Of a stretch of DNA of 48,800 nucleotides, positions 1 through 48,800 are shown in pieces. Made by a program: the position numbers and the translations under genes. The DNA is from Klebsormidium nitens (taxonomy: Eukaryota; Plantae; Klebsormidiophyceae), in the NCBI GenBank assembly GCA_000708835.1, contig DF237126.1, positions 1 to 48,800 of the forward strand. The letters run 5' to 3'. Numbering within the stretch: the stretch's first letter is position 1; the number at the start of each line of letters is the position of its first letter. A model generated the notes under the pieces. The model had not been told where the DNA came from. It saw nothing but the letters and a program-made list of their open reading frames with translations, and ran no database searches.

Positions 1-763
1 AGGCTCCAGCTCTTTACCCGCCAATTTGCCCGCCTCAGGCTAACGGGGGCGTCGCTGTGTGGCCGTTCGATCGACAGTTGGCTGAACGATTAGTCTAATC
101 ATTAGACCATCCATGATCCGTCAATTTTTCGGCATGATTTGTTGGGGCTAAATGCGTCATGCATGAAGCTGGCTGCTGCCACCGGACTCGGCCATTGAAC
201 GACCATTCATCTCCACACATCTTCCTTAAAAACTTTGAGTCCCATGTATGTTTTACTTACAGCCTGCATCTCAAATCTTTGCCTAGCTGTTGCGCTCCAG
301 TAAGTATAGCACACATGCATGTGCAACGTGCTCTCAAAAACGCGACAATCCAGGAGCACCGGCATGGCAGTAATGATGCCAGAAGCGAGCTATCTTCAAT
401 GACTGAGCGGCCCGTCCCTGCGTCATAGTGTCAGATTCATGCAATCACCTCCGGAAATCTCTCATGAATTAGTTCCACCACGGCCCGACCTGTATGCAAA
501 CCTGGATACATGCCGCCTAGCATGTTACATGAATGATCATGGTCCAATTATGATTGCTGAAAGTCTCACATGGTGGCTAGCTCCGCTTTGGCTTCCCAGT
601 AATCCCTTCGCCTGACATCATTGAAAAGCATGGCAGGCCTATGCAAAAGCGCAAGCTACTCTTCAAAGGTCGCCTCGAGTCTTTGAGTCACCGAAGAAAG
701 TGTAAGAGCAGGATGCCGTTTTTTTTCTGGCAAGCAACTCCAACAAATATTGAAAAACCTGAC

Positions 764-3700
764 TCACGTTGGAGGGATGAAGTTCCCATCAAGGTCCCAC
801 GGCCTTGTTACACACTTTTTACCGACTACACTTCGTTTCTTGATAACATTGCCGTCTGGCCCTCGGTATTCTGGAAAGTAATCTAGGAAGGACTTGCTGC
901 CCAGCTCCTTCATGCCATCGAACAAAAACCCGTGTATGTAAGCCTGAAAACAGAGAAGTTTACAAAGCGTCAGTCTTTCGCAGGCTGCTTTTTGAATACG
1001 TGCAGCCATCAACAAGCGATCCGGCCTGCATTCACGCTGCAAAGAGGCAGATGTCATCCCTTCCAAAGTGGTTTCCAATCCTTTCTACAAGGAAAGTTTG
1101 AAGAGAATGACGTGTCCGCGCGCAATATGCCTCAAAATCTCGCACCATACGGTCGTAATTCGGTCATTGCTACCCAATCAGTCTTGCAATCAGGCAAGCG
1201 TTGTAGTCATCCATTTCGGAGGGGACCATTCGCTCACCTCGCACAGCTCCGTCCCGTATAATCTCGTGATGGTTGGTCGCCCGGGATCCTACACCACGCG
1301 GACCAGAAAATAGTGAGAACAGTGCGGGTTTCCAATGGATGGAGATGCAGCTCAATCGTCACCGAGCTTGACAAAAGCTTTTATGCCAGCTGTGCGCCGT
1401 TCGGCTCCAGGAAAGTGCGCTTGTGACGTGAGAGTACTAAAGAACTTTCCTCATACGCGGCAGCAAACGTGTGGCTCGGCTTGACAGCAAAGTTTTGAGA
1501 TGGGAAGCATACAGTCAGTTAGTTTGAAAGTACAGATCAACATGGTGCCCACAGAGTCAAAAGACGTCTCACTGATACAGTCAGGAAAGACGAGAACCGT
1601 TTTTGGGTGAAAACCGAGATTAATCTCGTGTGGTCGTGTTCTTTCCGAAAAGGACAAAACGTAAAGGAGAAAGCGAAACCGAACGAAACATCGGCAGAAA
1701 TGAACGAGCTACGCGATCGATAAACCGTAGACAAGCGCTTTTCGTTACAGAATTACCTTCCCGTCCACGCTAGCCTGGTCAATCTTAACAAAAGTCCACT
1801 TTCTGGGAACTGAGAGTTTCGTAAAAGCAACCCCGTCGGCCTTCAGGCGCACCGCAAAGCCGTTTCACGATTCGCAATCTGCCCAACAAACAGGAATCTC
1901 CGGAAGAACAGAGAAACGGCTCACCTTCTCTGCCCGCCAGCAGACGTACTTGTGCTGCGCTTCCCTGTTGCGTGCAATCTCTACCGGATCTGTGGTCGGG
2001 ACGGCCTTCGCGACCATCTCAGCGTACGCCTGGAAGATGCACGCGTGTTTTTGATCAGCGATTTAAGAAGTCAGCGTTTAAGAAGACGCAGCTGTTTCTC
2101 CCGGTGCTCTCCATCCTATCCGCCGACTATTAGGCAGCCGACGAACTTGCCAGTCGAAACATGACCCGATAATGCTTTGATGTTGTCAGGCCATTTGCGG
2201 GTCACCCTCGACAGAGCCGGTGGCGTTTTGTGCGGAGAGCTCAGACCCAGCCTAAGGGAGGCCACCGCTTTCATGGGGAGCTTCTTCAGGTAAGCATAGG
2301 AGTTCATTTTCGCACTGTCGTAGATGCTTTCCGAACGTTGAATAGGATCATCTGAGCCATCAAGCAGATACGAATTCAGTCGACAGAATAGAGCTCGAGT
2401 TTGCATAACTATCAGATTGTAGGAAGACCTGAAACGGTTCGGAACTTAGTCGGTCAACAGATCTCCAAACTTTTTACAAAGAGAACATGTGTTCAATCTG
2501 AAGGCAGCGCTCAACATGAAACAATAGGGCTCCGCAAAGCTGCCCAGAGGATGCGCCGGTGGCTCACGTCTATGTACTCCTTGAAAGCTTCGAAGATGAC
2601 TGTCTGGACGGTGGTCCGGTCGCTGGGCCTCGTCCACAGCAGCGCAGGCGAGAAGAACTGGAGAGACTCCGCTGTGAACTCTCCACCCCAGGGCAGGACC
2701 TGCGGAAAGAAACGTGCATGGTTCCCTGTCGCACAGCGCAACGTCTGCACCACAATCCCTGCAGAAGAAGGCTTCTGTACCTATGCAGTTCGTGGATCCC
2801 GATAGAAGCCGAGAAGCACAGGTTGCGCCACCAAAGCTTGCGAAAAAGGAAACTTTGCTTTTCGTCACTGCCATCCTCCAATCCGGCACGAAGGGAGCCT
2901 CAAAAAAGGTCCTGCAGTGGTGAGTACGGAACAGTCTGGGCCTTGCGAACACGCAGCACGAGTCACTGACCCCGGCTAAGAATGTTCGCTGTCACTACTG
3001 GGGAGTGAAAACACCTACCTTAATATACCGGTTAGTAATGGGCAAGAGCGGCTTGATGTGCTTCTCAAAGTGCTCGGGCGTTTTATGTAGGGGGTTCAGG
3101 TCCCTGGACAGAGCAGAAGAGTGCAAGGTCAGAAAGCAAGGACCTTGGAACACAGGAAGCATCGTTGATACAAAGCATCTAGCACAGTCTATTTGCTGAG
3201 AGTGAGGCAGAGGAAGAACCATTCGAACAAGGAAGCGCTGTAAAGGGGAAGTGACAGATAAAAGAGCTGCAGCTCACAAAATCTGCAGGTGACCCCGTGG
3301 GAGGGTGACAAGATCCGCACAGAAGTAGGGGAGGTCGTACTCAGGACGAGGAAAGGCAATCAGGTTTAACACCTGCATAGACAACATAATAGCTTGAAGA
3401 AGCGCGTCAAACCGCCTGGTAATTGCATTCTTACTTCAAGTCACCTCACGTGAGAGTATGAGATAGGACTCGCCTCTATGATGGATCACAAGTGGCCTCG
3501 CCGTCAACTTTATTGACGCTATACACAATTTTGGGGGCCTAATGAGCAGTCACTATACACAATTTTGGGGGCCTAATGAGCAGTCACTCTGGACACGTTT
3601 CCACAGAAAAATCATTGTCCATACATTCTTTGATGTCCGGACAACACAAGCCTTGCCAACGGAATTGCCTGTGCTTACCTGGAGATTATTGCCCGCCTGA

Positions 3701-4699
3701 ATGTTGCAGGCCCGCATTTGCCGCAACTTGTGGGATTGCAAGTATGTGCTGTCAGTAACAGCTTTTTGGCCTTTGCTGTCAGTTGCCTCCAATCTGATGA
3801 ACTCTTCCTGCACTTTCACAAGGAACGAGGTCAACTCACATCAAGTGCCCTTGGAATAGATCACAAAGGGGCTGGACGTAGCCTTTCTGCGGTGCATATG
3901 TCTTCTGATGTGGTTGTCATAGAGAACGACTCTTGAAAACCGCTTCAACAACACGAATGTCAATTGACAGGGGCCCTTATTGGCTGAAAGGGAAGACATT
4001 CTCCGATTGGCAACACAACTGAACATAATTAGAATATGAATGAAGCCAAAGCTGTGGCCCCTAGCTTGCAGATAAGAAAAGAGACTGAGACACTGCTCAT
4101 GCCAATTCTAGACTTAAGGGGAAGTTGGATTTTTCAAAAGTTTGTTTATGAGCTCCAAAAACAAAAGCTAGTTTTGCGGCGAACCAAAAGGGGGGGATCA
4201 CCAAGAATTCGATCATTCAATCATATTAGGAACAGACCAATTAAAAAGCGTACCACTGTCTCACCTTGATTGGATATGGCCACAGCTCCATCTTCTCCCC
4301 CAAGGCCTTCACAGCATACTCAACAAACGGTTTGTACAGGCCATCGTTGCTGCCAGACTCGCCCGCACTGGCCTCCTCTTCGCTTGATGTTTGTGCAGGC
4401 CCCGCCTCTGCCACAGCTTGGCATGAGTGCCGTGTCCTCCCACCAACATACTGCAACCCTTCACTGCCAGCAAAACTAAGCGTGCTGGAATTGCGACCTT
4501 CACAGAAATTGTCCTGGTGTGAAGTTGCACACCGCTCCGGAAAGAAACGAGAGGAAACTGGTTTAAACTGTGCATTCTTTGCACCCCATCTTGCCTCTAG
4601 GCCGACCTGCTCTTCATAAGCTTTTGTAATTTTGGGGGCAGGCCTCGCCACGTGCAAAGCGGAGCCCCCGGCAGCTGTTCTGAAAAGATGGGCCTGCAT
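764..4699 (-). CDS. HY2: Ferredoxin-dependent bilin reductase HY2 (phytochrome chromophore synthase), probably plastid-targeted; 8 exons, ~403 aa
   Basis: Exons (minus, all GT-AG): 4699-4265, 3807-3679, 3372-3278, 3103-3019, 2699-2568, 2029-1925, 1288-1238, 943-764. The spliced protein has FDBR motifs [77 protein letters not shown], and the HY2-type C-terminal tail [14 protein letters not shown]...[18 protein letters not shown]. The N-terminal ~100 aa are Ala/Ser/Arg-rich, transit-peptide-like. The start ATG at 4699 has an in-frame stop just upstream. Confidence 0.93.
3519..3586. repeat. Perfect 2x34-bp tandem duplication in HY2 intron 2
   Basis: ctatacacaattttgggggcctaatgagcagtca occurs at 3519-3552 and 3553-3586. 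Confidence 0.95.
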
Positions 4700-5115
4700 G
4701 GGGAGCTAACCCCTTTGTCTTCAACCACGTAAAGGGTTCTTGGGCACCAAATGCTGGGTGGCAAAGAGAATTGAAGCAGGTGTGAAAGAAAGCATGCATA
4801 AACCTTAATATTATACGTACTGTAAACTTCGAGAGAGACTCCGAGAGAGAATGAAGCCAAGGTGCACAACTCCTTCTCTTTTCGTCCGCCCAAGGGCTCA
4901 CACAACTAGCATGTGCTATACACCGGTAACAGAATGCCCCCAGTTGAGAGTTGATTCATTCAGCCTTTAACGCTACATAGCGGGTTTCGACCGTCTCTAG
5001 TTTCAGCGATTCCCCACCTTGAGAATCTTTTGCACGAGCCGGCCTAGCCTGAGGCTCCCTCCACAAACGGGGCACAAACTTGTCTAAGACTTTAGCTGGG
5101 GGCGCACTCGTTGCC

Positions 5116-8100
5116 ATGGCGGGCTCAAGTGTGCCTAAGGCAAGCAGAGTGCTGATGCCCGTACTGCTGACCTGCCTGCTTCAGTTCATGCTGGCAACTG
5201 CTTTGTCCCAGGATGATTACGTTCGTCCTGCTGCAAAGCCCGATATCAACCCTCGCGACTGGGATTCGAAGAATTTCTGGTTTGGATGGCGCAAGTGGAG
5301 GAAAGATGCGGATGAGCCCGAGCAGGTAAGCTGTGGAAAGCACTCAAGCTAATTTGACAGTGAAGCAGTGGTGTTGGGTCGTTTCTTTCCGGCCCCACTC
5401 ATACTCATTGAACCTTCCTGTCCCAAGTTGGCGGCCGTTCTACAGGGTTATCTCAAAGTGAATTGTATGGCCAAATACATTTGAGCTGCGAGTCACTCTT
5501 GTTTCTTTGCTCACCACTCTTATGCCCCCTTTGCTGGTTCTTTATTCCCACAGCTTGCGAGGTTGTTTCAGAATCGGGATCAAGCGGAGCCACAAGTCCA
5601 GTGTTTGTTTTCTGTAAACATCAATGATCATGATATTTTAGGCTTCGCAAAGGCATGTGCGTTCCAGCAATTGCAGGAGTCCCAATAGTCAGGCCTCGCC
5701 CAGGGCCTTGATTCCAGTGATGGCATTTCAATACAACAATGAGACACTTGCCAAAGAAAGTGTGAAATCTCTCTGCTTCAATCCTGAAGAAGGTCACACA
5801 GCATATCGAGCCAGGTTTCTCACCCTCCAGAAGATGCATGGAGCTCTCTTCCCCACAATCGCCTCATAGCGCAATAACTCAAGGAGTAGTAACACATTTA
5901 GGCTTTTGCCTTCTACTCTCAGGTGCACATTACGCACGTCAAACCCGGCCAGGTCAGTGTCACATGGATCGTCCCCAGCCGGACTAAGACCAAGTCGGTT
6001 GTCATGTACTCCACCGAGCCTGAGAAGTACTCCAACGAGGCCACAGGGGTGTCTGAGACATATGGGTACACCATCTCGTACAAGTCAGGGCGCATCCACC
6101 ATGTGACTCTGGGGGACAAAAAGCGTCTGCTGCCGGATACGACGTACTACTATCGGGTTGGCGACCCGAATTCCAAGATCAGCAAGGAGCTCAGCTTCAA
6201 GACGCTGCCCAGCCAGGGCCCAGATGTGCCGCTCAAGTTTGTTGTGATCGGTGAGGTCGCGGGCTGCGGACATTGGTTATGTTGTTGATTGCTAAGGATT
6301 ACATAAACTGCAACCTTCAGACGAGCCAATTTTAAAGACATGAGGTTCTACTACATGATAAGGTCCGCTATTGAACAGAAGGGTTGGGGCGAGTGGTCCT
6401 CCACATTAAGCTCAATTTGACGCTGGAATATTGGGGGAATTCTTGCACTCGTGTTCGTCTTTTTAAATCAGCATTGCCCAATTGACAGAATCTTGGCCTA
6501 AATAAAGAACCGTGCTCACAACACTGTGGTCGACTTACTACTTGCAAAGCTGACAAGTTTGTGGTCCTTGCAGGTGATCTGGGCCAGACAGAGTGGTCAC
6601 AGAGCACCCTGGGGCACATCAGCAAGACCGAATATGACATGGTTATCCTGGCGGGAGACCTGTCTTATGCAGATAGGTAAGAGCTTGTTTGGACCACCAA
6701 ACTGCTGGGGGTACTGTTCTGAAGCAAGATTCGTCTGGTCAATCCATGAAGTGGCGTTCTGGTTGTCAACGACTTCTATGCCTCTTTGCAACAGAGCCTC
6801 CTGGTTTTACTTTCTGGTCCCGATTTTTTGATGGTATTCCTTTTCGGATCATCATTCCTGACGGAAAATGAGTTTCTGAAGACGCCGTTCCCGAACAGGT
6901 ATCAGCCCCGTTGGGACACATGGGGCCGCTTGGTCGAGCCCGTCTTCAGCCGCGCACCGTTCATGTCTGTAGAGGGCAACCACGAGATCGAGACGCTCGC
7001 GTTCAACCTCCCCACTCCTTTTACCGCATACAACGCGCGCTATCCAATGCCCTTCCGGGAGAGCGGTTCGGATTCGAACTTGTACTACTCGTTTGAGGCA
7101 GCTGGCGCGCACGTGCTTATGCTGGGGTCGTATACCGAGTACCACCCGGGGTCCCCGCAGTACAAGTGGCTTGAGGTATGACATGCTCGGCATTCGGACA
7201 GGGAAAGTGAACTGCCTGCAAAGCAGGTTTCTGATCTGACTCGCGTAGATTTGAGCGATCACCCTGTTTGATACCTCAAAGACGTGCCTGCTCCGGCACG
7301 ACAGGTCGTTTGTCAGTGATATCAATAGGGGGAATGATTGATGCTCTGCAAGTTGCCGCGATGCGACCTTGTGGTCCTGTGAGAACACGTTCCAAGGTGG
7401 TCCTGAACTGGAAACAAGCTGAAGGTGTACTCGCTCCTTCGAGTCTATCCACTTCCCTTCTGCGGGTGGGCTCGTGTGACCTGGTGTTGGCTTTCTTGCA
7501 ATTTCAGTGCACTGGATGCACTTCTGCTATGAGTTTCCTCCAAGACATTCCGCTTTCGCGTCAAAGTTTTGCGTTCCGCATGGTTGTCTGACCCGTTCTT
7601 CCATGCGAATGCAGGAGGATCTGAGCCAGGTCGACCGCTCCAAGACCCCCTGGCTGATCGCTGTTTTCCATGCCCCCTGGTAAGCCCTTGCTCCAGCCCC
7701 GTGATTGCCTGCACGAAACCGAGAAGGTACAGGGAGACAGGGAAGCTTCGCTACCGACCCCCTAAAGTTTCTCAAGAATACTTCTGTGGCCCTTGCGAAG
7801 GCCAAGAGTCTTGCTCCGTTAGTGGCGTTTCTCTGCTCCCTCTTGACGTTGTTGATTTGCCAACCAGAGCGTCGTGCTTCGTGGTCGTCGACGGGACTTG
7901 GTTTCGCAAGGCGCTGCTAGGACGAGCTCGATCGGAAAGCCGTGTTGCGCTTCACGTGTGTCCTGTTCTTGTCGCTCCCCTCCTTCTCGGCTAGAAGTCT
8001 TGCGATTGCACCCGCTGATCTCCTCACTACTTCTCTTCCCGTTTTGTTCCTCTTATTCTTGAATCACCTCCCTCCGGGTCTCCTTTGTTCTGTGCCGCAG

Positions 8101-9432
8101 ATTATGTCGTGTTGCCTCACCGCTCTCTGTCAGCTTCCTGCTTTTCGACCTCCCTGATGCTTCCCATTCTTGAGATTCTCACCACTTCCCTTCTTCTTGG
8201 AACATGAAGCACGGGTCATTGCCTCACTGTCCACACGCGGCTCGATGCAGGCACAACTCCAACTTCTCGCACCAGGGGGTTCGTGCTGCCCTTGTCTTGA
8301 GAATTATGGTCGCGTCCTGATCTCTGGACAACACCTAGAAGACAAAGCACGGGTGGTTGCCTTACTGCGCCTAACCTCGGCTGTACGGTGCTGCAGGTAC
8401 AACTCCAATTTCGCCCACCAGGGCGAGGGCGATCTGATGAAGGCCGCCATGGAGGGCCTGCTCTACTCGGCGCGCGTGGACATCGTGTTCAGCGGCCACG
8501 TGCACGCATACGAGCGCTTCGTGAGCTTCTCCGTCGTGTATCCCATCGTTTCGCTGTCGTTCTCGAAGCGACAGTGGTTTCTAAATAAGCATGTTACGAA
8601 TGTTGTGGGAGCGCCTTGAGACTGGTGGATTCCCTCTACTTTGCCGTTCGGCCCAATTTTCGTCATCCTTCATGAACACGCCTTCGAGCCCTTTCCAAAC
8701 CTTTTTCGACTCTTCGCCGCTTTGTCATTTTTCGTTTTGTACTCGCTTCCTGGTTCATCAGGTTTTGGAGGAGACTTCATGTCTGCAAGCGAGGAGTCTG
8801 TGACTGAGCCTGCCGGTTCGCTGCTGCAGGATCGCGTCTTTGAGGACAAGGCCGACAAGTGCGGGCCCGTTTACATTGTTGTCGGGGATGGAGGCAACAG
8901 AGAAGGCCTCGCGACCAAGTAAGCGACATTATGGATTGATTGCCGTCATCAATATACTTTTTCCGCACTCAGCCAAAGACATGGTCCTCTGCCGATTGTG
9001 TCTACCTCCAAGGCATCCTCTTTCCGCCACTTTTTCGCACTTGCGAACCCCGGCGGCTGTTGTTCTGCATCTTGAGCTTGGACCCGCCTTACTCGCACAG
9101 GTTGACAAACGCCTCACCTTGCGGAAGTGCAGGACCCTCCACAAGATAGACGATTAGTTTGGTTAGCTGTCCACCCAATCACAGCAAAGTGTAGACAACC
9201 AGAACCGAACGAAGTGCATTTCGGCTCATTTTGCAGGTACCTCGACCCACAGCCGTCCATCTCTCTCCGGCGCGAGGCCAGTTTCGGCTACGGCGCTTTC
9301 GAGCTGGCGAACAGCACCCATGCCGTCTGGAGATGGCACCGGAACCAGGATGAGGTGACGGTGACGTCAGACGAGGTCTGGCTCCAAAGCTTGGCCCGAC
9401 CCGGCAGCCCCTGCGGTGCATTGGTGACATAA
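5116..9432 (+). CDS. PAP: Secreted purple acid phosphatase (plant PAP18/PAP22-like; FN3-like N-domain plus metallophosphoesterase domain); 8 exons
   Basis: Exons: 5116-5325, 5923-6250, 6574-6676, 6899-7175, 7615-7679, 8397-8520, 8830-8918, 9237-9432, all GT-AG with compatible phases. Signal-peptide-like VLLTCLLQFMLATALS. All five PAP metal-binding motifs are present: GDLG, GDLSY, GNHE, VFH, GHVH; also GDGGNREG and REASFG. Confidence 0.95.
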
Positions 9433-10593
9433 AATCAAGAGGGTCTGCAGTGGCGGTCCTGAGAGGTCTTCTGCATGGCGCTCAGGGTGCGATCCTTCGA
9501 CGAGCCGATCTGATGCCTTTCGGATGAGCATTTTGTAAATAGATCATATCTGTTCTGCTTGTACACTAGCCAATGGCACCTTATAAGCACAGGACGATGC
9601 TTCGAGCTTTTTTCGAAGAGGGCCAAGTGATTCATTGGTGAACCTACTGGGCGAACAAGAGCAGGCCAACAAGCCTGGAGCTTTCAAAGCGTACTGCAAA
9701 CTCGTTGTCTGTCTCGCAACATTGAACATTGCCGCGTTTAGAGAGGCTGATTTTGCCTTTTTGGCTCTAACTCACAGGCTCTCAAAATACTGATATCAAT
9801 GCCATCTCCTATACCGGCTGCCTTGCTACTTTCATTGCATGCATCTAGCCTGATGGATTCGAGAATGCCATGAATTAAGTCGGACAGCTGCTGCTCATAT
9901 GCGGTACGAAAGCGGCAGCACGAAATGAGATTGTACGGTCACCGTTGCAGTGCCGCGCCAGTCACTCGGAAATCGAACTCCGCCCGCATGTTCGTACGTT
10001 TGCTTACCTACCAACTTATGTATCGCGCTGGCGCGCACAGGCCGCCAGGACCGTTGATCATGTATAGTCAGAAAACGTATTCTCATGAAAACTCTGGACT
10101 TCTCAACGTGTACACATGTATAACATTCCTGCACAAGACATATCTGAGTCAGATCCGCTTTCAAGCTTTGCGAGATTAGGTTTCATGTCTACTCGATCGC
10201 GATCATGCATATGAGTGTTGGGGCACATGCGCGCGCCCGAGTAGTGCGGCTTCATGCGTCTGCAAGCGCGCCACGCCATAGATTAGATGGCTTATGGCAG
10301 CCGCGAAACTTGAAGGATCAAAAACGCCCTCCTAGAAATATATGAGGGCGGCGGCCTCACCCATCATCATGTCTACGTTTGCTGCGTGAAGCACGTGCCA
10401 GTGTGTTTTAATGCATTTTTGAAGTGTATGGTGTAAGTTCAACAGAACCAGCTAGCTCAATGTCAGACCCGCATGTACGGTGTTTGGGGGCCGCATATGC
10501 AAGGTTTCGAACCGGGCTCTCCTGATAGAGATCGTTTGTGCCGGCCATAGACAGAAAGCTCGAAGTCCAAAAGACAAGTTCTCAACACGACAA

Positions 10594-11470
10594 TGTTATT
10601 GTTATTGTTATTGTTTGATTAGCGTCGGTTCGGAGCCGTGATCGGCTAAGTCGACGATTGTCCTATTACGCTAGCTCGCTTATCTAAAGCAAGATGCACG
10701 AATTTACCTACCACATATGTGTCCTGCAAGTTAAGAAAAGCTTTCAAGTCTCTATGTCGTCTGTCCTCGAATAGAAACTGAAAGGTCGTTCGAATGTCAC
10801 TATAACCCGAGCAATCATATACAAAATGACTCTCCGTCTCTATTGCTCCCGACTTACAGACCTGGCAATGTCGCTCATCGCGAGCAATCCCTTGCCAACT
10901 CCCTGATTCAATAGCGAGCTTGTGTGCTCCCACTCTGAATTTGGCTAGGGTTGCAAAGTGCGCGGAGACGCCTATTTGATCTAATGAAAGGCTCAAAGGA
11001 GTAGCCGATCTTGACTTCACCAAAGTACGTGCAGAACTTTCGGCCATAACCCTCCCTCGGGTCCTGCATATATGCCATCTCAGACCTCTCTTGAAGCAAA
11101 GCTAAGTCCAGAACACCTGTACTTTCGTTTGCTGACACGAGTTCGCAAGCTTTTTCTACGATCCTCGCGTACCACCCGCCCTTGTTTGCTGCCCACATTT
11201 CCCTCGACTCTTCAAAGGCCAAACGGGCCAGCCGATCCTGGGGAAGGCTCGCTACAGTAATGTAGTACTGTAGTCTGTACCCTTGAAGTCCATTGTTGAG
11301 GCCACTTTGCCAGGCCGTTGGGGTTCGGAAAGCAAAACCCTGCGACTTGGAACTGCCGACGCGCGACCGCCCGCGCCTGCGTGAATCTGATTCCGATCAT
11401 CACATCTCACGGTTTTGTCACGGTCGTACCTTTCAGCGCACGCAGCTTCTTCCAACTTGCATGTTTAGTG
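10594..11470 (-). mobile_element. Decayed, 5'-truncated non-LTR retrotransposon (LINE) 3' end with microsatellite tail
   Basis: Minus-strand frameshifted pieces: DRLARLAFEES..WYARIVE, then LAKFRVGAHKLAIESGSW..RDERHCQVCKSGAIETESHFVYDC..Y.DIR. This is the C-terminal CCHC region typical of LINE ORF2. It is followed by an (AACAAT)3+ tail at 10594-10615. The 5' boundary is approximate; I found no TSD. Confidence 0.8.
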
Positions 11471-11562
11471 CCAGCAGCATCATGCACGGGAATGTCACGG
11501 ACGTCATGGTGCTTTAAACCTTCATAATGGACGGTCGCGACATGCGGGCGGCCATCACGTGG
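11458..11562 (+). promoter_or_regulatory. Possible RY (CATGCA) x2 plus G-box/ABRE (CACGTGG) upstream of the oleosin-like gene
   Basis: TGCATG at 11458-11463, CATGCA at 11481-11486 and CACGTGG at 11556-11562, about 300-400 bp before the ATG at 11855. These are short motifs and could be chance. Confidence 0.25.
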
Positions 11563-11854
11563 GCCCATTGCAAGTTGGAAGGGCTGGCAAAACATGCTGA
11601 ATCAGCACGAGAGAGTAGCGTCACAGCAGAAGCGCAGAAGCAAGGCTCAGAGGCTTACCTTTACTGAGTCAGGAACTTGAAGACAGCAACACCAGCGCAG
11701 GACTAGAAAGCTCGTGCTTTTGTTTACAGAACCCGTCCATTCGCACTTTGATAGATCCAGAACTCTTCGATCAGCGCCGCTCTTATCCAAGCTTTGCCCC
11801 CTTCGCTTGCTTCGATCCGTCTCTCCCTGCTTCGATCAGTGACCGCCAGCCAGC

Positions 11855-14321
11855 ATGTCGTCCAAGGAGCAGCAGAGCGGGGGGGACTTCGGCCAGGGGC
11901 AGCAGAAGAAGGAATGGCGGCCCAGGGACGTGTGGGCCTTTCGGTAAGCAGAGCAACTGATGGATCTCAATCTTGCTTCCTTGAGGGGGATTTGCGCTGG
12001 TTCACCCAGGTCAAATTGATACAAGGTCCCCAAAACAGATTTCCAAGCAGATTTTCGTAAGCACTAGGTCATGGAAGGGGGCTGCTTCGATTGACGCTGA
12101 CGAGAGTGCTGACTTGTAATTGGCTATCAATGAGAGCGTGCTTCAAGCTGAACAAGTAGTTTTTACGGAACTCATTGCTGGGGTTGCTGAGGGCCAATCT
12201 CTCCTTCAAGTGATTGCATGTGTAAGTTTCTGCTGAAGAAGAAAGATTTCATAAGCCAAAGAGTTCCTCTGTCTTACGTATAAAACGTTTTTAAGGTGCT
12301 TGAATACTCTCAGGCTCAAGAGAGTAAAGGGTTGAAGGTTTTCAAGCAACTTAGAAGGTGATAAAAGCACGGAGTCCCTAGATCTGTGTCTTTCAACAAG
12401 GTTTGATACGTTTGCAATGTGCAGATCCGATTAACCCATCACTGATTGACTTCTAATGCACCATTTTTGCACCATAATTGATTAGCCCCTGGTTTGCAAT
12501 CGCAACTTTCAAATGCGTCTGCAATTTGATTGCTGCAGGATCGTCATCGGGGGGACCATCCTGACGTTGCTCACCCTCGGTGCTCTGGCGTTTGGTGAGT
12601 ATGCTTCTTTCTTTCCTTGAGTTCCAAGGTTGTGCGCTAGACTTGTGTCTCAATCGACTTGGTTATATTTCGTTAGGTCCATTCTGATCATCCTAATTTC
12701 CTTTCTCTCGTGTCTCTGATTCCATTACAATCATTTCGGGCTTTTAGGGGAAGTCTTCTAAAAGGAATAGACCGCCTAGGATGATCCTGGAAGTGATGCT
12801 GTAATGCCTTTCCGTAAAAAATCCTTTTTCTGTATTTACCGTTGACTGGCTTCTAGTTCTGGCTTCTAGTTCTGCTTACCAATCAGAATCATTGGGGGAA
12901 GAAGGAACAAGATCTTTCGGTTGAGGGCAAACGTTCTGCATTAGTTTAGTTCAAAGCCTTCGAGCATGTACTGAGAAAGTCGTTTGGTGGCACAGCACTC
13001 ACCTGTTCCGTCACCGTGACATGGCGCCGTCGTTATATGACTCCTTTTCCCTCTTCTCAATGTACCATCAGAAATGCTTCTTGAGTCTTTGCTATCTATT
13101 TGGCTTGTCACAGACGTTGCATATGAGTTTCTCCCTAAGGCGTCTGCTGAAGGCTGAAAAGACGGGGTTTTAGACGTCCAGAAGAGGGCCTTTAATAACC
13201 CACCATACAAGGGGCACGCGGTGGCCCCTCACGTTCTCTCACATATCCTCCAAGTAGGGGCTTAATCTACATCTTCATACTCTGATCCAACATCGCAATC
13301 ACCTCAAAAAAGACAACTTCTCCACTGACTGACAAACCTCCCCCCCCCTTCAGGCGCGGTGGCAATCCCGACGGTGCTGCTGGGGGGCGGCGCGCTGCTG
13401 CTGTTCAGCCCGGTGCTGCTGGGCATCGCGGCGATCACGAGCCCCATCTGGGTGCCCATCGGCGGCCTGCTGCTCATCACCCCCCCCATCCTGGGCGCGC
13501 TCGCGGTGGGCGCCATCGCGCTGGGGCTCGTCGTCTACTGGGTCTGGAACTTCATCCGGTGAGGACACGGATCGCTCTCTGGAATCCATGATGATTAATC
13601 TCGGTAGATTTTGTGACAGACTCCTGGAAGTGATGGTGACGAGTCTCTGAGCAGTCTTCGAGAAGTCTTGGTTTCGGAAGGAAGGCGTGGGATGTAAATG
13701 ACAGAGAGATCTCGCTAGCGTCAGGAGAGAGTCTCTACAAAGACTTCGGAAAGGAGTGATTAAACCCGGAGTTAAAGTGATTAAAGAAGTTTCTTCAATA
13801 CCCGGTCAGCAGAGACGTTAAGAAGAGGGAACGTCCGGGCTCAACCTGCTTTCTTCGGCTGTCTTCTTTGCCTTGTGAATCATAGAGACGACTTTGCATG
13901 GCTGAACGACGTATAACTGTGGCTGGGAAAGGAAAGCCTCTGATCGTGTTCCGGAACTGTCCGTTGGATGTCAAAGCGGCTCTTCATTGATCTAGAATCG
14001 TTACAAACGGTTCGGGCCGATCGAAGGTGGTGCAAAGCGACTGATTGACCTCCGCTTTGTCTCGATGACTCTCGTCACTTTCCTCTATTTCTTGCCGCTG
14101 ACGTTCTCCTGGCCAATCGGCTCCTGTTCTTGCCGCTAACTTCAGCTTTCTCGTCCCTCTCTAGTTCCCGCCGCACCCGCGAGGCCGCGACCGACCTCCT
14201 GGAGGGCGCCAAGGACGCGACGCGGGGCATCCAGTACGGAGCGCAGGAGGCCGCGCAGAAGGCCCAGCAGGCGCGCGAGCAGGCCCGCCAGCGTGCGCAG
14301 CAAGCCACTGGGCAGACCTAG
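11855..14321 (+). CDS. Oleosin-like lipid-droplet protein, 4 exons, 168 aa
   Basis: Exons 11855-11943, 12539-12594, 13354-13558, 14165-14321 join in frame (intron phases 2,1,2). Product: hydrophilic N-terminus MSSKEQQSGG..., an 86-residue uncharged hydrophobic core with a proline-knot-like SPVLLGIAAITSPIWVP, and an amphipathic Q/A-rich C-terminus (GAKDATRGIQYGAQEAAQKAQQ). Confidence 0.85.
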
Positions 14322-15664
14322 GCGCTGCGCGAGGAGTGGTGTGGGCGCTGCGCGAGGAGCGGTTTGGAGTGCGCGAAGCGAGCGGAATGTAGTTTGGTGC
14401 CAGGAAGAGCATGCGCGGGGACTGTGTGGTAATAGTGATGTGGCAGTTGTTTGACCTGAGGAATTGAACGCTGAGCAATCACACTTGCAATTGTGAAATA
14501 AACGGGCGAGTAGAGCACAATTTGTATCTAGACTGCATGGTTTTCGTTGTAAGATAGCATCTTTAACACCTCGAAACATTCATTTGGATTTCTTGTTGAC
14601 CGTCACCTTCGCCTGTAGAACCGTCTACAATCTGTCATGCAAAGATATCTTTTGAAGACAACTCAAAAGTATCCGGATGTAAGCAATACGGGTCATGGCA
14701 ACTTTGAATGACATGAAGCATGCATCATGCTTCCAGAACAGGGCGGCTGAGTCGTCCTACAATCTTCATGCATGCCCATTGGAATTGCCTGAGTCTGTCC
14801 TAATGCTATGAAAAGTTTGCTCGACTATGTGTTTGAAACGCGCAGCGCACTAGGAATTCAATCAACTCGGATCGATAAGGCGGCCTCAGTTGCCTAGCTT
14901 GGAGATCGGACAGCATTGACTTCCCTTCCGAATTCATGTGCATTGGAACATTTACCGTGGTTACAACCACATGCGTCTCATGCAACAAAGTCCGAGTAGG
15001 ATGCCAGCAGCATATCACGCGTGTACGTACTAATACTTGCAATTCAAGTTTCAACTTCCTTCATGTTTTCAAAATGACTTTGAATACTTCAATGCTTTGC
15101 CCTATATGGGCCGTGCATGTATCTTTGCCGCCTGCGCGGCACTCGCCATGACAGTGATGGTTCGGCAACATTCGCGCAGACAATGGAATCAAAGGCAGTG
15201 TGCGCGAGTGGCGGCGGCCACGTACACTGGCGTAGTCCAGCGGGGTATTACACCGACGAATGCACATGGTCTGGCTTCGTTACATACATCTATATTGCCA
15301 TGATGACCAGCTAGTCGGACAAATTAAAGTCACACACGGCACGGGATCACGTGCCCTGGGCCTGGCGATGCGATTGATTGAGAGGGTTTCAAGTTTGCTC
15401 TTGTCATCAACATCATGGGTTCAACTTATCACCTCTACAACCATGAGTATTCGCGAAAAGCCAACCCTGAGCACGAGAACGACTAGACATGCCATGTGAT
15501 GGACTTAGAGATGCAGTTTGAATGTCAGGCGTTGGCACCCGCCACACGCCAAGCTGCAGACCTCAACCAACTTATCCTTACACCTGTCCGACCTCCACTA
15601 ACTACCGCTAAACTCCACCAATCTGTACACAATATTACAAGAGTAACTAAAAGGCGCGGTTCCG

Positions 15665-18600
15665 TCACCCGCCGTTCAGCAGCCGAGTCAGTCGGAACAC
15701 CTCCCCCTGGCCGCCGTCTACTAGCCGCCGCTCGGTGTGGCACGCCGTGAGCTGCCGTAAGAGCAGCTCGAGCGCGGACTGGGGTGGCCGGCTCGTTGGG
15801 GAGGCGAGGGCTAAGACGGAGGCGCTGAGGGTGTCGGCGACAACTTCCCGCTGGCTGTGCGAAAGGAGGTACGCAACCGGAGACGAGGAGGGGTCCTCGT
15901 ACGCGAGCAGCGCGAGCACGTCCTGCAAGGAGAAGGAGAGAGGGGTGAAAAGATGGCGGTAATGGGGACACGGAGGGGTCCTTACATGCAAGCAGCGCGA
16001 GCACGTCCTGCGGGAGAACGAGAGAGGGGTGTGAAAGTGGCGGGAGCCGATNNNNNNNNNNNNNNNNNNNNNNNNNNNNNNNNNNNNNNNNNNNNNNNNN
16101 NNNNNNNNNNNNNNNNNNNNNNNNNNNNNNNNNNNNNNNNNNNNNNNNNNNNNNNNNNNNNNNNNNNNNNNNNNNNNNNNNNNNNNNNNNNNNNNNNNNN
16201 NNNNNNNNNNNNNNNNNNNNNNNNNNNNNNNNNNNNNNNNNNNNNNNNNNNNNNNNNNNNNNNNNNNNNNNNNNNNNNNNNNNNNNNNNNNNNNNNNNNN
16301 NNNNNNNNNNNNNNNNNNNNNNNNNNNNNNNNNNNNNNNNNNNNNNNNNNNNNNNNNNNNNNNNNNNNNNNNNNNNNNNNNNNNNNNNNNNNNNNNNNNN
16401 NNNNNNNNNNNNNNNNNNNNNNNNNNNNNNNNNNNNNNNNNNNNNNNNNNNNNNNNNNNNNNNNNNNNNNNNNNNNNNNNNNNNNNNNNNNNNNNNNNNN
16501 NNNNNNNNNNNNNNNNNNNNNNNNNNNNNNNNNNNNNNNNNNNNNNNNNNNNNNNNNNNNNNNNNNNNNNNNNNNNNNNNNNNNNNNNNNNNNNNNNNNN
16601 NNNNNNNNNNNNNNNNNNNNNNNNNNNNNNNNNNNNNNNNNNGAAATACGAGGGCTTTGTCGGCCGTAAGTGCGGATTGGTTGCATGAAGCCCCCTAGCA
16701 CTCTTCGTTGCGGATTAAGAGGCTCTACGAGGATTCCATAGTAAGGAGAGGCACTGAAAGCACGAGGTGAACAGGAGCAGCGAAGTTGGTTTTGACAGGG
16801 GTCAACGGGGACGAGGCGGGCGGTGCGGAAATGGGAAAGTGGGTTTGATAATTAGGGGCAGCACGTTTGAAGCGGTACGGAATAACGAAGGGTAAATTTG
16901 CAGTATGCCTCAGTAAGACCGATATCTTTGGCTCCAGCATGTACCGTGGATCAGCGCACCGACGGCCACATCACTAACCAAAAAAATCTGCCAATTTGCC
17001 GCGACGCAACCTCCTCACACGAGGAGATTGAGAGAGACGGAGGCTTCGGAATCTCTCACCTCCAGATGCGCATCCTGCAACGCGCTGTAGCCCCGGAAAG
17101 TGGAGAGGACTCCGCGCGCGTGTTTGACGGCCTCGTCCAACTGAGATAGCTGCACGGAGCAATAGATATCGTCAGCCGGCAGAAAATTGTACCTTAGCGG
17201 CAGTATAGAGTGAGCTGAAAACCTTTTGGACTCCAGACTTCCTTATAGCCTTCACGACCTGCTACATAATGCGAGTGAATTGACAAAGGAAGCCAAAGCA
17301 AGCCAAAGGAGTGCGGCTCGACTGGTGGGCAGAGTGCTACGAGTATGCAGAGGTGCTCACCTTTATATACTCTACAAACTTTTGGCAATTCAAGAGGAAG
17401 GCCACGTTTGTCCGGCTATCCTGCACGGGATAAACAGAGCACGATAAGAGATGCGGGCGGGCAACACGAAAAGGACAAACGCCGGCTCGGAAATAGGCGA
17501 CTGTTCACTTACGAAGTCAATCTGACCCACTAAGCGCAGGCGATCAAGTGTCGTTTAAATTCTGTCACGATCTTGTAGGGCGCAAGATGCAGAAGAAGTA
17601 ATCGACTTCGCGCCTTTCAATGGAGTCTTTTGCGCACTCGTCGTGATTGTGGGCGGCAGTACGTCTACAACGCTTGCGCACGGACCTTTGACGGGGTGAA
17701 TCACGTCGCGGTGCTTACCTGCAAGATACTTGGATACCACATGGAGAGCGCCTGCAATGCGCCGTCGATCTTCCCTTCCCCTATGAGCTGCAGGGGCAAG
17801 AAGCCAATCAGCACTATATTGGATGTTCAAGAGCAAGAAGGCAAGCGTAAGAAGAGCATCCGAAACGAATGGGAGCGTCAACGGAAGGCGTGAAAGAAAC
17901 TCTCACAACGGTTCCAAAAGCCCAGATGACCTCCACGAGCGGTTTTCAACGTCCGCTTCGGCATCGGACTTGCAGAACGCTTCATCACTTGTTCCGCGAA
18001 GCTTGCGAGGGCACTCACCTGCCGCAGCTGCTTTCTTTCGTCTAGCGCGAACCAGCCTATGTCTTTATGGGCCAAGTGCCCGTTGCCGTTCTGGCTGCTG
18101 CCGGGCGCCGAGTGGACCCCCTCGGAGCCGTCAAACGCGTTCAAGGTGTCCTGGTAGCCGTAATGTAACAGGTAGCCGCGAACGATGCTGCGAGGAGTGG
18201 TAAGAATGCTGCCGTTTCAAGAGCTGTCAATGTGTGATGGGCTTTTTCTACATCCTGCTTGAAAGCAAGTCACTTCCGAAAGACGTCAAAAACTGCATTT
18301 TGAGGCCAAGGAACGAGGCTGTGTCCGTCCTTGCTTCTGAAGAGTGGCGTGACGTTATGATGTGACGTATTGCTTGCAGACGGATTAAAGAGCGGAGGCT
18401 GCTAGCGTCGTTAGCGCCTCAGCATAGCTCGAACAATTTTCGTTCAGTTCAAAGAAGGTAAAACTGTCCGGCATCATAGGCAGCAGGACCAAACCGATAA
18501 GCCGGGTCTTGCAAGGTCATTCAATGCTTGAAAAACTATCAGCACTTGTACAAAGTTGTGAACGAAGTTGCGACGGCGAAACATGGGACGAGCACCAACC

Positions 18601-20762
18601 TGTGGCTGATACTCGACGGCATCTCTACGAGCTCTACTGCACGCTGTCGTCGTTCCCTCTCCTCTTGGACCAAAGCCTGCAGAGAAGGAGATCGACAAAA
18701 GTCGTTTCGAGTTTCGGCTTAACCTCGGATCGCTTGCAGAGAGGCAAGGCATTGAACGCGGATTGCCATTGCTGACCGAGTCCAGTCACCTCATCCACTG
18801 GCCTTAAGCAATTACACACTTGGCCCAGCCAACGCCGATCACGCTGGACGACGGAATATGAGCATATCGAGTCAGGACGCAGATTCACTGACAAAACCAG
18901 CGGGCAAGCTTACAGCAATCCTCACCTCAAGATCAAACTTGAAAGGCCGCTTTCCGAAGTTGACCTCCACCCTGTAGAGCAGATGAGGCGACGAGGTTTC
19001 ATCTACTGCAAATTTAGCTGTGGGGCAGTGACGATGGCGAGGTTTTCGATTTTCCTGCATTGCAGCATGTTTGTCGGGGGTGTATCGTCAGTCTCGGATG
19101 GCCCAATTTGAACGGCTGGCGCAAAGACGACTCTGTCCGTCACCTTTCGTTTTTGCTATGGAGTCCCACTGTGGGATACAGGATCTCCCTCACGTCCGCA
19201 AACGCGACGCCCAGATGCTTCCCGTTCTTCCTGAAAAGGAAACAGCAAACCTATGAGGACATGCAGATGTTGATCCAGTGGGGGAGCGAGGGGAATCTCA
19301 GAAGTGCCGAGAGTAGACTCTTATCAGGACAGAGATTGACTCGATCACAGGAGAACAGCTGTTGCCTTTTCTCAGGAGGTAGATCTGTGAGGAGGCAGCC
19401 TGTGCTTGGGAAGCTTCAGTGCTCAACACCGAGGAATGAAACCCATTCGTGTCATCAGAAGATCACCAGCAAGAAGTAAGAGAATAGCCTGGCACAGGAG
19501 CTGTACGGGTCAGGGGCACAAGAGGCGAGTATGTATGCTCGAAAGCAAAGAATGCGAGTTGAAGGACTGCAGACATGTGAACCCTCCTCATGCAGCCCTG
19601 ACAGAAAGAAATTACTGATCCAAAGAACCACTCAAAGGGGCATCTCAGCGACTTTCCTAACAAACCAATGTGTCTTGGAAACTCCACCCACTGGGTCCAA
19701 CTACTGAGGAAGTAAGTGTTCTTCCTCTGTCGAAGTAAGAACAGATTCAGCAATGCCTCCAGACTGACTGATTCCTGAAGGGCCGATCGCAGGGCATGAT
19801 TCAGACAGGAATGACCAACAATGTACACCAACCTAAGAGAAAAGAGAGGTCCATTGAAACCCAGTCATCTTGTTCCAACCAACAGAAATACAAAGGCAGT
19901 GTCAACTCACGTAAAGAAGATCTCCTGGGTGGCATGGTTGACCCCCGCCCCAACCACATCCCCTGTTGTGAACGTCGGCCCATAAGCGTCCCCTCTGCCT
20001 GAGGCATGATAGGCCTTGCCGTCATCTCCATGGTAGCCATAGCTGCCAGCCTCCCAGCTGCAAGGGAGACAGCTCACGTTAGATTCTCTGCTTCAGGATC
20101 AGACAGCAGGGAAGGGAACACGAGTAGCCTAGAATCAGACAGCAGGGTTGGAACATGAAGCACCACCGCTAGTATTTGACGAATGAAGGTGGCGCCATGG
20201 CGCCAAGGAGGGAGTCACCAAAAGAAAACCCTTCCAGAGACTGTTTCAGTCTAAGTTAGGAGGCGCTTAGCCACGAAAGCTTTACAACTGGTTACACGCA
20301 TAGGAGAGAACGGTGTTCTCGAGGGGACACCCAACCATAATGTCATTAGCCAACCCCTGCCCTGCAATCCCAGACAATGACGGCCATCAGTCACCGTCTT
20401 TTCCAAAAGGCTCACCCTGGCTGGCGGCTGTGCTTGAAATTCTCGTCTGTGAAGCCAATTGCAATGCAGTTCCTGTCCCCCCGGTCCCGCACCGTCAGCT
20501 CAAAGTAGTACAGCAGCCTCTCTCGAGGCACAGGCCGGTTGGCCTGTATTGACCCCACGTCATGCCCGTGCTGTCCATGCCCCGTGTACCGCACACTCAG
20601 CTTGTCTTTCCCAACCTCCAGAAACCCGCCATAGTTGCGAGTGTTGAGCTCGCTGGGGGCCTCCTCCTCCGCCCCCTCCTCGTCCGTGCCGTCACTCGGC
20701 CGGAAACTTTCTAGTTGTTTCGCCAGGGTGGCCGCTCGTCTCCGCCCAAAATGGCAATGACA
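15665..20762 (-). CDS. RanBPM: RanBPM/RanBP9-10 homologue (SPRY-LisH-CTLH-CRA), CTLH E3-ligase complex scaffold; 5' end unresolved
   Basis: Exons (minus): 20762(?)-20416, 20057-19911, 19230-19144, 18971-18926, 18676-18600, 18187-18019, 17787-17719, 17420-17361, 17149-17060, 15922-15665. Motifs: PSELNT, GSIQANRP, YYFE, RQPGWEAGSYGYHGDDG (SPRY); VRGYLLHYGYQDTL (LisH); FLLNCQKFVE (CTLH); ALLAYEDP..QREVVAD..LLRQLTAC..GGQGEVFRL (CRA). No in-frame ATG lies in the first identified exon. Confidence 0.92.
15890..16051 (-). repeat. Imperfect ~85-bp tandem duplication of the RanBPM last-exon splice acceptor and exon start, abutting the assembly gap
   Basis: The minus strand reads cgcag|GACGTGCTCGCGCTGCTTGCATGTAAGGACCCCTCC (from 16007) and tgcag|GACGTGCTCGCGCTGCTCGCGTACGAGGACCCCTCC (from 15922). 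Confidence 0.85.
16052..16641. other. Assembly gap (590 N) inside the last RanBPM intron
   Basis: Run of N in the sequence. Confidence 1.
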
Positions 20763-21680
20763 CTGTGTCAGACTCAATGGTGCGGGAATGTCGCAAGAGG
20801 GCAGGAGACAAGTTCTGCCGAGCCTACAGCAATCCCTGGCAGACAAGCCCTTAAGAGAGGACAAGCTTGGTTGTGCTCAAAGGCAGTTGGGGCTGGTGGG
20901 ATAGGGAGAGTCAGAGATTGCCACTGCCTTCTTGCGCCAGAGACAATCTGCAGGGTGAAAAGCTCAGTCGTTAGCCTGCCACAATGACTTCAAGAACCAA
21001 ACCCTTGGCAACAAGAAATTGGAAGGACGAAGGGCAGGCCAATGGTCAGAAACGGGTTTGATGCCCAGGAAAAGCTGTCTAGGAGCGCAATTGAGACGCC
21101 TGTCCGCCTCTGTCGTTGGTGTCGCCGACGGACAGACCGCTTGTAGGGAGCAGGAACAAATGACAAGGGACCACACAGCATACAGAGCCCAACGAAGTGA
21201 TGCACCATTGGCATTGGAGAAATGACGGATGACCATGCTTGAACTTGGAACTCGAAGTTGCAAGTTGCAAGGAAAGCCCCGCAAGCTCATGTGTGATCAT
21301 AGGTCCCACTTGTCTCCCCCCGGTGAGTCCCCGGTGAAAATCTTTGTTACAGCAGGCACTTGTCCGAACCACATTTCCGAGCAAAAAGCCGTCCAAATTC
21401 GTCCGCAAAGCGGTTGGTAATCGTCCATTTATACCCGGTACAAGCTCCCGGCCGAGACAATAACCCAAAATGACGCACAGCAATCGAGTTGATATTCAGC
21501 TGGCTCGTCTTGTGCAGTTCATCTTTCTGCATCAGGGCAAGGAAGAGATCACGCAGAAATCACTGATTAGCGATCAGAATCGAGGGGCCTGGACAAGTAG
21601 TGGTGCTGATTGGAGGCGCCACCTGCTCAAATTGAGAGCGAGAACTGTGTTACTTTGGAGCCTGCTCACGAAGACCAGCC

Positions 21681-24600
21681 ATGGCGGTTAGAACGCTGAA
21701 CGCAAATGCGGAGTCGCTCAACAAGTCTGCGGCTCTGTTTATGAATATAAATGCAGCTAAGGGACTCCAGGATGTGCTCAAGACAAACTTGGGACCAAAA
21801 GGGACCATCAAAATGTAAGACACGCTGCGCCAGCTTTGGGGAGCAAAGCCAATTGGTCTTTTCAGAGGTCTCTGTATGCAATTGCTGAGGCCAGTAAGTG
21901 CTTGGACGTCTTTTGAAGGGGGGTGCATAAAAGTGGCATCCTGAAGTGTGTACCATGAATGATTGCAGGCTTGTTGGTGGTGCGGGCGATATCAAGCTCA
22001 CCAAGGATGGAAACACTCTTCTCCGTGAAATGGTAAGTCAGAAGCCTTTCTGGTATCAATAAGATAGACTGCGCCACTCTTCTTGAAGGTGGTGCTCGCG
22101 TGAGCATCCATGAAGCTAGTTTGCGGGATCAAAACGTACTTGCTGCTTTTGGTAGTAAAGCGCAAGCTTCAAGTACCTTATGACAATTTGGCTGACTGTT
22201 TGGAAGGCTAATTTTGGCTTTGGTGAGGGCCAATTGCAGCTTATGTCGAATTCTGACAAGCTGCAGCTTCTCCTCACAGCAAATTCAAAACCCGACGGCG
22301 GTCATGATTGCTCGGACGGCAACTGCACAAGATGATGTAGCGGGAGATGGCACTACGTCCACCGTGCTGCTGATTGGTGAACTGATGAAGCAGTCGGACC
22401 GCTTTCTGGCAGAGGGTAAGTCAATAAACAGAGAAGTGCGGCACCCTTGCTGCTCTTGTCCGCCATTTCCTCGGGTCTGTACTCAGCAAGAAGGCTTCAG
22501 CTGCTGCCTGAAGATGTTGTGCTCGTTTTACCTTTCTCTTAACACCAGGGCAGGTGATTGGGGCACCTCATATGCCCATAACAGTGGTGCGCAAAATTGT
22601 TGATCAGTGAATCGTGGTGCCTTTAATGTTTTCCTTGCAGGAATGCACCCAAGGCTCTTGACGGAGGGGTTTGAGATAGCAAAGAAGGCCACGCTGGAAT
22701 TCTTGGAGAAGTTCAAGCAGCCTGTAGAAGTAGGTGATAAGCCTGACAAGGAGCTGCTGAAGATGGTGGCCAGGACGACTCTGCGGACGAAGGTACAGCA
22801 AAAACTCCTGAATGGGAGTAGATGCACGTGGCCCATGTGACCCAACCTGCCTACTGATGCTACGAGATTACGTGTGTCACAGACCACCAGGTTGCGTAAA
22901 GACGTCCATGTCATGATTGCTTATCCTTGTAATGACTTTTATAATTCTTTGCTTGTCAAGCGGGCATGGTTTAACCACCTGATCAGAGGTGGTGCAGAAA
23001 GAGAGGCCCTCACATGGACCCTTTGCAGGTGCACGAGGAGCTGGCGGATCAGCTGACAGATATCGTAGTCAACTCGGTAAGTTCTTGATTTGTCACAGTT
23101 CATTAGTGCATGTTGCTGAATGCGACAGCTGTTCAATCAGAGCTGACTGGGTCTGATATGCAAAAATGTCTTCAAGCAAGATCAAAAGTTGATAATTGCC
23201 CGTTTCTTGTGTGATCATGTCTATCTGATCTTCTCCCGTGACTCATTTCTGATTCTGATTTTCATTCTGATTCTGGTCAACTTGCAGGTTCTTTGCATCA
23301 GAACGCCTCCGGAGCCAATTGACCTCTTTATGGTTGAAATCATGCATATGCGACACAAGTTCGGCTCAGACACCTCTCTGGTAAGCTCCCTTCGGTCCTC
23401 CTTGATCCTACGCCTGTCGATAAGCTGCTTCACTTTACGCAATCATTGCACTAAAGCCAGGGACACGAAAGCCACGCTGTCTTAAAAGGTTTAATCAAAC
23501 GTTTATCAAGATTAGACTGTTGGCTATGTGGCTGAGCATACTTGCTGATTGCATAACTGTATATTGTGCTATCTGCATAACAACTGGCCCGAACGGTTTG
23601 GGGGGGGGAGTGTCACGAATCAAGAGTGGTGAAGAAATCGAAACATGTGGTTGGCTTTGCAGATTGAGGGCCTCGTCTTGGATCATGGTGCCCGGCACCC
23701 TGACATGCCAAAGCGAGTCGAGAACTGCCACATCCTGACCCTCAACGTTTCTCTAGAATATGAGAAGAGGTGAGAGCAGAGCTGACTTTGACACGACTGT
23801 TGCTGGTTCTCGTTTGTTTCTCTTTCCGACGAATACGATCCGTTCTGCCGCTGGCGTTTCACTGGCCCTGCGTGACATTCCCGTGTGTCGTAGTGGCATC
23901 TGGTAGTGCTAGAGAGTGCACACAATCGTGTTTCCGAGTGCTGCTCGATCAGTATACACGATTCTGTAATTGTACTGTGTTCTGTTTCTTTTGCAGTGAG
24001 GTGAATGCGGGGTTCTTCTATAGTAGTGCGGAGCAGAGGGAGAAGATGGTGGCAGCAGAGAGGAAATTTACGGACGACAAGGTGCAGAAGGTTATCGAGC
24101 TCAAGAATAAGGTAAGGCTAATCCCATTTCGTTGCTGGGTACACACAGATTTGAAGAGCTGGAATTTCGAGACACAAGGGGCCACCTTTAGAGAATCACC
24201 TTCACGTCTCAAAGATATCGCACGCCATGGCGCACTCGCAGAAACGGGCTTTTCAGCGCTCTGAAGCTGATGGAGGAGATACATCTTTAAGAAGTGTCGT
24301 TTCGACTTCTTGTTGTCTTGATCTGTTGGTTGTTCGCCTACCACGGACATTCCTCTCACTGTTGTCCGGAAGGATCTCTCAAGCGGAGTTGTACGTTGCA
24401 GGTGTGCAAAGAGGGGGAGAACTTCGTGGTCATCAACCAGAAGGGTATCGACCCCATCTCACTAGACATGCTGGCGCGCGAAGGGGTGAGCCGCTATCTG
24501 CTCATCACACACTTTCCGCACTTGTACATCTTCTCTGGCGACCACCTTCTCCGATACTGGGCTACGCCAATTGAATCAAAAACCTCCTAGGCGTTCCCCC

Positions 24601-26530
24601 TGCATCTCAAGCTGCCAACTTTCCGAACGGCTTTCGGTCGCTGCATACGACAAGGACTGTGGTGAAGGCACATACTTCTGATCCTCGTCCCGCAATTTAC
24701 CTTTGCTTGCACTCACCCTCTTTTTTCTCGGCACCCAGATCGTGGGTCTGCGGCGCGCAAAGCGGCGCAACATGGAGCGCCTGGTTTTGGCGTGCGGGGG
24801 CGAGGCGGTGAACTCGGTGGACGACCTGTCCGCGGACGTACTGGGGTACGCGGGGCTGGTGTACGAACACGTGCTGGGAGAGGAGAAGTACACCTTCGTG
24901 GAGAACGTCAAGAACCCGCACTCGTGCACCATCCTCATCAAAGGTGATCAAAGCTCTGTGCGCTTTCAAACTAGCTGCTCCTGCTTGCGTCAGATTCAAG
25001 CAGAGCGTTTTTAGTTAGAACGGGTGGGGCGTTGTACCTAGTACAGGGTCAGGCAAGAAGGCTATTTGGCGACTCCAGTGGTACCGACCCTTTGCACTCG
25101 TAACGAGAGGGGCTTCTGCAGTCAGCACAGGATCAGACAAGAAGGACGTTCTGGTGCAGCAGCATTACTTCGCTGCTTTTTCCTCGTGGATTTCTCTGCC
25201 TTTTGTTTTGAGTTTGGGTCAGAGCAATCTGTATTCCTGCTTGTGGACCCGCGCTGACAAGAGTTTGCCGATCTTTGCAGGGCCGAATGACCACACCATC
25301 GCTCAGATCAAGGATGCCGTGCGGGACGGGCTGCGTGCTGTAAAGAACACGCTAGAGGACGGAGCCGTCGTGCTGGTGAGTGAACCTGGGACGGCTTTTT
25401 GATGCCTTTTCGTGAAGGCATTGGGAGCGTAAAGTAGGATATAAATCAGTTCTAACCTTCGTCGGTTTAGGTGCTTCCTTGTTTTTGCAGGGGTTCGTTT
25501 ATTAACCAGAAAGCGTCACGAACCCATCCTATACTTTTGTGGAGTGCGTGCGTACTGGGCGGGCCCCTTGGGGCTCCAGAGTGATCGACCAGCTCAAGAA
25601 CAAACGAGTTCTGGTTGTTTCATTGAATCCATGTGTTCCGTGTTACTCTGCAGGGAGCGGGGGCGTTCGAGGTGGCCTGCAGGCAGCACCTAATGCACGA
25701 CATAAAGAAGACGGTCAAGGGGGTGAGTTGAAGCTCTCTCCTGGTCTCCGACCTAAACAGTGCACTGAAAGCTCGTTCCGCCCCGCCCCCAGACGCACTG
25801 CTTGCCACGTATCTCTTTGGACACTTAGCACTTGCTAAGATTCTCGTTCCTGCAAAAGAGCGCTGCTATTGTTGCTTCAAATGGACGTCTTCTCGCTTTG
25901 ACAACTCAGTTTGACGCGCTCCCTTCTTGTGTGCAGCGCGCCCAGCTAGGAGTGGAGGCTTTCGCGGACGCACTGCTGGTCATTCCCAAGACGCTCGCAG
26001 AAAACTCGGGCCTGGACACGCAAGATGTCATTATTAATCTCCAGGTACGGCGCATCTTTGCTCCCACCAGAGTTGCTCTGGGAGACAGTATTCTCCCTCT
26101 GAAGTATGACTACAAGTGCTTTGGTCGTTTCGACGCTTTTATCTCCCGACTTTTCTGGGTGAAGAATTCTGGGAAAGCGACTGACGTGCTATACTCTTTG
26201 GCTGCAGTCCGAGCACGATAGCGGATCGGTGGTGGGGCTGAACATCGTCACGGGCGAGCCGATGGACCCCCAGGTGGAGGGCGTCTTCGACAATTACAAC
26301 GTCAAGAAGCAGATCATCAACTCTGCGTAAGTGTGTCAGATATCAAAGATTTCATGGTTGCGATTGGTGTGAGCTGTTTTGAGTGCCCGTCTTTTGTGAA
26401 TCTGGTACTTCAAAATCTGACATGAGGGCCTGATCGATGTATTATCGTCGTCTGCAGGCCCGTTATCGCCAGCCAGCTTTTGCTAGTAGACGAAGTTATG
26501 AGGGCAGGACGGAACATGCGGGGCAAGTAG
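21681..26530 (+). CDS. CCT6: T-complex protein 1 subunit zeta (CCT6) chaperonin; 15 exons
   Basis: Exons: 21681-21814, 21969-22032, 22280-22415, 22641-22792, 23029-23076, 23288-23380, 23663-23769, 23997-24111, 24402-24485, 24739-24943, 25281-25375, 25654-25722, 25937-26044, 26208-26326, 26458-26530. Motifs: [102 protein letters not shown] (zeta-specific). Confidence 0.97.
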
Positions 26531-27551
26531 TCCATTCTAACGACATTAAGCCGCTGACTGTGGATCATGTTTCTGAACCCCACACCCACGAGTACCAATA
26601 TTCCCCAAGGTTGGGTCCTCTGCCATGCATGTCATCAGTGTCAGCAAAAACACTCTTTGCTGGGCTGACGTTATCAACCAAGCCACATCCGGTATACGTG
26701 CATGTTTGCGCGCATTGGTTGGTTTCCCATGAACGGGCCTCTTTGTAAGTCAAAGCGCCTAAGGTCAGTCCCTACAAGCATGTCAGGGGTGGTAGTGAGC
26801 GGTGTCACAATTGAATCCGCATGGGATTTGTGTGCACTGCCACGGGTCCCCGGTTAGGCGATAAGCATGTCGAGGTGAAAAAGTGGTCAACGCTATCTCA
26901 TCATGAAGTCCCATGCATGGGTGAATCGATACCTATATGAGAGGCCCGGCTGCATGTGGATCCTGATCTCGCGCGAGCTCGAACTCGTGATTAGCAGGCT
27001 AGGATCGACACATGCAACCGCCTCTCATATTGGTATACTGACTTTAAGTAAATATGCCACAGAAAGCTTGACCCTCAAAAGATCAGACAGGAAATCATGA
27101 CGGAGGGGACTTGTTAGTAGCCAGTCATGCCATGACTATCCAGATCGTGTTGCTGCCTAACCTCCTATGCCGCGACTTTAACAAGCGCTTTTTAGTACAA
27201 TATTGGCGTGTACATCACTCAGGCCTCGCGTTCCGACCATGGCCAAAGGAGCACGCGGGCATTCATACCACAACATTGGCATGTAAAGTAAACCGAGCCG
27301 CCATAAATTTGAACGGTAAGTTTTGCAAGTTGAGCGTCGAGTGTCGCCTCAATCCAAAGTTGAACATGGAAAGATAAAGGTCAAAACCAGACTGTGCTAG
27401 GCCAATTCTAGGTGCATCTCAACAACGTGACCCTTTCTACACCCGCTCTGGTGGGGGCATTGCCCACACCTTATTATACACAGTTGGTCATGGGCAAACC
27501 CGAGCTACCTAGAGGCCCCCAACACGACCGACGCTTGCAGACCAGCATACT

Positions 27552-30173
27552 TTACAATCCAGCGGGATACGCCCCGTTGATGGCTAGGGTGCCTTTCAGC
27601 GCCCAGTAGAAGCGCACCCAGCTGGCGCGCTTGAAGTTGAAAGCGATCCTTTCCCACTCTGAGACAAGGGCCAGGCTCCAATTGTTGTTGGGCTGTACAA
27701 GGCTGGTGCTGTCTTGAGACTCGCAGCCACTGAAGAAACTAGGCGTGGGGCGGCCGCCGGCAGCCCGCACAAGATCCATGACGCTGATTGGTTGGTAAGA
27801 CGGGGGCTGACTCATGATGACGTTGTCCACTTTGTGCTCGTAAATCTTGCCGTCCTGTGAGAATGAATCAATGTTTTCAATACCTTGTAGCTCTATCCAA
27901 GGCGGTGACGAACATTTGCCCTTCAATGAGCGCTGCTATCCTGTCAGGATGAGGAGTCAAGGTGCGACACTTGAGACTAAACGCATGGGCTTCTCAAGGG
28001 ACAGAAACTACTAAGGCTTTTGCAAACCACCTTATGCAGACGTTGTGAACAAACTGTAGAAGCTGGGAAGCTAAGCAAACATGATACTTAACACTCAGCA
28101 TTTGCCCCAGCTTGCCATGTCGTCCAACATTGACTGCTCCGAAGAATGACAGCTGACAGCAAGAACTGAAATCAACGCTTGTAATCTAACGGGCGCTAAT
28201 CAAAATCAAGCACACTTCAATAGTGGCTTTACAGCTCAGCGCCCACCTTATCAAGCTTGTACTCGGAGGTCCCGTCAAAGTGGCCCTGCGCCTCCCACGG
28301 CACGCGCGGAACTCCACGCACAGTCCACCGCACCATGATGACCTTGTCATTGGGCTGCCAGATGCGTTGGATGTCGACCCAGATGGCCTTGAAGAAAATC
28401 TTGCCGTGGAAGCGCAGCGCCCAGAAGATGAGCTTATAGTTGTCAAGCCCGTGAAACGTGTTGACGCGGTCCCGGAAGACAATGTCCTCCCTGGAGAAGG
28501 GGCAGAAGGAGCCATTAGCTAGAGTGGGGTGAGGTGAGCTTTGCAGTGTCCTGCCCAATTGACCTGGTGAAAGAGCAGATTGACGAAAAGTTGGCCCTTC
28601 GATTTGGAAAAGCTTCCCGACTCTTCTGCAATGATAACTTCTTGCAAAAAGACCAGAACCTAGTTGTTCCTTTGAAATCACATTAGCTGCGCATCCAGAG
28701 TTGGAATTTATCAGCCGGCAGCCTGTTTCAAAGCTGAGTAAGCAGAGGCTTCTTTAGAAATGTTGGAACTTGCCAGTTCTGCAATTTTGTTCATTACACT
28801 TTGTCTAGACGAACATGAATCAACAGTGTTTGAGGAACTTCTTGCAGAGCTCCCAGATGTTCAGAGCCGTAAGGCAGCAACAACGTGATGACCTTGGATA
28901 CTGCATTTTGCAGCTTTGGGGCAAGGAACAATACGGCAAACTAAATAATGACGGCCTCACTTAAAGTACACAAGAGCTTTTATTGAGAAACCACATCAAG
29001 CCAACAAGCCCAGGGCAGGGAAAAGCCCTACAGAAATTGGGGGCGCTTGCACAGTTCAAACCCTATTCTTAACCAATATACGACTCTTGTATTACAGCAG
29101 TGGACCCGCTCAAATGTCTTGACTCAGGACAAGAGAAGCTCCTACTGGGACCCTTGCTCCAAGTTTCTTGCAATGCTGCGGCCAGTACCTTGAGCATATG
29201 CTGGGGATGGCTACAAAAAGCAAAGCCTTCCCCAAAACTGTCGAAGCATCCTAAGTAGGAGGACAGCTGTCACAAGGGAGGTTTTCTACATAGGCAAAAT
29301 TGAGGCAGACAAGGGCAGAAAGGGCGCGAAAGGATCAATGTTAGGGTTGTGAAATCCTGCTCAAGGTGTGGACAAGGCTCACCCAGGCTGGCTCACCCAG
29401 GCTTCAACATGTCCTTAACAAGTCCTCAACAGCATATGGTCACGACTTCAGCGCTTTTTGCATGCAAACTCCGACGGACATAACAACTTTGAAGCAACCC
29501 ACATAATCAAAGGTACTACTATGCTCAAATGCATCCGCAAATCACGGGAGCAGCTTGCGGATGCAAGCGCAGACTCTGGACCGCACCTGTAGATGTTGTA
29601 CGTCGGTTTCCGGTAGAACAGCCCCGGAAGCTCTTCCCTCAGCGTCCTAATTGCATCCCCAACATTCACATAGAACTGGTCCCTCTCGTTGCTCTCCTGA
29701 CGCTGCTTCGGCGGAGAGCTCGACTGCAACGTACTAGCCAAGAATGACGGGCCCCCTATCCTGCCAAGCCTTGACCCTTGCTGCTTCCATCCGCCGTCCC
29801 CTTCCAGATGTTCGCTCGTGCTACACCCCTCCGCCCCTCGCGCCTCTTGACCCCCCCGATCTTCTTCCTGCTCCTCGTCAGGCACCAATCGGAGGGCCCT
29901 CTGTGCAGTCTCATTGAAGATCCACTCTACTGGGGGGGGAACCATAGGGACACTGGGCCCGGCCTCTGGAGCAGACAACCGCGCCTGCGGACCTTGATAA
30001 CACGCCTTGCCCTTGCCTACCATACTTCCAGGCAGACCAAGGCGTTGACAAGACGGGGGGACGCATCTGACAAGCTTCCCATGGGGTTGTTGGCGGAGAG
30101 AACTAGACTGGACGACTTGGGCGGACTGCGCCACAATGTCGGGTCCAACGGAGGCCCGCGCATACGTGGCCAT
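27552..30173 (-). CDS. DUF2358-family (SnoaL/NTF2-like fold) protein, probably plastid-targeted; 3 exons
   Basis: Exons (minus) 30173-29587, 28490-28247, 27854-27552. Core FYVNVGDAIRTLREELP..IYREDIVFRD..F.GLDNYKLIFWALRFHGKIFF..IMVRWTVRGVPRVPWEAQGHFDGTSEYKLDKDGKIYEHKVDN matches plant DUF2358 proteins as I recall them. The long N-terminal extension is low-complexity. Confidence 0.88.
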
Positions 30174-30237
30174 TCCGGCTTGTGCCGACGCTGCAAAGGG
30201 ACGCGGCAACGCTTCTGAGGTTTACCAGAAGTCAAGA

Positions 30238-30245
30238 TAGGGTTT
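30238..30245. promoter_or_regulatory. Telo-box (AAACCCTA on the minus strand) in the DUF2358/DHS divergent intergenic region
   Basis: TAGGGTTT at 30238-30245, with site-II-like AGCCCA (~30392) and TGGGCT (~30444) nearby. This combination is typical of plant translation-gene promoters, but the motifs are short. Confidence 0.35.
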
Positions 30246-30672
30246 CAACGCTTGGATGAAGAAGATGCAAGCCTGGCTCTCTTGTGCGGCAATGTGCTAC
30301 TGAATGGCGTCTCCTTTCCTCGCTGTGCTCCCTTCCTTCTTCGTGCTTTTGCCTCAAACCTCGAGGCTTGATTCTGCGATTCTAGGCTCTATAGCCCATC
30401 ATGTCAGTGTACCGTTCGGACACCGACCGTCCAGGCTCGAGTCTGGGCTGGACGTACAAAAGCGGCGACAACGTCCGAACATTGGCTCTAGATGACGTGG
30501 CCTGGCCGTACCACTTCGCTGACCACGTGATCGACCGACTCACACATGTAGGCCCTGCATCCATTACCGATCAGTAACGGGTTTAAAAGATCAGCTCGCA
30601 CATGGAGGGGGGAGAATGCCATTCGCCAGCTGGCACTTGCTGGCCAGAAATTCGTGTCCTGCTTGGAAGATC

Positions 30673-33600
30673 ATGGCATCAGCGAATGGCGCCCCTCCGG
30701 CCGCCGCATCAGAGGCTGTGCTGAAGCAGTCGGAGGGCTTGCCGGCGTCAACCCCTGTGATCCGCGGCTACGACTTCTCCAATGGCATCGATTATGAGGC
30801 GCTGCTTGGCGCGATGGCCACCACCGGTTTTCAGGCGTCTAACTTTGGACGGGCCATCGATGAGATCAATAGAATGGTACGTCGTGCGGGGGTGGTAGTA
30901 TTGCAGCATTGCGTCTTGGGTCCATCTCCTAATGTCAGCATGTGGAGGTGCTTGATTGCGGGACCCTGGTGGCTTGCTGTCACCTAATAACTCCACTCCG
31001 TAGGGAAGGGCTTAATCAAGTTGGGCCACATTTGTCGTCACTAGAGTGGCTTTTTGTTGTGAGCTCCAAAGGCCTTCTCCGGAGCTTACGACATGGCCTT
31101 ACCACCACTGCATCATGCTCCTCACAATCAATCCTCTTCCACACTGATTCCATCACGACCTTGCTTGCGAAAGTATTCAACAACGCGCTTGCCTGCCCCC
31201 TCCTCCACAGTTGGAGTGGCGGTTGAGCGACGAGCCTGTCGTGGATGACTGCGATCCGGAGGAGCGGGACCCCGCATTTCGTGCCGCCACACGTTGCAAG
31301 ATCTTCCTGGGCTTTACCTCCAACCTCATTTCCAGTGGGGTCCGAGAGACCGTGCGCTTCTTGATACAGCATAAGCTGGTGAGTCGTTGCAGAAGTCCTT
31401 TAGAATTGTGGAGTGAGCTTCTCTTGAAGTGGCAGTCAGGTGCGTGAAAAATCAGGGAAGAAAGGCTGTGAGGGGCAAACATCGATGTGTGGCCTTTACG
31501 GGTGGCAAACTAGTTCGACTTTTCCAACCCCGTTCTGGAAATTGAGATGCATTGCATCTCATGAACAGGGGCGATTAGTTTTGGTTTCTCCATTTTGAAA
31601 ACAATCTTGAGCAGCGACAGTCGAAGCACGGACATAGCCACCAGCGTGGTTGGCACTTTGAAAGTTTCAGCCTGTCTGCCGGGACCCGCTCATAAGGGGT
31701 AGACACGGGGCTGCGAAATAAGGGGCATTAAACCAGATCTGGGGCAAAAGCGCTTTAGTAACTGGATCATGACGACTTACGACCAGTGGATACGATTCTG
31801 GGCCCTCCGGCTAATGGTTTCCGACTGTAAGAAACCCAAATCTAGGCGATCTTAACCTCTCCGCTAGACAGAAACGTGTTCCATGGACGATGGGCGGTCG
31901 TACCAAAAATAGCAGTATAATAAGAAGGAAACGGAAAGCACGACGACGAGGGTTACTGATATCTCCCTTTTCCAGGTGGACGTCGTCGTAACGACCGCAG
32001 GGGGCGTCGAGGAAGACCTCATAAAATGTCTGGCGCCAACGTACCAGGGCGCCTTTTCGCTGGACGGGGCGGCCCTCCGAGCGCGGGGGCTTAACCGGAT
32101 TGGTAACCTGCTGGTGCCGAATGATAACTACTGCAAGTTCGAAGACTGGGTTAACCCGATTCTGGACCAGTTTTTAGCGGAGCAGAAGGAGACGGGGCAG
32201 CTGTGGACACCGTCCAAGATCATCGATCGGCTGGGCAAGGAAATCGACGACCCAGATTCGTGCTGGTATTGGGCCCACAAGGTGGGTCGAAGTTGGCTAC
32301 ACGTAGTTCTGTTTCATCTGGCTAACCTTGAAAAGATGGATACAGGGCAGCGTCCAATTTTGGCACCATTGGTTGTTCGGGCTGTTGCAAAACCCGTGAA
32401 AATCTGGCAAGGCATCAGGATAGGAACCAAATTGTCTGTCAAGAAGCAAAGAGGCGTATTTACCTCACTGTTGATGCACAGTGGGCTAAATGCAGGTGTC
32501 CGTTTAGGCTAGAGTCTTTTGGTTCTGCAGTATTGTGGCAAGGGGGTCTGACTCTCCGAACCTCCGAAAGAGGTTCTGACCCCTCTGACCGTGACTATTC
32601 ACTTGAGGCTGGCCCATGAGTAGATCCGAATCATCCGCAAGAGCGCTGAACAATGCATGCGGCATCAGCGAGATGGTTGCTTGGTGGGAGAACAACTTTT
32701 CCGAGGCCTCTGCAAATCTTCCATACTAAGACAAAGTTGTCTTCTGTTTGCAGAACAACATTCCGGTGTTCTGCCCTGCACTCACAGACGGCTCGTTGGG
32801 GGACATGATCTACTTCCACTCTTTCCGACACCCGGGCCTTGTGGTCGACATTGTCGAAGGTGAGCCCCTGGAGACGTGGGCTGTCGCCCCTTTGACGAGA
32901 ACAGCGTTGTCATTAAGAAGGGCTTTTTACCACCGGCTTGGCATCAAGATTTGCAGCCGCTTGCAACCATTTTCACGGCAGCTCAGAAGGCCGCACTGGG
33001 ATTAGCTAGTCGCTTCTTGCCTTACAGGCGAAGCCTGAATTTGCTGAACAGTGCTCAACGTTCTGCGCTTTACGCCGAATGCGTCCGTTCTGACACCGCC
33101 CCTCTGTGCCACGTGTCAGACATCCGACGGATGAACGGGCAGGCCGTTCATGCCGCGCCGCGCAAAACGGGGGTCGTCATCCTCGGGGGAGGGCTGCCGA
33201 AGCACCACATCTGCAACGCAAACCTGATGCGGAACGGCTCCGATTTCGCGGTGTATGTGAATACGGCCCAGGAGTTCGACGGCAGCGACTCGGGCGCGAG
33301 CCCTGGGGAAGCCGTTTCGTGGGGCAAGATAAGAGCAAACGCGCAGGCCGTCAAGGTGAGGCACGATGCTTCCGGCTAAAAGTGCACGATCCAAGGTTCT
33401 CAGTTGCAGCTTCGGACGGGTCCGGAGTAAAGCTAGAGGATGGTTCCCTGGCTATGGTGTTGCTATGTTTGAGGGCCGAGTTTCGATGAGAATGTTGTTC
33501 TGGCACCTGATTGCATCGCTATCATTGTCGCCTTTGCTTGCAGCTTTGAGCGGGCTTCAACCCTCTTTGACACTTTACCAACGGAGAGACTGGTCTTCCT

Positions 33601-33775
33601 GGCTGTTTCAAGAAAAGGTGTGTGCCATTATGATTGATCGGCCCCTGCGCAGGTGCACGGCGATGCTACCATCGTCTTCCCGCTTCTCGTCGCTCAGACT
33701 TTCGCGAAAGAGGCTGAACGGAGAAAACAGCAGTCGTCAAAGAAGCCTTCCGAAACAACAGAAGACACTCGATGA
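30673..33775 (+). CDS. DHS: Deoxyhypusine synthase (eIF5A hypusination); 6 exons
   Basis: Exons 30673-30876, 31211-31378, 31976-32281, 32754-32859, 33120-33355, 33653-33775. Motifs: [100 protein letters not shown] (catalytic Lys), [13 protein letters not shown]. Confidence 0.97.
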
Positions 33776-34289
33776 CGCTCGTTCTCAATACACAAGTTTA
33801 CCACTTGATTTGTGCTGCGATCGACCTCACTTGTGCATTTGTGATATATGTCAAACGTTCATGATTCAACATCCGCGCAGCTTGCATCATGCTAGATCCA
33901 AGATTGAACAGATGATGGGAGATCTATATTCCGCATGCGTGCATACATCCCATGAGGGTAAGATGACTGCCGCGCCAATTGTGGGTTTCCTACTCGCACA
34001 TATGCAGAATAGCTGGTTGCACCGTTAGTATCATAATGGCCGCAGCCGCGAGGCTCTTGCAAAGCGAGGACCATCCCCCATCATGTGCGATCTAGCAGAA
34101 ATATTGCATGAATTCGTCAATATCCGCAGGTGCAGCGTCCGAGAAGTGGTACAATTCTTGAAGGGCGATGCGGCTCAAAGAGCAACCTTTAGGACAGGGA
34201 ACAGGTCGCGGCCGCCGGGCAATCATAACGCTGACGATTCCGAGAGCCGCAAGTTCAAGGGACTGCTTCTTGAGCCTTCGAACAACCTG

Positions 34290-36500
34290 TTTCCTTACCC
34301 ATGTCAGCGAAGAAAGCTTCTCGCGGAGTTAGCCCGTTTTCTACAGCTTGCTCCCCACCCAAGCTCTGCTCCCTTATCTGTCCCCGCACCCTGTGCCCCA
34401 TCCAATCTTTCCCCCGCCAAGACGCGCGGTTCTTGTCAATCGATTCCGTCCGGTCGCCAAAAGCGCGTTTCAGATGACCCAGTGCTGACGTCACGTGACG
34501 TAATCGCATCCGTATCGCTCCGCAGCCCTCCGCTCCGTGTTGGCAAGCTCCGCAGCGGGATGCCCGGGCAGCCCCTCCGCTCCGCAGCCCTCCCGGTCCG
34601 CTCCGTGTCGGCAAGAGCCGGGAGTGGGTCTTTCCAGCTTTTCGCCCGCATCTCTAGTTGCTCCAAACACTCCGTTTCGATCTTTCAGGACGTCCGAACG
34701 GCATAGCAGCAGCGGGCCCCCGTCCGCGGCATTGTGAACGCCCGCACGAGCCTATTTACATCGTCTACCGTGCTTCCTACTCGGACGGAAAACACTGCCC
34801 CGGTCGCAAAAGCAGCTGCGCACTTCATACTAAACTCCTCCTGAAGAATCTTGTCGGATCGAATCTGTACCCGGAAAGTCGCAGTCTGACGGAATCGACG
34901 ACTGCACGCAGGGGGTCGATATTTGGTGCTTCAAGGACGTTGACTCCGGGCAGAGAGAGACTAAAGAGAGCGGAGTTCCGCTTTCAATCTGGCGGCAAGC
35001 TCGAGGGCGGCTTCCAATCCAGGGTTATTTCCGCTCTCGTTCCGTTGGGCGGCTTCCGCGCGGGCGAGGTCGAGAGAACTGGACGGAACATGGGAAGGTA
35101 CGGTCATCAAACATATGTTCAATCGGCAGGCGCAGATAATGATCGAGGTCGCGTATTATCGCGTGTTTTCCTCTGAGCTCGGAGGAACTTTTAGCCCGAG
35201 CTTTGTATCTAGCAAGGGATTTATCCAATACGAATTGGGCCGGAGAACGAGATTGTTGCGCGCTCAAAAAGGAAGTATGGTCCACACAGCCCTTCCATAT
35301 CAAGCTTGGCACGCTCAAAGCAAGGGCACGTTGTATGAAAAGAACCGGTCACGCTGTCAGATTCTTGCGTGTCCTTCTCGGTCCAAGGGTACGATCGTAG
35401 AAAGAGCGTGTCCGCTCCAATTTGGTACCAAGGTTCTCTCGGCTCCCGCGGGGCCCTCACTTTCCTAACATGGGGTGTCAGAGTCATGCCAACGGTGGCT
35501 CACCTGAGCAGCAGGTAGCTGGGGCTGAACGACTGCAGCGTTTGCAGGAGGTTTGCAGCGACCGGTCCACCCGGGCGGCCGCCACCCGGTCGCCCTTCAG
35601 GTGCAGCATGCCGGCCTGGGTCAGCGCGGACAGGCCCTTGGGAAAAGTCACCGGGGATGTGTCAGCTTCGAAGTCTCCGGAAAACCGGAACACCCATCTG
35701 AAAGAAGGGCACGGTGAACCTTCCCGTGGGGCTTGATCTCCTGGTTGTGAAGACCTCAAACTCTTCTAGACCTCGAGTTCCAATCGATAAGAAGAGGTCA
35801 GATTTTGGGACCGCCTCGGACGTCCCTCCGCAGTTTGCGCTTCGGCTCAACTAAAGGCAGAGGCCCAATGAGGGGTCCAAGGCACGTGCCTGAATATTGC
35901 TCGTTAACTCTGAGCTTGGTCGAGATTGCCTAGGGGCAGAGCTTACGAACGGGTATGCTGTCGGCGTAGGCGTGTGATAAGACGAACCATGGCCTCTATA
36001 AAAGTGCGCGCATATTGCCTACAATCAATCGACGTTCTTTTGAGTGGATGATCGATTGACTTCGTCCTTTGAAAATCCCAACGTAATTAACACAGCACGC
36101 TCGCTGACGAAGTGCATTGGGCAAACGTCAGCAAGTGTCGTCAGCACACTGCTCTGCTGACCTCGTACCCGAGATCCGCTCCGCTGTCAAGGGTGCAGAG
36201 CGGAAGCGCACTGTGGAAGCGGAGATGCGCTCCGAAGGCCTCGTCAACGAGGAGCGGCACGCCGAGAGAGTGGCATATGCCGGCAAGGAAAGTGACGTCA
36301 CTGCAGCGGGGGATGAGCGGACAGCCGTCAGCGGATTCAAAGCTCGGCACCGTGGGCCCGCGAGGCAGGTCGAAAAGCAGAAGTGCTGTAGGAGCGCTAT
36401 GAATTCGCGGAGGTGGCGCAATGCTGACACTCTGGTGCGCAATCCGACTGGTGAGATAGATACATCTGATAGATGTGCAGGCCAGAGAAGACAGAAAAAG
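34290..36500 (-). pseudogene. Pseudogenised, 5'-truncated duplicate of the last three exons of decarboxylase module 2
   Basis: Exon-like blocks 36300-36162, 35636-35504 and 35078-~34290 are near-identical to 41955-41805, 41245-41124 and 40812-38742, and the flanking intron sequence is also conserved (36300-36490 vs 41955-42140). Lesions: a 12-nt deletion (ADLGYE), an AAG acceptor, an 11-nt frameshifting duplication (ctgcaaac ctc ctgcaaac), an in-frame TAG at 34963-34961, and further indels. Confidence 0.88.
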
Positions 36501-36781
36501 ACGGGAGCTGAAATCGCGGACATGCACATCTTTAAGCTGCCCCTGAGGTAGGATATCGCCCACTTGAAAGAAGCTGCAGAGGCTGGCACGTCCTCTCCCT
36601 CATCCCACAATAGCTAAATGTAAGTTTGAAACCCGTTAGAACTTGGCCACTTGTTGGCAGGCCTTCTCAACTTGAAAGTCTCGCTAACCAGGCCGGCACG
36701 CTAGCGCCCAGCTCAGGTTCTTAATCCACTGCTGCCAACTCAAGTGCTCGAGCTGTTCCTATCATACTCCAACCTGCCATC

Positions 36782-37299
36782 ATGACGTCCCCTGCAATTC
36801 AATACTTGGTGCTCAACTTTGTGAACGGGCCGGCTCCCGATGAGAAGCGGAGTTCCGATCACAGCATGCTAGCAGAACTGCACAGTTCGGCGGATCCTGC
36901 CGTTCCTGGGGTCTACGGGGATCCTGTCTCCTCTGCTTGGGAAAATGCGGTGGCGACCGCAAACGGAGTTTGCCTGTTTTCGAAGCTGGCATTGGGCACT
37001 ATCAGATAACGCGCGGATCAGACATGTACCTCACCAGCCAGAGAAGAAGCTCCGTGAACTACGTCTCTGCCACTACGACAGACATTGAAGCGCGCAACCC
37101 TGAGTGGGAGGGCTTCAAAGACGCAGTGGCAAACTATGTGACATACCCGAACAACTGCCGCGGCTATGTTGACTACATAGCCAGAGTTTGCAATCCTCGT
37201 GCATATCCCACTGCAGCGGACGCACCCTGCAACCGCAGCCCAACAGAGGCCGCCAGGCTGGAGAAGCTGATCCAACTTGTGGCCACCAATAATGCGTAA
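36782..37299 (+). pseudogene. Intronless ORF split by one -1 frameshift; candidate permuted papain-fold (PPPDE/LRAT/NlpC-P60-like) domain
   Basis: ORF 36782-37009 and ORF 36937-37299 join into ~172 aa if one T is added to the TTT at 36969-36971. The product has AGIGHYQITRG followed by NYVTYPNNCRGYVDYIA, the His-before-Cys order of permuted papain folds. The family call is by motif resemblance only. Confidence 0.4.
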
Positions 37300-38741
37300 T
37301 CCATGCAGCGAGCTTTGTGTCGGAGTGGTAAGTTGCTGACTGAGCAAGTAAAAAGCATTTTGCTGGCACTGGCTTCCATATGCTTTTCTGTTCACTCGTC
37401 TTTCCACCTGAATCTAGTGTGGTAACTAATTGCGAATCTGTGATATTGTTTTGGTGAGAAAGTTGACGGCTCTGTTTTAAAAAGTCAGAAGATGGGCCTG
37501 TGCATGCGAGGAGGGCATGCAAGGGGCTTCGATTTTGAAGACACCATCAAAGTTCGAAGGAGGGTAATTTACATAGCAGGTCTTTCGGGGCTGAAACAAT
37601 TTGCTTTTTCCTGACTGTTTCTGCCTACAAAAGGCCCTCCTGAAAGTTCATTGGCTCTGCCAAGATTGTCTTCTCTATGTCTCTCCTGTTGGACTGCTGT
37701 CAATAGTTCTTTGATGCCGTTCTGCAGGGTCAGGCCGGGGAACCGTAATTGCACCGGTTTGGCGCTATGGGGGCTTAGGCAGTATGATAGGATTTTTAGA
37801 AAATTTCTCACTGTATCCTCTTGTTGACTCTACTTCTGTCATAAGCGGCTGGTAGCATAGCCCCTTACGTACTTCGCACTGCTAAATTGCCCAGAGCGAT
37901 GATTCAATTGAAGTTGTTCATAAGGCCCCGCGCATGAGGATTCTGAATCGCTCACATATTGGCTTGCATGGTTCAACTGAACAATATGGTTCATGGTTCA
38001 ACTGACCAATATGGTTAAGTAACATCATATGCGGAGTGTTGCAAGCCGTGATACATGTACTGAGCCGCGTGCGCCGTAGGATTATATACAAGTGATTCAG
38101 ATGCCTACAGCCAACAAGGAAGATACACAGGTTTACCTGACGGGTGCATCCGATCCAAATGCATGGTGTGGGTTATACCATATATATACATCTTGACATG
38201 TCGGGCAAGCATGTTCAGGTTTTGACGTGAGTTTTACAGGCCGGTAAAGTATGGCATATGCAATTGAATGTTGATTAATCAACTTCACAGGCTTGTTGAG
38301 ACTACGTGCGCCACCATGGACACTGAGCACGTCGCATCGGTTGGTACCGTCCATGGATTGCTTGCCTTCAGATGACCACGTATACGCATGATGCAGAGGC
38401 TGGCTTAGCAGCGTTTGCAGATGGAGTCCCGTTGAGAGCACGGTTGAACACACGACCGTCTGCCGCGCGCAACGTGCACATGTGCATGTATGCGTCGGCC
38501 CACGCTTGATCGATATAGGAATATGTGACTCTGAATTGTAACCGTCTGGGCATGCCATTTTAGAACACGGAAACGTGCGGAAACTCAACCACTCGGTCGA
38601 ATCTTGAAGCACGCGACGTGTATACATTGCGGTCTGCCCACATGTCAAGGAAGAGAAAACCTTTGCAGCCATGACGCTGAATCACAACTCCGCAACCTCA
38701 AGGAGCTGTCACTTAAGCTTTTGGAATACTCCCAACGTACT

Positions 38742-41700
38742 TTAGTTTATGTCAGCGAAAAATGCTTCCCGCGGAGTCATCCTGTTTCTTGTAGCTTGCT
38801 TTCCCTCTAAGCTCTGCTCCTCGATTTGTTCCTGCACCATGTGCCCATCCAATGTTCCCCCCCGCCAAGACGCGGTTCTTTTCCTTTCCGTCCGGTCGCC
38901 GAAAGCGCGTTTCAGATGATCCAGCGCTGACGTCGCGTGACGTAATACGCATTTGTTCCGCTCCGCCGCCCTTATCTCCGCATCCCCGGATACCGCCCCT
39001 TCTTCCGGCCCTGCCGCTTGCTCGAGACCTTCTAGAACTTCTCGGAGCTGCTCTTGCGCCGACCGCCCAACCCGGGAAGCTTTACGCAGTTCCAAGTCGA
39101 GGGCCTCCTCTAGGGGCCTCCTAGCGGATCCTCCGGGTGGCGCCCGTCTCGGCCGGCTCAAGGGGTAGCCTCCAAGACACCGGATGAAAAGCAGGTCCTC
39201 GCTGGCGCATTCCAGGGCTGCCGCAACCGACTCGTTTCTCGAAAAGGCCTCCTTTTGCCGCCCGGTAAACGGACCTTTACTGACGATCTCTCCCGAGCCG
39301 TATTCCATTAGTTGCAGCGCTTCTCGAACCAAGCTACCCGCTTCTAGGTAGCCCCTCTTTGCCCTTTCAAAAGCGACTTCTAGCGCCTCTAGCCGGGACG
39401 AGGGCTTACCGGCAGCGTTGAAAAGCTCGGCGAAATTTGGTTTGCTTGTCCGACGCTTCTCCCGGCTCGCCACACTCTGTGCGCGAGCACGTTTCGCGTC
39501 CGTCAGCGCAAATGGGTTTTCCAACTGAGCTTTCCGCCCTGCCGTTTCCGCTTCCTTCCCTCGCTCTTCCGTTTCCGCCCCACTAAACTCAGCGTTCACT
39601 GCCGAATGACTGCTCTCCGTTTCTACCCCCCCTTCCTCCCGCCACGCGTGCAGGACTTGCGTTACTCTAATCTGCTTTCGACAGAGAATGCTCTTAAGCG
39701 TCTGAACCTCTATTTCGTCTGGCAACTCTCCTAGGCTCTTCGCTATCTCCTCTAACACAGCCCCGGCGCTAGCAGCAACACTTCGAGGATCTTCATATTC
39801 CTGGCTTATAGCCTTTCTGTAAGTTTCGAAAGCCGCTCTTATCTCCATTCTTCTGACAGCCTCACTTTCGTCCAGGGCAGCCGAAGCCTGGTCCACCCAC
39901 GCGCGCATCTCTTCCCGCCCTTCCACATAAAGCTCCTCCAGCAAAGCCGGCAAACTCTCTTCTGAGCCGTTCGATTTTATCCCCGGTCCGTCCGCTACCG
40001 CCCATTTTCCGTCCGGCTGTGTCCGACTTCCGTCCGTTTCCGTCTCTGTTCCGTTCTTTCCCGTCCGCGTTCCGTCCGTTCGTGTCCGCCTTCCGTCACT
40101 TCTTGTCCCCGTTCTTGTTCCATTCGCTTCCTTCCGTATTGCATCCACCACTGAAGCTGAACCATTTGACCCTCTCTCAACACAATTCTCTCGCTGATCA
40201 GCTTCGCTCTCGTTTTCCGCTTCTTCTTCGGGCCTCCGCCTTTCCCACTCGCGCTTCGCAGCCTCAACTCGCCCGCCGATCTCGCTCTGTTCAAGCCAAC
40301 TCAACCCACAAAACCTCTCCCACTCGCTTTCAAAAGGCTCGGCGAGAGCCGGGAGCCGGTGTTTCCAGCTTTTCGCCCGCGCCTCTTGTTGCTCCAAACA
40401 CTCCGTTTCTATCACGCTCAGATCTTTCAGGACGTCCGAACGGCGCACCAGCGGAGGGCCTCCGTCCGCGGCTTCGGACAGGAGTGTGAACGCCCGCACG
40501 AGCCTATTCACATCCTCTACCGTGCTTCCTACTCGGACAGAAAAGACTGCTCCGGTTGCAAAAGCAGCCGCGCAATTCACACCAAACTCCGCTCGAAGAA
40601 TCTCGTCGACTTTGTATCCGGAAAGTCGCAGTCCGACGGTTTCGACGACTACACGCAGGGGGTCGATTTCCGGTGCTTCAAGGACGTTGATTCCGGTCAG
40701 AGAGCGGAGTTCCAAACTCAATTTGGCGGCAAGCTGGAGGGCGGCTTCCAAACCAGGATTGTTTCCGCTCTCGTTCCGTTGAGCAGCTTCCGCGCGGGCG
40801 AGGTCGAGGGAACTGGGCGAAAATTGGCGAAATTGCGGTTCAGACTTGTGTTCATGGCCAAGCGCAGGGAGGTTGCGTGGACCGTGTACTCAAGCAGAGT
40901 CAAGGAACTGCAAGCCAGATCTTCATAATGAAGCAGGGTATTAGCAGGACAGAGAGCTGACAACTTTTGTGGAGTCGATCCAACTTCACTGATACAGGCT
41001 CAAAGAGAGTTGTACACGGCTTTACGACGACCGCACACGGCAACCAAAGAACTCTCGGCCTCCCAAAAGCCCTCTGGCTTTCTTTGAGAGGAAACAAGAA
41101 AAGTAAAGCCCGCGGTGAGTCACCTGAGCAGCAGGTAGCTCGGGCTGGACGACTGCAGCGTTTGCAGCGACCGGTCCACCCGGGCGGCCGCTACCCGGTC
41201 GCCCTTCAGGTGCAGCATGCCGGCCTGTGCCAGGGCGGAAAGGCCCTGGGAGGAAGTCACCGGGGATGGGTCAGTCTTGAAGGCATTTGGCGGGGAGATT
41301 GGCGAGGAGTTTCGAAAGAGCGGCGCGGTAAGGTTCGCGTGGGGCCCAGTCTCCTGGTTTTGACGAACTTTGGACATGATTATCTCGTCCCAGTAGAGGA
41401 ATAAGTAGTCTCCAACGCTCTGCCGACGCTCTTTTCGCCAGGCTCTGCTTCTTTGAAGTTATCAAACCCACGAGGCAGCTCTGGACAACCAACAGCTTTA
41501 GACCCTCTGCGACCAATCGCCCGGCTCAATAAGCAACGGGAAGAGGTCCAATGATGGTCCAAGGCTTGTGCCTGAAGACTGCTCAGTGTTGCTGCACTTA
41601 CTCCCGACTGGCCATGGGCACACACGAGAAGTGGGTGGAACAATCGAAGAACGCTTCGAGGAGGAAAACAATCATGAAAGTCATTTTGCACCCTTTTGCG

Positions 41701-44700
41701 TGAGTGAATGATCGACTCCTCTCTTCAAGCCCAATACAGCACGCACTGGGACTAGATGTGATGGGCAGATCTAGGCAGAGTGGATTGTGCGATGCTTTGC
41801 TCACCTCATAAGTGGCGTGGATGACGACATCCGCTCCGCTGTCAAGTGCGCAGAGCGGAAGAGCGTTATGGAAGCGGAGATGCGCTCCCAAAGACTCGTC
41901 CACCAGGAGAGGCACACCGTGAGAGTGGCATATGCCGGCAATGGAAGTGACGTCACTGCAGTGGGGGATGAGCGGAGCAGCCGTCAGCGGGTCTGAAAGC
42001 TCGGCAGCGCGGGCCCGCGAGGCGGGTAAGAGGCAAAAGTGCTGCAGGAGCGCAATGCATCCGCTGAGAAGGCGCGATGCTGACACTTCAGTGCCTACTC
42101 AAAGTGGTGAGATAGATACATTTGCAGCCCAGAGAAGACGTATTAACGATGACGACGACCGGGTCTTGTCAGATGCACAGCAGCCCCGCCTTGACACAAT
42201 CCCGCTTGGCGTTGTTTTCTGTCAACCACTCGCTGAAAGACGGCAGCTTCAACGGGAAAGAGTGAGCAGACAAGCGAGGCACCATATGTAGATTGTCATC
42301 CATTTTTCCCACAATTTCTCCAAAACTTTCACCGGAAGGTCACCGGGAGGAAGACAGGGCACGTGCCTGCATAAGCCGCAGCTGGTGGGTGACGCCAGCA
42401 GCACGGCGCCCACGGTCTCTCCCGCCGCGCGCGCATCTTCCAGGGCGCCCGCGACCGCCTCCAGACGTACGCCACGCTCGGGCGCCCAGTCTGGTCCGGC
42501 GTCCGAAGCCACGTACAAGGGCTTCGCTCCCGAGAGGACCAGTGCCGGAAGCGCCGACTGTGATAAGCGACGCAAGAAACAGCGTGAGCAGTCAAAGGGA
42601 GTGCTTTTTTTGAAGTGTGAGGAGCCGTTGACGTTGGCTGCTTAACTCAATGATTGAGCCAATCGGGCCCCACAGTTTGTGCTTCTTTCCTAATCCCTGC
42701 AACGCTGTGCGCTCTCTTCTAGAAAGAGCTTGGGATTGAGCGCAAACGATATGAGCGCGGTCGTATCGGAGCGCGCACGAATCACCTGTTGCGAATGGGA
42801 AGGAACCCCAACAACCTGCAACCAGCACCAAGAGACTTAACCAGCAAACGCTGTGAGACATTAAGCAATCCCACTCAAACTCTCATTCTCTCAGATCGTC
42901 ATCCCACCTGAGAGTAGCTCTCCGGGAGTATCAGCGCATCCCCCGGCTTACACGTGGCCATCACCGCGGCTTGCACCCCACAGGCGGCCCCGTTGACCAG
43001 GAACCAGGTGCGGTCCGCGCCGAACGCCGCGGCCGCGAGGCGCTGCGCGTCGAGAATTGGGCCCTCGGGGGAGGCTAGGTTGTCCAGTCCTGGGATCTCG
43101 GGCAGATCGTGGCGGAACACCTGCGGCGGAATGAGGCAGTGATGAGGCAGAGCTCACAATCTCGGCTTTTTCTGCCTTCTGCAATATCTAACAGAAGTTG
43201 TCTTTTTGTGGCAGAACAACTGCATTGAAATGGAGAATCATGAGAGAAAGTAGCAAGTCGTTTTCAGATTGTCCCTGGCTGGAAGGCTAGACGGATTTGT
43301 CCGCCACTTCGCCGAATGTCCTTGTTGTGGGTATGGTGACAATCCCGGGCCAGCTTCCATTTGACGGCCGCAACAACTGCGCGGAGAACACTTCAGAGAA
43401 GAGCCCTCCGACAAATGCGCAGTCAGCAAGCGAAACCTGAACGACACCTATAGAACCCGCCAGAAGGAAACGCAGCCTTCCTATTCTTACCAGAACAGTC
43501 TTCTCACAATGATGCAGAATCTGAGCTATATGCGTTGCAGCGAGCCTAGCGGGTCGAGGTTCTAGAGGACGTCGGAAAATGCTAAAAACTCAACAACAAC
43601 CACTTGGCTTGCTGCCCAACGCTCCCGACAGTGCTTGGTGATTCAAACAGCCACGTCCCTCTGAGCTTACGCTATAACGCATCCAGGAATAGCCTTTTCC
43701 AAATCTCTCAAGAACCTTACCGCATGGCCTAGGGCGTCTCTCAGCTCTGCCGGCGCTCCCGCCCCCTTCTTGTGTCCCGGAAAATAGAACGGCGCGTCGC
43801 TTCTTTCCGCGGCCTGCGTGACCGCCTCCCAGAGAGGCGATGTTTCTTGATCCAACGGCTCAGAATTTTCGACGTCCGAAGGGGACGAGGCGGGGTCGGC
43901 TCCTGAGCTGCCACGTGGCGCGTTGCAGGCAACGGCGATGCTTTGCAGAGAGGGATCCCCTCCGCCAGTGACGGTGCCGCCGGAGTCGAGGGTGGAGACG
44001 AGGAGCTCGATGGCCGTAGTGGTGATGACCTGTGGAAACAAGAGAATGCTCGACAATAAGATCCGCTGTCATTATATTTCAGAATCAGGGGGGAAGAGAA
44101 GGAATTAGGCGAAGGGGAGGGAGCATTTTGGCTGGATGTTCCAAGCTATGTTGAGGCTCTAAGAATGTTCCAAGAATGTTGAGGCTCTAGTTATAGCCTG
44201 GTGAACAGGAAAGAGCGAACCCTTGGCAGAGTCTGAGATTTTTAAAACTGTCGCAGGGAACGGAAGCGGCAGGAAGGAGAAACGGCGCTTGGCAGAATCT
44301 TTGAGACTCCGTTCAAGAGCCAGACATAATGGCGAGGGGGCCTCACCTCTCCCGGTGTCAGAACCGGGATGCCTGGCGGGTAAGGGCACAATAGCTCCGC
44401 GCAGATGCGGCCAACAGCGGCACTGGCGGGCACCTACGTAGAGAGCAGAAGAACGGACGCAGCAGGATTACGGTAAGAAGGTACATTTACCTGCAAGGGT
44501 TGACCTGACAATGAAGTAGATGAGGAAAGGGTCGTAAGGGACCCAATTGACGACAACACTCGATCATAGGTTGCAAAACCAGGGAGAAGTTGGTTGCAAA
44601 AGGCGTCAACCTCTGCAAGTCGGGGAAGTGAAAAACAAATGGGTGTAATCTCCATGGATCCCTCTCCTCCTGATGAAGATTATTTCCCTGTCATTTTCCG

Positions 44701-47700
44701 TGTACGATTTCCAGGTATTAACTGTACTCCCGACTGCTCCCAAAAGCCCCCTCAGGAGAGCAGCATCTTTCCTCACCCGCTCTGACTCGCTGAAGAAGGC
44801 CTCGCGGGGGCTCATCCGTGCCTCTCCGAAAATGCCCCTGCTGGCACCCCCATCTCCGCTCCGGTCCTCCAACCGGAACCCCCCTTTCTGCGCCGTTTCT
44901 GCCAACGATGTGAACGCGTCCACCATCCTATTCACATCCTCTTCCCGACTACCCGGCCCAACTGCAAACACAAGCCCGTTCTGCCACGGCAGCTCGGCTA
45001 TGACACCAGATTCTTCAACTAGGGTCTCGTCAGCCTCGTAACCAGACAGCCCAACGCCGGTGGTGTCAAGGGCCACCCGCAAGGGGTCCATTCCCGGGAG
45101 GTTGAGAACTTTGATTCCGGCGAGGGATTTGAGTTCCGCTCTTGCACGGGTGGCCAAGCGGAAAGCGGAGTCGAAGGGCGCGTTCACACCGGCGGAGGTT
45201 TGTCGGGTTGCTTCAAGGCGGGCTGCGTCTAGGGAGCTGCAGAAGAGAGGGGAAGTGATAACTGGACGGAAGCCCTTCGGTCTTCGCAAACTACACCTAA
45301 GCTCCCCTAAGTACAATGCATACAAAAAGTCAGAGGAACTCACAAAATCGATATCATTGGTCAAAAGGACGAATCGCAACTCGCCAAGAAGGATCATTGC
45401 ACAGTGATCTGATTATAAATCTGGATTTCACAGAGGAAGCCACCCGCAATATCGATCAAGTCACTATTCGATACACTTGAAGAATGCGAGCAGCCAGACA
45501 GCAGAGCACAGGCAAAGGACAATGCGCCTGCTCATATCTTAGCACGCTGAGGTTACCCGAACCTTCCACTCCAGGATTCATCTGGGATTTGAGCACACAA
45601 TTGAATGGACGGTGAGAAGTCGCCTCACCTCAGCAACAAGTGACTGGGGCGAGGAGTCTGGAGCAGCTGCAGCGACCAGTGCAGTCGGTGCGCTGCCACG
45701 CGGTCGCCGTTGAGGTGCAGCATGGCCGCCTGGGTGAAAGCGGAGAGCACCTGCGAGTTCGCCCGGTTCACAGGTTACTTTGCAATTACATCAAGGCGGA
45801 GAACGGCGTTTGTGCTTTTCGTTCGTGTTGTATTTGACTGAGCGTCGGTCTGAGACTTGGAAGAGCTCTCTATTTTTGGGATGAACAGTCTAGCTACACG
45901 AACTCGACAGCCCGGACTGGAGAGCTTTGAAGGGATTGCTTCTCTTTCAAGGGAGAAGAACAACGGGTCAATCCAGATCGTGGGCCTTGCAATCTTCAAT
46001 GTGCGTTGCAGGGACCGTTCCTCATTTCGCAGAACTTTGGGAAGGTTTTCGATTGCTCTTACGAGAGAAGACACAAGAGACGCACGACTACCGTTGTATC
46101 ATTGATTCGACTGGTTGATTGGCCCAGAAGGAATGTAGGAATCGTAATTGGCCCAAAGCATGCGAACGAATTCAGACGGCCTAGACTTGCGCACGCACCT
46201 TGTGAGTAGATTGGATGGCTACGTCCGCCCCGCTTTCAAGGGCAGTTCCCGGAAAGGCGGGATGAAAATTAAAGTGGCCCCCGTGAGCCTCGTCCACCAG
46301 TAAGGGCACCCCAAACGCGTGGCAAACTTCGGCAATGCGGGAAATGTCGCTGCGAAAGACGGCAATGATGTCAACTTACGTCTACCTTCAGAACAGATAT
46401 AATCCCAAACAGGAGATATAAAGACAAGCGGAGACAGAGAGTCATTTCGAACAGTTAACCGGTTGTTCGAAAGCTGCAACTACGAGATATCACAACCTCA
46501 TGCAACCTGACCATCACGAAGGCCAATTGGAGGCTGCTGAGAGATGAACTCGCGTCCAGTCCCACTAACATGTTTAGCCTCTGCAAAAGTAGACGTCGTT
46601 GACAATAAATCACCATTGTTCACCAATTCAGCCCAAGCGCACGTTCGAGAATGTTTTCCAAAACCCCCTCTCAATCGCTACAATCACCTCAGCTTCTCTT
46701 ACTAAAGGAGGCTACTTACCTGCAGACGCCATGATAAGTGGGCGACACAATCAGCACTGCGCCGACCGTCTGCCCTTCCTCCCACGACTCCGTCAACGCG
46801 CGCTCTATCTCGTGGGGGGGCACTCCCAAGGCGATGCCCCAGCTAGAATCGTAGTCTGGCAGGACATACTTGGGTCGTGCACCAGACAGGACCATGGCGG
46901 AAACTGCAGACTGGGCAGAGAAACTAGATGTGGACGTAAACCAGGGACGTGACGCTGGTGAAGGGGTTTGGGAGTGTTCTGAGAAAGTTGGTTGAGCAAG
47001 GGCGTACGGACTGATTCTGGTCGAAATAAGGGAAGGACGAATAAGCAGGGAATGGCGCGGGAAATGATGATCAGCATTACGGTGGATGGTGGAAAGACGC
47101 AGAGGACTTTACTCGTTTCAAGCAAGAGTTTGTGGGTCCAATCCTGGGGCGGAGAAGATTGTCAAGGCCTGAAGGTGCTCTTGGATGCAAAAGATATCCA
47201 GATTGTGCACAGCCCAGATTGATGCAAGAAGGTGACAGTAGGTGGAGTTCAGTGTTGTCAAAGCCCTCCAAACAAACGGCAGTTCCCAGTCACAGAATCC
47301 TTGAGCGCATTCTTCACCGCCTCAGACTGAAAAATGAGAATTGTCAGATCTTGGTTGCAGAGGCCTCGCTTCTCACAACGACCTTGCTTTTGGTTGGTGC
47401 CAGTCAGTGTTACAAACCCAAAATGACAGTTCCAAGATGAATCAATCTATCAATGGCCTTTCCACGCCTGAACTCGCACCTGATGGCAGTTCCTTGGAAG
47501 TATCAGCACATCCCCCGGTTTGCATGTGGCCATCACTGCAGCTTGCACCCCGCAGGTCGACCCGTTGACCAGGAACCAGGTGCGGTCCGCACCAAACGCG
47601 GTGGCTGCGAGCTGCTGCGCCTCTTCGACGGGGCCCTCGGAAAGAGAAAGCCAGGGAAACCCAGACACGTCATGCTCGAACACCTAAAGATTGGTGGCGA

Positions 47701-48785
47701 TAGAGGTTCAGTGAGGCAGTGGCAAGAGCAAGGAGTTCTGAAGGAGACACGGACTTTTCTAGGAGCTTCATACGGCTGGTGCACCGTGCTGCAATGTGTG
47801 TGCCTGAGGGAGGAAGCCAGTTCGACTTTTGCTGCTTTGAGCATTGAGATCTGGAAGCTGGGTCTCTGACGGGTTGCGTAACTATGTTGGGTGGAAGAGC
47901 TGGACGCTTAGAGAGAAGCTGGGAACTGTGGACACAAGGCTCGATGACGCAAGTTACACTTGGATGCACTTCACAAAATCATGTGGTCGCAAAGATTTTC
48001 GTTTCCAATATGCAACACAATGTGGCCAGTCCCTAAGATGCACAGCGGGTTTCGAAAAGCTTCTTTCAAGTATTCAGCTCCAACGCTCCAGATTGTGTGT
48101 GTTGACATCATTTGCAGGACCATATAGACTCTGCTTCTCCTTGCCAGCACACCTTGCTAGAGAAAGCCTCCTTGAGCTTCGTCGGCGCCCATGCCCCTTT
48201 GTTGTGCCCAGGAGATTCGAAGGACACAACATTCCTCTCCGCTGCCTGCACCACTGCCTCAAGCAAGGGCGCCCTTCCACCTTCTTCCTTGCCGCTAATC
48301 CCATTACTCTCTGCTGACTCAGCGCAGTCAACACAGTCATCCTCATCAAGAGGTGCGTTTCTAGTCTGATGCTGGGGGTGGTGGGCCCCATATTCCAGCT
48401 CTGAGATCTTTCCTGGGCCCGCGGCAGCCCTGCATTGCATTCTGGTGGCTGCCCCATAGGGCCTTCTAGCATTTTCATGTAACCAAGAACTGGAGAGCAA
48501 GCAGGCAGTGCGGCTGACTCCAGATGTTCGCACTTGTTTTGGGGTTTCTAAGCTAAACCTAGCACATAAGGTGTTTGCTGCTTTGATTGATGAGGGTTGC
48601 AACCTGTGTGAGACCCGCTGCAATGAATGCTGAGGGCGTGTTTCAGTAGAACAACTGCTAATAAGAAACGGATCAGTGCAGCAGCTTACTCTACTAAATG
48701 CTGCTTCTCGCCTGGTCCTTCTGCAATGTCTGGACAGCCAATGTGGTGTCGCCCATGTCGCTAGAGAGACGGCAGCGTGCGCCAT
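38742..48785 (-). CDS. Tandem two-module Orn/Lys/Arg decarboxylase-family protein (fold-type-I PLP, OKR_DC_1): catalytic-Lys module fused to a Lys-less module; 13 exons, ~1634 aa, probable plastid transit peptide
   Basis: Exons (minus): 48785-48153, 47683-47480, 46910-46720, 46349-46199, 45750-45629, 45236-44777, 44433-44347, 44029-43721, 43120-42908, 42557-42367 (GC donor), 41955-41805, 41245-41124, 40812-38742. They total 4905 nt in one frame. Module 1: SPGHNKG, FGADRTWFLVNGST, PRNCHQS, SPTYHG, LVDEAHG, QSTHK, MSPREAFF, AELLCPYPPGIP. Module 2: FPGHKKG, HDLPEIPGLDNL, NGAA, DESLG, HATYE, SSSPSY, MTPREAFF then stop. The frame is open to the window edge, so the true start could lie upstream of 48785. 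Confidence 0.9.
40009..40125 (-). repeat. Degenerate ~21-bp (7-aa) coding tandem repeat within the module-2 insertion
   Basis: Protein period: ANGTRTG/TR-SDGRRTR/TDGTRTG/KNGTETE/TDGSRTQ/PDGKWAV/ADG. The plus strand shows recurring tccgtc. Confidence 0.7.
44134..44190. repeat. Short imperfect intronic tandem duplication (~30 bp x2)
   Basis: atgttccaagctatgttgaggctcta / agaatgttccaagaatgttgaggctcta in the intron between exons 44433-44347 and 44029-43721. Confidence 0.7.
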
Positions 48786-48800
48786 TCCCTGAGACTTTGA

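Follow-up and report, generated by a model that had tools for sequence, protein, structure and literature searches.

A Klebsormidium nitens gene encodes two fused OLAD-type decarboxylase modules with complementary loss of active-site motifs

Analysis of the window, a 48,800-nucleotide stretch of Klebsormidium nitens DNA (contig DF237126.1, positions 1 to 48,800), revealed a minus-strand gene (48785-38742) in which a single frame encodes two OLAD-type decarboxylase modules (group III, PF01276). The name OLAD denotes PLP-dependent Orn/Lys/Arg decarboxylases of group III and fold type I; FsOLAD was characterised by Wood et al. (bioRxiv 10.1101/2024.06.04.597157). In the fused protein, the Schiff-base Lys, the ring-stacking His and the SPTY, DEAH and PYPPGIP motifs are present only in module 1, and the HDLPE..LDNL and SSSPSY motifs only in module 2. 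The likeliest mechanism, which we consider probable from comparison of the sequences, is a pseudo-heterodimer of module 1 and module 2 with one composite active site.

The hand-built gene model comprises 13 exons and translates into a 1634-aa protein whose only stop codon is the terminal TAA (38744-38742). The exons, all on the minus strand, are E1 (48785-48153), E2 (47683-47480), E3 (46910-46720), E4 (46349-46199), E5 (45750-45629), E6 (45236-44777), E7 (44433-44347), E8 (44029-43721), E9 (43120-42908), E10 (42557-42367), E11 (41955-41805), E12 (41245-41124) and E13 (40812-38742). All introns have AG acceptors and GT donors, with the sole exception of a GC donor (42366-42365) directly after the last base of E10 (42367). 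This GC donor of intron 10 is conserved in three related contigs (L001, L002 and L003) from independent assemblies of other sources, and in the RNA of four runs the corresponding joint, 41955|42367, has the ends CT..GC on the plus strand.

The protein begins with a Ser/Thr/Arg-rich extension (aa 1-170; 48276-48785, minus strand) that has few acidic residues over its first 110 aa (S+T 27, K+R 16, D+E 5), a composition suggesting that it is probably an organellar transit peptide. The N-termini of plant OLADs are likewise unstructured (bioRxiv 10.1101/2024.06.04.597157). Module 1 (aa 171-652; 43922-48275, minus strand) extends from the end of E1 to the start of E8, with PF01276 matches on E2, E3 and E4 and a PF03711 match on E7. 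It is followed by an S/P/A/E/D-rich linker (aa 653-682; 43832-43921, minus strand), which has 7 additional residues in L001 and L003, and by the module 2 core (aa 683-1075; 40422-43831, minus strand), with a PF01276 match on E9. The linker lies inside the junction exon E8, whose 309 nt (103 codons, no stop) lead from the module 1 tail (VITTTAIELL..GGDPSL) through the 30-aa S/P/E/D-rich segment to FYFPGHKKG of module 2.

Spliced RNA contigs from four runs of four studies carry the joints E13-E12, E12-E11, E11-E10 (GC..AG), E10-E9, E9-E8 and E8-E7. These contigs, 3.2 kb in length, cover the 3' UTR and E13 to E8 and are spliced on to E7, and a loose end reaches into E6. At the junction between the modules, the contigs of the four runs are identical to the genome, with zero differences. 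E1 is covered whole by at least 16 RNA runs. Spliced and intron-retained forms passing from E7 into E8 together match the module 2 contig in depth in three of the four runs, and an internal start is therefore unnecessary. Intron 6 is retained in about one-third of the RNA depth; since this would truncate module 1, the fusion is not encoded by every transcript. The original prediction of one ORF across both modules is thus borne out by the open exon 44029-43721 and by spliced RNA across the junction, and the possibility that transcripts end before module 2 is countered by a single spliced RNA spanning both modules.

Comparison of the two halves of the gene revealed paired exons of equal length (E3 and E10, 191 nt; E4 and E11, 151 nt; E5 and E12, 122 nt) and shared phases, which indicates a tandem duplication. 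Sequence identity between the modules is 55% over 383 aa (E 4e-120), and the two module clades are sisters (SH-aLRT 99) within the green-lineage OLADs of the tree. L001, L002 and L003 have the same fusion, the same exon structure and an uninterrupted junction exon. These results indicate that the gene is a lineage-specific tandem duplication, with in-frame fusion, of a green-lineage OLAD.

To compare the motifs, 82 columns with at least 85% conservation in 74 single-module homologues were used, the columns being chosen without bias. None of them is lost in both modules. R275, H278, Y338, A364, H365, H392, K393, E515 and the PYPPGIP region are kept in module 1 only; seven columns survive in module 2 alone, all of them within two loops, termed loop A and loop B. 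The reciprocal motif pairs listed in the original prediction are all present (module 1/module 2: NGST/NGAA, RNCHQ/ESYSQ, SPTYHG/SPTSCG, DEAHG/DESLG, QSTHK/HATYE, TPRPSH/SSSPSY and, for loop A, HDVSGFPWLSLSEGP/HDLPEIPGLDNLASPEGP). The AAG codon of the module 1 Schiff-base lysine, Lys393 (46199-46201, minus strand), is the last codon of E4, and the GAG codon of Glu904, which replaces this lysine in module 2 (41805-41807, minus strand), is the last codon of E11, as had been noted before. The Lys393 column is 100% Lys in the 74 homologues; Glu904 is Glu in all four taxa, and the pair Tyr903-Glu904, in place of His-Lys, is invariant among them. In module 1, the set of residues assigned to the "cis" side of the site comprises NGST, RNCH (H278), SPTY, DEAH (D362, H365), QSTHK (K393), E515 and CPYPPGIP (Y605; aa 603-610; 44362-44385, minus strand), the last invariant in the four taxa, and all cis columns are kept in three to four taxa. 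Module 2 has lost these residues (NGAA, ESYS, SPTS, DESL, HATYE, and Ala in place of E515), and its dead motifs drift across taxa (NGAA/NGSA/NGAT/NGST, ESYS/SNCY, DESL/DESF/DETY/DETF). This pattern indicates that the module 2 core is a pseudoenzyme half that has kept the fold and both "trans" loops.

In module 1, loop A (aa 214-230, EHDVSGFPWLSLSEGPV; 47627-47677, minus strand) is a degenerate counterpart of HDLPE..LDNL, with E changed to G, D changed to S and a length reduced by three residues; the three-codon difference, predicted earlier, is that between E2 (204 nt) and E9 (213 nt). Loop A of the window's module 1 is 41-47% identical to that of L001 and L003, compared with 71-73% for the whole module. 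Module 1 loop B (aa 421-433, QLLQTPRPSHLLL; 45631-45669, minus strand) is a degenerate counterpart of SSSPSY in which the invariant Ser is replaced by Arg and the Tyr by His; the segment reads TPSPSA in L001 and L003. In module 2, loop A (aa 722-741, RHDLPEIPGLDNLASPEGPI; 43055-43114, minus strand) and loop B (aa 932-944, QTLQSSSPSYLLL; 41126-41164, minus strand) are canonical. Loop A of module 2 is 90-100% identical between taxa, compared with 68% for the whole module, and the SSSPSY loop of module 2 is likewise invariant across taxa, whereas both loops drift in module 1.

In FsOLAD, P116-E117, S330-Y331 and Y508 form the lining of a single active site that also contains the PLP-Lys; E117 forms a hydrogen bond with Y508, and it is Y508 that determines whether the enzyme decarboxylates or oxidises (Wood et al., bioRxiv 10.1101/2024.06.04.597157). 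Alignment with FsOLAD (P0232) revealed that P116-E117 corresponds to P726-E727 and S330-Y331 to S940-Y941 of module 2, and Y508 to Y605 of module 1, so that the residues of one FsOLAD site are divided between the two modules. In the alignment by Wood et al. (bioRxiv 10.1101/2024.06.04.597157), Y331 matches the group II decarboxylase catalytic Tyr, a residue that comes from the monomer opposite to that of the ring-stacking His (bioRxiv 10.1101/404970). By analogy with group II decarboxylases and aspartate aminotransferase, we infer that loops A and B form the trans side. The structures of LdcI and ODC are a further basis for this assignment; an explicit statement of it for the Orn/Lys/Arg decarboxylase family was not found in the literature search. 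The proposal that module 1 kept the cis half and module 2 the trans half agrees with the reciprocal pattern in four taxa, and the placing of DLPE..LDNL on the trans side gains support because this segment behaves like SSSPSY in the conservation table and because the FsOLAD residues are split between the modules.

Enzymes of this PLP fold are active only as dimers, because each active site forms where the two subunits meet and draws on residues from both. We infer from the motifs that module 1 partners module 2, either inside a single chain or across two. Module 1 would supply the cis half, in which Lys393 would form the Schiff base and His278 would stack on the pyridine ring. This half would further include Asp362, His365, Tyr338 and Glu515; Ser390 and His392 would contact the phosphate, and Tyr605 (PYPPGIP) would probably donate the proton. 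Module 2 would supply the trans half, consisting of Pro726-Glu727 and Asp732 (HDLPE..LDNL) and of Ser938 and Ser940-Tyr941 (SSSPSY). The symmetry-related second site, formed by module 2 cis and module 1 trans residues, would be dead and drifting, leaving one canonical decarboxylase site per module pair. The composite site has the decarboxylase-type P-E, S-Y and Tyr and not the oxidase-type variants; its substrate would be a basic amino acid (Arg, Lys or Orn), and the fused enzyme would probably be organellar.

With the window as reference, the dN/dS of the module 2 core is 0.139 against L002 (dS 0.41) and 0.19 against L001 (dS 1.1), and that of module 1 is 0.17, in a comparison set of four taxa in two close pairs with dS to the distant pair near saturation. 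The values are 0.64 for the linker, about 0.45-0.64 for the N-terminal extension and 0.2-0.47 for the module 2 insertion described below. In the four taxa, whose dS reaches about 1.1, the reading frame stays open for at least 950 codons. Module 2 shows no decay, and both modules are under purifying selection; the neutral evolution of module 2 that had been raised as a possibility is contradicted by these values.

The original prediction treated module 2 as a plain second module, which proved too simple. Its C-terminal-domain loop carries an insertion of about 545 aa (aa 1076-1620; 38787-40421, minus strand) at a site where the corresponding loop of module 1 has only about 25 aa. The insertion is Glu/Ala/Arg-rich and predicted to be helical, with a variable, low-complexity middle and a mean AF2 pLDDT of 40.6, and it has neither a Pfam match nor an atlas match. 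Near-invariant blocks at aa 1423-1542 are more conserved than the catalytic modules, and the conserved insertion possibly has an added role in docking or regulation. In the window species, module 2 ends after ..TPREAFFADIN and therefore has none of the PYPPGIP-bearing C-terminal exons, that is, the C-terminal subdomain. Neither this stop nor the following two features had been mentioned earlier. Downstream of the present stop, a relic of the last module 2 exon (37394-37429, minus strand; LVTTLDSGGKTS, compared with LVSTLDSGGTVT of module 1) gives a weak tblastn match (E 0.34); this reading is supported by L001, in which E14 and E15, the counterparts of the lost exons, can still be spliced. Further downstream lies a third, partial copy of module 2 (34301-36492, minus strand) with E11 to E13 and intron flanks, 80-83% identical in four blocks (blastn). 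An internal deletion of 1.36 kb and frameshifts (stops and frame changes in tblastn) disrupt this copy, and it is probably a pseudogene fragment specific to the lineage of the window species.

Module 1 might instead be the whole enzyme, forming a homodimer with module 1 of a second chain and using its altered loops for a wider, OLADO-like pocket, with module 2 as a non-catalytic scaffold, regulator or docking module acting through the insertion. At the P-E position the window's module 1 has S-G, and similar changes keep or raise activity: E117G raised decarboxylation by FsOLAD, and natural OLADOs with T-G for P-E and N-N for S-Y are active (Wood et al., bioRxiv 10.1101/2024.06.04.597157), so that the loops of module 1 alone would not forbid a module 1-module 1 site. 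The strong conservation of the insertion blocks also suggests a role of their own. This explanation is nevertheless unlikely. It does not account for the invariance of the module 2 loops in four taxa amid the drift of the cis motifs; the loop positions of module 1 vary by lineage (G/C/E/E, R/R/S/S and H/H/A/A across the four taxa) and have no fixed new state; and the canonical Glu727, Asp732, Ser938 and Tyr941 would be useless to a module 2-module 2 pair. Somewhat less likely still is an allosteric single-site enzyme, in which the composite site is real and the dead pocket and the insertion have gained a ligand-binding or regulatory function. The invariant Tyr903-Glu904 and the purifying selection on the insertion with its near-invariant blocks are in line with this, but the remaining dead-pocket residues vary freely among taxa, the insertion has no domain or fold match, and none of the data point to a ligand.

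That module 2 is a decaying tandem duplicate, still read through after an accidental fusion without function, is very improbable. The loss of its catalytic Lys, the stop that removed its C-terminal exons in the window species and the broken copy directly downstream would fit such decay; it is already contradicted by dN/dS values of 0.14-0.19, on par with module 1, by the long open frame in four taxa and by the expression and correct splicing of module 2, and actual decay is seen in the neighbouring pseudogene copy, with its frameshifts, stops and deletion. An erroneous merging of two adjacent genes, or an assembly artefact, has only the tandem arrangement in its favour and can practically be dismissed: RNA contigs identical to the genome cross the junction in four runs, the modules lie 90 nt of open frame apart within one exon, and the three independent assemblies have the same arrangement. 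The composite site of module 1 and module 2 is the preferred explanation.

Both modules belong with the OLADs by their PF01276 and PF03711 matches and their green-lineage tree placement, and module 1 has every conserved active-site residue. Bacillus SpeA and PDB 2X3L are bacterial relatives of OLADs (plant homologue P0011 versus 2X3L, E 8e-44). Among the best 150 and best 120 matches, the other family members have one OKR_DC_1 module each and are presumed to be homodimeric, whereas the fused protein has two modules in one chain, one of them Lys-less, with complementary loss of site halves and the 545-aa insertion. In group II PLP decarboxylases (plant AAADs, DDC and GAD), the catalytic Tyr, on a loop after the Schiff-base Lys, likewise acts on the PLP of the opposite monomer, beside the ring-stacking His (bioRxiv 10.1101/404970). 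These enzymes are, however, homodimers with two equivalent sites from another group, and the analogy is structural only.

The trypanosomatid pairs AdoMetDC/prozyme and DHSc/DHSp each include an impaired or dead paralogue that arose by duplication, is kept by selection and completes or activates its partner, giving one functional shared site per heterodimer in a polyamine-related pathway. They differ in fold and cofactor and are separate polypeptides, and the algal module 1 may be unimpaired on its own. In serine palmitoyltransferase (SPT), LCB1 and LCB2 are Lys-less and Lys-bearing fold-type-I PLP paralogues with one active site at their interface. The literature search found no description of a fused form of the Orn/Lys/Arg decarboxylase family, so the claim of an undescribed architecture stands for this family; it does not extend to the principle, for which single-chain SPT (an LCB2-LCB1 fusion) is the closest precedent. 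In the coccolithovirus SPT, LCB1 and LCB2 are fused in a single gene (Han et al. 2006, as cited in PMC5371807). SPTs are membrane-associated alpha-oxoamine synthases that catalyse a Claisen condensation, and their duplication is ancient and pan-eukaryotic with a secondary fusion, whereas in the algal decarboxylase both the duplication and the fusion are recent and confined to one algal lineage.

The 13-exon model of the gene (E1 to E13) was built by hand from open frames, GT-AG boundaries, and the similarity between the two halves. Translation of this model revealed a single spliced eukaryotic gene at positions 48785 to 38742 on the minus strand, which encodes 1634 amino acids (aa) and has one stop, TAA at 38744 to 38742. 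The original prediction had read one exon without interruption from module 1 into module 2. This was confirmed, as E8 (44029 to 43721) contains 103 open codons leading from the C-terminal tail of module 1 through a linker of 30 aa (S/P/A/E/D) into FYFPGHKKG of module 2. The complementary motif pairs quoted at that time were all found in the sequence as written. The AAG codon of the Schiff-base lysine is the last codon of E4, and GAG is the last codon of the equivalent E11, as had been claimed. The loop described as 3 residues shorter in module 1 lies in an exon of 204 nt, compared to 213 nt for its module 2 counterpart. Paired exons of the two halves (191/191, 151/151, and 122/122 nt) are identical in length and phase, and modules 1 and 2 share 55% identity over 383 aa. 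The agreement of equivalent exons in length and phase indicates that the halves arose by tandem duplication.

RNA contigs of four runs from four studies were aligned to positions 38700 to 44699. They matched the window at 99% or more, without differences, and contained the exon joints E13|E12, E12|E11, E11|E10, E10|E9, E9|E8, and E8|E7 exactly as predicted in all four runs; the loose end of the RNA contig carried the letters of the E6 end. The read-through anticipated across the junction was thus found, since the E8|E7 and E9|E8 joints place both modules on one message. A 3.2-kb RNA contig extended from approximately 70 to 90 nt beyond 38700, in the 3' untranslated region, up to E8/E7. This indicates that TAA 38744 to 38742 lies inside the mature message and that no downstream exon is spliced on. 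In three runs, the depth from E7 to E8 (spliced plus intron-7-retained) equaled that of the module 2 contig, so that module 2 does not require an internal promoter. All of exon 1 was present in at least 16 RNA runs. Two separate genes or an assembly error were excluded by the RNA. Retention of intron 6 (44434 to 44776) was observed in all four runs, at roughly one-third the depth of the spliced form, and the unspliced fraction of intron 7 (44030 to 44346) amounted to approximately 10 to 15% of the depth. The proteins encoded by such molecules would be truncated in module 1, with translation stopping inside this module. The retention could be due to unprocessed RNA or to regulation.

Relatives were identified by an exhaustive search of representatives with exon 9, which led to exon-sized open reading frames of two close relatives, and by a search with exon 13, which led to a third contig. 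The three contigs, L002 of a close relative from a Logan assembly and L001 and L003 from two JGI metagenomes (88% DNA identity to each other), all carry the same gene; their models are free of stops, agree with the window in exon lengths and in the GC donor, and have a junction exon without interruption. The GC donor of E10 was confirmed by RNA. It is located after E10 at 42365 to 42366 in the window, 11007 to 11008 in L001, 10754 to 10755 in L002, and 7942 to 7943 in L003; in module 1, the corresponding intron, which follows E3, has an ordinary GT donor.

Both modules align end to end with FsOLAD, the group III Orn/Lys/Arg decarboxylase (OLAD) studied by Wood et al. The major domain PF01276 (OKR_DC_1) was detected on E2 (3.4e-17, 62.7 bits) and E9 (6.7e-15, 55.2 bits), with weaker matches on E3 and E4, and the C-terminal domain PF03711, which contains PYPPGIP, on E7 of module 1 (1.9e-07, 31.9 bits; cutoff, 24.2). 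The best solved relative of the family is 2X3L, followed by LdcA, AdiA, LdcI, and ODC. The nearest homologs, many of them named "arginine decarboxylase-like," have a single module and come from land plants and green algae. Eukaryotic OLADs represent a lineage of algal origin that is widespread in green plants, and FsOLAD acts in vitro as a decarboxylase of Lys, Orn, and Arg (bioRxiv 10.1101/2024.06.04.597157). Solely by analogy with this in vitro activity, the fused protein may decarboxylate Arg, Lys, or Orn. Module 1 contains the Schiff-base K393 (S-x-H-K), the ring-stacking H278 (RNxH), and D362 (DEAH) contacting the pyridine nitrogen, all invariant in the four taxa (the window and the three contigs). 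Module 2 has E904 in place of Lys and S/Y at the His position, and of these three residues, only Asp is kept. Module 1, or the pair, therefore belongs to the family as an enzyme, and module 2 does not.

Six modules from three taxa were aligned with 74 single-module homologs, and the 82 columns at least 85% conserved in the homologs were compared without choosing motifs beforehand. Module 2 has retained seven columns that module 1 has lost, and these fall into only two segments, loop A (HD-L-P-E...L-D-x-L..P.G.I) and loop B (S-S-[S]-P-S-[Y]). Conversely, module 1 has retained eight columns (R275, H278, Y338, A364, H365, H392, K393, and E515) and the PYPPGIP region, all of which module 2 has lost. 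None of the 82 columns is lost in both modules. Across the four taxa, the cis motifs of module 1 and the loops of module 2 show little or no variation. Within module 2, loop A is 90 to 100% identical, compared to 68% for the whole module, whereas loop A of module 1 is 41 to 47% identical, compared to 71 to 73% for module 1. The cis motifs of module 2 vary by lineage (NGAA/NGSA/NGAT/NGST, ESYS/SNCY, DESL/DESF/DETY/DETF, and HAT/QAS). This reciprocal pattern is the signature expected if the cis half of module 1 and the loops of module 2 form one working site and the reciprocal site is unused.

The active-site residues of FsOLAD include P116-E117, S330-Y331, and Y508; E117 is hydrogen bonded to Y508, which decides between decarboxylation and oxidation, and Y331 was aligned by Wood et al. 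with the catalytic Tyr of group II decarboxylases (bioRxiv 10.1101/2024.06.04.597157). Alignment with FsOLAD (P0232) revealed that P116-E117 corresponds to P-E of loop A, S330-Y331 to S-Y of loop B, and Y508 to the Tyr of PYPPGIP. The window protein has P-E and S-Y in module 2 only, and the PYPPGIP Tyr, the Lys, and the stacking His in module 1 only. By its residues, neither module is predicted to have a full canonical site, and the pair is predicted to have exactly one. At the Lys393 site, the residues that could take part (Y605 of module 1 and P726-E727 and S940-Y941 of module 2) are all of the decarboxylase type. The OLADO signature (Tyr508 to Phe, P-E to T-G, and S-Y to N-N) is not found at this site. 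The loops of module 1 itself (S-G and S-H) are partly OLADO-like but variable between taxa. An OLADO-type oxidase was rejected, as the residues of the proposed working site are of the decarboxylase type.

In group II decarboxylases, the PLP on which the catalytic Tyr acts lies across the interface, where it is stacked by the His of the opposite monomer (bioRxiv 10.1101/404970). [quoted passage not shown] No paper found in the literature search states explicitly that the PLP of the partner is bound by the TTSP/SSSP loop of LdcI, AdiA, or ODC; only general statements that the active site lies in the dimer interface were found. The trans elements would consist of a loop approximately 31 to 37 residues after the Lys and a loop approximately 30 to 35 residues before the NG(S/T)(S/T) helix. 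The same trans elements occur in aspartate aminotransferase (Arg292* and Tyr70*), and the TTSP loop of LdcI touches the phosphate of the partner.

Pairwise dN/dS values were determined by the Nei-Gojobori method. Module 1 gave 0.17 in every pair, and the module 2 core (aa 683 to 1075) gave 0.139 between the window and L002 (dS 0.41) and 0.19 between the window and L001 (dS 1.1). Values were approximately 0.45 to 0.64 for the linker and N-terminal extension and 0.2 to 0.47 for the insertion in module 2. Neutral evolution of module 2, a fate considered in the original prediction, was not observed (0.14 to 0.19 versus 0.17 for module 1), and the comparable values indicate equal constraint on both modules. 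All four taxa have E904, in a Lys-less module under purifying selection. A decaying duplicate was ruled out by the dN/dS of module 2 and its conservation in the four taxa. A third, partial copy of module 2 (E11 to E13 with intron flanks; 80 to 83% DNA identity) is located at 36492 to 34301 on the minus strand and contains a 1.36-kb internal deletion, frameshifts, and stops. This copy, a probable pseudogene fragment, shows neutral decay at this locus, in contrast to the constrained module 2. No counterpart was found in L001 and L003, which suggests a recent local reduplication.

In L001 and L003, module 2 splices on to two more exons, the equivalents of E7/E8 of module 1 (in L001, 15281 to 15370 and downstream), in which PYPPGIP is degenerate (SHHPQSSP or CGPQSSP). 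The equivalent preceding exon ends in ..FFADIER|GT or ..FFADTDQ|GT in these contigs, and module 2 of the window ends in ..TPREAFFADIN followed by TAA at 38742 to 38744. Because of this stop, module 2 of the window lacks the PYPPGIP element. A relic of its lost last exon is located at 37394 to 37429, 1.3 kb downstream of the stop.

The C-terminal domain of module 2 carries an insertion of approximately 545 aa (aa 1076 to 1620) in place of a loop of approximately 25 aa. The insertion is rich in Glu, Ala, and Arg, and its low-complexity center is variable and largely absent in L001. Near-invariant blocks occur at aa 1423 to 1542, where two stretches of 30 aa have 25/30 and 26/30 positions invariant among the window, L001, and L003. 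Both stretches, within 38937 to 39449 (aa 1400 to 1570), are more conserved than the catalytic modules. The insertion, including these stretches, gave no Pfam match to a known family and no atlas match above 0.69, and the C-domain of module 2 gave no match as a query in a protein search. AF2 prediction of exon 13 alone (module 2 C-domain and insertion) reached a mean pLDDT of 40.6; the helices were of low confidence, and "mostly helical" was the only usable output.

The maximum-likelihood tree places the gene in the green lineage (streptophytes and chlorophytes). The six module sequences form one clade (SH-aLRT, 99) within a 28-row clade (98) of land-plant, Closterium, Mesotaenium, Coccomyxa, and Tetraselmis proteins. 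The three module 1 and three module 2 sequences are sister clades with the same internal branching. This indicates that duplication and fusion occurred once, later than the divergence from the other lineages sampled and earlier than the split among these taxa. Neither the best 150 representatives, of which the longest has 763 aa, nor the best 120 matches of a 763-aa query with lengths of up to 1335 aa allowed included another two-module family member. The one long match, Chara braunii P0178 (1274 aa), is an OLAD homolog with homoserine-kinase domains (PF00288 and PF08544) and no second module; it is a fusion of another kind or the product of merged gene models. Tail-to-tail downstream of the decarboxylase gene lies a deoxyhypusine synthase gene at 31976 to 33379 on the plus strand (PF01916; 2.6e-34 and 1.2e-32), which is also present in L001 and L003. 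That this spermidine-using enzyme adjoins a decarboxylase of the polyamine type may be coincidental and reflect conserved gene order. An assembly gap, a run of N at 16053 to 16642, accounts for the apparently lower GC content at 16 to 17 kb.

Two paralogous fold-type-I modules are thus present in one translated chain, as seen from the continuous open reading frame, the spliced RNA crossing the junction, and three other assemblies. From the distribution of conserved residues, modules 1 and 2 probably form a pseudo-heterodimer with one composite decarboxylase site. The cis half of module 1 would be completed by loops A and B of module 2, and the reciprocal site would be unused. Pairing could take place within one chain or be swapped between two chains; the linker of 30 to 37 aa would be long and unconstrained enough for the former. 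It is unlikely that module 1 instead pairs with another module 1 and that module 2 is a noncatalytic appendage. Such pairing is conceivable because loop changes of the OLADO type are tolerated (bioRxiv 10.1101/2024.06.04.597157), but it leaves unexplained both the invariance of the active-site loops in module 2 and the drift of those in module 1.

The dead pocket, in which His-Lys is replaced by the invariant Tyr903-Glu904, and the conserved, predicted-helical insertion of 545 aa might together serve as a regulatory or docking device, a possible but unsupported and rather doubtful role. If true, a symmetric homodimeric decarboxylase would have been rebuilt in this lineage as an asymmetric, self-regulated single-site enzyme, a natural example of an obligate PLP homodimer turned into a catalytic and a regulatory subunit in one polypeptide. 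The gene would also provide a natural genetic assignment of conserved OLAD motifs to cis and trans. This would be useful for the newly recognized plant OLAD/OLADO enzymes of polyamine and alkaloid metabolism, for which we know of no experimental structure. The single-chain, single-site scaffold would also allow testing whether one site is sufficient for activity, stability, and regulation.

Fold-type-I PLP enzymes function as obligate dimers, with both active sites shared between the subunits. To our knowledge, the splitting of site halves onto different polypeptides is limited to a few cases, chiefly serine palmitoyltransferase, in which the Lys-less LCB1 completes the site of LCB2. A natural single-chain serine palmitoyltransferase fusion is described for coccolithoviruses (PMC5371807). 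The fused OLAD would resemble this enzyme in that a Lys-less paralog completes the site of a Lys-bearing partner, and a single-chain fusion exists in both. The architecture had been put forward as undescribed; this holds for the OLAD family, for which no two-module form was found in the literature, but given the serine palmitoyltransferase precedent, it is not a new category. Compared to serine palmitoyltransferase, the gene would represent a young, traceable case in a different family, with every step, from duplication and fusion to the loss of one site and the reciprocal relaxation of its unused halves, readable in four related genomes and with the adjacent pseudogene as a control.
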